Assembly (NCBI GenBank): GCA_017654855.1
Contig: CM030334.1
Span: forward strand, 2,790,001 to 2,854,000
Direction: 5' to 3'
DNA length: 64,000 nt
DNA from: Podospora anserina
Taxonomy: Eukaryota
The notes under the pieces are model-generated. The model did not search any database. It saw only the letters and a list, made by a program, of their open reading frames with translations, and was not told where the DNA came from. Positions 1 through 64,000 of the stretch are shown here, in pieces. Each line of letters opens with the position of its first letter. The first letter of the stretch is position 1. The position numbers and the translations under genes were made by a program.

Positions 1-1177
1 CTAGATGCTTTGACATATCATGATGAATTGTCTGATCGACTCCGTTCTTTGGTTTGTTTCCTCTCCCCTCCCCCTTTTGCAGCGACAATATCATCTAACT
101 TTTTTTTGTTTTTGTTTGTGTGAATCTGCAGGCTCAATCAGGCGACTTCCCCCACCTCCTCTTCTACGGCCCTTCCGGAGCAGGCAAAAAGACTCGCATC
201 GTCGCGACGCTCAAGGAGCTGTACGGCCCCGGTGTGGAAAAGATCAAGATTGACGCGCGGGTCTTCCAAACGAGCTCGAACAGGAAGCTCGAGTTTAACA
301 TCGTCGCGAGCGTGTACCACCTCGAGATCACGCCGTCGGACGTGGGGAATTATGACAGGGTGGTGGTTCAGGACTTGCTGAAGGAGGTGGCGCAGACGCA
401 GCAGGTTGATCAGAGCGCGAGGCAAAGGTTCAAGGTTGTGGTGATTAATGAGGCGGATCACTTGACGAGGGACGCGCAGGCTGCGCTGAGGAGGACGATG
501 GAGAAGTATAGTCCGAATTTGAGGCTGATCTTGGTTGGGGAGAGCACGGCGGGGATTATTGCTCCGATTAGGAGTCGGTGTTTGCTTGTTAGGGTTGCGA
601 GGCCGACGGTGGGGGAGGTGGAAGGGGTGTTGAGGGGGAGTTGTGAGAGGGAGGGGTGGGAGGTGAGGGAGGGGTTGGTGGGGAGGGTTGCGAGGGAGAG
701 CGGGAGGAATTTGAGGAGGGCGTTGTTGATGTTGGAGGGGGTTTATGCGCAGAAGTGAGTTCTTTTTTTCGGGGGGGAGGGGGGCGAGATATAAGGGGTG
801 GATTGGGGAGCTGACAAGAGAAAAACAGTGAGAAAGTGACGGACGACACACCGATCCCGCCCCCGGATTGGGAGGGACTGATTGAGCAGATTGCGCAGGA
901 GATCATGGCTGAGCATACCTCCGCGAGGATCCTGCAGGTGAGGAGCAAGCTTTATGACTTGCTCACGCACTGCATCCCGCCGACGACCATCTTGAAGACG
1001 TTGACGTTTAAGCTGATGCCGCTGATTGATGATGATTTGAAGCCGGAGGTGATCAAGTGGAGTGCGTTTTATGAGCACAGGATAAAGACGGGGACAAAGG
1101 TGATTTTTCACTTGGAGGCGTTTGTGGCCAAGTTTATGAGGATATTGGAGATGTATTTGATGAGTATGGATATGTAG
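1..1177 (+). CDS. RFC5: Replication factor C subunit 5 (5' end outside window); exons <1-51, 132-754, 829-1177
   Basis: LDALTYH..., Walker A YGPSGAGKKT, degenerate Walker B VVVINEAD, SRC motif (IRSRC), C-terminal HLEAFVAKFM. GT-AG introns at 52-131 and 755-828 join the frames. Confidence 0.95.
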
Positions 1178-2267
1178 GGGGGTGATGCAGGGAAGAGGAC
1201 AAGAGCAGAGGGAGTTTGGCGTCTTAGGAGTGTATAATTGGGGCATGCCTGAGCTCAGAGACAGCCAGGCAGTCAGTTTACAAGTTAATACTCATTTGGA
1301 GCATCTTTGAGATACGTTGCTGGTGGTGTTGTGATAGCTGATGGAGGTGAGGCTTTAAGATCCAAGGAGGCATTCGATAACATAATATTGACAAATGGAT
1401 TGGTTAAGAACAAGGCGGCGGTGGTCTTCGTGGCATCATTGCCGGCTAATTGAATTGCTATGGCGACGGTATGGGGTTGATGAGATTCAGGTTGACCAAG
1501 ATGGGCTTTTTCTCGCTCTTCAAGATAATCTCACAACTCTGATACAAAATAGAGCATCCAATTCCAATATCACCATCTCTTGTACCTCCAAGAGCAGCAT
1601 CATCATCATCATCCATCTCCAACTCTCCCAACCCTGACCTTGAACTTGCAAAGACCAGACCCCACATTGTTCTCGGCCCCCGGGCAGCAGGCGGGCTGGC
1701 CCTTGCGTTAGCTTGTGAAGTCTGATTGGCCAGATGCTGACAAAGAGTGGGGTCGAATCGGTTTGGCATGCATCATTGCCGTGTGCCAAAGCGAACAAGG
1801 GTGGGTGGGTAAGTGTGCATTTCCAATTGTTCCCCCAATTCAGCCAGAAAACGCGTTTCGTGTCCTCTTTGAATGGTGAGGAAGTGTATTACGGCAAAGA
1901 CTCTAACCACTTGTACACACACCACGAAAAGGGCATCACTCCCACAGCGAACACCCGATAACGACGGAGCGAGTTGGTTTGCGCCGCAGTCGGTTTGAGA
2001 AAACTTCCGAAGTTCCGGAAGAACAGGTGGTTGGATTTTAGGGAGCTGGGGAACCGAACCTGCTACGAAGAAGGGGCGACGAACGAACGAAACAGGAGAT
2101 CGATCAACGATAACGCAAAACGAAGACGAGAGAAGACGAGAGAAGACGACCAAACAGCGGCAGGGCTGATAACAACAGTGTTGATAGTTGGGAAATTGAT
2201 CGGGGATTGTTGTTGAAAAGAGAGACGGGCACGCCCCCGGAGAAGCTAGGATTGAGCTCCCTTCGCG

Positions 2268-3122
2268 ATGTCGCTCAACATCTTTCGCGTGCTGGGTATG
2301 CATACCCTTCCGAGTAGTCGTCGGCTAGAGGGAGAAGGAACACCCGGGCTAATAATGCGATGTGCTTTCACAGGAGATTTCTCCCATCTCGCCTCCATTT
2401 TCATCTTGCTGCACAAGATCCAGCAGTTGAAGGTATGCTCCCCCCCCCCGGGTCATTGACAGTGACGATAGGTGGTGTGGCTGATATTGGAAACAGAGCT
2501 GCTCGGGTATTTCTTTCAAGTCGCAGGTTCTTTACATGCTGGTTTACATTACTCGATATCTCGGTATGTCTCCCCTCCTTTTCCCGTTTCCACCTTGGGG
2601 GGATAATGTTGACTGATAGATGGCGCAGACCTCCCCTGGACCTCCTCCCCTTACAACTTCATCTTCAAAGTCCTCTTCATCTCCTCAGAGCTCTACATAA
2701 TCTACCTCATGGCCCGGGCCTACAAGCCCACCAACGACCCCAACCTCGACACGTTCCACGTCGAGTTCCTCCTCGGCTTCGCCGGCCTGCTCGCGCTCTT
2801 GTTTCCGTACAAGTACACGATCCTCGAGGTGTTTTGGGCGTTTTCCATCTGGCTCGAGTCGGTGGCGATCCTGCCGCAGCTGTTCATGCTGCAGCGGACG
2901 GGGGAGGCGGAGGCCATGACGGCGCATTATATTGCGGCGCTGGGGATGTACAGGGCGCTGTATATCCCGAACTGGATCTATCGGTACTTTAGCGAGCCGA
3001 CGCACAAAGTGGACACGATCGCGGTGACGGCGGGGATTTTGCAGACGATTTTGTATAGTGATTTCTTTTGGATTTATTATACCAAGGTTATGAGGGGGGA
3101 GAAGTTTAAGTTGCCTGTTTAG
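2268..3122 (+). CDS. ERD2: ER lumen protein-retaining (HDEL) receptor, multi-exon
   Basis: MSLNIFRVLGDFSHLASI, SCSGISFKSQ, FSIWLESVAILPQLFMLQRTGEAE, YRALYIPNWIYRY, QTILYSDFF; three GT-AG introns in the 5' half. Confidence 0.95.
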
Positions 3123-4514
3123 GGCCAGCAATAACCGAGGATATGATGGAGGGGATTGCAGGAGGGGGCGAAAGAGACAAGTTGGGGGTGATGGCAAGAG
3201 GGAAAGTTAACGAGAGGAGGATAAGAAAAATGCAATGGCCTATGAGATACGGACACTTGGGTGGGCGGGCTGGCGTTAGGCGGGGGCGGGGGGAAGAAAG
3301 TGTGGTTGTTTTTTTTACGTGTATGGGGTGTAATTCAAATGCTGGTTGGTTTTAAGGATAACGGGAATGACTGACAAGCGGCCGGCGTGTTGTGTGGTCG
3401 ACAAGTATGAATATCCTTTTTTGCTTTTTCACATTGTATATAACAGTAGGGGTATATTGCGGGCAGGTGGTCAAGGGACCGAGACTTAAAATGGAAAAGC
3501 TGACTGGTTTGGGAAGAGGAGAGTGATATATGGGTGTGTTCGAGAACAAACCGGGTAGTGCAAATGCCGATGGTGGTGGTCTTTGGTTCGCATGATGGTG
3601 GTTGGTGGTTGGTGGTGGTGGTGGTGGGGGAACCGAACCCCTGGGCCAAGAATGGGGTGTTGGTGGGTGAGGAGGTTGTTACCAGGTTGGTTTATGGATG
3701 TGCCGTGTGGTTGAGACGAGGAGGGCTTGGTAGAAGTGTCCTTGGGTGCTGGAAGATGAAGGATCTCGGTGCGAATTAGAAACCTCTTTCATGGCTACCC
3801 AGCACGGACTAGACTGCAAATGTTACAATCCTGATGAACTTGGCTCGGTGGGTGATGATGGTTTGGAAGTCTAGACATGGCCAGCATGCCATCTCGTCTT
3901 GTTGACCAAAAACCAGGGCATGAAGACAATTTTCTGGTAGCTGTTGAAGCACGGGGCAATATCTGAGACGTTGAAGCTCTTCCTCCCCCTGCATTGAGGG
4001 TCTGTGCGTGAGCTCGCTCCGGGTCACACCCGCCCCGAGGTGAGATCTGCGACTTCGAGGCTGCTGCCGCCAAGCTCTTTTGGCGTGTTGTAAGTCAACC
4101 GAGCTGGGAAGCTTCATCACGTCACATTTGCTTTGCTTGGGGTGAGTGAGGCATGAAGTTTTATCACTGCCCACCCACCCCTCCTCGCGGGTTTGGAGAT
4201 TTTCTCTTTTCTTCCATTTTGCCTGAGTTGTGATCTTGGAGTTAGGCTGAATAATGATGGTCGACGACGAGATTTGCTGAAGTTGTTTCTGTTCTATTCT
4301 CATACCCGCCGGCGCGGTAGATTTTATACGTTCTTTTATACTGCAACAATTTTTTATTCTACAGGGGTTTTGTTTCTTGTTGATATAGATAGGTACCCGT
4401 CCCGCTACTTTCATTTAGCCAGACTGGATTTTGGCCATTCATTCTTTACACAACGACAAACGACACGAAACAAAACATTCGACGGGAACGGGAGAGAAAG
4501 AGAGGCAGAAGGAG

Positions 4515-6014
4515 ATGGCTAAATCACGTCCACCAACAACCGGGTCACTCTCCCAATATCTGTTTCTCGCCCTTGGGGTATTATCAACAGCCACCCTCGC
4601 CGCCCCTCCCGCCCTCCCGCCAATACCGACCATAACCCCCCCACCAACCCTCCTTGTCCCCCGCCAAAACGACCCCCAAATCCAATCCCTCTCCCAACAA
4701 CTCTCCGCCCTATCCCAATCCTCCCGCGAAATCTCCCAATCGTCCCAACAACTCTCCATTACGTCAGCCCAGCTGCTAAACTCAGTCCAGCAGCTCTCCT
4801 CCCGTCTCACCCAAACAGAACAGTCGGTCAATGCGCTCCGGCAGTCGGTGAACAACGCCGAGCAAGCCTCCCGCTCGTTATCACAGCAGGTAGCTGAGGT
4901 TTCGCGAAGCGCAGACCGCCAGATGAGTGAGCGGCTGCAGAGGGCGAGCATGACGATGGTGGAGAATATGAGCGCCATGTCGGTTCAGATGGAGAGCAGT
5001 TTCTCCCGGAGGCTGGCGCAAGCGTCTAGGAGCGCGGTTGCTTTGGCGCAGGGACGGGTTGTGCAGGAGGGGGAGGATAGGGGGTTGGAGACTGGGTCTG
5101 GGGTTCCCACCTCAACAGCGGTGCCGGAACCGGTGCAAGGGATGAGAACGGAGGTTGTGATTGGGGCTGTGGTTGGGGGGGTGTTGGGGTCGATGGTGTT
5201 GAGTGTGGTGGGGGTGTTTTTTGGGTTGAAGATACGGCAGCGACAGCAGAAGCAGGGGAGGTTGGGGCCCGGGATTGGGAGTGATGCTTTTTTTACCGGG
5301 GGGGGAGGGGGGAAGATCAAAGGGGGAAGTCCGAATATTGGCGCGCCGGTGCTGCAGTCTACGTCGAATAAGGCGTATGCTAGTGTGGGTTTGGGGCCGG
5401 GGGGATTTCAGGTTGGGGGGGAGAACAAGGAGAAGGATGTGGGAAAGAGGGTCAGTGATGTCAGTAGTGTCTACTCTTCTGACTTGGACGACGACGAAAA
5501 GGGGCTGCTTAAACAGCAGCAGCAGCCGTCACCTGCTACACTGGCAAGAAACGCGCCGGATCTGAGGAGGATGGTTTTGGAAAGGTCGGGGACTACCATC
5601 TCGAGAAAGTCGGTCGGGGGTCCAAAGGTTGGGTTCGCGATGAGTTATTACTCCCCTGACTCGACGACGATGCCACCACCTCCAAAGGCGGTCGGGACGG
5701 GGGTGATCAAGAAGGCAGGGGGGCATAATGATAATGATAATAATTCTGTGATGAAGGTTATGACGCCTACGGCAACGACGATTGTCAAGACGGGGGGGAA
5801 CAAGACGAGGCAGATGATGAAGGGGTTTCAACTGAGTCAGCCGCCGCCGGGGAAGCTGAGTTTGTTCCCGAGGAGTGATGGGGGGAGTAGTGGGGGGAGT
5901 AGTCCTGTGGATGAAGAGGAAGGGAAGGGGACGCCGAAGAGGTTAGAGAGCTGGTTGAGGAGGGAGAGGGGGGTTGTTAGTCCGTTTGCTACGGCTGCTC
6001 CGGGGAAGAAGTGA
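4515..6014 (+). CDS. Hypothetical type I membrane protein: signal peptide, S/Q-rich extracellular coiled coil, single TM, disordered tail
   Basis: Long ORF, likely ATG at 4515 (MAKSRPP). Hydrophobic N-terminus YLFLALGVLSTATLA, heptad-like LSQQLSALSQSS region, TM VVIGAVVGGVLGSMVLSVVGVFFGL followed by KIRQR. Confidence 0.75.
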   Translation: MAKSRPPTTGSLSQYLFLALGVLSTATLAAPPALPPIPTITPPPTLLVPRQNDPQIQSLSQQLSALSQSSREISQSSQQLSITSAQLLNSVQQLSSRLTQTEQSVNALRQSVNNAEQASRSLSQQVAEVSRSADRQMSERLQRASMTMVENMSAMSVQMESSFSRRLAQASRSAVALAQGRVVQEGEDRGLETGSGVPTSTAVPEPVQGMRTEVVIGAVVGGVLGSMVLSVVGVFFGLKIRQRQQKQGRLGPGIGSDAFFTGGGGGKIKGGSPNIGAPVLQSTSNKAYASVGLGPGGFQVGGENKEKDVGKRVSDVSSVYSSDLDDDEKGLLKQQQQPSPATLARNAPDLRRMVLERSGTTISRKSVGGPKVGFAMSYYSPDSTTMPPPPKAVGTGVIKKAGGHNDNDNNSVMKVMTPTATTIVKTGGNKTRQMMKGFQLSQPPPGKLSLFPRSDGGSSGGSSPVDEEEGKGTPKRLESWLRRERGVVSPFATAAPGKK

Positions 6015-7683
6015 GGGGGTTTTTGGTATTTAAGCGAGCGAGTAATTTATAGTGTCATGAATTATGAAGACTATTTCATCTTGCGTGCCCAGGGTTTCCT
6101 GTTGTTGTTTTTTTTAAAAAAAATTTTAATTTTTGTTTATTTTGTGTTTTTTTATTTTTTATTTTTTCCTCAAATTGTTATGAAGACTATTCAAAGTATT
6201 GGCTGATTTTGAGGGGATGGGCTTGTAGATGGTGAGCTGGAGTGTTAGTAGTGTCAAGAGGAGGGAAAGTAAACAAACCCCCTGGATTGTGGCAGGCCAA
6301 CCAACGATGATCTGCAGAGAGATCTCTTGGCGTGGAGGACCCACCACTGAAGCTTGTCGTCCCCAGACCTTGGCATTTTGAATTATCCTCTGTGTGACGA
6401 CGTGGAGGCAAGGATTCTTTGACGATTCAGAGAGACCATGATTGACTTCACGAATCGCTGCCAAAAAAAATAATAAAAACAACATCGCTGGTATCTGTCT
6501 TCCAAGGGCCACACACATGTAATGTATAAATGAACCACCTCTATCCAAAACATCCTACCTGGGCCCGCAAAGCAGCAGGTAATTCACTCTTGACATTCTT
6601 CACACCCCCATCTTCCAATTATTTTTCGCTGTTCCTTTCACCTTTGTCCCCGGGGGGTGCTCCCGCGTACCTTGGTGAGCTAATGTGATCCGGGCCCGCC
6701 CACATCCCGAACAAAACCGGACCATGGTCCGATGACGACTCCCCTCCCCTCCGCTCCGAAAGGAAAAAAAAAGAAGCATTCTTCCTTTTCGGAGAGCCTC
6801 TCCCCGTTCGTCTGTCTGTCCCCACAAGCTTGCGCGGTCTTGCGTCTTTCTACAACGGCGGCGGAGAAGCAGAGTGGGGACTTGCTTTTGCTAGTGGAAA
6901 GCTTGATTTGTCGTCTTCGCGTTCAGGGTCGTTCTATCTGAGGGTTTTTGAAGAGGCAGGGGGGTGTCGTGTGAGGTGATAAAAACTGCTCCCGGGAAGG
7001 GGACGGTTTGGGTTAGAGGAGGAGGAAAAGAGGTGGGATAGGTGTGGGGTGGTTGGTGATGGATGGGCTGGTGGTGAGGAGAGAGAGAGTGACGATTTTC
7101 TGAGACTTGGGGATTGAGTTTGATAGTTTGACCTGTTCTCCGGGACAGGCTAGCCGTTAGAGCGTGGGTTCCTGGGCTGCGTCCTCGGGTTTTGATCTGT
7201 TCTTCCTCTTATAGCTCAACGTTAGGCTCTGCTAGAGAAGCGCTCTGGAAGAGCCTACTGAGGCTCATCGCCTCGCAACTGCACTGACTCCCGCAGCTCT
7301 GATCAACCGCAAGGTTGACCCCCCCACCCAATGCTCACGTAGGGCAGCTCCGCCCGACACTGGGTCCCTGAGCTGCAAAACCCGGACATCTGGGAAGTTC
7401 CTGGCTGGGAGATGTCGGAGCAGACGGGAACTTTGGGGCCTAGAGAGATATCTTGACGACCATGCGGGGAACCAGAGGTTTCATCACTCGTGTGCTCTTA
7501 CGCGTGTGGTTTCGCTGCGATGTGTCTCTGATGTTTAGTCTATATCCCCCACTGCATGGTCCTGCGCCGATTATCCTTTATGTTGACTCGCTGTTCCTCT
7601 CTACTTTCCCATCCCGAGTTTTTCTTCTCTATAGCTCTTTGTTTCATTAGTTTGTACTGTGATAGACACCAGACCAGCACGTC

Positions 7684-8661
7684 ATGAAATCTTCTCTTTA
7701 TCCTCCCGTATCTTTACCGAATCTATTGCTGGCCATTGTGCTCGTGGTAACGTCCTTCGTCCTCCTCTCGGCGACGATTCACCGGTCTTCCTACCTCCCT
7801 TCCGTTCCCTCTGTCGAGCCGCCCCCAGAGCGAGCATGGCCGATGGTATGGGCCTCCTACAGCAATGAACCCCCCGAACCAAAGTACTTCCAGGAAGCTG
7901 GCAACACCCTAGAAATGTCCCACTACGACATCCGCTTCTTCCAGGGCGTGATTCCGTATTCTCAACATCGTGAGGTCCTCCAGCACCTCATCCGATCATA
8001 CCTCTCCATCATGGCCTCCCTCAAGATGGAGACCTGGATCGCACATGGCACATTGCTTGGGTGGTGGTGGAATGGCCGGATCATGCCCTGGGACTATGAC
8101 CTCGACGTCCAGGTCAGCCTCCACACGATGGAGCACATGGCCAAGCAGTTCAACCAGACGCTGCATGAGTGGAGGTACACCACCGATGAGGGAGGGGAGG
8201 GTGTGCATGAAATCAAGAAGACGTATCTGTTGGACGTGAACCCAAACTACTCGGAAATGAAGAGGAGACAGGGAATGAACGTGATTGATGCCAGATGGGT
8301 TGATGTTGACACGGGCATGTTTGTGGATATCACTGCGCTAGCCGAGAGAAATCCAGTGTTGGAACCGGGGATTTGGAGCTGCAAGAACTTCCATCAGTAT
8401 AGGACGCATAATATCTGGCCGCTGAAGGAGACAAGGTTTGAGGGGGTTAAGGCAAAGGTGCCTCTTGATCACGAGAGAATTTTGGTGGCGGAGTATGGGG
8501 AGAAGAGCTTGGTGTTGACCGAGTGGGAAGGGTAAGCTTGATCTCGAGGGATTCCCTAGGACAAAGCTGACATTCAACGCAGACACCGCTGGAGTGAGGA
8601 ATTGAAGGAGTGGGTGAGGATATCAGTGAATGATACGGTGAACAGCTATGGATCTGGGTAG
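7684..8661 (+). CDS. LicD-family (Mnn4/fukutin-like) phosphotransferase; exons 7684-8531, 8583-8661
   Basis: N-terminal TM anchor; HYDIRFF; TWIAHGTLLGWWWNGRIMPWDYDLDVQV; NVIDARWVDVDTGMFVDITAL. The intron at 8532-8582 restores GHRW...W. Confidence 0.88.
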
Positions 8662-8854
8662 AAGTGAAGTGAGGAAACAGTTTGGATTTGATGCCTTGGA
8701 TATGTGACTTGTTTGACAGGCGCTAGGCGTTGGGCGTTTGCTTGGATACCACGTGACGAGGGCAAGAGGCTGGCTTTTCGCCAAAGTTGGAAGAGATTTC
8801 TTGGGCAGGTGAAGAACGAAGATTGATACGTACTTGAAATCTGGGCCCCGCAGG

Positions 8855-8913
8855 GTGAACATCTGGAGTGAACATCTGGAGTGAACATCTGGAGTGAATA
8901 TCAGGAGTGAATC
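8855..8913. repeat. 13-bp tandem repeat GTGAACATCTGGA x3 plus 1.5 degenerate copies
   Basis: Units read directly at 8855, 8868, 8881, 8894 (GTGAATATCAGGA) and a partial at 8907. Confidence 0.9.
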
Positions 8914-9570
8914 GCAGCCCCTTGATTTCCTCTCCCTCCCAGCCCCCCCCCTATCAACCTCCCAACCTCCCCTGGAGCAACAATCTCATCAAGAAAAGTC
9001 TTTGCAATGATAGAGCACTATATACTAGATTGAGTCGCTCCTAGGTGGGTCTTCTACTTTGTAATCTGAGGTTGCAGGGCTCCTCGAGTGGAGAAAAGTG
9101 CCCCTTTCTTACCTTTCACCTCATCACTAGTGCCTTCCTCTCCTGCTTCTGACCACCTGCCTCAGGTGGAGTTTCCCATACTCACTCCTGCCTAATATTC
9201 AGGAGACAAAGAACAGCCAGTTCATCAGATAAGGCAATCAGGCCCACAATTACCTCAAGTCGCTGCAGCCAGCCGACGGCTCCCCAACTCGAGTATATGT
9301 TCTACACCTCTGTTCCCCGAACCTCCTCCTTCTTTCTTACCTCGGGCATCCCTCTCACAATCAGTCAGCTCTCGAGAGACAGATAGCCCGGTCAACAGCT
9401 TTTATCGCTTACTTCTCGTTCCACCATCTCCTCACACATCTCCTCCTCTTACACCTTGTTCACCTTCGACACTCAATTCTTCGGCATTCCAGTCACTCCC
9501 GTCGACCTTTTATCCATCAACCATCATCTAATTCCATCAAAGAGTCGACAGTCGATAGTAAATAGTCAAC

Positions 9571-10837
9571 ATGGTCGGCAACAAGATTCGCTGCGAGAAC
9601 GGCGGCGAGTGGAAGGCCAGAGAGAAGTTTTCCCACAGTGCCCTTCGCAAGTACCAGAAGAAGTTGGGCAACGGCATTGCCACCCCTGCCCAGTCGACTA
9701 TCTCGTGTCTCGAGCACAGCTCTGGCAACAAGGCGCCCGAGATGAAGTGTGAGGGACCCTGTGATCGCTGGCGTGAGCTGGACTTTTTCAGCAAGTCCAC
9801 CCGCCGCAACAAAGTCTACGTATGTATTCACCGTCCATGGTTTTTTTTTTTTGGGGGGGGGGGGGGGGGGGAAGGGAATTCAAATACTGACCATCATCAG
9901 TGGTGCAAGGACTGCGTTGACTGGGCTGAGAAGACCGAGGTTGGCGAAGCGCTTCCTCCTCCCGGCGAGAGAATCTGTGAGGAAGAGTTTGAGACTCTCA
10001 AGATGAGGGTTGCCGACTTCGTGCTGAATGAGGATTACGAGAACGGCATTCCGGAGGGGAATGACTCGGGCCCGGCTACTACGGTCAGCATCAATGATTT
10101 CGACGATGACTACGAGGAAGTGTTCACTCTTCTGCCTCCCGGTGCTGAGGCTACCACCGTGACCGACTCCATTGCCAGTCCAGAGGATACCGATGTGTCA
10201 ATCGAGACACCTGGCGCTGCTGCTACTTCGACTGAGCCTATGGCACCAGCTCCTCGCGCCCCCCACTGGTTTTTGGGATTTATGAACAACGACTCTCCGA
10301 GCACCTCCTCCACCACGCCTACCACTCTTGACACTCTCGATACCCTTGACCTTCTTGACAGTCTTGACACACCCGATGAGTCGATCTCCGAGCTTTCCAT
10401 CACTGCTGGCTCCCAGCCTCACACTCGGACGACCACCACGGCTGCCGACACAAATGCCTCAGCCACTCCTGGCCAGACCGGTGCAGTCTCGTTCAACGCC
10501 TGGAGCCCAGAGGGCAATTTCGAGCGCATGATCAAGGAGCCCACCATCGCGACTGAGGAGAGCGGCTGGAAGACGGTGACCCGCACGGCCAAGGGACCTC
10601 GCATGGTTACCGTTCGTCCTCGCGGCAAGAAGGAGAAGGACGAGGTGAAGGTCGGCAAGCACGGATGGGTCAAAGTTGTAAGTATTCTGATTGATGTCCT
10701 GTTGGTAAGCTATTGGCTAACATTTACCTTCGCAGAGCAATCGCCGGACTACGCCACAGCTGCCTAACTATATCCTGGCGAACTGTGTTCGCGGCGAGGA
10801 AGATTTCGTGGGTGACATCATCCCCGATGAGCTTTAA
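9571..10837 (+). CDS. Stc1-domain (tandem zinc finger) protein; exons 9571-9819, 9901-10677, 10736-10837
   Basis: IRCENGGEWK..EKFS..LRKY...ISCLEH...MKCEGPCDRWRELDFFSKSTRR...WCKDCVDW matches the Stc1 domain pattern. Acidic/S-T-rich middle region; GTATGT and GTAAGT donors. Confidence 0.8.
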
Positions 10838-11181
10838 GGGCCTATTTTCACGGAGGAGCCGATTTTAGCAAGGGTTTTGGGTTTTTTTTATGGTTCTACG
10901 GCTTTTTATGGTTTTACGGTTTTGCGGTCTGCATTTTCTTTTCTTTTCTTGACATTACGCACAAATACACGATGATGGGCGGACGACAGCACGAAACTAT
11001 GCAGCGGACGATAATACGACATTATGAGCGGGGAAAATTACATAGCAATTCGGTAGTTGATGGGTTTGCGGAGAAATGCGATGACTTTTATTATATTCTA
11101 TGCATCGTTTGAGTGACTGGTATTGTGCTACTAGTGTTTGATGGACATCTGACGGAAAAGGGATGACTGTGATAAATTATG

Positions 11182-11317
11182 AAGGCCTTGAAAGACAGTT
11201 AAAAAAAGCCATGAAAGATAGTTGAAAGGTGGTAAAAGATAGTTGAAAGGTATCAAAACATAATCGAGAGGCATTAAAAAGATGATCGAAGGGATTTCTA
11301 CTATCTTTCAAGGCCTT
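11182..11317. repeat. Foldback element: 18-bp imperfect terminal inverted repeat enclosing degenerate ~21-bp tandem units
   Basis: AAGGCCTTGAAAGACAGT (11182-11199) vs ACTATCTTTCAAGGCCTT (11300-11317), 1 mismatch. Internal AAAGATAGTTGAAAGGT occurs twice. Confidence 0.7.
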
Positions 11318-13733
11318 AATGTAATTACGTTCTAGTCTCTATTATTCTGTGCACGACGTGTGGAGGTTGTGTGTGTAGGTTTTAGCATGGGAAGTGTCAT
11401 GGAGCAGCAACTGACCACCACCAGTTGCTCTCTCTTTTTTGCTCCCTCGGGCTTGCTTCATGACGGTCTTAGTAATTACTAGGGTTGTCCGGAGCAAACC
11501 GTGGTAGGTGGGTGTCTGTTATCAGTTTATGAATTCTATATCTGATGGTTACTCCTGGTGTAGTTATCGCAGAGTGAGGATTCTGGGTAGAGATGTCATT
11601 CGGGAAGTTGGAAGTGTGTTTTTCTGCTTTCCGAGGTCACATGTGCTGTCGAACATGGAAGGGGCTCGACATGTATATGGCGGATATGTCTGGGAGCAAT
11701 AAATGGTAGGTACCAGTGCGTTGGTCTCCCAATATTGCCGATGTTGCTTGCTCCTCGTGTAATAAATCGAATGCTAGGTTGCATTTCTGCCATGTGTAAC
11801 TCCGAATCACCATGAGGAGATTCAGCTCGGGTCATCATACATGACACTCTCCAATCCCCCCCAAATCCCCTACCGAGCAGACGAATTGCTCCCCCATCTT
11901 CGTTGACCGATTTTCCCCAGAGAGCAAACCCGGTCTCCATGTTTCCCAAGAAGGCTGCGGTAGGCAGCCAAGCCAGCTGCCCACTTCCAATCCCGAGCAC
12001 CACTCTCCCCAGGGAGCGTGTAAGTCACGGTGGTGTCGGAGCAACTCAAAAACAAGGCAGCCTATCACAACCATTCAATTACACCAGCACAGCATTAACT
12101 CTTTTTCGCACAACGATCCCTTTCTCTTGACCGGCTGCGACCTTGCAAAGGGGCAATAGTCGGCTACCGACCTCCTTGCTCCGCACCAACTAAGAAGTCG
12201 GGCAAATTGAAGTTTTCCATGTTTCAGCTCCGGGCTTCCCTACCTACCTTGTTATCTTCCGCCCACCTGTGCTGCCTTCTCCAAAAAGGAGGGGTAGCTT
12301 TTCTGGTTGGTGATGAGTCGGTCCAAAATGTGGGAGGCACAGCCACAGCCTTGTCCGAAGAGGTGGTGGTGTGGTTCGTTCACCTTGAAGTTCACGGAAC
12401 TCTCACCTTGGAGGATGTTGGCTGGGGCTATGATATGGTAAACGAAATGATGGTGTGGTCGACGCAAATGGTCTTGGTATCTTACTGCTGCCTCTTTGCT
12501 TTCTAATCCTTTCGGAGGCCTTCGGTATCTGCTTCGATATTAATGACGCCAATGTGAGGGTGTTCAATGGCAAAAGGTCCAGAGCAGGGCTCAAATGTTG
12601 ATGATCAACCAAAAAGTCCCGCATGTTGTTCGCCCGATCAACCTGCAATTAATCTCGGCCGGCACTTATATGAAAATAGAAACGAGGCCATGAGATGGGT
12701 AAGGGGAATGGCCATGTCATACATACGCGAGTTTCTGCCAAATTCTCGCTTCCGTTGTTTCCATGTGCGTCTGCCGCGCGGATAGAGGTATGCAAGTCGG
12801 GCAAACGGCGCAAACAGACGTCCAATAGATCCGCGAGGGAAACGATAAAAAGAAACGGACAGCTTCCCCGGCTGTTGCATACCACCCTCCTCTTTCTCAT
12901 GCGACATACGATGCTGTGTTGAAGATGTACAAGCTTCCGCGTGAGAGTTGAGAGCTCAAGCTTGAGACCTGCCAAGGCTGCGGCCTCCCGCGCCCAGCAT
13001 TGCCCGGCGGGGGTCTGTATAACATCGGTATGGGACTTACTATTGGCTATCTGCCAGTGAGCAGACACACATACCGAGGATCCTACAGATCATATACCAA
13101 GTATTGACAAACGTGGTTGGCAATGGAGTCATGGCAAGGCAACCTTGTGTCTGCCGTGGCTTCTGTGCCATGTCGTACACCACCTTCTTCCCCGGCCGAA
13201 GCCCACCAACAAGAACGCGTCTGGTCCTTCCAGATCGGCTCTGGGATTCACCCATGGTTTCTTCATGCGCCCGTATGTGTGGGTGGTCCGGCGGCTTGCG
13301 TAAGTGGCCTCTTTTGTGTATCAGCTTCGGCGACATATGCTGCATCGTTTCCAAGCATGGAAGAAAATCCTCGCCAGTGAATTGGAAATTCGGGGGGGCA
13401 ATCTCTCAAGATTCCAACGTTTCGTAAGGCGGACCCACATCCCATGGTTCGCATCTGGAAGTCATGGGTTGATCAGCTGGAGATGGGAGGTTGGCCAGCG
13501 CCCGGGCTACGGCTTGCGAGATGGATATATTGTCATGAGGTTGTCCAAGTTCTGCACCTTCTTCTGCCAGTTAGCTCGCTTTGCTTCCTCGACTATACTT
13601 TCTCTTCTCTCTTGCACCCACGTACTCCGCCCTTTACACAGCTCGGCTGTAACGGGGCAACAGTTTCTGCACATATGCTTAGCTTTTCTCTGTTCTTTGA
13701 CCAGGACTCACCACTGAGATACCGTTCTCCATA

Positions 13734-15889
13734 ATGCTCCCCATGAACTCTTCTACACAGCCAAGCAACTGGACCGGACAGGCTGCCGGGGCACCAGTTA
13801 CTTTGCATTCTCCACCCTCGGGCACTTCTCTGCCTCCTAAGCTACCGCACTTGACCTTCGAGAACCCTGATGATAGCGACAGCACCGAATTTGACGATTC
13901 CAACAGCAGTGAAGATGATGAATCTGACACAGAGGCAAGCCCGGTCGAGGCCATCAAAAACAACATGGCCAACCCTTTGAGGGCGGAAAGGCCTCGCGTC
14001 CCGCCGTTGAGCGTACCGCAGGCAAATGTTGGCTTCCAGCGAGCTCAAACTCCGATCGAGTCTGCACAGGCAAAGGTGCTCGAGGACCTTGTCAACAAAG
14101 TCTCAAAACTGGAGACAGAACGTATGTGAACCCATCAAGGCGTTTCCTGGTAGATTGCTGATCAGACTGTAGTGGGTAAATTTCGAGGCACCACATCGGC
14201 CCCAGACCATGAAGACCGCCATGCCGGGGCATCACCCTTGACGACACCAGGTATTCGACTCCAACCACCCACTTACCCGGGACATATCAACAGAGTGCCG
14301 TCTCCTCGGCAAACAGCTCCTCGGACAGTCACCGGTCAGACAACCTCAGCCTTCCCTGAGCTAGCACCCCGATCACCATCCGGTGTTCAGTTCAGTTCAC
14401 CAGTGCCGCCCTTCTCGTCTGGCGGCCACCCGGCGGGTCCGTTTCCGGGTGTAAAGACACCCGTGGTTGAGATTTCCGCTGTTGATCTCAAATGGGGTCC
14501 GCTGTTCGACGAAAAGGGAGCGCCAACAAAAAGATGGGAGCAAGTGTTGAAAGGTCTTGGTCAATACATTGTAAGTAGAGCGAGTCGATGATTGGTAAGA
14601 AACAAACTAACGCGTCTTCTGTTGTAGCTCGATGAATTTATGCCACAAAAGACGTTGGTGATGGCTCCTCAAAAGATGGCAGCTTTCTACTCCCAGCACA
14701 ACATCGAGTGTGAGGCAGTTTCATTCCTCGGTATGTTGAATCCATCTTTCAGCTACTGTGTGAGGCTGACCAAGGTGCAGAAATATTTCGAAGCCGGAAT
14801 CAAGACGTCCATGTCAGATTGTCCGAGCTGTATGACCAGCTCGGGTTCGAATATCACTTGGCACCTTCAGCACCCGGATGTAGGCCGACGGTGCCTGGCT
14901 TGACCCTCCACGGATGGACTCAGTGGATGACGTTAGCCATGAGGGCGCATCCTGATGAAGAGGCTCGCAGGTTCGCCAAGGTGATCACGATGCTGCCCAT
15001 TAATGCCGAGAGTCCACTTGACGGCAAGCTAGAAAGACTTCCGAAGCAGATATCCCGTCACCTTTTGCCGGAGAAGGCCGACCCAGCATCCCGGGGAAAG
15101 TTCAGCGCCGCCCTTCGAGTGGTACAGGAAGCTTTGGGACTGTTGTCTCCGCCGCCCAAACCGAGTCTCCAGGAACGACGGCCATCTCAATCGCGCGCTG
15201 TTAGCCCTAGGTCTCGATATAAGCCCTCATCCGTTGGCATTCCGTCACCTCCCTCCTCAGTCTCCGGGGCGGCCGTGGATGATGACTACCGGAGAGGTGA
15301 CCGTGAGCGCGAGCGAAACTACCGCGACCTGCCAGGAAGACCATACGAGAGTAATGGCTCCGCGAGGCGAGACCCTCCATTATCGCGATCAACAACGGGA
15401 CTTAGCTTGCCCACTCGCCCCCCCTCGCGGACCGGACCCCCTTCGACAACAAGTTCTCGCCGACGTAGCTCACCTGCCCCCTATCACAGAGGCTCCGTAT
15501 CAGGGGCAAGTGGAAGAGAGGAGAGGGGATACACCAGGTCGTCGTCTGATGCTACCATATATCCTCACCGGTCGGACCAAAGAGAGCGAGAGCGTGAACG
15601 AGAAAGAGAACGCGAAAGAGATAGGGAGCGGGAGCGGGAGCGGGAGCGTGATCGTGACAGAGAGAAAGATGCCCGAGACTCCAAGGCCAGAGGACGAGAA
15701 AGGGAGGCAGACAGAAGGGACAGAGGCAGTCGAAGATCGGCCTCGGTGGTGAGCAACACGGACCGAAAAGGAGGTCTTGGTCGTCCTAGCCGAAGGAGTT
15801 CTGTGATTGTCCAAGATGAACGAGCGGGCAACTTGGGACGTGCCCCGACGTGGGGAGATTTCTTTACAGGAAAGTCAGCCATGGCTTGA
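13734..15889 (+). CDS. Fungal DUF7514-like protein with RE/RD-rich C-terminus, 4 exons
   Basis: AVDLKWGPLFDEKGAPTKRWEQVLKGL, PQKMAAFY, PTVPGLTLHGWTQWM, ERLPKQISRHLLP. GT-AG introns near 14122-14172, 14571-14627 and 14732-14780. Confidence 0.75.
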
Positions 15890-16717
15890 GTGTGGTGTGT
15901 GAGATGTGTACGTTGCTGTTGGTACATTGCTTTGTCATTGTCTGGGTTTTCTTCGTACCTTATACTCGCATAGCTAGCTACTCGTTCCTTAGGATAGAAT
16001 AGGTACTGCCTGCGCCGTGTAAGCTTTTGTTGCGATTAATTTTAAAATTATTCACCCTTGATAACTCGTACCTTCCTCTTCATCCCATTAAGCCTCTCAC
16101 CGACTCTTGGACACCCCATTTCGGGAAGGAGCTCGTGGCTTGAGTGAGCCGACTTGGAAAGCTTGAATCGACTTCTGGCAAGAGCCAACGGCATCGGGCT
16201 CCCCACGATCGACTTCATCATCTGCCATTTCACCCCACCTCTACCACCCTCAATGCTGCCGATCCGAAATCCTTCAAAAACAATCTTTGTCGCGCATGCA
16301 GCTGCAGCACTTTGCATCGAGGGAAACAGAGGCTATCGCCGGTTTCCTGTACCTTGTTGCTTTCTCCCTGCACGGCACACCTCCCGCGGTCGCCGGATGA
16401 CGTAGTTGACATCCCGCCATCTGACATGCCTCCCGGTGCCGGCTCTTCCATTGTGCGCCGACTTTCCGACTACACACTCTGTTGAATGGCACCTACACAC
16501 GGCACCGTGTAACCCAATCTTTGTCCTTGCTGCCATGAAATCTGGTTGGATGATGAACGGCTCGGATGCCCCTCCCCCTGACTACTTATGTCATAGGTGA
16601 ACACAAGTCCGAGACCTGAGTATCTCGGGGACAATATGGTGGGAGATATATGATGGTTTGCCCTCTTGGGTCTTGGATATCGTTTTTGATCAACTGTAGC
16701 TATCATCCACCCTCACA

Positions 16718-18762
16718 ATGGCTGTCGACGCTGACAAGGCCCACAACCGCTCCAACTCAACCACCTCCAAAGCCTCGTACGCTCACCATGACGATACAGG
16801 CACCGCTTCATCCCACCATGGCTTACCAGAGTCTCTCAAGCACCAACGCCTGGAAGCCTCCAGGAAGCTCGCAAACCCCCTCGCTGGTTTGAGCCATGAA
16901 CGACTTTACCAGATGGGCGAGGAGTATGCCGTTAACGCCGGGCTGACCAGCGATGAGGACCTCCGCGCTTTCCGTCTCGGTGCTGTTATCGCTAGCAACC
17001 AGACTGACTACAGCTCCATCCCGGAGCTTACCGATCGCGAGAGGGAAGTTCTGGAGCGTGAGACAACCCACAAGTGGTCCAACCCCCGGATGCTTTACTG
17101 GGTCATTGCCATCTGCTCTCTCTGTGCCGCTGTTCAGGGCATGGATGAGACAGTTGTCAATGGCGCCCAGATCTTTTACAAGGAAGCCTTTGGAATCGCT
17201 GAGGACACCTGGTTGATTGGTCTCACTAACGGCGCTCCGTATTTGTGCTGTGCCATTGTTGGTTGCTGGGTGACTGAGCCTATGAATAAGAGGTTCGGGA
17301 GAAGAGGCACCATCTTCATCTCTTGTGCTATTTCGGCGTTGGCATGCTTCTGGCAGGCGTTTACGAACACCTGGTATCATATGTTTATCGCAAGGTTTTT
17401 CTTGGGATTTGGTATTGGACCCAAGAGCGCAACTACACCGATTTTCGCCGCAGAGTGTTCTCCGCCAAGACTGAGAGGAGCCCTGGTCATGGTGAGCACC
17501 CCCTTTTACCCCTGAGTCCTTGGCATCTTGTATCCACCTCTCGAGACATCGCCTTCAACCAGTGAGCATATTGCTAACAAACCACAAAGCAATGGCAAAT
17601 GTGGACGGCCTTCGGTATTATGATCGGTTACGTTGCCGACTTGGCCTTCTACCCTGTTCCTGACCGCGGCATCCCCCTGGGTCTCAACTGGCGGTTGATG
17701 ATGGGTTCCGCCCTCATTCCAGCCGTCGTTGTCTGTTGTCTCGCCTACGTCTGCCCCGAGTCACCCAGATGGTATCTCACCAAGAACCGCCACAAGGATG
17801 CGTTTGCTTCGGTCTGTCAACTTCGCCATGAGAAAGTCCAGGCGGCCAGGGATCTGTTTTACACGCACACCCTGCTCAAGGCGGAAGAGCAGACCACGGC
17901 CAACATTGGAACACGCAACCGCATCAAGGAGATCTTTACCATCCGACGCAACAGAAATGCCATGATTGCTTCTGAGATTGTCATGTTTATGCAGCAATTC
18001 TGCGGTGTCAATGTCATTGCCTACTTTTCCAGTGAAATTTTCAGAGAGGCTGGGTATTCTGAGGTCGAGGCTCTGGCAGCAAGCTTGGGATTCGGAGTCA
18101 TAAACTTCTTGTTTGCTATACCAGCCTTTTACACCATCGACACGTACGGCCGGCGCAATTTACTGCTCACCACCTTCCCGCTGATGGCACTATTCATGTT
18201 CTTCACTGGTTTCAGCTTCTGGATACCAGAAGACAGTCCAGCACACATCGGGTGTATCGCCTTGGGAATCTACCTCTTCGGCATCGTCTACAGCCCCGGC
18301 GAGGGCCCGGTGCCATTTACCTATTCAGCAGAAGCATACCCGCTGTATATCCGCGCCATAGGGATGAGCTTCGCGACGGCAACGACGTGGTTCTTCAATT
18401 TTGTTCTGGCGCTTACGTGGCCGAGTTTACTGGAGGCGTTCAGGCCGCAGGGCGCTTTTAGCTGGTATGGGGGGTGGAATATTGTTGGGTTTTTCTTGGT
18501 GTTGTTTTTGGTGCCTGAGACGAAGGAGAAGACGTTGGAGGAGCTGGATAGGGTTTTTGATGTGGATTTGAGGAGGATGATGGCTTTTGGGGCGAGGCAG
18601 GCGGGGTGGTTTTGGGGGAGGTACGTGATGAGGCGGAAGGGGGGGGGGAAGCCGGTTCATCCGGGGGAGGAGGGGTTGGATGGGGATAGTGGGGAGGAGG
18701 GAGAGTTTTTGGGGGAGAAGAAGGGGGTTGTTGGGGGGATGGATGGGGCGGGGAGGGTTTGA
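16718..18762 (+). CDS. MFS sugar-porter family transporter (polyol/myo-inositol-like); intron 17492-17589
   Basis: AAVQGMDETVVNGA, RFGRR, GIGPKSATTPIFAAECSP, QWQMWTAFGI, PESPRW, QQFCGVNVIAY, DTYGRR, PETK sugar-porter motifs. Confidence 0.93.
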
Positions 18763-21573
18763 TGCTGGATGGGAGGTGGGTGTTCGGGATAATTACTGGG
18801 TTGGATTTACTAATTGATTAAGATCGTATGACTCTGGTTGTCAGGGACGTCTTATTGCCATCTAAGTCTGGGATCTGTGGTTGATTCATCTCTATATTTC
18901 TATCAAACCAACAGGTCCCCGCAAGAAATTTCGGTTATAAACCATCTTTTCACAAAGCCAACCATCTTCCTCGGAGAAGAGCTCTCATAGTCTTTACCCA
19001 TAACGATGTCAGCATTAGTCGTCAACCCATTGTCAAGTATCGGTCAATATTTATTTCTGTCCTTTCTCAGACATGAATGAAGCTAGTCATTGGAAATATA
19101 ACCCATGGCTTGGAAAAAGACGGAAGTAAGAATGAACAATTAGACCGCCGAGACGGAGGTCAGACTACGGGCGTCTTTTGACACGTATTGAACAAATCCC
19201 ACCCTTGTCTTTCCTGCTTGCGAGAATCAGACAGCCACGATCCAGCCCACCGCAACCCACCAAGACAAATCCTCAGCATCAATACACCGCCACCCAACCC
19301 ACGTTCCCTTTCTCGGGTACGTGAGCTACATGCACTCTGCACCAACATCACCTCTCTTCTCCAGCTTCATCTATTTCATGTTGGCCGCGATGGCATTGTT
19401 GTTGTCGACCATGTTGGCTGGGCTGGCACATGATGCCTTCCTCCCAACCGTCCCAGAGATTACCCGGGAGAGGAGGAGGAGGGGCAGAGAGGAGGAGGAG
19501 GGGCAGAGAGGAGGAGGAGGGGCAGCAAGCGCAGTTAGCTGTCCTCTTCCATCTGCTGCGGGAGAGGCGGTAGCGGTGGTGAAATAGGTAAGGGTGGGTG
19601 GGGAGGCGGTGGTTTCGCCCGCGAGCGCGGTTGGGTTTCGGGGTCTGGGGTGAGGTTTGGGGGGAAAGGGTGGTGAGTACGGGTGGTTTTGGGCTGTAGG
19701 GTGGGATGTTATTGGGTAGAGACTTGGAGGGATAGTTCGAAGATATTTGAGGTATGTACAACCCCTTTTTTCTTTCTTTTCAGACAACCCCCTTTTACAG
19801 CTGGGAATCAAGGGTGGGGGTTAGGGTTGCGCATGGGGATGATGTCTTGGAATAGCTTCGGCGACTGCTCCTGGAGTGAATACCGGTGGCATGACTGTCA
19901 CCAACAACACTACACCAGCGTAGTTAGACAGCTGACTGCTTGTGGATGTCGTCGCAAGCGGGTGACGTGGCTATGCTGGTGTTGTTGGTGATGCACGTTA
20001 ACACACACGGCCGCAACCCTGGTTGTCTGAGTCAGGGTTCTGTAAGGGGACACGGCGCAGGTGCCAACCTAAACTATCAGTCAATCCAGAAGGACCAATC
20101 AGAAGTTTCCTTTTGCGCGCATATCCATCCGGGTCACAGTGTTGAATTTGGCGTATAGATTCAATGAGGGCAGGTTATAACGCAAGGAGAAGGCGAGGTA
20201 CGTATTTGATTTGCTTTGAAGGGTTTCGGCGAGGACCTATTTTGACCTACTTTGAAAGGTTTTATCAGTCCGAGCCTTTGCTGCGTGAAAGGGGTATTTC
20301 GGGCCCCGGGTCTGACCACTCCTAACGCGGGTACATTACCCGGAGGTAGAGGAAGATGTTTCACTCGAGGCCCGACTACAGGTTATCGGCTGCCACGTTT
20401 GGCTGACATTGCTCACCGAATTCCAACAACAAGTGTTGTATAAAAGTTGGGTAAAACTCTTTCACATGATAAACACTAGTTCTTGTCGTTGGTGAAGTCA
20501 TCCCCACCCCTAGGTATCCCGCCTTGACAAGGCTGCGCCATCACTAATACTCGCCCAGCAAGTATATATCAACATTAGGGAGACAATAGTTGACAAACCG
20601 AGACATCCACGACAAAGTATGATTGGCCAGAGGTCAACGAAGCACCGGCATTTGGCTTCTAGGCCGTTGGTGATGAAAGAAAGAGGGTGCATTAGGTGAG
20701 CATTCACGTGACCACTTCCACCACCAACTTTGGTTGCGAAGGGAGGTTCAAGAAAGACAGGCAGCTGTTTTCAGGCCTTGAAAGAAGCACGGCAGACTCG
20801 TATTCGGACTCTACCCACCTCAAGCAAGCAAGCTCGAAGCTGTGACGAGGTGGCAGAGCAGCTTAAGCTAGTAATTAAGGTAAGGGAGCTGTTGACTTGG
20901 TCATGGGGTAGGGCAAAATGGCCTGAGGGTTGGAGATAGAGGGGCCTTGGGAGTTTAGGCGGTGATGGTGGCGTCGCAGCTGCGATGGGCGAGTTTGGCT
21001 AGAGGTGGAAGAAGGTTGTCATGTTGGTATGTTTGATCAGAGGTTCGAGCTCACACAGCCTTCACATGCTGGTCGAATCAAGTGGATTTTGGCCCCGTGC
21101 TATGGTCTGATATCGATTGACAAAGTAGTACAAGGAGACTAACTAACTTGGCAACTGAAGCCCGAACATATCCACGATATGGAGCAACCAGAATGGTGGC
21201 TCAACGTCCACCAAGGCACAGTGTATACTGTGACACCCCGACAACCCCGCAAGTTCCCGTGTTGCCCAGTGATCTGGATCTGGCGAGGGAGGAGGCGAAG
21301 AGAGTCAAGATGTTTGTTATAAAGGAGGACTCGGGGGGAAGCCACCTCGGCGATCGATGAAGAACAAGGGGGGCATGGAAGTATAAGAATCAAAACAGTC
21401 TGGCTGTTCCGTGCCATCTGCTCTCGAGATTCAACAGGTTTTCAGCATTCACGGCATTGCTTTTCTCTTTGAGACTACCCCCTAATCAACTGTCATTCAG
21501 TGCTCGTTGAGCTTTTGTTATCTGCTTCTTCTCACCCTTGCCCTGTGCTCTGGGTGTCTGAGTCCACTTCAAC

Positions 21574-23529
21574 ATGGCAAACACCTACGCCTTCAACAGC
21601 ACGGCTGGGTTTGACGAAGCTCTAGCTATTAAAGCGTCGGCTGTCCTCAAGGTCATCTACAAATACCGTCTCAACAGATCGGGATTGGGATCTGAGACCT
21701 CGGATAGCCACGACATGTTCAAGTTCTTTGTTCTCGTCTACGACCAGGTCCGGGCCAATCAGACCATCAAGATGTGTCTCCCCGCCTTTCCTTTCAAGTC
21801 CCCAAACGACAAGTGCAAGGTCCTCGGCCGTCTTCCCGATATGGCAGAGCAGTTTGCCCTGGCCCACTTGAACGGGCTGTGTGCCGCCATTGAGGACATC
21901 TACCCCCCAGGAGCAGAGCTGACCATTATCTCCGATGGGCTGGTATACAACGACCTCCTGGGCGTTCCCGACAAACATGTCTGGGCATATGGTCAAGCAC
22001 TCCGTGACCTCGCTGTCGAAAAGGGGTTCGGCAACAACATCAAGTTCTCTCGTCTCCAAGATCTTCTCCATGTGTTTCCCGGAAATGACCTGGATGAGAT
22101 CACATACGTCGCCAATGCCACCGAGTTTCGCAGGGCGCTCCTCAACACCTTTGGCCGCCCTGACTTTGACGCCTCGGTTGAGATCTGCTGCAACGAGGAC
22201 ACTTGCATGACGTACCGCGGGTACATCAAGTTCCTCGAGACAGACCTCAGGCATGTCTATCCCTTGGGTTCGGACCGGTCAAAGTCAAAGTTCAAGAGGG
22301 GCACCGAGCACATCGCCAAAAGCATGCTCATGCGAGGCGACGCCTTTGCGAGGGCTGTTCGAGAACGCTTTCCCAACCATCTCCGTCTGTCTATTCACCC
22401 GAAGGGCTCAGTGTCCAACCCCAACCCCAAAACCCAAACCAACACCAAGCTCCCCATCAGCCTCCTACCCAACACCACCCCCGGCACCACCCCCTGGCAC
22501 TGCTGCCTAGGCCTCAAAGCAGACGGCACGATCCTCTCCCTCCCCCGCTCCCAATTCGACTCTGACCCCTCCTTCGAACTCATACTCTCCCACTCCGGCC
22601 ACGGGAGCTACTACCGCGAGAAATCCCCCTTTTCCTGGGACTCCCCCCAAGTCTTCATCCAGCCCCTCTACCCCTGCGGCCTCCTCATCCAACCCCTCGT
22701 CCCCAACTCCCTCCCCATCACCTCCATCCCCATCCTCTCCATCCGCGCCCTAGCAGAGCACAACTCCCCCATCTGCCTCCGAGGCTTCAAACAAACCACC
22801 AACCGCGACCTCTTCATCCAAAAAGCCAAAGAAATGGGCACCACCCTCGGCTGGCCAGGCCGGTACGAAGTCATCATGTCCGTCAAAGACGTCGGGACAG
22901 AATTTGACGAGAAGGGGAACCCAGTTGTCTCTTCCCTATCGGCAGAGAAAATGGCGTTTCACTACGACGGTGTCTTCAAAACAACGCAAGATCCGGAGAC
23001 GGGAAAGATAAGTTCTCTACCGCCGAGGTTTCAGATGTTTGTTGCCGTCACCCCTTCCCCTTCCAACACGGGCTTGACACTGTTCGCCGCGAGCAGGTTG
23101 CTGTTTCGATATCTGGAACAGAATTACAAGCATGTTGTTAGCTTGGATGTCTTGAAAGAGTGCACCATGTCGCTGAACACGACTGCGTTCGGGGGGGTAA
23201 GCCTGTCGGGTCTGCCGCTGGTGGTGGAGCACCCCACGACGAAACTGCCCTGTCTGAGGTATCACGAGCACTGGCCCAAGTCAAAGACAAAGTTTGGGCC
23301 GATGAATTGCAGACTGAAAATTTCGGAAAGGGGACAGGGAGGGATGGGGTTGACGGATGAGGTTGTGAGGGGCGTGTTGGGTGATTTGCTGTATGACAGG
23401 CGGGTGTGCTACCGGCACGCGTGGAGCAAGGGGGATGTGGTGGTGAGTGATGACTTTGCCATGATGCATACCCGGACTGAGTTTGTTAGTGGGGGTGGGA
23501 GGGAGTTGTGGAGGATTCATATTGACTGA
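21574..23529 (+). CDS. Isocyanide synthase (Dit1/PvcA family) fused to a C-terminal TauD/PvcB-like Fe(II)/2OG dioxygenase
   Basis: LPAFPFKSPN..KVLG.LPD.AE, IYPPGA.LTIISDGLVYNDLLGVPD, YRGY.KFL, LRLSIHP, TPWH (ICS). FHYDG and W..GD...SD...MHTR...GRELWRIH give the HxD...H triad. Intronless 651-aa ORF. Confidence 0.92.
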   Translation: MANTYAFNSTAGFDEALAIKASAVLKVIYKYRLNRSGLGSETSDSHDMFKFFVLVYDQVRANQTIKMCLPAFPFKSPNDKCKVLGRLPDMAEQFALAHLNGLCAAIEDIYPPGAELTIISDGLVYNDLLGVPDKHVWAYGQALRDLAVEKGFGNNIKFSRLQDLLHVFPGNDLDEITYVANATEFRRALLNTFGRPDFDASVEICCNEDTCMTYRGYIKFLETDLRHVYPLGSDRSKSKFKRGTEHIAKSMLMRGDAFARAVRERFPNHLRLSIHPKGSVSNPNPKTQTNTKLPISLLPNTTPGTTPWHCCLGLKADGTILSLPRSQFDSDPSFELILSHSGHGSYYREKSPFSWDSPQVFIQPLYPCGLLIQPLVPNSLPITSIPILSIRALAEHNSPICLRGFKQTTNRDLFIQKAKEMGTTLGWPGRYEVIMSVKDVGTEFDEKGNPVVSSLSAEKMAFHYDGVFKTTQDPETGKISSLPPRFQMFVAVTPSPSNTGLTLFAASRLLFRYLEQNYKHVVSLDVLKECTMSLNTTAFGGVSLSGLPLVVEHPTTKLPCLRYHEHWPKSKTKFGPMNCRLKISERGQGGMGLTDEVVRGVLGDLLYDRRVCYRHAWSKGDVVVSDDFAMMHTRTEFVSGGGRELWRIHID

Positions 23530-23789
23530 GAGAAAAGAGGCTGCTGTTCTTTCTGGGAGGGAAGGGATTTTGGATACTTCCCGTTTGGATATAATCGATA
23601 TTTAAGCTCAAAAGTGCTATTGTGGAAAGAAAAAAAAAAGAAATGAAAATGAAAATGAAAAATAAAAACCTCAACCTGTTGAAATTTAATAATTGAGACT
23701 AGTCAACCCATATCAACCCTAAAACTCCAAACTTGCTTGGTAGGTAGGTACTCACAGGGTATCACATACAAAAAACTCTCTCCATAAAA

Positions 23790-26183
23790 TCACAACCCTT
23801 TCCCCTGCTCCCCCATACCAACCCCCCCCAAACTAGTCAACGTACTCTCTCCCTCTTCCTCCCCTTCCTCCACCTCCTCATTCCCCACCCCCATCATCTC
23901 CCTCCTCCTCAACCTCGTCCTCCTCTCCTTCCTCCCCCTCTTCCGCTCCCTCATCCTTTCCCTCACCACCCTCCAATCCTCCTTCCAGTTCTCAATACAC
24001 CTAAACAGCTCCGGGTCCGTCTCGTCCGGGTCGACAAACTCCCCCACCAGCGTCTCCACCGCCCTCAGCTTCAGCCTCAAGTGCCTCAGCTCTGACTCGC
24101 TAGACGCAAGGTCATCCTCCAGATCGGAAAGCTCTTTTTCCAGATCCAAAATCCGTTCGGCAGCCGCCTCGGCGCGTTGGATGAGGAGGGTGTGGATGTG
24201 CTAAAAGATTACATCGTCATCATCAGCATATATTCAAGACCCAAGGGAGAAAAGGGGGCATACATCAGTCTCCTCCCTCCTGTTCTTCAACCTCTCCACC
24301 ACGACCGCCAGATCCCGTCGCAACTCGTCCGCCTCGGCGGCGATCCGCTCCGTCATTTCCGAGTGCGCCCGGGCGGCTTCCTTGGCTGCTTCGAGGGCTT
24401 CGTTTGTGGCTTCGGCTGCTGCGTCGAGTTCTGGTTGGGTTGGGGAGGAGATTGAAGTAGAGAAAATCTCGCTTGATTTGATCGGGGAGAGGACTGCTGA
24501 CGGCAGGAGCCAGGGCGGTGGTGTGGTTGCGAGGGCGGGGGGGAGGATGAGGGAGCGGCGCAGTTGGGCGAGGGAGGCGGAGGGGGAGAGGGTGTCGGGC
24601 ATTGATTCTATGGACTGGTGGAGGTTGATGTTGCTGGTGTGGGTGGGGGATTGGTTGGGGTGTTCTTGGGCGGAGGAGTGGGCGGTGGTCTCCTGGGAGT
24701 GTTGGAGGGGTTCTAGTTCTGATGATAGCCTCCTAGATGTGTTTGGTTTCCTGGGCGAGGTGGTTGAGAGGGCTCTTTCCATTTCGTCTACTTTGGCATG
24801 TAAGATGTCGATGGTGTCGAGGTCGGCTGTTGGATTTGAAGTTGCTAATCGGTGGAGCAAGCCTTCTAGGCGGTCGACCAGAATCGCTTTGCTGTTTTGG
24901 GTGATTTCATCGGTCGGTTGGTCGTGGTCGTAGATAAAACTCTGCTGCAGTCTGTCGGTTTCCCGTTCACAGGGAAGATTTTGCCTCTCCATGACCTCGT
25001 CATTCGTATCGCCCTCGCTTCGGTCATCGCCTGCCTGAGCCTGAAAAAGATCCAGCCTGTTCATTACCTCGTTGTTCGTGTCACCCTCACTATGATGATC
25101 GTGTTGTTGCTCCCAGATAAGGCCCTGCCTGTCCATGGAGTGCTGATTTGTGTCACCGTCACTTTGATAATCGCCTTCCTGATCCCTGAAAAGGTCCTGC
25201 CTGTTCATGACCTGCTCGTTTGTCTCGTCTTCACTTTCATCATGAGGTCGTGGGTTGTAAACAACGCTCTGCCTGTCCACAACCCGCTGCCCCTCCGTTT
25301 CACCCTCGCTTTCCTCGTCGGTTCCTTGGTCATAAGCAGGATTTTGCCCATCCCCAAATTCTTGGTCGTCTGACTCCTGCTCATCCCCATCTTCATATTC
25401 AGCTCCGTTCTCGCCTTCATCTTCTTCATCAACCTCATCCTCCTCATCAGTCCCATCCTCCTCCCCATCGTCGTCTTCATCCTCATCCTCATCATCAGCC
25501 TCTCTGTCATGGCTGAGAACCTGCCTGCTTTCTCCTCGTGGCTCATCCTTCTCACTCTCATCTTCAAATTTATGGCCGTAGATCTGACTCAATCTCATCA
25601 TGATGTCTCGCTCACTCCTCTCAGGCCGCTGCTCTTCCTCGACTTCATGATCAACCCCTCGATCATAAATCAGACTCTGCCTATTCATAACCTCCCCCTC
25701 ATCCCTCTCATCCTCCTCATCCTCATCATCCGCATCATGAGTAATGCTCGTCTCCTCCTCAATAACCTCCTCATGATGGCCAGCCGACATCCAAGCAGGA
25801 ACCTTTTGTTGCAGCGGCGATACCATCGGTGGCCCAATCCCAAGATGACCAAGACCCAACCCAACAACACTACTGCTCAGCTGCAGGGGAGATGGCTGTG
25901 TTGGAGTCCGAAGATGAGAACCATGCATTGACCGGGAAGTAGATGGTGGGGAAGGTGTGAGAAGGGGGGGTGTTTTGGGTGGTCGGGGAGTGGTGGCGGG
26001 TGGTGGTGTGTGAGACAAGACATCATCATCGTGCCTACTACTGTGAAAACTCGGATGATCCGAATCGTGGGCCAAATCGGTCTTGCTGAGGAGCAAAAAG
26101 GACAAAGCGGGGGAGGAAAACGGCGAAAGTGATGAAAGCGATGGTATGGGTTCCCACTCGTCCGTGTTTTCATCGCCGGACAT
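23790..26183 (-). CDS. Hypothetical acidic protein with C-terminal coiled coil; intron 24201-24263
   Basis: 649-aa ORF spliced (GTATGC...TAG) to HIHTLLIQRAEAAAERILDLEKELSDLEDDL...LRHLRLKLRAVE; internal 24-aa repeats. Confidence 0.8.
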
Positions 26184-27765
26184 GGTGCTGTCTTTGTTTA
26201 CAAAAACGGGGTTATTAACACAAGGGCTTGTAAAGTCGTCGTAACGTCGTTAGTTGTTAATGGAAACAGGTTGTCAAGACATTGGTGGTATTCAAAAACT
26301 GTCCTCCTCTGATTAACCGCGACAGTTGGATATGATGGATTCACATTGAGGGCGGCATTCACAGGTCGTTGGGTGGTCATTTATGAGAGGTACACCGTAC
26401 ACCACACAGCAACAACACCGATGCGGTGGTGAGTTGAGCCAAGCAAATCGTGAGGCTTCAAACGGCTGCCCCACTTTACTGCTTGAGCCAAGACCCGGCC
26501 AAGGTCAGCAGTCCAGGTGAGCAACCAAGGTGAACTCCCAAGGTGAGCTCGGTGTAACAGGGCAACCCTCTTCAGCTGATGAGGCTGCTGTCGCCCAGCA
26601 ATCTTCCGCATGCCCGGGGATGCAGGACCTCTTCTACCGAGCCGTTCGGATGTCGAAATGCGACGGAACAGCGACATATCTCCGACCTGTCTGTCGTCTG
26701 ATGCCAGCTCATCAACGAGACAGGAGGATCATCGGCTGTTCATCTTGTGAGATATCAACAGTTTGAATGTATGCGCCATATTTGTCTGAAGTCTTTTGTG
26801 GGGTTGTTCTCCAAGTCATCTCCAATGCCTGAGTGCTGAGTCAAGATCATGATGTCAACTGGAGGTTGAATAACTGTAGATTAATCATTAGCTGCCAGAC
26901 AGAACAGATATCCAGCAGGTAGCCGGTGAGGCACCGGCGGGAGCGACAGGAACGAGGCCCCAAGACAAAAACCGTTGCAGGGTCCTGAGATTCAGATATT
27001 GCAGAGAGCAATCGAGACATGCCAGATATATGTGATACAGACAAGACAAGTGATATCCATGGATTGTGAAAGGGAGCCAAGAAGGGGTAAACAGATGCCC
27101 CGCAGCGGACGGGAGCTTCGATGTGGGGTACAGCAGCACAAATCCGGCTCTGCATCGTCACAGCGGTCCGTCATTATTCAGCTAGCGGGGCGCCACACAA
27201 CCCATCGAGTCACCACCAAAAACCCTGGAACGGCCTGTATCCCGGGAAAAGCACATGAACATCTGACACCCCTCCCGGTACCTACCTACCTACCTGACCT
27301 CGTCTTCCTCCTACTCCTACTACACCACTTACCACTTTCTCTACTCCTACTCCTGACTCTGTCTTGACTCCCGTCCTTGACAGGATTGTTCTTATCCGGC
27401 ACTTGACTTGTCAACACAGATTGTTATCTCCTACAGGCGGTTACATCACTGAACACCCACTGAAGCCACACTTCAACCGAAAAGCCTCCGGCACACCGGT
27501 GCGCTGCGTCATTGGGGAGACAGCCGGATCCGCTTGCCTTGCCTCGGCTGTAGCGAAGTCACAGAAGCCTCTCTTTCTCTAGGCCCCGGACCCCCGTACC
27601 CGTACCGAGAAAGCCGTTGTTGCCCGCCTCGAGTCCACTCTTGTTGCGTCGTCTTTGCCTAGTGAGCGCCTCATGCTGCACCTGCACCACTACCACACAA
27701 CACACCGCAGCCAGCCCAGCTAGAGACATATCACCACACCAATTGGTCCTCTCTGAGCCGCAGTC

Positions 27766-29338
27766 ATGTCGTGGAAAAAGAGCGAGAAGTTGATGGACAC
27801 CATCAGGCATTATGCAAGCTTCCCTGCCACCGGGGTAAGCTTGCGCCAGATGGTCCAGTTTGGCGAGAAGCCATCCAGTGGTAAGTTTGTGGAAGCCTCG
27901 TCAAGTTCTGTCTTTGTTTTGGTTATCCCATATTCTAAGTAACCCAGGTACCCTATTCCGCGCCTCACAGTTCCTCGCCGAAGAGCTCCCCATACGGCTC
28001 GCCCACCGCGTCCAGGAGCTCGAGACGTTGCCCGATGGCCTTAATGAGATGCCATCGGTGAAGAAGGTGGCAGATTGGTATGCGCAGTCGTTCGAGGTAT
28101 GTTTTTACAGAAGCTGTTGTCGCTTTGTTGCCCTGGGTCTGTGGAGCGAGCGCGTAGGGGAGGGGGGGGTAGAATTGCATGACTCACCAGAAATCTTGTT
28201 GGCGTCCAGGAAATCACAACACTACCAAGACCGAACCTCGCCAGAGATGTACGAGAGAGATTAATGAAGCCCGCGCAAATAACCGGAGGGAAAGGAAACC
28301 AATGGCTGAGCGAGGCGACACCGAACCCAAGCATCGAGGAGGGCCAGTACAACTCGTGGACGCCAGTGTCGCAGCAAAACGCCGTCAACAATGGCTGGTC
28401 AAAGGGGAAGTTCCCCGCAACAAGAAGATACTTCGCTATGGTCGACGACACGGGAGACTGGCCGCCCGAGCTGCAGCTTTACAACAAGAGGTTCGCCCAG
28501 ACACTGCACCGCATCAAGAGGAGACACGATAGCGTCGTGACCACCATGGCGCAGGGCATCCTCGAGTGGAAGCGCAAGCGGCAACGGATGCAGATCGACA
28601 ACAATATCCAGTCATTCCTCGATCGCTTCTACATGTCACGCATCGGCATCCGCATGCTGATCGGGCAGCACATCGCCCTGACCGATCAGAGCCACTACCG
28701 GGACCCGTCCTATGTCGGTATTATCTGCACCAAGACGTACGTCAAGGACTTGGCTCAGGAAGCCATCGAGAACGCGCGTTTTGTCTGCGAGGACCACTAC
28801 GGCCTGTTCGAGGCGCCCAAGATCCAGCTCGTGTGCAATCCTAACTTGAACTTTATGTACGTGCCTGGGCACCTGTCGCACATGCTCTTTGAAACGCTCA
28901 AGAACTCGCTGCGTGCGGTTGTCGAGACGCACGGCCAGGACAAGCAGGAGTTTCCCGTCACGAAGGTGATTGTGGCCGAGGGCAAGGAGGATATCACGAT
29001 CAAGGTTTCGGACGAGGGCGGCGGTATACCGCGCAGCTCGATCCCGCTTGTTTGGACGTACATGTACACCACTGTCGACAGGACACCAAACCTGGACCCT
29101 GATTTCGACAAGAGCGACTTTAAGGCTCCCATGGCGGGTTTTGGGTATGGGTTGCCGATAAGTCGTCTGTACGCGAGGTATTTCGGTGGGGACCTTAAGC
29201 TGATCAGCATGGAAGGGTATGTTCATTTTCTTCCCCCTTTTCAACTGTCACAGCATACTAATTTCGGCCAACAGCTACGGCACAGACGTCTACCTCCACC
29301 TCAACCGCCTGTCCAGCTCGTCGGAGCCACTCCAATAG
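27766..29338 (+). CDS. Pyruvate dehydrogenase kinase (PDK/BCKDK family); exons 27766-27880, 27948-28096, 28210-29216, 29275-29338
   Basis: PATGVSLRQMVQFG, EELPIRLAHRV, FLDRFYMSRIGIRMLIGQH, FETLKNS, SDEGGGIP, AGFGYGLPISRLYARYFGG, EGYGTDVYLHL. Confidence 0.95.
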
Positions 29339-29710
29339 CAACCAGTCGTCATGAGGGGTGCTAGAACAACATCCCAAGGATTGACGCTGCCGATGCGGTA
29401 TATCATGCGCAAGCGCCTCAAGAGCCCGGAGCAGCTCGAGGTGACGGAAAGGAGGCAGGTCGGCGACGCCGAGGCTACTATTAATCCCAGTGGGGGCGTT
29501 GCTGATAATGCTTGGTTGAGCGGACGGGGGAGGGACAGTGAGCTCTAGGTGGTGATCTGGTTCCTTTAGCCCTGTCTGCGAGGCTGTCTGCCATTTTCGG
29601 GGTGGCATGATATTTATGTTTTTTTTCTTTCTTTTTTTGGGTATCAGGGAGATTTCATGGAATGGAAGGGAAGGAGAGGGTGGGGGGCGTTATATGGGTG
29701 GGATATGTTA

Positions 29711-29711
<1 letters not shown>

Positions 29712-29775
<64 letters not shown>
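29712..29775. repeat. (CA)32 microsatellite
   Basis: Perfect dinucleotide run read directly. Confidence 0.98.
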
Positions 29776-29778
<3 letters not shown>

Positions 29779-30365
29779 CGCTATATTTTTATGGCATGCA
29801 TGGAAGGGGAGTTGAGAGCAGCAAACCAATGCCAAAGGGGGAGAAAGGATGGGCAGAATACGATTTAAGTCCGCCTTGTCTTGGGAAAAGGGGGGGAAGT
29901 GTCTCTTTTGTCGAAAGTTTCATTGAGGGGGGAAGAGTCACTCGCTGAAATGACTCACCAAAAGGGTGAGAGAGTGACGGGAAGTTTCAAAGTTTGAAGT
30001 CGGAAAGAGAGAGAGGAAGGAGAGAGTAGTAGAATACCCCTTTTTTATCTTATGGTCATTGAAACAAAGTTGGATCCCAAAGTTGGCAAGGAGTAGTAGC
30101 AAGGTATAGTAAAGGAAGGAATATATGGAAATATGAACAAGAAATATTTCCACGATTCTTACATGACAAAAATGTGATGAGTGGAATTTTGATATGTATC
30201 AATTCCATGCCTGCCTTGGTTCAAAAACATGGACTCTTCACCTCAAGAGAAACACCTCCCAAATCATAAACACAACCCAACCTGGTTTGCTTGCAATCTA
30301 TCGCTTTCCTTCCCCCCATTATCACAACACCCCCCCCACCCCCCCCTTCCCCTCTCTCTCTAACT

Positions 30366-32365
30366 CTAAGCCTTGTAAAGAATATCCAAAAAACCCCTCG
30401 CCAACTCGACAACAACACTCTTGTTCGGCAGGCTCCCCGCAACCCCATAAAGCGCAGCGCTATCCCCCACCTCCTTCCCCTTTGCCCCCTTCCCCTCCGC
30501 CACCCTCGCCCGTTCCTTTTCCTTCTCCTGCTCCACCACCGCCTCCAGATCCGCCGCGAGCTTCTCCCACACTTTCACAATCGGCAGCGTGAGCGCGACA
30601 TGAATAGCAGGCGGGTTCTGCAGCGCATTCAAATGCCACCCCTTGGCCGACATCCCGTCGGCAATGTCATAAATATTCAGCGTCTTGCTCTTAAACGCAA
30701 TAACTGATACCAACGGGTTGCCCAAGATCTCCAGCTCTTGCGCCAGAACAGGAGACGTGGTAGTGATGTGAGCGATAAGTTTTTTAGTCGCGCCAACAAT
30801 TTCAATGCACGATTGGAGATACCCGTCCTCACCGGTCGACATCAAACTAGCCCAGCACCCCGCAATGAGGGCGCCAGGACGGGAGCCGGCGATGCCAGGG
30901 GAGGCGTACACACCGCCCGACCAGGCTGGATCGACGTAGTACTGGTAACTCCTGAGCTGCTGCGTCCGGTAGAGGACGGTGCTGTTCCCCTTGGGCGCGA
31001 ACCCGTACTTGTGCGTGTCGCAAGAGATGGACGTCACGCCCTTGAGTCTAAAGTCGAATGGCTGGGTTTCGAACCCCGCTCGGGAGAGGAACGGCACCAG
31101 AAAACTGCCGAGGCAGCAGTCGACGTGCAGGGGAACAGACTTTTTGACTGCCAGTTTGGACAGGGCGGCGATGTCGTCGATGATGCCGTGTGGGAAGTTG
31201 GGGGCTGACCCGACCAGGAGAATAGTGTTGGAGTTGATGAGCCGGGCGATGGCGCGGGTGTCGGCTTGGTAGGTTGGTGCTGGGCAGGCAACCAGGTGGG
31301 TTTTGATCTTGAAGTAGAGACCTGCCTTGCGGAAGGCGACGTGGGCTGTTTCGGGGAGGATCCTAGTGGGGGTTAGAAAAGGGGGGGTGATAGATGGGGG
31401 GGGAAATGGATAGGGGGGGCGTACATCTCAGGCTCAGTAACACCCCTCTCGACGTATGCCTTCTGCCTCGCACTCAAACAAGCCATCAAAATCGACTCTG
31501 TCCCTCCACTGGTGCTCACACCCGCCGCCCCAGCAGGCGCGTTAAACAGCCCCAGCACCATCGCCACCACCTCGGCCTCCATCTTCCTCACCCCGGGGAA
31601 AACATCCGGATGAATAGGATTGGCCACGGTAAACTTCCCATACGCCTCCGTCTGCAGCTTCAGCAGCTCATCCTCGCCATGATAAACCGCGCCCGAAACA
31701 AACCCGTCCTCCCAGCGGGTGTGGTCCATATCCGCCAGCGTCTGCAACTCCTTCCGGACGGCATCCTGGTCCCATCCTTCTTTCGGCAGCGTGAGATAGC
31801 GAGTCGCGTTGAGCGGTACGAGTTTTGTCTGGAGTTTTCCCACTGCTTCATCGACCTGTTTCTTGACTTGGTTTCGCACGCCGGGCATCCGGAGGAAGTA
31901 ACCGTACAGAATGCGGCGGAGGTCGACGTAGAGCTCGACGATTGTGCCGATGAGGCCGCGGCCTTTGAGTTTCCATAGGACGCGACGGGTCCAGCGGAGG
32001 ACGAAGAGGAAGAAGATTAGGTTGCGGGCTCTGTTGTTGTTGGAGAGGGTTTGTCAGTTGTGGAGGTTGGCGCAAGATGGTGGGTAGGTTGGTTGGAGGC
32101 CGAGCTTGGCAATGATATGCAACGCTCGGGGCGGGATGTTATGTGAAAGTTGGAGTGTGGCAGCTTGCATCACAGAGTTGCGTGCTTGGTATAAACCGAT
32201 TCTCCCGAGATAGGTAGAAAAGGGACATGAGAAAAGAGGGAAAAAATTCACTGACAAATCCAAGTTCAACATGCCCAACGCCAACGGGCTCCCCGCCCTC
32301 GACCGATTCCTCACATTGTTGAAGCCCTCCCGCAGGCTAACTGGCATGCGCGATGTGCCAGGCAT
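30366..32365 (-). CDS. DPL1: Sphingosine-1-phosphate lyase (PLP-dependent), 3 exons
   Basis: VSGAVYHG, NPIHPDVFPGVRKMEAEVV, TSGGTESILMA, HVDCCLGSF, SISCDTHKYGFAPKG (PLP lysine), GSRPG. Introns near 32030-32253 and 31362-31424. Confidence 0.93.
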
Positions 32366-33901
32366 CTTGAGATTTGGATCTGTTGTTGTTTTACCAATCC
32401 AGTCTCTCGTGTCGAAATATTCCCCCTTTATAATAAACAAACAAATAAACAAACAAACAAAAGCAATTGACCCAAAGAAAACAAACGGGTCAAGATGAGT
32501 CCCCCCTACAGATTCACGTAGGTGGTGTGAAAGTGGGATGAATGGAAGGGAAGTAATGTCTGGGGAAGTGCTTCTGGGCTTGCTTTAGCGGGTGACGCTG
32601 GAGACAAAAGAGCGGAGGCTGTCTCTCCAGCAGGGCCAATTAGCGTGGTAGCCTGCCCGCGCGCGATGGCGATGTGTGAAAGAACCCGCGGCTCCCGGCA
32701 ACCCCACACAAAAGTTGGAGATGGGAGTGAGCCGTTGTCATGCACCTCGCTGGCTGAGGACAATCACATGCTGGGTTTTTTTGTGTAGCTGATCCCATTC
32801 GATAAAACATAGCTTCCCTCCTACATATTCGCATTTCCTATGTCTTCCGCTAGAACAGCTGCCGGTGTGCCACCAATGCTCTTCATCCAAACACGACACT
32901 CACTCAATCACCCATTCAGCATGATCGATTAAAAGGATACCTTCACCCAAAACTACCCTCCCCGCCTCCCAGGTCGTCGTCACACTCTCAACACAGCAAA
33001 AGCTCCGAGGCCTGGTTACGAAATCTGGACAAAGCTGACCATCTGATGCAATCGTGGCACCTGCCTCTGGCTCACGATCGTGCTTGGCGCTGCGCCGCTA
33101 CTGCTCGACCGTTACGTTACCATCCCGAAGCGAAGCCAGCTCGCCTGAGGTCACTGACTGGTGATGACTCGATAAGTGATAAGTTGCAACCCTGGGTTTT
33201 TCCATGAACTCTACAGTCCCCAGGTCAGTTGGTCTGCAGCACCTGCCTGTCGTTCTATCTCAAACAACACCTCATCTCAAAGCAAACATCAACAAAACAA
33301 CACACACAAATGCATCAACCATATGCTTTGATCCTTTCCCCCCTGGCCATGATTGATATACAAGATAAACCAACCCCCCCGCCCCCCCCCTCCCTCCGCA
33401 GACCCTTTCCTCTCTCATATTGCACAGCCCAGTGTGTGACTTCTTTTAAAAACAGCCAGCAACATCACATCATTGCCCGCAATATTACCGACATCATCCT
33501 CATTCATGTCTTCCCTCCCCCACCACGCCGCTCGACCCATGTCTTGCGCGTGCCTACAATTTCAAACAGCACACCAAAGCAAGTCAAAAAGCCCCTGGCC
33601 TCCCCCCTCGCTTTTTTTGTGCAGCCACCCCCAATCGCTATTCCGTCCAAAAGACCCCCCTCCAAAAGATGAAAAATAAATCCTAACGCCTGTATTGACT
33701 GTTTCAACCCAAGTCCCATGGTATGAAGTCAAAAATGATTTAAACGCCCGCAGTGGTGATGCTGATAATGGCGCAATGCACAATCCGCCTGTGTGCCCGA
33801 AAAAGTAGGGTCTGGTTCGGAATTCGTGTCTAATCCGTCGTCATCGTTTGAGTCTGTTTATTGCTTTAATCTTCGAAATCCTCAGGTGCCCCGTTCCTTC
33901 G

Positions 33902-34951
33902 TCAGGATTTGCCAAAAGAGGTTCGCCATTGCTGGACAAATCTTTGAGACTCGGTCTCGCATGCGTTGGCCCCGGCTGATACACAGTCGACGAGCCTGAC
34001 GGCGATGTCTCCGTCCTTGTACTGATCACCCTTGTTGCCTTGGCTGTAGGAGTTCAGGAGACGCTGATCGATGATGGCGAGACGGGCGAGAATGGTGGGA
34101 TGCCACTGAACAATGTGCTCCTAGAGGAGGTCAGTAAGCCTGGCAGCTTTGGAAGTTATGGCAAACAAGTCTTACCAAGGCGTGTGTCTCGGCCTTCTGA
34201 AAGTTGTAGCTCCGGTAAATAGGATCAAACCAAGTGTCCAAGAAGAACTCGCCCCATTCTCCGTTGCGAACGATGAAGCTCCCAACAGACAACCCGTCCT
34301 TGTCCTGCGTGAGAATAAAGTCCACGTCCTGCCCGGTAAGGTGGGAAAATGTCTTGATGATGCTGTCTGGCGGGACAACGGGATGGTCCTTCTTCATGAG
34401 GTCCGTCAACTTGGCCGTCTTCATAATGTGGTCCTCAATCTTCAGCTGCGGGTTCATCACGAAGGCGTTCTGGTCCAGATACCAGAGGAAGTAGGCCTCG
34501 GGATACTTGGTGAGAGCATGGCGCATGGCCACCACTTTGGTCCACGATCCCGGCGCACCCTTCAGATCATAGTCGCCGACATTGGCAAAGAACGTTTGAT
34601 ATCCTGTCAGTCCTGTTAGCCGGCTGTTGTGTGGCTTTGTAGCGGCATCAACATACCATGCTTCTTGGCATATTCTATCCTGTTCTCCTTGATCGTGTCG
34701 ATGTACCCCTTGCCGTACTTGGCCTCGTCGAACACCGTCACCACCACCACCGGCGGGTTACCAGTAGGCATGCGCTTCTTAAGCTTTGGATGCCCATTGC
34801 CGCGGGTGAGCAGGTATATTACCGTCAAGAAGAACAGTCCCGTGATCGCGATGAGCTTGAAGCGGCTTCTCCGTAGCATGGGTAGACGGTTCGACCGAGG
34901 CATGTACGGCGGAGGAATCGACGTCTTTCGTGGGGGTAGTGCGAAATGCAT
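33902..34951 (-). CDS. GT34 (Gma12/Mnn10 family) alpha-1,6-mannosyltransferase subunit, Mnn11-like; 3 exons
   Basis: MHFALPPRK, TM anchor, ENRIEYAKKHGY, SWTKVVAMRHAL, WYLDQNA, LTQDKDGL, AETHALEHIVQWHPTIL; TGA at 33902. Confidence 0.88.
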
Positions 34952-36046
34952 CTTGTCTCGTGGTGGCTTGGATCTTCCCAAGGCTCAGGTTCGATTCCAC
35001 CTAGTCTTCCAGAAGATACCAGTCGAGATTGCTTGCCGGAAGGACGTGTGTCACGGCGAAATCGGGGAGGCCCTTCGAATGTGTTGCGCTGCGTGCTTGT
35101 TACGTACGTAAAAAAAAGCCTGAGCCCGTGGGACTTGGTGTGGGAGCCGTGGCCGCGCTCTCGCTGGTCAAGGGGCTCGCGTATATAATACTGTCGGCGC
35201 AGTCGAGGGTCGAAGTGACAGTCGAGATCAATGGCTAGGAGGAAGGCCGCAAGTTCTGGAAAGGTTGGTCGCACATGGATCAAGATCTAGACATTTGGCG
35301 AGATTGGCTGGCCTCGTACAGGAATCATCGGGCAGATAAGAGTGCCAAGGAAACCGTTATATGGCGATGTGTCGGCGGCTCAGGGCAAATACATTGAAAG
35401 ACGACACCGCTGGATCCTCAAACAACCCTCCTCGTTCAGCAAGACAACAGGAACCTGGATGCCCCCGGCGCGCGTTTTGGAAATTATTTCCAGCTGACAA
35501 GTGTCAGCTCGTTGCAGGCCAGCCACTGCCCCGACTGCCGTTGCCGGTCCCACATTTTATAGAATTCAGGGGCCCGGCAATGACGCTAGCAGCCCGGCAG
35601 CTTATCTCTTATCAGCTTCCCCATGTCACCATCACCAGACAAGCATCATACCCAATTGAACCACAAGTACGATTATATGTTCATAGAATCACCCTATATA
35701 CAAGAGATGGACATAACTGTACCAATCCTGCTGGCAACTTCAACCCACTTCGTACATCAGCATGAAGCTGAGGAGGAAGCAGCACAATGAGTAACGCCCA
35801 AAGAGGCCCTCAAGATGACCAACAGGACTGCCGCATCGCAAAGCCAAACATGAACAGGACAAGACGCCCAAATTCGGCCAGCTATTGCCACGCTTGATCT
35901 CTGCACACAGACTAGTAAGCTACAGCATGGAAGAGCAGCTGTGGAAACTTAAGAGTGTGCAGTACTCCGTACAGGTGGGGGGGGCTCTAGGGGGACTGAG
36001 GAGAACTGGGAGCTTCTAGAACTCGAACAATCACTGTTGGCCACAA

Positions 36047-37105
36047 TCACCTATCCTTTCTTGACTCATCGGTCTCACCGTCTTCGTCATCTTCGTCATC
36101 TTCGGGCTCCGTTCCTTGGACATCCACAACACGGTCGCTGAGCTTCTCAAGAAACTTTGCGCTGAAATGACTGACGGCATGCCAGGTTGCCTGATGATGA
36201 TCGGTCAGTATTGTCAACTCGGTGAGAGGAGAGAGGAAGATGTCACTTACTGCCAAGAATGTAACAACCCCAACAACCACAACAAACCAACTGATGCCCT
36301 CTGTCCCACCTCTTCTTCTGCGACGACCACCGCCAACTCGGATATTGAAAATCTGAAAAGGCGAGATGGCCAACATTGACTTGATAAAACCCAATAGGCC
36401 AAGGGACAGGAAACCCTTGACAAAGTGCATATACCAATTGTCTGACTCCAATTCCTCGACGAGTGGCTGCACTGGTATGTCGAACTCTTCGTCAAACTCC
36501 CCCAATAAAGTTCCGGCGATGGTACCCAGAGGGTCGGCGCCATATCTGATGATGGGGTCGGCAATGAATCCAAGTATGAAGACTGTGATCATCATCACCA
36601 AGATTGTGATGGCTGCCCGTAGCGCCTTGCTTGACAGCCATCGGCTCCATCTCAAGCGCTCCATACGATACTCGAACTTGCAAGTGGGACATCGCCAGTA
36701 ATTCCTCTCCGACATTGGCGCAGCATTTCTCCAGGCCTGGAGGCAACCCTCGTGAACATATTTCTGAGAGCCTTTGCAATTGCATGGGCTCATGAGCCGA
36801 CCCAGCTCGGGATCCTCGGAAACATATCGTACACGAGCTTTTGACGCAAAGACCCGCCCGGCGACGGTATCGTCGAGCTCGGTAGATGGTTGCACGACTT
36901 CCAAACATATCCGGCAAGTACGTGGTTTGTAACGCGGCTGTGGTGGTTCTGCTGGTGTCGGTTCTGGCGCCGTGCCGGTAGGTGCATCCGTGGCGGGTGC
37001 CCGAGGTGTTGTCGTCCAATTGCTATCTTGGTGCGGATGCTCAGGAGATGAAGCACGTACTTCATCGGGCCATGACCATTGCTGTCCCAAAGATTCAGTA
37101 GCCAT
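36047..37105 (-). CDS. RING-CH (RINGv/MARCH-type) membrane E3 ubiquitin ligase; probable in-frame 60-nt intron ~36191-36250
   Basis: CRICLE...PCNCKGSQKYVHEGCLQAW...CPTC (C4HC3), followed by TM segments. Confidence 0.88.
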   Translation of the reverse strand: MATESLGQQWSWPDEVRASSPEHPHQDSNWTTTPRAPATDAPTGTAPEPTPAEPPQPRYKPRTCRICLEVVQPSTELDDTVAGRVFASKARVRYVSEDPELGRLMSPCNCKGSQKYVHEGCLQAWRNAAPMSERNYWRCPTCKFEYRMERLRWSRWLSSKALRAAITILVMMITVFILGFIADPIIRYGADPLGTIAGTLLGEFDEEFDIPVQPLVEELESDNWYMHFVKGFLSLGLLGFIKSMLAISPFQIFNIRVGGGRRRRRGGTEGISWFVVVVGVVTFLAVSDIFLSPLTELTILTDHHQATWHAVSHFSAKFLEKLSDRVVDVQGTEPEDDEDDEDGETDESRKDR

Positions 37106-37803
37106 GTTGTCTGTGTGTCGTCCAAGTATAGTCCTGTAATCAAAATGTGGTCATGCGGTCATCAAAAAAGAACATGGCGGGGAAATGTTTAAATAGGCGT
37201 ATGGAAGGGAAGCTGAGAGGAAGCTTGGGGAAGTGCTCGGAACTGTAATCGTAAAAGCAGCCAGGTGGTCTCAAAACTGCGCCAACTGCCGGTGGCATGG
37301 ACAATTCCACCCCGAAAAGAAGCCCATGATGGAGGAACTCTCACATCTCTCGTCGGGTCCAAGCGGTCTCAAAGACAGTTTGTTCTTACCTTTTGCCCAT
37401 TGGCCATGAGGCGATTTCCGAGGCTCTCTGCGAAACTGCAGAGAGAAGAAACAAAGGGAAAGTTCTTCACCATCGGCGGGAAACTTTTTTATGTTTCAAC
37501 CCACCACTTCCCTAATCAGCTTAGCCCCTCTGTGGACACCACCAGGTCCCAGGCTTCTGCTTGCCCCACCTTCAGCCAATGAGGAGGAAGTGGCCCAAGC
37601 TCTCTCTCTTGCTGCGGCAGGCTGTCGGTGCTGGGCCTGTCGAACGCGCAACTTCACCGTGCCTGGGGGAGCTTTGGACGACCGACATCAGCAGCCTTGC
37701 AACGCCAACTTGGGAACCACATTCGAAGACGATCTCCCTCGCAACGACCACGCACCAGCCTCTACTACCCAACCCCATTCCATAGTCTCTCCAAGCCGGC
37801 ACC

Positions 37804-38960
37804 ATGGCGGACAGATACTCCTTCTCTCTGACAACATTCTCTCCCAGGTAAGTTGGGTTGCTTGGCTGCCGGAAGCTCTGAACATGGGACATCGCTGACA
37901 TTGCAATAGCGGCAAGCTGGTACAGATCGGTTCGTCACCCACTGGGTCCTGTCTTGCGACAAGAAGGTCATAATCTACAAAGACGAACAGCCATTTCTAA
38001 CACATCCTAGAATATGCCCTCAACGCCGTCAACCAAGGTGTAACAGCCCTAGGCATCAAGGGTGAGCTCCTGCCCCTCCCCGCCATTACCAACGCCCACC
38101 GTCGACAAACATCCCACCATCCTCCGTCATATCGTACACCATATTGAAACCTATAACTGACATATGCTACTTCTTTACAGCCACGAACGGCATCGTCCTC
38201 GCTACAGAAAAGAAATCCTCCTCCCCCCTCGCCGACCCCTCGTCCCTCTCCAAAATCAGCCTCATCACCCCCAACATCGGCATGGTCTACTCGGGCATGG
38301 GCCCCGACTACCGAGTCCTCGTCGACCGCGCCCGCAAAGTCTCCCACACGGGCTATAAGCGCATCTACAATGAATACCCTCCCACCCGCATCCTAGTCCA
38401 AGACGTCGCCCGCGTCATGCAAGAAGCCACACAATCCGGTGGTGTCCGTCCCTACGGTGTCTCTCTCCTCATTGCCGGTTGGGATGAGGGTATCCTCCCA
38501 GAGGAGGAGATTGAGGCGAAGGAGGGCGAGGAGGGCAAGAAGCTGAGCGGGAAGACGGGTGGTATCTTGAAGGGCGGGCCGATGTTGTATCAGGTCGATC
38601 CCTCGGGGAGTTACTTTCCCTGGAAGGCGACGGCGATTGGGAAGAGTGCGACGACGGCGAAGACATTTTTGGAGAAGAGGTACACGGAGGGGTTGGAGCT
38701 GGAGGATGCGGTGCATATTGCGCTTTTGACGTTGAAGGAGACGATTGAGGGGGAGATGAATGGGGAGACTATTGAGATTGGTGGGTTTTGTTGCTGTTGT
38801 TATGCTGCATCAAGAGTATTTACTGACATTTGCGACAATAGGTATCGTCGGACCCCCAGCAGACCACCTCCTCGGCGTCGAGGGCGTCGAAGGGGCGGTG
38901 GGACCCCGCTTCCGGAAGCTCACCCCCCAGGAGATTGAGGATTATCTCACGAATCTATGA
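37804..38960 (+). CDS. PRE8: 20S proteasome subunit alpha-2; 5 exons including a 20-nt micro-exon (37910-37929)
   Basis: [80 protein letters not shown]. Confidence 0.96.
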
Positions 38961-39151
38961 TTTGGGGGATAGTTTTGTGTGTTGTTTTTTCTCTCTTGAC
39001 GACGATGAATGATATGAGAGCGCGTTCTTCTCGAGGTGTTTCTCTGCGGGGCATGTTTGTACACTAGACAGGACAAGGAAGAAAAGAAGGAACAATACAA
39101 GCCATAGAACAGCTGTCATGTGATTCACTTTCACTACTAACATTGGTGATG

Positions 39152-40205
39152 TCAAGGCTGGACAACAACAAATGAATTTCTTTCTCCCGCCCAAACACCC
39201 TTTATTTTCTTCTTGTCGTGATCAAACTCCCCCTTTAGTCTTGTCCATTCTGTGACTAGTTTTGTTTCTCTGCCTAAACCGAGTTGGCCAGAGGAGTTGT
39301 CTCCCCGTCCCCAGATTTCGTCGTCGGTGGTTAGGACTAGGACGTGTGACTGGCCGACTGCTACGTCTTTGATATCTTTTTCGCTGTCGTCGCCTATTAC
39401 GACGGGTTCGGGAGAGTCGGGGATGTCAGGGTACCAGGTTGAGCAGCGGCTTGGGTGGCCCCAGAGGTAGAGGTCGTGGCCGGCTGTTAGGGCTGCTACC
39501 AAGTAGCCTGAGGGAGAGGAGGAGAGTTTCGTTACTGGGCCTGTGGGGAGGGAGGAGAGGTCGGGGATGGGATGGGGGTGATGGGGGGGTTGGGAGGGGG
39601 AACAAGGGCGGGAGAGGAGGGGGGGGTAGCGGGGGTCGCCCCAGGAGAGGACGTGGGATTCTGGGGGGGGGGAAAGGGCGAGGAAACCGGTTGCGTAGGG
39701 GGTTATTTGGGAAAGGTGAAGGGTGAGGTAGGAGATGGGTTGGGAGGAGGGGGAGAGGAGGGTGGTGAGGGAGGGGTATTGGAGGGGTGGGGGTTTGTTG
39801 GGTGGTTTGGTACTGGTGTTTGTTAGAACTGGAGTGGAGGGGAAGGGGAAGGGGATAGTACAGACCTACTACTATGTCGTTGGAGGCTTCGGCGAAGTGG
39901 TGGTAGTGGTCTGGGTGCGAGGTTGAGAGTTGTTGGTGGAGTTTTGGGACCAGGCCGGCTGTGTAGGTTGGTGAGAAGGGGGTGGTGGTTGTGTAGACTG
40001 GAGTGGTTAGTTGGGTGTGGGTGTTCAAGGGGCTGGGTTTGGGAGGCTTACCTTGGGTATATGATGGAAATGGACGGATATAGTCTATGTCCTTGTCCTC
40101 GAGAAGGCAAGTGAAAGTGAAGATGTCGTCTGGTTGTTGGTCTTTTTTGGTGGTGTCAAAGTCTAATTGGCTCCAGGCGTTGAGGCCTGCTGCATAGAGT
40201 GACAT
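39152..40205 (-). CDS. RCC1/BLIP-II repeat protein; second intron boundary ambiguous
   Basis: MSLYAAGLNAWSQL, TGFLAL...SWGDPRY, AALTAGHDLYLWG, DVAVGQSHVLVLT..EIWGRGDNSSGQLG, VWAGERNSF. Confidence 0.75.
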
Positions 40206-40927
40206 GGTAACTATGATGTTTGGAACTTTTATGTGTGATAACTGCTGGCCTGTATAAAAAACCATTCAACGGCAAGAAACAACCTGGAATGCTTGCCTTG
40301 TGCAAGGTAACTTACTTGTACCTGCCCATCCAGTTGGTGTAAGCAGACCAATGAGGAAGGCGTGCATCCACTAAACCTCGTGATCCCCACCTTATGCAGA
40401 CTTGCCAAGCAGCTGCAGCCTCACTTCAGCATTGCCGGCAGTAGGCCTCATCGACACTCGTTTTTGCTTGATTTCAAGTATATATATAAAAGGATCCCAA
40501 TTTGATTTCCCGACGCGGGATGGACCTCCTGTTCTGACGACACTCTGGTCTCGACATCACTGCTCCATCTGCCCTGTCCAGCCAACTGACCATGCTCAGC
40601 GAGGTCACAACTGGTCGGTCATCATTCACTCAAGATATATGAATGGGCAGGATCCAAGCGGTATGTTCTCACCAGTGCATTGCTGCGTGGGCCTCCACAC
40701 ATCAGTACTACCACCCTTTGACCTTAGTGAGGCCTGCGGTGGCTTACCCACACTCCAGTTTGTTTCGTCCCAACCTGTTCCGCCGCTGCTTTGGAAGATG
40801 GGGACGAAAAGGCCATAGAAATTTCTTCTTTGCTTTAAAAGGCTATCAGAGTTTTTTACTTCCGCCACTTTGCTCGGAAGACTATTCACGCCACAAGTCC
40901 TTTTTCTGTTTACGCTCAACGCCGGCT

Positions 40928-43900
40928 ATGGAGTCAAAGGATACTAGGAATACGATGGCAGATGAGCCCAAGGCATCCTCTTCTGATGAAGATGGACTTC
41001 AGGGGGTGGAAGAGGCCCTGCAGGCGGAGGCATTGGCAGAGAATGTCTACCAAGTGTCCTCGGACACTGAAGACACAAGTGGAACTGAGACGCCCCCTGA
41101 AGTCAAAACCTCTCCTGAGGTGATCATGACTGCGAGAGCATACCAAGTCGAAATGTTTCAGGAGAGTCTACAGCGGAACATCATCGTTGCAGTAAGATAC
41201 CTCAGAATGTGATGGTTATGGGTGAAACTGACGCGGATATACCTACAGATGGACACAGGAAGCGGAAAAACTCAAGTGTGAGTTGAGCTTCGTGATTCAG
41301 TTTTGCGGAAATTGCTGACTTTTTACGTAGGGCGATACTTCGAATTCAGGAAGAGCTCGGAAGGAGCCCCAAGGTAGGTTGTTCACGAAGCCGATAATGT
41401 GGTCGAATAAAACTGACGAGATGTTTAGCTTATCTGGTTCCTTGCTCCTACCGTTCAGCTTGCCGCCCAACAGTTTGAGGTCATCGAAAAACAGATACCA
41501 GGAGTTCAGTCAAGGTTCATCTGCGGCGCGGACAATGTTCAAGCCTGGAAGTATAAGACCGGTGTTTGGCAGGCGGTCCTCACCAATGTCCGGATCGTTG
41601 TGTCTACGTACCAGATCTTGTTTGATGCTGCCGTAGCACACGCTTTTGTGCCCTTGGAATCTATTAGTCTTCTCGTCATCGATGAAGGTGAGTTTTCCTT
41701 GTCCATTTCGTTAACCATGGTTCAAGACTGATAAGGTGCAGCCCATAACTGTGTCGGCATGAATCCTGTGGCTAGACTCATGAGAGAGTCGTACGCCAAG
41801 CTGAAGCAGGAGGGGAAACCCGTCCCTCACATTCTGGGTCTCACGGCTAGCCCTTTGATGAGGTCCAATCTCGCTGGTATAGAAACACTCGAGCAGACCC
41901 TTGATGCAATCTGCAGGACGCCCTGTAGGCACCGCGACGAGCTTATGGCTCAGGTGAACCGCCCAGAGATGAAAGCATTCATATACGGAGACCTTCCTGA
42001 ACCTCAAAATGCCACCCCATCGTCTTCAAACATGACCAGGCTCATCGACACCTTACGACAGATGGATATTACGGCCGATCCTCACATCATACGACTCCGT
42101 GAGGAGAACACGGAGCGTAGTCGCGAGGCTCTGAAAAGCGCCATCATGTCTCGCAATACTCAGTCACAGAAGCAGATGAAGGCGCTGTTTGCAAGAGCAA
42201 GAGAGATGATGATGAACCTAGGACCGTGGGCGGCGGAATATTACATCAACAGAGTTGTCACTGAGTTTCTCAAAGTTGGCAGTCCACCCGCCCCATCGGT
42301 TCACAACCTTTGGGATGAGGAAAAGGCCTATCTGTCGGCTACACTTCAGGGTATTAAACCTGAAGCACCGCCGAGCGTTCCAGATAACCTCTCCCGCAAA
42401 GTTCAAGCCTTGCTACAAATTCTCGCCTCCCATAAAGGCAACCCCGTGGGAATCGTTTTCGTCACGGAGAGGGCAACCACTTCGGTCCTTTCGCATGTTC
42501 TCTCGGTACATCCCGTTCTCGAGTCTCGCTACTCCGTGGAGTCTATGGTTGGCACATCAAAACTTCCTGGGGGCAAGCACAGTTTTCTCGATCTCACCAC
42601 GAAAGAGGACATTGAGTCTCTGCACCGGTTCAGAAAGGGCAAGGTCAACTTGCTGGTGGCTACAAGCGTTCTCGAGGAAGGCATCGATGTACCCGTGTGC
42701 AACTTGGTCATCTGCTTTGACAAGCCCAGCAACCTCAAGTCGTTCATCCAGAGACGAGGGAGGGCTCGTATGAACGAGTCGGAACTCTGGGTTCTTTTCA
42801 AAGATGATCAGGACCAGTCTCTGGAGGAGTGGAAGGAGCTCGAGCAGGAGATGAAGCGCAAATACGAAGACGAATTACGGGAAATAGCAGGGCTTGAGCA
42901 GATGGAACAATCCGAGGCGGACGATTATCCCAAGATGACAGACCCAACAACAGGGGCACAGATGACCATCCACGACGCAAAGCAACATCTCGATCATTTC
43001 TGCTCAACCTTGTCCACCAGGAAGTTTGTCAACTGGGCGCCGTTTTACATTATCCACGATCTGGAGGGAAACCCCATCGACGCTCGCAAACCCGGCCTTC
43101 GGGCCGCCACTGTGAACTTGCCCGTCTCACTGTCCCCGAGTTTGCGTCGTGCAGAAAGCCTGCGGGCCTGGCCCTCGGAGGCTTTTGCTTGCAAAGACGC
43201 CGCTTTCCAGGCTTACAAGAAGCTCTACGAGGCGGGTTTGATCGACAAGAACATGCTGCCTGCCAGAACGACGCCTGGCTTGGTGGAAGTTGGAAAAACG
43301 GAGGGGATCACCACTGTTGAGGTGCAATATAATCCTTGGCTGGAGGTATCAAAGGCTTGGGAGAGCAGCACTAAGCTGTACAGTCGGCGTGTGACAATAT
43401 CCAGCGAGGACGGCACACATTGGGCACAACTGGACCTTTCGCTTCCAATCCCCGTTCCTTTGATAAGAGATCAAGTCATTCATTCGGAGCGCAAAACATC
43501 TTGGACTATATCCATGGGGGCTGCTCATGAGAGAAAGTATGACAAGGACAATCGAGATCACACTTATGGTTTGCTCGCGATGGCCTACGGACATCGGTTT
43601 CCGATAGAGAAGAAACAATATCCCATCCGTCTTCTCTCGCCAGAGGAGGAGATTACTATTGACCGCATGGCCGCATTGGAATTCAACCGCGACTCTCTCG
43701 CCAACTGTTCTCAGTCTTACCTCATCCGGGATGTTGACAGCGCCAACCACCCCTATTTCTTTAGGGAGTGGTTTCCGAAGAAGCCTCCCATGAACATGAT
43801 CAAGTCCGTGTTTAAGGGGTTCGAGGAGGCCCCAGAGGACGTCCCTTATGTGTCTGTGCAGGCGTTCCCCAAGAGGGCAGGTCAATTCCGCAAGTTACCC

Positions 43901-45660
43901 GATGCTTTCATTCACCAGCTACCCAGCGGGAAGCCTTACCCGCGAGTGATTCCTGCGAGCCAGGTCAAAGTCGACAAGATCCCAACTGTGTTTGCCCATG
44001 TCGGTCTGATGCTTCCCGCTCTTACGGCTGCAGTGGGTGACTATCTTGTTGCCAGAGACCTGCTGGATGGGTCGCTGCAAACGACCGGGATCACGGGTCT
44101 GGATCTGGTGGTCACGGCCATCACAGCATCGGGGGCGAGGAGGTCAATCGACTATGAAAGAATTGAGTTTCTGGGAGATTCCATTCTCAAGTTTTGCACA
44201 ACTATCAACTGCTCGGCACAGTGTAAGTTTACTTGCCGCTTTGATTTCTAGAACAGTGGCTGACCGCGGTTCAAGACCTCCACTTCCCAGAAGGCTTCCT
44301 CTCGGCGAGCAAAGACAAGATCGTCTCCAACTACCGTCTCTGCAAAGCTGCCATAGATTTCGGACTCGCCCGCTACATCATCAACACTGCCTACACGACA
44401 GACAAGTGGCGGCCCGTGTTTGTGGAAGATTACCTCGAGCGCACCGACAACCCTTCTTCCGATGGACCGAAAACCAGGGAGATGTCGACCAAAACCCTCG
44501 CCGATGTGGTAGAAGCCTTGATCGGTGCCTCCCACATCAGCGGCGGTATCAACAAAGCCCTCGCTTGTATTTCTCTGTTTCTCCCCGAGGCCAAATGGCA
44601 GAGCATCGACCACGGCCGCCAGGTCCTCTACGACGAAGCCCCCGACGACGAGCCCCTCCCTCCTAACATGCACCTTCTGGAGAAACTGATCGGGTATACT
44701 TTCAAGAAAAAGTCCCTCCTCATCGAGGCAATGACCCATCCCTCTTTCAACGTGCAAGATACCCGCGCCTCCCTCGACAGGCTAGAATTTCTTGGCGACG
44801 CGATACTAGACTACCTCGTTGTCGAATCCCTCTTCTCCCTCCGCGAACCACTGACCGGTCTCCCCCTCGAAAACTCCAAGCTCCACCTTTTACGCACCGC
44901 CCTTGTCAACGCCGACATTTTGGGGTTTTTGGTGATGGAGTGGGCCATCGAAGAGGAAAGATACAACGCTGAAGTCATCCTCCCTGATCCCACTTCCAAC
45001 CCATACCTCTCCCCCTCACGACGAACTTCTAGTTCAAGCACTACCCCCCCAGAGATCAACCTCATCAGCACCACGGCCAAATTCCCGCTGTGGTCATTCC
45101 TGCGGTACACCTCGCCCGAAATGGGCGAGCACATCCTCTCTACCCAATCCCGGCATTCTTTTCTCCGCGACGAAATCCGTCACGCCCTTGACCGCGGCGA
45201 AAAATACCCCTGGCCCGCACTTACAAGACTCCAAGCACAAAAGTTTTATGGCGATGTTTTTGAGAGCTTGATGGGAGCTGTCTGGGTTGATAGTGGGGAT
45301 TTGGAAGAGTGCAGGGGGTTGATGGAACGAATTGGGATCATGGGGTTGATGGAGAGGTTGGTGAGGGAGGGGGTGCACTGTTTGCATCCGAAGGAGGAGT
45401 TGGGGCTTTTGGCGGCGGGAAGGGCGGTGGAGTATAGGGTTGAGGAGAACGAGGAAGGGCAGTGGGAGTGTGCTGTTGTTTGGGCGGAGACGGGGGAGGA
45501 GGTGGTTAGGGTTGGGGGTGCGAGGAAGGGGGAGGAGGCTAGGGTTAGGGGGGCTGATGCTGCGGTTGGGTTGTTGAAGGCGGAGAAGGAGGTAAGGGAA
45601 CAGGAGAAGAGGAGGGTGATGTTGGAGAACTTGGGAAAGGATGTGGTTGTTGATGCGTGA
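40928..45660 (+). CDS. dcl2: Dicer-like 2: DExH helicase, Dicer dimerisation domain, two RNase III domains; 6 exons
   Basis: ARAYQVEM, MDTGSGKT, IDEAH, LGLTASP, ATSVLEEGIDVP, IQRRGRAR, AKQHLDHFC, RNase III signatures ERIEFLGDS and DRLEFLGDA. No evident PAZ domain, typical of fungal DCL2. Confidence 0.93.
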
Positions 45661-48207
45661 GGGAGGGGTAGACTGGATGTCTCTAATGGGGATGATTCGG
45701 GCAGCGAGGCGGGGGGGTTGGTATCAGCGGGAATCTCTCTACATCTGTGTTTTTGATGTTTCTTTTTTGTTTCTCTGCTTGGATACTGCCTATTTCTTGT
45801 TTTGTTCTGCGTGTTTTTTCTCTCTTGGATGACGATTGCCGCAAAATATCTGTTTCATAGCGCTGGCTTGGATAAAGCGCGAGATACCCATAGAGCTCAT
45901 TGTTTGAATACCCTGCCAGCGTGCGGTATATTTTAAACAAATATACCTTGCGCTGGCCGGGTTTTTGAGGGGTTAGCTGTATGGATAGTTGTGTTTTTAC
46001 TGAGCAGCGCTAGACAGGTAGAGAGCTGATTTGGATATTGAGTGTGGGTTTGGAGGTTGGTTAGATTCAACATGTCCGGACATCTGGGATCACGAAGGAG
46101 GACTTGAATGAAATCGTCGTCTGGAGATATCTTTTGTTGAGTAGATTGCTTCAATTTTCCAATTTTCAGTAGGCTGATGAACTGTTATTCGGGTTGCAGT
46201 CGAGCTGTTGGTTAGAGTATCGATTCAACATGACGTGTAAGTCGGCATAAAGCTCAAAAAGCTGGCCTTGGCACGGGATACCCAACGGATATCACGGCAA
46301 TCTTCTTGACCACTTAGCCCATCCCGCAGCGAATGCAAGTCCAACTCCCAAACTTAGATACTTGCAAGGCAATATTCTACGGTCTTGGATGACGTTTACC
46401 CTACCTCGCTCGGGAAGTCCCATCATCAAAGACGTATGCACTATATCCGAACCGAACCGAACCATCATCCTATGATGTAGGTGAGCAACTAACTTAGCTT
46501 CCCCGAAAGGTGAGAGAGGTGAGCGATGATGATACGGCCCGCGCATCCGCTCGGCGGCAGCGCCCGCCTCTTCAATCAAGCTTTGTTGGAGGAGGATCAA
46601 AAAAACTGGGAAGAAAGCCGATTGCGTTATCGCTCAGGCCGGGGCCATGTGTTGTCTTGCTGCTAGCTATCCTCTCCAGAACGATGCATTGGACTAGAAA
46701 TCTTGGTCGCTAGACGAGTGTATGGTCGGAAGGATCACGACCATAAAGTTCCTGAACCTTGTTTGTCGACAATATATTGGGCCGTCCTGACCAGTGGGAA
46801 TCTCGCCGAGTTTCTACACCACCCGACCCTCTCATGCAAATGCGGGCGGGATCTTTTGGAGGGGTGGTGGAGGGGGCACAGTTTGGCAGGTGTTTCCGAC
46901 TCCCTGCCGAACGAAGTACTCTGACGACACAAGCTGGGATTGGCAGACCTTGGAGCTATTGCGTGGGGGTACAGCCAGGCTGCGCGGGGCTGGGGAGGAC
47001 TATTCTTGTTTGGGGATGGTGCATCTATGGCAACACGAACTTCAGGTTTGAAAAGCGGTTGGTTACACCAGTTGGGAGGTGGGTGTGATTGGTTGGTGTC
47101 GGGATGTTTCGAGCCGCGATTGCGTGGACTTTTCTTGGGGGGGGGGATTGAGGACTATTTGCATTGATGAGAGAAGAGCGATTGATAGACGTTGGTGATG
47201 AAGCTTGGCTAGAGATAGCTCACGATATATTTTTCTTGGTAGGTAAGCGTATCCCTGCAAATCCCGTTGGAGTTTGGTTTGACAGGGGGATCGAGATCTC
47301 GCCGGGGGGTTGCTGCAGCCGAACCATGGCAGACGACAAAACCAAAGCTCCACACGCGATATCGCGATATGGCAGGTGTGTATGTGTGTGTCTGTGGAAG
47401 AAAACAGAATCAGGTAACCCGTGTTGTTGGTGTTTGTGATAGCCCAGTTTGATGGGCCATGTTGCATCTGTCACACCTCCCAGTAGTCCTCATCATTATA
47501 GTCGTGTTGGTTTTATTATCTTTGACCCTTTTCCCGCCATGTTTTGTGTGTGTGTTCTCTCATCTCTTCCACCACACCACACTCTCCAGTCACTCGTTTT
47601 GACGATAAGGCCAGGAATTCTCAGCTGAGGATAAGGACGGGACCGCTTCCGGGGAGCACCTGAAGGCAAACGGAGACCCGGCGGTGAACACACAGCAGCT
47701 CTTGACGGATACAGGGCCACTCGCTTTTTATTCCTCTTATGATATCGATTCCGCCGGATTGGGTGACTTGGTAGGAAAGAAGGGAGCAACAACAGGAATA
47801 CGAATTAACCGCCACCAATTCGACAAAAAATACGAGCACACTCGTTCTTTCCCTTGAGGGTCCGTCCGACTTTGACCGTTTGATCAACCCACCACTCGCA
47901 CCTGCCCTCCCTCCCAGCACTGTGGTTCTGTGGTCTGCACGGGTGTGTGGTGTGTTTGCAACGGTCGCGCCTTCTCCCGTTCGTTTGCAGCTTTGAACCT
48001 CTTGTTCAAACCCGTTATCAGATCACCCCAAGCAACACCACAAAACACCCACCACCAAAAATAATTATTTTTTGTTTCGAGTATTATCTCTGCAGAGATA
48101 TCTCAAAAACAGGAATTTGACCAGTATCTTGTCGACATTGATTATTGCGAAACTTGGCAACAAAAATCTTATCCACCTCTTGGCGATCTCCTGACAAGCA
48201 CTGAAAA

Positions 48208-49719
48208 ATGAAGCTTTCTTGGCCTGCCGCGATTGCGGCGCTGGCCGTTGCCACAACCGTTGAAGCCATTGGCCCTATTTCTTCTGTCGGGAACAAGCTT
48301 TTTACTCCGGATGGGAAGCAGTTTTTTGTCAAGGGTATGTTTTTTTCCACATTCTGCTGATCAAATTGGACTTTTTGGCTAATTTTTGGGGGTTGGTTGT
48401 AGGCATTGCTTATCAGTTGTCGCCAGGTAAGATTTTGGCATTTGCGCGACTTGGACAATTTGCACAAGAATACGGCAGCTAACATCAAACCACAACAGAC
48501 GACCCCCTGATTGACACTGAGCAGTGCAAGCGCGATGTTGAGCTCATGAAGGAGTTGGGTCCCAACACCATTAGGGTCTACCATGTTGACGCGGACAAGA
48601 ACCACGACGGCTGCATGAAGGCTTTCAATGATGCTGGGATTACGGCTTTGATTGATTTGGATACGTTTGATACGTACATTGAGCCTGTACGAACTCTCCT
48701 CTGCCCTTCAGTTCATCAGACTTGAAATACTAACACCCGAGTAGGCCAAACCCGCCTGGACCAAACGGATGCACGACCGCTACGCCGAGGTCATGGACGC
48801 CTTCATCAAGTACGACAACGTCCTGGGCTTCTTCGTCGGCAACGAAATCATTTCCACCGAAGCCCACTCCCAGGCGGCCCCCTTCATCAAGGCGGCTGTT
48901 CGCGACATGAAAGCCCACCGTGACGCCAAAAACTACCGCGAGGTCCCCATCGGGTACTCGGCGGCTGACATTGCCGAGCTTCGCCCAATGCTCCAAGACT
49001 ATTTGACATGCGGCGGAAACTCGTCCGAGAATGTCGACTTCTTCGCGTTGAATAGCTACGAGTGGTGCGACCCTTCCACCTACGAGACTTCTGGCTACGA
49101 GAACTTGCAGAAGCAGGCCAAGGACTTCCCGGTGCCCATCTTTTTTAGTGAGACGGGGTGCAACGTTCCCGGCCCGAGGCTGTTTGACGACCAGCTTGCC
49201 ATTTTTGGGCCAAAGATGAGGAATGATTGGTCGGGCGCGATTGTTTATGAGTGGATTCAGGAGGAGAATAGGTATGGGTTGATTCAGTATGAGAATCCGA
49301 CCAAGGAGGAGGATGTGGTGAATGGTGTGGTGAGGAGTGGGACGCCGAAGCCGGTGCAGCCTGATTTTGACAATTTGAAGGAGAAGTGGGAGCAGGTTGG
49401 GCAGCCGACGGGGGTGGTGAAGGACAGTTATGATGCTAAGCATGTCTCGGTCAGGCCTTGCCCGGAGGCGACGCAGGGGGGGTGGTTGGTGAAGGGGAAT
49501 GTCAAGTTGCCGGCGGTGGGTGAGACGTTTACGGGGACGTATGAGAGTGTGCCTAGTGCTACTGTTGCTCCTACGACTGCTGGAGGGGATGAGGGGACGG
49601 GCACAGCTGCCAATCCGGCCAGTGAGACGCAGAATCCCGCTGCGCCGACCAAGGTTGTGTTTAGGGGGATGGTGGCGGGGTTGGTGGGAGTGATGTTGTT
49701 TTTTACGGTGTGGTTTTAG
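48208..49719 (+). CDS. GH72 beta-1,3-glucanosyltransferase (Gas/Gel), GPI-anchored, lacking the X8 domain; 4 exons
   Basis: Signal peptide; [20 protein letters not shown]; catalytic FFVGNE and FFSETGC; C-terminal hydrophobic GPI signal. Confidence 0.94.
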
Positions 49720-50515
49720 ACAGAGGGGGGTGGTGTTTACTTCTTTCTTCTTCTTTTACTGTTCTTACAAGAAAAGTTGGTGGCTTTAAACTGGGTATGT
49801 ATCTCAAAGCATGGGGCATATGGTTGTCATGGTACTAGGTCGGGCATTGGGCTGGGGAAAATGGTTGGGCGGACGGGAGAGGGTGAAAGGGAGGCGTTTG
49901 AGGGTTTGTGATATACTTTTTTTTAACACTTCTAGTGTGAAGGCATGATGAGATGTGGGTGTATCCTTGCATGCATGGGCTTTTTTTTCTTCATTGTTTT
50001 ATTTTATTTTTTATGAGATAGTGTTGGGTTAATGAGGGAATTGGGGTTTCCGAGATGACTGAATTGATGTGGGATACACGAGGAAGGTTTGTGATCATGG
50101 CGGGTCGTCGTCGGGAACAAGCATAATGTTAATGTCGAGATGTGGGTGATATGAAGATGATGGACAGGTTACATGTTGTACATATTAGAGAATACACAGC
50201 AGGAAGGGGGGTACGTGAGATCCCGTTGTAGTACTTAATCTACTTTCGATTTGTGTGTGAGATTCAAATAAAATTGAGGGTGTTCCCAGTAAATTTTAGA
50301 GGTGGACGGGTTGTGGCATGGTAAGGGGTTGTTGTTGTTGTTGGGTGATGGAGGAGAGACGTTGTCCAAGGAAAAGATGGGATGATGGTGGTGTGAGGTT
50401 TGTGGGTTTTGTCATACGGGATCAAACGGGCTAGGCTTGAGGTAGCGATGGTTGAGAGGCTGTTGTTACTACACCGTCACGCTTGTCTTTGGTGTATCGG
50501 TAGCTAACTACCTAA

Positions 50516-51958
50516 TTAGAAGAGATTTCTTGCGGGGATGAACAACACCGCCACTGTCAGGCCAGATGACGAGATGCCGGCCCAGAGTATCGACAGGAAG
50601 ATGATTCGGTCTTGCAGGACGATCAGAGGTTTGCTTTCTACTGGGACTGCGGTGGTGAAGGTCTTTTTCTTCCAGCTCTGTTGTCGGTATTGTTCCTCCC
50701 AGGTGGTATTTTGCTCTCTGTCTCTTGTGTCGACGCCTGTCGGGGTAAATGGGGCTGTGGAACTGATGCTGGTGCTGGTCGTGTCCATCCTCTCATGCCC
50801 CCTTTTCTCATTCTTGTCGGTCGAGGGCGAGTGGAAGAGTGGAAGGGAGGTTTGCTCCCAAGGGCGAAGTTGGCGTTTTTGTTGAAAGTGGAGGTATACA
50901 TCTAGCCCTTTGATAGAGGCGAATAACCCGGTAAGCCCGGGCCAGAAGAATAGCAATCCGAGGACTCGTAGGTAGGGGGATTGCTTTGAGAGGATCAACA
51001 CCATCTCGACGATGAGCCCTAGTAGCGCGAGGATGGCGCAGATTACACCCGTGAAGACAAGCCGAGCAGTGTTTGCGTTGGTAATCGAGTGGCGGATAAA
51101 AGCTGGATGAAGCAGGTTTCTTAGTGTCGACTCGACCGACATGAATGCCGGAAGTAGGGCGGTAGGGTGGGTTGTATGCTGCACCGCACGTATGCACTGC
51201 TCTCTGTCGTGCCGTGATAGACATTTCAACGTCTCGGGAGAGGAGAGGAAGAGCTTTGTTATGCGGGAGAGTTCGGGGTGGTTGGGTTGGATGGTGACTA
51301 CTCTTGTCAGTTCAAATTTCGCAGGAGAAAAAGGGCAGCGGTTGGAAGGTTACATGGCTGCCAACTACACCCTCTCATCGACTCGGTCGGGCTCAAAATC
51401 CCACTTATAGAAGACGACGGCGTCCTCGGTTGCCCCGAAACAACAACCGACACAGCGCTCGCTGTTGTAACAGTAGAAGAAGCTGAACTCGACCGGCTTC
51501 TTGACATATCACCTTCCTTCTCGGGCTGCTCGTCAGAATGAGGGGAACTGATGTCCATAACTGCGAGCACCTTCTCCATCTTCAAGCTCCTGGCCCGTTT
51601 GTGGCTGTAAGTGATAAACCTCGCTGCTCTTGGGCCTTCGGTGGCTTTTTCTGGGTCCCATGCTGGGGATAGGGCTTTTTGGCGAGGGAGGAGTTGGGAC
51701 CAGCGTTGGACGTAGTCCCAGTACCAGAGGAAGAAGTGGAGGATTTCGGGGGAGTGGGAGGAGTGGGTTAGGTAGAGTGTGAAGTCGGGGAGGGAGCAGG
51801 GCTGGGATCGGGTGTTAGTGGTGGCGATGATAGGAGGGAAAGGGGTGGCTTACGGAGGCTGTTTGGTTCTTGACTACATTTTCGAAGGAGAGCTCTTTGG
51901 GGATCTTGGGGGAAGGGGTTGTTGGTTGGGGGAGCTGGGTTGCTTCAAAGTCCGCCAT
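50516..51958 (-). CDS. Fungal RGS-domain membrane protein (Rax1-like family), 3 exons
   Basis: Spliced MADFEAT...IPKELSFENVV..TASPCSLPDFTLYL...PEILHFFLWYWDYVQRW, WQPFTIQP, QHTTHPTAL, then TM helices and RQLRPWE. Confidence 0.78.
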
Positions 51959-53921
51959 CTTGAGAGGATGTTTGTGATTCAAGTTGGAACGAGAACGGTC
52001 TTGGACAGTGCCTGGTCAGGGAGGTGGTGGTAGAAACATCAAAAGGTCGTCGAGCATGAGAGATCGATGAGATGTTTAGACACTCATGGGACCTGGTCTA
52101 GACTAATATGAAAAAGCCAAAGTCGTCCAGAAATGGATCAGACGAGCTTCATCCAAAGACGGGAAACCACACATTTTAGTAGCCTGTTCCATGTTCTGCT
52201 TAAGGCATCTAGAATATCACTCTTGAGACGACAAACTTGGTCCACCAATCACGGTACTCTACAAGCATCATAAGCGTCGGCCAGAAGTGCTCAATCGTGG
52301 CGTTGCGGCGGCCCAAGGGATCGAGGCCGTCGATGTATCTGGAGGCGAGCAGATCAAGGGGCGCTGACGAAATCTCTCTTGCAACCGCAAGCTCTCCCCA
52401 AATCGACAAAAAGGTCTGATCGTGCTCAAAACCAGGGGTGAGGGAGATCAATGCCGCGTGCCTTGTTGCGGAGGCTAAGGCATGTCATGTAAGTAACGAC
52501 TTTCCCGATCAGGAAACTGATCCTTCGACAGCTCGCTTTTGGAATCCGGGGAAGGTAAAGACTTCGGTCGGTCAGGGGCTCGTTCGTCGCCCTGCGGTCC
52601 GTTACCCGCCAGATCTACCAAAAAAAGAAAGGGAAAAGGTACAGTACCGCTGCCGGGTCGGTTGTTGAGTCGGTGACTTGGCTCGCGGTCCCGTTAGTCT
52701 CGCGTTTCAGATCTTCGATAGGCGGGATGTCTAAAACCAAACTTGGAATTTATTCCAGGAATGATAAGGATAAACTTGTTGATTGTCAATGCCTTCAAGT
52801 GATCTTCCCGGGTAAACACAAAACCATAAAGTTCGTGGTTTCGATTGCTGGTGATGTTTGGTGGGAGTTGTTGGTGGTGAGTAAGATATGTCAGACCTTG
52901 GTGTAAGGCGACCAAAGCATCGTCAGCATCATCCTTATGCAAGCTTCCTAAACAATGGGAGTCTTTAAAGTGAGGCTCTTCTGCCGCATGCAACCCTCCC
53001 ATCGCTAGTGATGGAACACCCTCCGTCTCATCGGAATTACAGTTACCTCGCTGGCCCCCAAATCCGGGTTGCATTCTGAGTGCCGACGGCCCTCGAAGCC
53101 TTTAGCGACATCTTATACCGTCGAACAAGATTTCTTTTTTTTTTTTTCTTTTTTCTTTTTTTGCATAAATTTCCGAGGGAGCGGTACAGTCGAAGGCCCC
53201 TTGTTACTTGCTGTTGACCCTATGTTGGGAACGAAGTATCATCGACACACGGAGCCGTAGATCATCACCACCCCTGGGCTGGCTTATCTCGAATATTTGC
53301 GGGACACGTCAAGTGGTCTTTCGGACTTCTTCATGATAACCCGTTACGCCGTGGACAAATAAATGGAGACTTCTATTGCGAACGAGACCTTCTTGTGGTG
53401 TCGTCGATGGCCGTGGCAAGTGCATCGGCGAGATGTACCCGTAAGCTTTCTTTCAGAGGTCCAGTAGCTTCGGTCACCTCATCATCTATAACACCTTTAG
53501 TTATTGTCCCTTCGACCGCCAGGGACGTTGGAGTGAAGTTGCAACCCAGAATCTGATGACACTGATGTGATGGTGGGATGCCCAGGCCCAACGGTGTAAG
53601 ACGGACCAACTCCGAGGCTGAAGGAGCCGGTAGTCAACCACCGACTGGGTGCATTAAGCCTACCATTACGAAAACACCGGGCAATAATCAAACGCCACGC
53701 CTTGGGCTATAGCGAGTAGGATTGCTGAGCCAAGGTTCTGGTTAGAAATGGCGATACCACCTCACAGCGTTGTTCTTCGTATTCGAGGTTGGGGATGGTC
53801 AGCAGGTTGTCAGATGGAAAGCCAGGTTCAAGAGATGTAAATGAGAATATATATTTCATCTTCGGGGACCGTTGCTGTCTCATGGAAAAAGTCGGTAATT
53901 GTCCGGGATAAAGACATAACA

Positions 53922-54471
53922 ATGCATTTTCGATCTGTTATTGAACTGTTGGCGATGTCGTCGTTGGCCGTGACGGGCGCCTCGGCGGCATGCACTCGTA
54001 AGTCTCTGTCATATCTTCTTGGCTTGGAGTTCTCATAGACTGACTCCAGCGGCGAACAGCGATCCCATCCTCCAGTACTGCCACTCCAACTCCGACCCCC
54101 AGTGTCACTCCCGACTGCGGTGGCGACCAGTCCATCGCTCTTTGCTGTATGAACTTGGCTCCTTGGTCCACCAACAGTGGAATCTGGGGAGGTGCTTGTG
54201 GTTACTATCCTGCTGATCCCAACGAGAGGGTCGGGGCGAGGTGTATTACCCGTGAGTGCAGTTTGATTGATGAACGTTGGTTGAAAACTATGTGACTGAC
54301 AAATGATAGGTGCTCCTGGCACGAATTGCTTTGGCAGTCTCCTTGCAACTTGTTGCGCTGGGTTCATTGTAAGTGCCTGTCGTCGATCGTCTTGCGGAAT
54401 TCATGCTGATGATTTTTACCCCTTTGCCTCTATAGCCAGGACAGTGTTCTCTGGGTACTCGTTGCACATAA
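53922..54471 (+). CDS. Secreted class I hydrophobin-like protein, 120 aa; exons 53922-53997, 54060-54251, 54310-54368, 54436-54471
   Basis: Three introns (GTAAGT, GTGAGT, GTAAGT; CTGAC/CTGAT branch; YAG) keep frame. Signal peptide plus C-X8-CC-X31-C-X8-C-X7-CC-X13-C. Confidence 0.8.
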
Positions 54472-55032
54472 CTGGGTAGCAGTCGACGTGGAGAGATGTA
54501 CTGAAGAAGAAGGAGGTCAGAAAATACCAAACTGGAATGACATACCAAGGCTGCTCTCTCGCTTGTTGGGTCATGATTCGTTTCAGATCAGCTCCGATCA
54601 TATCACATGCAATAGCGAATGATTCCCAAAGTTGAGAAAGGGAAGCATCGAAAGTTCCGTTTCCCAAACAAGAATTGTTGTTTTTATGCGCCCTAGCACA
54701 GACGGCATGAATAATCGCCAGAACAAGCCGTAAAGATCTCAACTGCCTGTCATCCATCAACCCGCATAAACCGCAGGAAACTGAACAAAAGTACAAGAAG
54801 TGAGAAGATAGCATCTTATTATCTGCCGTCCTCCTCGACATCTGATATCTGATATCAGCTCAAAATAACACGCCGAACCCGTCTTAGTCCTTTTCAAACA
54901 TGCCAACGCCAAACGTGGATGGTATCAGGTCCGCACACCCACCCCAAAGTAAACCCCTCCAACGCCGCCCAATGTAAAGCAAATAGAGACCGAGAAATCG
55001 CTGCAAACCGGAACAGAAGGCCACAAGACTGT

Positions 55033-56465
55033 TTACTGCACCTTGGCCAAGATAGCCTTCTCTCTCTCACTCTTGCGCTTCTCAAACTTCTTGGCCGAGT
55101 GTTTCCGTTCGTTCTCCTCTCTCCTCTTGATGGCCGCCAACTCCTCGCGCTTGATCTCGCCCGCCTTCTTGATGACCTTGGGCACATGTCTGTGACGGCT
55201 GATGCGGCGGATTTCGGGCATATGGCCAAACCTTTCGGTAAGAGCCTTGTTGTATTCGAGGGCTTGTCGCTGCTTCGTCGACTTGACTCCACTTCTCTCT
55301 GAGGCGTTTGCGCGCCACAAACGGAGGTTGCCGTCGTCACTGCCGCTGATGAGGTACTTGGAGTCCATGGTCCACATGGTCCTGAAGACTCTCTGCATTC
55401 TCTTGGTGTGGTACATGTCGCGGGATGAACCTTGGTCGCGCTTGAAGATTCTGATGGTCCTGTCGTAAGAGCCAGTAACAAGCTCCTCACCGGTAGGCGA
55501 GAACTCAACATCCATTACAGCCGCGACGTGCCCCTTGTGGATGTTTTGAGCCTTGTTGAAGTTTCTGGCATCGAATACGTAGACATTATGGTCTTCCGAG
55601 GCCACAGCCAAGTTCATGGCCTCCATGGGGTTGAAAACAACACGGTTGGCCGCAAACTTGAGCACTGTCTTGACAACCGGCATATTTGTTCGCAGATCGA
55701 ACAAGATAACCGACCGATCTGTTCCGACAGACGCAATGATGGATGTTTCAACCTGATTGAAGCACACATCGGTAATGGTATCTGTGTGGTTGGGCCACTG
55801 GATGGTTTGGGCGGCTGTGCTCTGCTCAAGATCCCACACACGGATGCAGCCGGCACCTGAAGAAGCAGCAAAGACGTTTCCTGTCCGGTGGACCGAAAGA
55901 GAGGTGTAGGGGCCGCCTTCTTGCCATGATGCGAGAGGAGATGTGTTGTCGGAGGCTGGTGTGTAAGGGTCCCAGAGCTTGATACCGTCGGTCGCGCAAG
56001 ACAGAAGCTTCTTGTCGTTGGTGAAGGTCAATCCCTTGACGACATTGTTGTGGGCCGATGCCTTCCAAACCTCCTCCCGCGACGTAAGATCCCAGACCTT
56101 GACGATGCCGTCACCGGAACCGGAAGCAACACTGCTGAGAGAGTTCTTGTCCTTGCACATGCTGTAGATACCCTGTACGTGACCGCTCCCTAACTGTCCC
56201 AAAAAGGGCTTGGCGAACATGCGCTCCAACTTGACAGCATTGAGCGCTCTCTGGTATTCTCTGGCTCTCTCGAACGGATGGATTTCGGGGGCTAAGTTTC
56301 GGGGGGCGCGCTGGTTATCGGAACCAGGGGCCTGTTGGACCGTAGTCGGCCGAGTGAGGGCTTTGATCTGTTATGCCCATGTTAGCAGCCACAAAACCAG
56401 AGGTTGAAGCTATTCCAAGCTGCTAGTAGCTCTGAAAACATTCTGCCATTTCGCCGTACCTTCAT
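55033..56465 (-). CDS. SOF1: Sof1/DCAF13 WD40 U3 snoRNP protein; 6-nt first exon (MK), intron 56368-56459
   Basis: MKIKALTR, HPFERAREYQRALNAVKLERMFAKPF, WD repeats, YHTKRMQRVF, RRISRHRHVPK. Confidence 0.96.
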
Positions 56466-57023
56466 GATTTGTTCCCTGTAGCGGACTGGTAGTGTATCGT
56501 TGATCGCGCAAAGTGGTGGAGCGTGTGGTTGGTATTATCACCCGAAATAGTCTGCTCGTGGACAAGGATGTAGCGGTGAATTCGGAACAGATGTTGGACA
56601 GGCAGATGCTTCTTTCAATCGCCTGCTCCAAAGTCCAGGCGCATCTCGAAATTTTGGCGGGGTCTGGAGGCAGAATGCTCACCGCCCGCTATTGGTCAGC
56701 CACACCAGCTCCCAGCAACCGATTGGCGCCACAGTAAGGTGGACCTGCCAAGGCTGGATGCCGCTAGCTCCATTACGTCGCAAGCACGGCTACCTAGCTG
56801 ACCTTGCAGGGGTGGACTGGTGGTGAGGCGGCGGGCATCCATCCAGGTTGGATTTGGAGAGCTGCAACCACGACCGCTTCCCAACGCTATAACCAATACC
56901 AACAGCATCCATTTCACGAGCCATATCCGCGACGACCTTGCCGTACCATCTTGATCGACCGGGGACTCTCAACTTACAATCACCCCCTTCCAACCAACAG
57001 CATCCACGCAACACGCAGTCACA

Positions 57024-58412
57024 ATGGCGCAAGGCGACTCCGAGAGGGTGCGCGAGGCTCAGAAGCTCGCCCCAGTCAACCCCCAGAAAGCTATCGAACT
57101 TTACAAGGAGATTATCTCCCAACCGCCATCCATAAACTCCGAGGCCGCTATTCGGGAATATGAGACTGCCCTTATCAGCCTGGGAGAGCTCTACCGCGAC
57201 CAACAGTGAGCCCCTCGTTGGCAGCCTTCATGCGGGAACTGCTCGTCTGACCCTAACTAGGAACACACACGAGCTCGTGGGTCTCGTAACCACAAGCCGG
57301 ACAGTTCTGTCTTCGTTCGCCAAGGCAAAGACAGCCAAGTTGGGTATGTAGCTGGGTCATAGGAGGCTTGCTTGTTGACCAGAAACTGACCTCACCCCCC
57401 ACCAGTCCGCCAGCTCCTCGACCTTTTCGATGCCATCCCCAACTCCCTCGAAACCCAGATCGCCGTCACAAAATCTTGCATAGAATGGGCCACCTCCGAG
57501 AGACGAAGCTTCCTCCGACAAAACCTCGAGACCCGCCTTGTTGCCCTGTACATGAAGAAGCAAGCGTACTATGATGCTCTTACACTTATCAACGGCCTCC
57601 TCAAAGAGCTCAAGCGCATGGACGACAAGCTTGTCCTCGTCGAAGTCCAACTCCTCGAGTCTAGAGTGTACCACGCCCTCGGCAACATCTCCAAAGCCCG
57701 CGCCGCCCTCACCAGCGCTCGTACCTCTGCCGCCTCAGTCTACACCCCCCCTCTCCTCCAAGCCAACCTCGACATGCAGTCCGGCATGCTCCACGCTGAA
57801 GATAAGGACTTTCAGACGGCATTCTCCTACTTCATCGAGGCCCTCGACGGCTACCACTCCCAAGACGAGGCCTCCCGCGCCCAGGCTGCGCTGCAGTACA
57901 TGCTCCTCTGCAAGATCATGCTCAACCTCGCCGACGACGTCAATCAGCTCATGACCAGTAAGCAGGCCCAGAAATACGCCGGCAAGTCCCTCGAGGCTAT
58001 GAAGGCCATCGCCCGCGCGCACTCTAACCGCTCACTGGAGGAGTACGAGCGTGCCCTGGGTACCTACAAGTGGGAGCTGGCGAGCGATGGATTTGTCCGG
58101 AACCATCTGAGGAGGCTGTACGATGCCATGCTCGAGCAGAACCTTATCAAGGTCATCGAGCCGTTCAGCCGGGTTGAGATTGACCACATTGCCAAGATGG
58201 TCAGCTTGGACAAGGAGCAGGTGGAGAGGAAGCTGTCGCAGATGATTCTGGACAAGGTGATTATTGGTGTGCTGGATCAGGGGGCGGGTTGCTTGATTAT
58301 TTATGACGAGACGCATCGGGATGAGGCGTATGATGCGGCGTTGGCGACGATTGAAAAGTTGAGCAATGTGGTGGATGTGCTTTACACCAACCAGGCTTCG
58401 CTTTTGGAGTAG
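57024..58412 (+). CDS. RPN6: 26S proteasome lid subunit Rpn6 (PCI domain), 3 exons
   Basis: FAKAKTAKLVRQL, LLKELKRMDDKLVLVEVQLLES, ARAALTSART, QNLIKVIEPFSRVEI, LSQMILDK. Confidence 0.96.
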
Positions 58413-58875
58413 GTTGGCTTTTCAAGAGGGAAGAGGTGGAATTGCTGTAATATCACTACACTAGGTTAGGGTGAGGAGGTACTTGACAGAGAACGCACTC
58501 TTAGAAAAAGGGGTGTGGAAATTGAGAATCAAGCGTTGATCGTGAGGGTTATTTGATATGTGATACAGATATGAACAGACAGTGAGTGAACGATCAATGC
58601 CAAGGTGGCCTGGTTTGACGCAACGTAAGAAAACAAAACAATTCATTCATGTGGTATCTTTGACGCTTTCCTTTTCCTCCCATGTTCTGATCCTGACAAC
58701 CATAACCCTGCCTTGACCCAACAAACAATGTTAAAAGAAATAAAAAAAGAAAGAAACAGCAACCTTGGTATCTCCCTGTTTGGTCCGTTATACTACCCAG
58801 CAGTATTCCCTTATCCCTCTTCCATCTGATATCCTGACTTGCATATTTCCAACACTTTCTCAACTATCCCAACAA

Positions 58876-61800
58876 TCACCTCCTGCTCCTCTCTTTCCTC
58901 TTCGGCTTTTCAACCTTATACTTCTTCCCCCCACCAGCAAACACCCCTCCAAGGCTAAACCACCCCCTCTTTTTCCTCTCCCTCTCCTTCTTTACCTCCT
59001 CCCTTTTCCTCCTCCGTTCCTCCATCCCCTTCCTATCCCGTCTTCTCATCTCCCCTATCAGCACAGCAAATAACATCCGTACAAGCTCCCACTCCGTCCA
59101 TTTATCTTCTTCTCCTCGGGTGTGCAAGACAACGTGTTTGTAGTACTCTACTATCTGCAAGTGCCAGACCTCAATCGTCATTGCTTCTTGTGGTTCCCCG
59201 ATTGAGGGGACGAGACCGACGTAGGATTTTGAGACGTCGGATAAGGGGAGGATGGGGAGGCGGTGTTGGCGGTGGAGGGTGAGGCATTGGTCTAGGAGTT
59301 CCCAGTTGGGGATTCCCCATCCTTTGAGGGGGTCATTTGGGGGGGGAGAGGTGGTGGTGGGGACGAGGGAGGAGAGGAGAGAAAGGGGGTTGGGGAGGGA
59401 GGGGAGGGAGAATTTGGGAAAGAAGGATTGGGGGGGTTCTTCTTCTTGCTCTTGTTCATGGTCGTGTTCGCCCTGTTGATGATGATCATGGTCGTCTTCT
59501 TGGTTGTAGTCGCCATGGTCATAGTCATCCTCGTGATCGTAGTCACCCTCTTGAGCGTAGGTGCCCTGTTGATGGTGATCGTAATCTCCCTCTTCTTCCT
59601 CATCCGAGTAATCCTCTTCCTCAACAGGCTCAAGATCCCTCCCCTGGTAATCACGTTGCCGAGGCTGATACGGTTCATACCGCTGCTGGTCCTGTTCAGA
59701 CAGAGGAGGGGTAGGCTCTTGGTCCCTGTCTTCACCATCCTCATCATAATGACCCTGATCAGGCTCCTGCTCCCCAATTGCCTCCCAATCCAACTCTGAC
59801 GGCTGCTCCTCCACTTCCCGGCCATACCCCTCCCACGTAGCCCCCCTCGGTCTCTGTTCCGGTTCTTGCGCCTTGGCCTGATGAAGTCTCTGCTCAAACG
59901 ACGCCTTCCCATAGTGCAGCGGCGGTCCCAACTCTTGTGCCCTCCAACCCTGCCGGTCCTGCTGCTCTCTCAACTCCCGATCTTTTCGCTGCTGAGAGGT
60001 ATCCGAGAAAGGATCAGCTTGCCGCCCATTCTCTTCCTCTTCACTGGCTTCAGGCTGTGGCTCAGGCAGCTCAGGGTAGCTAACCACCGGCTCCTCACGA
60101 CGGTTGTCCGCCCCAGTCCGCTCACCAATTCCACCTTCTCCAGCACCTTGCTTCTGACTCCGAGATTGCCTCGTCTTCTGCGGTGAGTTTGCCCGCCTCT
60201 CGCGCGGCAACGGCGAGAGCGTACTACTCGTAAACTCGACAACCGGCCCGGGAGTCTTCCCCTTGAGCGGCGATCGAAACGAGGATTTGGCAGGAGACGC
60301 CGCTCGGTTCGGCTCATGTCTCGGGGGCGTAGTTTTTGGACTAGAAAAAACCTCGGCCGAGATTTGTTGACCGTTCTGAGCCCGTACCCGCTGCCGACGT
60401 TTCTTTTGAGGCTCAATCAACTGACGGCTTTCCTCAAAGAAGCGGCCGACTTGGCTGTTGTCTGGGTTGAGCACATTGGTGGTGGCCGGGGGGGCTGCTG
60501 CTTTGGCGGGCCCTGCCTGTGGCTGGAAGAGGGTATTTTCTCCAAATTCTCGTCTGCGGGGCGCAAAGTTTCGAAGCTGGGGGATCTTATTCGGGTTCTC
60601 TTGAGGCTCGACGGGAGAGGGGGGGCGAGGGGCGGGGATGGGCGGTCGTTCTGGCTCTTTGCCCTTGGCCCGAATGCTCGTCTTTGCTTGATCGGCCGTG
60701 TTATCCGTCCGAGAAGTGGATGGCTGAGTTGTAAACGGCTGCGCTGCAGACGGCTGAGATGCAGAGGGTTGCGATGTTGAAGGCTGCAATGCAAATGACT
60801 GCGATGTAGAGGCTGCTGTCATCTGCTCCTTCGCCTTCCTCTGACCTTCCGTGATCCTGGCCAACCGCTTCTCCATGATCTCCTGAGCACGAGCGGAAGT
60901 GGACCTTCGTCCTCTGTCCTTTTCCTTGTCTTTTAAACCGCCATCGATGCTTTCAAGGCTATCATCATGTGCGCCAGACGGCACCTCCACGTTCTGCGAA
61001 GCATTCCCGAAACCCGATTGCTTCTCAGTGACTGCTTCAGCAGTAACACTTTGATTTTGCTGTTCCTCAATCTCCACCAAATGAGCAAACAAGCTATTAT
61101 CCGGTTGTCGCAGCTTCTTCCGTTCCTTTTGTTGCTGTTGTACTAGGTTGTTGGCTGGCTCTCGCCGTGATGGCTTGAACAACCCCATACCGGGCGTCTC
61201 TTGGCCAGGCAACAAGACAGGCGATGAAAAAAAGCCGCTCAGATTGGTCCTCGCCGGAGCTGGGGTGGGTTTGACGGCCGGCCGCTTGTCAAGCTGTTCC
61301 AGAATAGAACTGGACTCTTGTTCGATTTCATAAGCGTCATCAATCTGAGAATTCCGTGAAGAGCGAAGCTGATTTTCTTGGCCATCCCTCTGTTGTTGAC
61401 GGCTGATACTCCTCCCCAGAGTCGGGATCTTGCTGCTCTGCCGGGACTCAACAACAGGTGCTTTGATCCGCGGGGGCACCACTCTTGGAGCGAAAGGGGT
61501 GACGCCACCAGCCTCGAGCCAGAAATCAGCATCATCTTCCTCTTCCTGAGCCGGCTGCTCTGGTTGCTGTGTGTTAACAGGGTCCATAGTGAAAGGCTCC
61601 GGTTCAGGCTGGGGTGTCGGTTCTTTGGCAGGCAGACGAGTCGCTTTTTGTTGTGGTCTCCTGTCTGTAGTCTCGTGATTTCGGCTAGAAGTAAACGACC
61701 CCCGGAAACCAAAATTGCTTGTGCGCGCAGGCTCGGCTCGCTCTTGAGCCCGACGTCGTGCTGGTTCAGCGATCGCAGAATTGGGAGCGCTAACGGTAGC

Positions 61801-64000
61801 TTCTGGATCAACCTCAGGCTCACTAAAACGCGCCTCACGCCCAGAACTTCTTCTACTTGGGGTCTCCTGAAGATCCTCCTCGGGTTCCTCCTCAGGCTCC
61901 TGCTCAGGTTCTGGCCTGGGATTCGAAATCCGGGTGGGCGACAAACTCTTGGCTGTTTCGGCAACAAAATTCTTAATCTGCTGCAGTCCTCTAAACCAAG
62001 GTCGGTCCTGCTGCTTCTCCTGGGCGGTGTCAGTACGCTGCGGCGACGGGGAGCGGGTGGCTCGGGGCTGTGAGATAAAGGGCGCGGGGGACTGGCTCGA
62101 CTTCTCAAACGATCCCCGAAATGGACTCCGCAGTACACTGTCTCTCCCTGGGGGCGAGGGCGGATCGGATGTTACAAGCTGCAAAACTCGGCCGGCACGT
62201 ACTATGGGTGAAAGGCTAGGCCGGGGCTGCGATCCTGGGGGCGCTAGGTTTAGTGACTGTACATTCAAGTCTGTTCTCGGTAGAGGTGCCACGTCCGACA
62301 GCTGATCGGCTGGGGTTTCGTTCGACTTTGTTCTGGTGTGCTGCGGCAGGCGGGCAACAGGGACCGGCGGGCTAGGGTCACTGGCAGGTGGGGAAGAGGG
62401 CATCTCGACCTGAACATTCGGCTGTGCGGGTTGGTTGGGTGAAACGGTCCCTGCATCTTCGTCTACGCCATCGCCTTCAGCCTCGGAGGGTATTGGGGAT
62501 GATGTCTCATCAGGTGTCAACAGCCTATTCGATTCAAGGTGGGGGATAGAGTGATTCACTGGTGAAGGCCGCTCAATAGACGGCTGGATTGGGTGGCTCG
62601 CGGCCTGCGCTTCCTCTTCCCCTCCATCATTGTCCGGTTCCTCCTCTCTTTCTCCATCGCGCACTTCGTCGTCATGTTGCTCTTCAAGCTGCGGTTCCAC
62701 GTGTTGGCCTGGAGTTGCAGCGGCATACACTTCATCGGGCAAGGTAGAGAAGGAATCCCCTTCTCCACTCAGGTTTGATGTGTCGGCAGGCGATGGTTCC
62801 TGCGTTGTGTTGGCCGAATCTGTCCGTTGACGAGCAGCCTTGCGGATCAACTTCCCGAGTAGTGACTTTGGCTTCTTTATTGGCTTCGACTTTTCTGGAA
62901 CTCGGTTCCACCAAGCATCGGAGTCGTCTGCGGGTTCATCCTCAGCTTCGACTTCAGCTCGGATTTCGACCTCACTGGGACGGGGTGGCAATCGTTTGTA
63001 AGGTCGTTTGTAAGGCTTGGGTTGCGGAACAGGCCCATCACTGAACTCAAAGTCTGGGTCGGGCCTCGACCTAGAGTACTGTTCTTTCTGTGACGGTTCT
63101 TCAGACGCTTGTCTCGGTTCCTCAGACTCATGCCTGGGTTCCTCGCTTTCTTGTCGTGGCTCCTCAGACTCTCGCCTTGGCTCCTCGCTGCGTCGCCTGG
63201 GCTCTTCAGAACCTTGCCTTGGCTCCGCGCTCTGTTCCCTAGACTCGTCACTAAAAAAATCAGGATCAAACGATCTGCTCTTCACTTCAAAGGAAGAAGT
63301 GTCAGCTTTCTGCACTGGTCCAATGCTAGAACCAAAACCAACCACCTCCCTCCGCAAAACAGCTGCCCTCTCAGCAGCCTTTGCTTCTTGTTGTCCAACA
63401 GGGGGGCTGGAAGCAGACTCGCTTCTCCTCTCAGCAGCCGTGTTCTCACCCGGCAAAATGCTGAAATCAAAATCAAAGTTCTTCCGTGGTGGAGTGGGGG
63501 ATTTTTGAGTGCTTTGTCCGAAATCGAGTCCCTCCAGCTGCTCAGCATGAGAAGATGCAGCAGGTTTCTCAGGCCCGACACTGAAGTTGAAACTGGTCTC
63601 CCTTCGTCGGCGCACAGAAGGCATTTGAGTGCTCTGCCCAGGGTGAAAACTAGAACCAAAGTCAAATGGCTTCCTTGGCTTAGCAACTTCCAGTTGAGAT
63701 GTCCGCCCTGGCCCGACACTAAACCCGAAATCATGCTCTTCCCCTGTCTCTTGTACTGCCTCTTGTGAGCCCTCCCCAGCCACAGTCCTTCGACCCTGCC
63801 TAAGATAGTCGATACCATTCTTAATAATGACTTTTGTGGCTTCACCGAGCTCTTCCTCTTGCTGTTGTTCCTGCCCGGCCATCATACTGGAATTCATCAG
63901 AGACCTGAGCTCGGCAAGCGGGACCTCTGTAAAGTCCTCCGCGCCCGCCATGGTATCCTGAGCATCCCCCAAATCACGAACCGGACTTGTCATGTAATCG
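58876..64000 (-). CDS. Very large, mostly disordered hypothetical protein (>=1705 aa); probably starts beyond the window end
   Basis: Uninterrupted ORF open to the window edge. Short conserved-looking islands (GDSFSTLPDEV..AATPG, RPSLSPIVRAGRVLQ, C-terminal W..WELVRMLFAVLIGEMRRR) within low-complexity sequence. Confidence 0.85.
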   Translation of the reverse strand, partial: DYMTSPVRDLGDAQDTMAGAEDFTEVPLAELRSLMNSSMMAGQEQQQEEELGEATKVIIKNGIDYLRQGRRTVAGEGSQEAVQETGEEHDFGFSVGPGRTSQLEVAKPRKPFDFGSSFHPGQSTQMPSVRRRRETSFNFSVGPEKPAASSHAEQLEGLDFGQSTQKSPTPPRKNFDFDFSILPGENTAAERRSESASSPPVGQQEAKAAERAAVLRREVVGFGSSIGPVQKADTSSFEVKSRSFDPDFFSDESREQSAEPRQGSEEPRRRSEEPRRESEEPRQESEEPRHESEEPRQASEEPSQKEQYSRSRPDPDFEFSDGPVPQPKPYKRPYKRLPPRPSEVEIRAEVEAEDEPADDSDAWWNRVPEKSKPIKKPKSLLGKLIRKAARQRTDSANTTQEPSPADTSNLSGEGDSFSTLPDEVYAAATPGQHVEPQLEEQHDDEVRDGEREEEPDNDGGEEEAQAASHPIQPSIERPSPVNHSIPHLESNRLLTPDETSSPIPSEAEGDGVDEDAGTVSPNQPAQPNVQVEMPSSPPASDPSPPVPVARLPQHTRTKSNETPADQLSDVAPLPRTDLNVQSLNLAPPGSQPRPSLSPIVRAGRVLQLVTSDPPSPPGRDSVLRSPFRGSFEKSSQSPAPFISQPRATRSPSPQRTDTAQEKQQDRPWFRGLQQIKNFVAETAKSLSPTRISNPRPEPEQEPEEEPEEDLQETPSRRSSGREARFSEPEVDPEATVSAPNSAIAEPARRRAQERAEPARTSNFGFRGSFTSSRNHETTDRRPQQKATRLPAKEPTPQPEPEPFTMDPVNTQQPEQPAQEEEDDADFWLEAGGVTPFAPRVVPPRIKAPVVESRQSSKIPTLGRSISRQQQRDGQENQLRSSRNSQIDDAYEIEQESSSILEQLDKRPAVKPTPAPARTNLSGFFSSPVLLPGQETPGMGLFKPSRREPANNLVQQQQKERKKLRQPDNSLFAHLVEIEEQQNQSVTAEAVTEKQSGFGNASQNVEVPSGAHDDSLESIDGGLKDKEKDRGRRSTSARAQEIMEKRLARITEGQRKAKEQMTAASTSQSFALQPSTSQPSASQPSAAQPFTTQPSTSRTDNTADQAKTSIRAKGKEPERPPIPAPRPPSPVEPQENPNKIPQLRNFAPRRREFGENTLFQPQAGPAKAAAPPATTNVLNPDNSQVGRFFEESRQLIEPQKKRRQRVRAQNGQQISAEVFSSPKTTPPRHEPNRAASPAKSSFRSPLKGKTPGPVVEFTSSTLSPLPRERRANSPQKTRQSRSQKQGAGEGGIGERTGADNRREEPVVSYPELPEPQPEASEEEENGRQADPFSDTSQQRKDRELREQQDRQGWRAQELGPPLHYGKASFEQRLHQAKAQEPEQRPRGATWEGYGREVEEQPSELDWEAIGEQEPDQGHYDEDGEDRDQEPTPPLSEQDQQRYEPYQPRQRDYQGRDLEPVEEEDYSDEEEEGDYDHHQQGTYAQEGDYDHEDDYDHGDYNQEDDHDHHQQGEHDHEQEQEEEPPQSFFPKFSLPSLPNPLSLLSSLVPTTTSPPPNDPLKGWGIPNWELLDQCLTLHRQHRLPILPLSDVSKSYVGLVPSIGEPQEAMTIEVWHLQIVEYYKHVVLHTRGEEDKWTEWELVRMLFAVLIGEMRRRDRKGMEERRRKREEVKKERERKKRGWFSLGGVFAGGGKKYKVEKPKRKERSRR
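63090..63232 (-). repeat. 21-bp/7-aa coding tandem repeat (EEPRxxS) x ~6-7
   Basis: EPRQGSEEPRRRSEEPRRESEEPRQESEEPRHESEEPRQASEEPSQ in the translation. Confidence 0.9.

Follow-up and report, generated by a model that had tools for sequence, protein, structure and literature searches.

A probably leaky stop codon, conserved with a k-turn-like hairpin and a coding tail, in the pyruvate dehydrogenase kinase gene of filamentous ascomycetes

Does the pyruvate dehydrogenase kinase (PDK) gene of Podospora anserina encode one protein or two? PDK gates the entry of pyruvate into the TCA cycle, and in the 64,000-nucleotide stretch of DNA analyzed here (the window) its coding sequence ends at a TAG for which an initial annotation had proposed a leaky, TMV-type context and a C-terminally extended isoform. 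We reassessed this stop codon using RNA contigs, orthologous loci and public protein models. The data indicate that it is, with good likelihood, a programmed and evolutionarily fixed leaky stop from which a short and a long kinase would be made on one mRNA.

The gene model was taken from RNA contigs of four runs from four studies; none of these is recorded as RNA in the run listing, and we treated them as RNA because the contigs are spliced. On the plus strand, to which all feature coordinates refer, the start ATG lies at 27766 and spliced contigs with GT..AG joints place introns at 27881–27947, 28097–28209 and 29217–29274, with the last exon running to 29338. The resulting short-form CDS (27766–29335; exons 27766–27880, 27948–28096, 28210–29216 and 29275–29335) comprises 444 codons. 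Assignment to the PDK/BCKDK mitochondrial protein kinase family, defined by a BCDHK_Adom3 domain together with a GHKL ATPase domain, is based on Pfam matches to both within exon 3 (PF10436, 2.9e-30; PF02518, 3.5e-9). With the orthologue P0010 as query, the nearest PDB structures were human PDK3 and PDK2 (E 1e-81 to 1e-77). Contigs of all four studies are colinear with the genome across the PDK stop and the entire extension and are unspliced there. The rest of the 3' UTR (29549–29671) reaches the region of the mRNA 3' end, with RNA contigs ending at 29651–29671 and two of them (X6 and X7) running into sequencing adapter past about 29649–29653. The mRNA in these contigs continues about 100–120 nt beyond 29548, which settles the earlier concern that polyadenylation might occur before that position.

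Rereading of the sequence returned the previously described string ...CTC CAA TAG CAA CCA GTC GTC ATG..., with the TAG at 29336–29338 and the short form ending in EPLQ-TAG. The frame then stays open for 69 codons up to a TAG at 29546–29548, encoding a peptide identical to that given in the initial annotation. GC content is 0.60 over the extension and drops to about 0.47 past 29550. Open runs of at least 69 codons arose in 6.1% of 5,000 dinucleotide shuffles of 29339–29650, and tails of this length or more follow 11 of the 69 long stop-to-stop ORFs of the window, a control that is crude because exon ends are also counted. A stop followed by CARNBA occurs 25 times in the window when any frame is considered. 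In this one sequence the open tail goes weakly beyond chance, and the significance of the leaky-stop signal comes from the orthologue comparison, not from the window alone.

For that comparison, we assembled 62 metagenome loci holding the last PDK exon, which provided 53 distinct sequences and 52 complete extensions. Loci were selected solely by the pattern ERRQVGD[AV]E, and the set thus consists of tail-bearing genes, with tail-less PDK genes lying outside the sample. Since selection relied on the tail pattern only, versions with a sense codon in place of the stop were equally findable, and none appeared: an in-frame stop is present at this position in 62/62 loci and in the window. Its identity varies among the 53 distinct sequences (TAG 30, TGA 17, TAA 6), with TAG in the window and in 13/13 Sordariomycete-like sequences.

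Of the 53 sequences, 42 have CAA and 11 have CAG as the Gln codon just before the stop (29333–29335 in the window). Downstream, a 9-nt spacer, CAA CCA GTC (29339–29347), begins with six bases that conform to the CAR-YYA readthrough hexanucleotide. Across orthologues the +1 codon is CAA in 50/53 and CAG in 0/53, position +6 is A in 53/53 and position +9 is A in 52/53; the Val codon is GTC in 51/53 and the Arg codon, normally AGG, has G as its third base in 46/53. Upstream of the stop, four-fold third positions are free (information 0.1–0.5 bits). Constraint at the nucleotide level switches on at the PDK stop. The strict motif CARYYA is present in 31/53 sequences and exact CAA-TAG-CAA-TTA in 11/53, while CARNBA, reportedly the yeast consensus defined by Namy and colleagues in 2001, is matched by 48/53, the five others reading GAA TCA, CCA TCA (twice), CAA CAA and CAA TTG. 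Sections of PMC3542737 describe UAG_CAR_YYA as the type I readthrough signal, effective on UGA and UAA as well, place the typical start of stimulatory 3' structures about 8 nt past the stop and report for benyviruses the combination of UAG-CAA-UUA with a compact stem-loop.

The extension (29339–29545; 69 codons, QPVVMRGARTTSQGLTLPMRYIMRKRLKSPEQLEVTERRQVGDAEATINPSGGVADNAWLSGRGRDSEL) has homologous in-frame counterparts in all 52 complete orthologous sequences, in which its length ranges from 57 to 141 codons and every indel preserves the frame. Its dN/dS has a median of 0.43 and lies below 1 in 706/712 pairs, and entropies at the three codon positions are 0.95, 0.85 and 1.38. Two segments stand out. 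The basic segment MRYIMRKRLK (29393–29422), with K46, R47, L48 and K49 invariant or nearly so (alignment A1), takes the general form MRYxMRKRLK or, in Dothideomycete-like and other lineages, AxRAMRLKL; it contains the NLS-like patch of the initial annotation, which proposed that the long form might be retargeted. The peptide ERRQVGDAE (29447–29473) is invariant in alignment A3, as a motif that was also the locus search pattern, and its synonymous codons vary freely; the first and second Arg, for example, use six and five codons respectively, and Gly and Val four each. The second stop (TAG, 29546–29548), which would end the long isoform, directly follows a lineage-conserved C-terminal motif that is ..DSEL-like in Sordariomycete-like sequences and WW(R/K)NVGMEEG(M/L/V) in others. 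Dothideomycete-like tails carry WW near their end, which resembles the 'DW' motif of metazoan PDKs. The C-termini are -SEL in the window and -SVL, -GEV, -EGM, -EGL or -EGV elsewhere; none corresponds to the PTS1 consensus, a C-terminal [SAC][KRH][LM] tripeptide, and the earlier statement that -SEL is not a canonical PTS1 is correct. Judged by these codon patterns, the extension is evidently a real protein tail under purifying selection, and the orthologous 3' regions keep stop, context and frame and show this selection, so that the refuting outcome named for them in the initial annotation did not occur.

A Pfam search assigned the tail to no family, and its best ESM Atlas score was 0.76, under the useful range. 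An AlphaFold2 model of the tail-bearing P0010 (30-sequence alignment A4) is uninformative because of its low pLDDT (mean 53, with values below 50 at 350–495 and 498–506, spanning the tail). Two loci, L040 and L046, contain an additional in-frame TAA within the extension. We rejected an in-frame intron around it, as GT..AG candidates, by hand count, measure 37–50 nt and are mostly not multiples of three; the single 39-nt candidate is probably too short for an intron.

Starting 9 nt past the stop, a covariation-supported hairpin with a k-turn-like internal loop spans 29348–29385. Its 5' strand consists of GUCA (29348–29351), U (29352), GA (29353–29354) and GGGGU (29355–29359), followed by the loop (29360–29370) and a 3' strand of AUCCC (29371–29375), the bulge AAG (29376–29378), GA (29379–29380), U (29381) and UGAC (29382–29385). 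Across the alignment, 93.8% of hairpin cells are paired versus 20–52% in slid controls, compensatory changes occur in 5/9 pairs and the covariation score is 0.229 versus 0.130 in shuffles, with 0/500 shuffles reaching 0.229. RNAalifold independently recovered the inner helix (columns 26–30 with 205–209), which is 90.3% paired with double changes in 4/5 pairs (for example, UA in 17 versus CG in 13 sequences at one pair); covariation establishes this helix. The outer helix fits in two registers: GUCA/UGAC, with 98% pairing and a single double change, and GUC/GAY, with 96.7% pairing and none. Between the helices, GA is found on the bulged strand in 52/52 and on the opposite strand in 51/52 rows, and the bulge has a constant length of 3 nt in the 50/52 rows with letters there. 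The pyrimidines flanking GA/GA are U/U in 42/52 and C/C in 7/52 and never form a mixed pair, a covariation at the would-be 3b.3n position that favours a k-turn register for the predicted structure.

Loop length ranges from 5 to 163 nt across orthologues. One locus (L054) lacks both hairpin arms, and in two others (L048 and L049) the 5' arm is damaged; the tail is kept in all three. Single-sequence folding is weak (z −1.5 for the window hairpin; mean z −0.35 over 53 sequences). A covariance model (R1) scored the PDK site at 61.4 bits in the window, which was itself among the training sequences; its sole other hit there, a partial match on the minus strand (4136–4181; 11.5 bits, E 0.045), was regarded as noise. 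A search of Rfam over 29280–29700 yielded nothing below E = 1 (best E 1.3).

Public protein data extend the taxonomic range. We found 33 annotated tail-bearing PDKs in Sordariomycetes, Leotiomycetes, Dothideomycetes and Eurotiomycetes, the last of these represented by annotated proteins only. Many pathogens of plants and animals, as well as fungi used in industry, belong to these four classes of filamentous ascomycetes. None of the 33 models reads straight through and none has a sense codon at the stop position; all join core to tail via model introns, the junctions of which are inconsistent between species, and the conserved last strand YGTDVYLHLNRL is absent or cut in 26/33. Among 1.84 billion representative proteins, the tail also appears as 15 stand-alone ORF calls, and three cluster members of these ORFs are listed as 'hypothetical protein' in Achaetomium, Cladorrhinum and Diaporthe genomes. 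Such entries amount to annotation errors, with ad hoc introns bypassing the stop in 33 public PDK models and the tail made a separate gene in at least three genomes. If a second PDK isoform is hidden in this way, current protein catalogues, and studies that delete or tag fungal PDKs, overlook a portion of the gene.

Programmed translational readthrough common to the four Pezizomycotina classes is the best explanation of these patterns. The initial proposal, in which the TAG is decoded in a TMV-type context to give a PDK isoform with a longer C-terminus, is supported by the orthologue stop, context, frame and selection. Most ribosomes would stop at the TAG and release the 444-residue kinase; in a minority, a near-cognate tRNA would insert an amino acid at the stop and translation would proceed through 69 more codons, giving a 514-residue isoform. 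The predicted cis signal has three parts, namely CAA before the stop, a TMV-type CAA-NNA after it and the hairpin 9 nt downstream, the start of which would lie at the opening of the mRNA entry channel. By being retained, the stop would set the ratio of long to short PDK. With low confidence, we suggest that the tail may change the interaction of PDK with the pyruvate dehydrogenase complex, or else the stability or location of the kinase.

The current default explanation for such tails in Sordariomycetes is A-to-I stop-loss editing. Applied to PDK, it would have sexual-stage editing convert UAG to UIG, read as UGG, so that the stop is abolished and the extension is made only then, with readthrough playing no real part. 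The use of TAG throughout the 13 Sordariomycete-like sequences, as in the window, agrees with this, and sections of PMC11156358 and PMC13123824 describe a fungal preference for U at −1, frequent editing of UAG stops and hundreds of stop-loss editing sites catalogued in N. crassa and F. graminearum; stop-loss peptides from Sordaria macrospora are likewise reported in parts of PMC6794485. However, the tail is equally conserved in the 23/53 distinct sequences with TGA or TAA; UAA would have to be edited twice, and in UGA the −1 position of the A is taken by G. Neither the conserved CAA-NNA context nor the hairpin at its 9-nt spacing has a known role in editing, and in the minimum free energy fold of 29296–29400 the TAG is base-paired and not in a hairpin loop. 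Only A was seen at 29337 in the four RNA contig sets, a weak point, since minor variants are lost in contigs and the runs come with no record of developmental stage. We consider editing as the full account improbable. Because TGA and TAA also occur at the stop, UAG-to-UGG editing cannot be the shared mechanism: of the two routes offered by the initial annotation, readthrough fits the shared pattern, while editing as a common mechanism founders on the 17 TGA and 6 TAA sequences. In this species, A-to-I editing may contribute additionally. That TAG, TGA and TAA are all kept at a single position is what separates translational readthrough from A-to-I stop-loss editing here.

Three further readings dispense with decoding of the stop. 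The tail could be a separate small protein made by termination–reinitiation or other internal initiation at the AUG at 29351–29353, with the hairpin tethering the ribosome. An ATG is indeed present here in 42/53 sequences with a purine at −3 and a fixed stop-to-AUG spacing of 12 nt, and ORF callers and three genome annotations already treat the tail as its own gene. Yet the tail is still kept in the 11/53 sequences lacking the ATG (ACG 7, CTG 2, ACT 1, AGG 1), and the U of the AUG is the very base that covaries strictly with the 3'-arm pyrimidine, so that RNA structure accounts for the conservation of the AUG. Constraint is strongest on the CAA codons either side of the stop and on the A at +9, which fit the determinants of readthrough and not those of reinitiation. 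We consider initiation at this AUG quite improbable. Alternative splicing that excises the stop and fuses kinase to tail, as in the 33 public models, could draw on an in-frame 51-nt GT..AG segment (GTC...CAATAG) in TAG species, but this segment does not exist with a TGA or TAA stop (23/53) and its donor, GTCTAC, is poor. Contigs of the four RNA runs are spliced at the three genuine introns and nowhere near the stop, and the species-specific junctions and missing or truncated last strand of the models also speak against splicing, which we regard as very unlikely. The region might, in the last reading, be a conserved but untranslated 3' UTR regulatory element whose open frame is incidental. RNA-level constraint on the first roughly 45 nt past the stop is in line with such an element, as is the probability of about 0.06 for a 69-codon open tail taken by itself. 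A frame that survives indels in 52 sequences, the excess entropy at third positions, the consistently low dN/dS, a nonapeptide held invariant through many synonymous codons and a conserved second-stop position all point to translation; these codon-level data already contradict the UTR-element reading, which is extremely unlikely.

Programmed readthrough at PDK can be compared with known recoding systems. Its CAA CCA after the stop conforms to the TMV type I signal UAG-CAR-YYA as given in sections of PMC3542737. PDK is, however, a cellular metabolic gene and not a viral replicase or coat gene, its second codon is often CGA or TCA and a structured element is added downstream. Viral signals with 3' structures (alphavirus and coltivirus type II, MuLV type III and the benyvirus type I signal with a compact stem-loop) share a similar spacing, about 8 nt versus the 9 nt of PDK, according to parts of PMC3542737 and PMC13517186, but the PDK hairpin differs in its widely variable loop and in its internal loop, which combines an invariant GA/GA with a bulge of 3 nt. 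A k-turn, as outlined in excerpts of PMC5061560, comprises a Watson–Crick C helix, a 3-nt bulge, G.A and A.G pairs immediately 3' and a further helix. At the sequence level, the PDK element matches k-turns, including box C/D and SECIS cores, in the bulge, the G.A/A.G order and C:G at −1b:−1n as described in the same excerpts, and departs from them in the ambiguous register of its outer helix. Our literature search found a GA/GA-bulge motif tied to stop-codon recoding only for SECIS. Unlike SECIS, which lies far downstream in the 3' UTR, the PDK hairpin sits inside the coding extension right after the stop, and selenocysteine at the PDK stop was ruled out by the TAG and TAA stops.

Among kinases, the A-to-I stop-loss editing of FgDBF2, described in sections of PMC13123824, offers a parallel in a filamentous ascomycete, with a C-terminal extension gained through a decoded, retained stop. 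PDK differs in having TGA or TAA in many lineages, in a context typical of translational readthrough and in a tail with an invariant motif, where those sections describe a generic disordered degron for FgDBF2. In metazoan PDK1–4 the tail is contiguous with the core, whereas the fungal tail lies behind a stop. Aligned to human PDK3, the fungal short form reaches its last residues, LNRLSSSSEPLQ, at the point where the alignment stops (LKALSSESF, at about residue 379 in a chain of 419), which places the fungal tail where metazoan PDKs have theirs; HMMER detected no sequence similarity between the two tails.

A more speculative and, in our view, rather unlikely extension of this model would make the hairpin a genuine k-turn that recruits an L7Ae-family protein (a relative of Snu13, eL30, eL8 or Nhp2) or docks on the ribosome. 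Readthrough would then be a regulated switch setting the ratio of tail-less to tail-bearing kinase, and the tail would be functionally equivalent to the C-terminal tail by which metazoan PDKs control their docking to the pyruvate dehydrogenase complex. If true, the PDK site would represent the first case, apart from selenocysteine insertion, in which a cellular stop codon is recoded through a k-turn, and mitochondrial carbon flux across Pezizomycotina would be tuned at translation termination. To our knowledge, few fungal cellular readthrough sites have a defined cis signal, and the PDK site, with a hexanucleotide and a k-turn-like, covariation-supported hairpin, could provide a compact recoding model. 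The literature search returned no report of readthrough or of a stop-loss site at PDK, and none containing the peptide RRQVGDAE; the supplementary stop-loss tables (403 genes in Dataset S1 of PMC13123824; 15 events in Data Set S2 of PMC6794485) were outside its scope and may list PDK.

A fungal precedent comes from peroxisomal isoforms. Work by Freitag and colleagues in 2012 and by Stiebler and colleagues in 2014 is said to have described readthrough-derived peroxisomal isoforms of glycolytic enzymes, with short extensions ending in a PTS1. The PDK case is alike in that a conserved extension on a metabolic enzyme would create a second isoform, but its tail is 57–141 residues long and ends in -SEL or -EEGM without a PTS1.

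The gene upstream of the stop encodes a pyruvate dehydrogenase kinase (PDK), with exon 3 matching Pfam PF10436 (2.9e-30) and PF02518 (3.5e-9). Its model was fixed by spliced RNA contigs of four public runs, each from a different study, which show a start ATG at 27766 (+), three GT..AG introns (27881-27947, 28097-28209 and 29217-29274) and a last exon at 29275-29338. In one run (X3), a low-depth contig at 28068-28237 (170 nt, depth 6.7; spliced form, 11.2) is colinear across intron 2, representing intron retention or pre-mRNA. The kinase frame ends in ...CTC CAA TAG CAA CCA GTC GTC ATG..., with TAG at 29336-29338, and then remains open for 69 codons until TAG at 29546-29548; the stop position, open frame and peptide of the initial annotation were reproduced exactly. 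Short PDK has 444 residues, while the read-through product would have 514. RNA contigs of the four runs cross the stop and the entire extension without a joint, ending at 29651-29671, and sequencing adapter follows ~29649 in two runs. The extension therefore lies inside the mature mRNA, and polyadenylation before 29548, which had been named as contrary to an extended isoform, was not observed. GC content is 0.60 in the extension and drops to ~0.47 beyond it. Taken alone, the open tail in the window is weak evidence; at least 69 open codons occurred in 6.1% of 5000 dinucleotide shuffles, and equally long tails follow 11 of the window's 69 long stop-to-stop ORFs.

Metagenome contigs were scanned with the pattern ERRQVGD[AV]E, corresponding to positions 29447-29473, yielding 209 stretches, of which 63 were confirmed by tblastn. 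The PDK last exon was present in 62 (L063 begins within the tail), and all 62 continue from ...SSSSEPLQ through an in-frame stop into the extension with the frame unchanged. Window and loci comprised 53 distinct sequences, the base for all stop and context counts. Stop codons were TAG (30), TGA (17) or TAA (6), preceded by CAA (42) or CAG (11) and followed by CAA (50), CCA (2) or GAA (1), never by CAG. CARYYA matched in 31 of 53 sequences and CARNBA, the yeast consensus, in 48, while the tobamovirus signal CAA-TAG-CAA-TTA occurs unaltered in 11. The conserved stop, context and frame that the initial annotation had suggested seeking in orthologs were thus found, the frame being kept to ERRQVGDAE; as loci were selected by tail motif alone, these counts describe tail-bearing PDK genes and give no measure of universality. 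In no locus was the stop replaced by a sense codon, although selection by the motif would equally catch such versions. Stop and second downstream codon co-vary: TGA occurs with CAA CGA in 14/17 sequences and TAG with CAA TTA, TCA, CTA or CCA in 27/30. This could reflect shared ancestry or a stop-specific context requirement.

Substitution patterns suggest that the tail is translated. Each of 52 complete extensions continues the PDK frame as far as ERRQVGDAE, and their lengths are 57-141 codons (median 88). Across the 712 pairs whose dS lay between 0.1 and 2, median Nei-Gojobori dN/dS was 0.43, with six pairs above 1, in line with the anticipated value below 1. Entropy by codon position was 0.95, 0.85 and 1.38 for positions 1, 2 and 3. 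Within invariant ERRQVGDAE, the first Arg uses six codons, the second five and Gly, Ala and Val four each. Before the second stop, extensions carry a conserved lineage-specific end, either ..DSEL-like or WW(R/K)NVGMEEG(M/L/V). Two related loci, L040 (498-900) and L046 (1091-1500), contain a second in-frame TAA, at different codons, that would have to be read through; ERRQVGDAE...WWKN..MEE(G/A)M is still in frame beyond it, and no convincing in-frame intron candidate was found around it. Double readthrough, tail decay or assembly errors are possible.

Four-fold third positions 5' of the stop carry 0.1-0.5 bits of information, and those just 3' are nearly fixed (CAA YNA SCN GTC AYG AGG GR). Here, 9 nt past the stop, GUCA-Y-GA-GGGRN is complementary to NYCCC-RAG-GA-Y-UGAC, which codes for conserved S-Q/R-G-L-T, across a loop of 5-163 nt; the window hairpin occupies 29348-29385. 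In a 52-sequence DNA alignment, pairing was found in 93.8% of cells versus 20-52% with the partner strand slid, and five of nine pairs showed compensatory changes. The covariation score of 0.229, compared to 0.130 in shuffles, was reached by 0/500. Unaided, RNAalifold recovered the five-pair inner helix, where 17 sequences have UA and 14 have CG at one of the pairs. Its choice for the outer helix is GUC/GAY over GUCA/UGAC, registers that the counts do not separate. Both arms are lost in L054 and the 5' arm is damaged in L048 and L049. Single-sequence thermodynamic support was weak (z -1.5 for the window hairpin; mean z -0.35 over 53 sequences). A kink-turn (k-turn) combines a Watson-Crick helix, a three-nucleotide bulge and G.A and A.G pairs directly 3' of the bulge (PMC5061560), and the predicted internal loop has this textbook signature. 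GA is present on the bulged strand in 52/52 and on the opposite strand in 51/52 sequences, and -1b:-1n is C:G. The putative 3b.3n pair is U/U in 42 and C/C in 7 sequences and never mixed, a covariation that the k-turn reading would explain and the other outer-helix register leaves unaccounted for. An Rfam search with the hairpin region matched no family. With a covariance model trained on this alignment, the PDK hairpin was the sole site found in the 64-kb window; a partial weak match at 4136-4181 (-) (11.5 bits, E 0.045) is probably noise.

UAG-CAR-YYA is a six-base readthrough signal that is also active on UGA and UAA, 3' stimulatory structures typically start ~8 nt past the stop, and in benyviruses CAA-UUA is accompanied by a compact stem-loop (PMC3542737). 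Spacers of at least 8 nucleotides put structures at the mRNA entry channel (PMC13517186). The PDK element shares the hexanucleotide type, the structure ~8 nt on, the benyvirus-like combination and the entry-channel spacing, which argues that its stop is likely a site of programmed translational readthrough. The initial annotation had proposed an extended isoform made by readthrough or editing. Readthrough fits, but A-to-I editing of the stop is a very unlikely source of the extension and is not the common mechanism, since TGA or TAA is used in 23/53 sequences; 29337 is moreover A in the four RNA contig sets, although contigs could miss a minor or stage-specific G. Editing may add to readthrough in Sordariomycetes with TAG. 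Slightly less credible still is reinitiation at the AUG 12 nt past the stop, an ATG that is absent in 11/53 sequences and otherwise accounted for by the hairpin. That splicing removes the stop is highly improbable given RNA contigs without a joint there and inconsistent model introns in 33 annotated PDKs, and a non-coding element is the least probable in view of dN/dS, codon-position entropy and the synonymous codons of ERRQVGDAE.

A HMMER query of last exon plus extension (TAG as W, 90 aa) gave 16 matches with E up to 0.001 among 1.84 billion representative proteins. One, P0014, was dropped as a repeat protein; the other 15 are stand-alone ORFs of 46-93 aa, starting MRG, MRD, MRE or MRY and covering the extension only. 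Cluster members from Achaetomium macrosporum, Cladorrhinum sp. and Diaporthe vaccinii are labelled 'hypothetical protein', and the tail is annotated as such a separate protein in at least three genomes (KAK4242096.1, KAK4166138.1, KAL2290143.1). Searching longer proteins identified tail-bearing annotated PDKs, 7 by single sequence and 30 by profile, 33 in total (P0004-P0010 and P0042-P0067), from Sordariomycetes, Leotiomycetes, Dothideomycetes and Eurotiomycetes according to the taxonomy of four representatives. One such PDK is catalogued under the oak Quercus suber, probably through fungal contamination. None of the 33 models reads straight through the stop position; all join core and tail by a model intron whose place varies by species, and in 26 the last conserved kinase strand, YGTDVYLHLNRL, is absent or cut. 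We regard these introns as devices of annotation for bypassing the stop rather than as splice variants.

Alignment with human PDKs of known structure ends at LNRLSSS, around residue 379 of the 419-residue PDK3 chain; the fungal short form therefore lacks a counterpart of the metazoan C-terminal tail, whose position the read-through tail occupies. No similarity in sequence to the metazoan tail was detected, and structure and complex predictions were uninformative. Tentatively, the tail might alter PDK association with the dehydrogenase complex, stability or location, with the retained stop setting a fixed isoform ratio. Our literature search found nothing on PDK readthrough, although supplementary stop-loss gene lists of two papers, outside its coverage, may name PDK as an editing target. 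Readthrough by a hexanucleotide and downstream structure is an already known kind of system; new are PDK as an example of programmed readthrough, the depth of its conservation in fungi and a k-turn-like stimulator.

Downstream, a (CA)32 microsatellite at 29712-29775, skipped in RNA contig placement, separates the 3' ends of PDK and a convergent minus-strand gene (ORF 30366-31427). As PDK contigs end at ~29651-29671 and those of the next gene resume at 29791, the two transcripts may nearly abut. At 30157, all four RNA contig sets have C at full contig depth and the window T. On the minus strand, that of the convergent gene, this is an A-to-G change, which could result from strain variation or from editing in that gene's 3' UTR.
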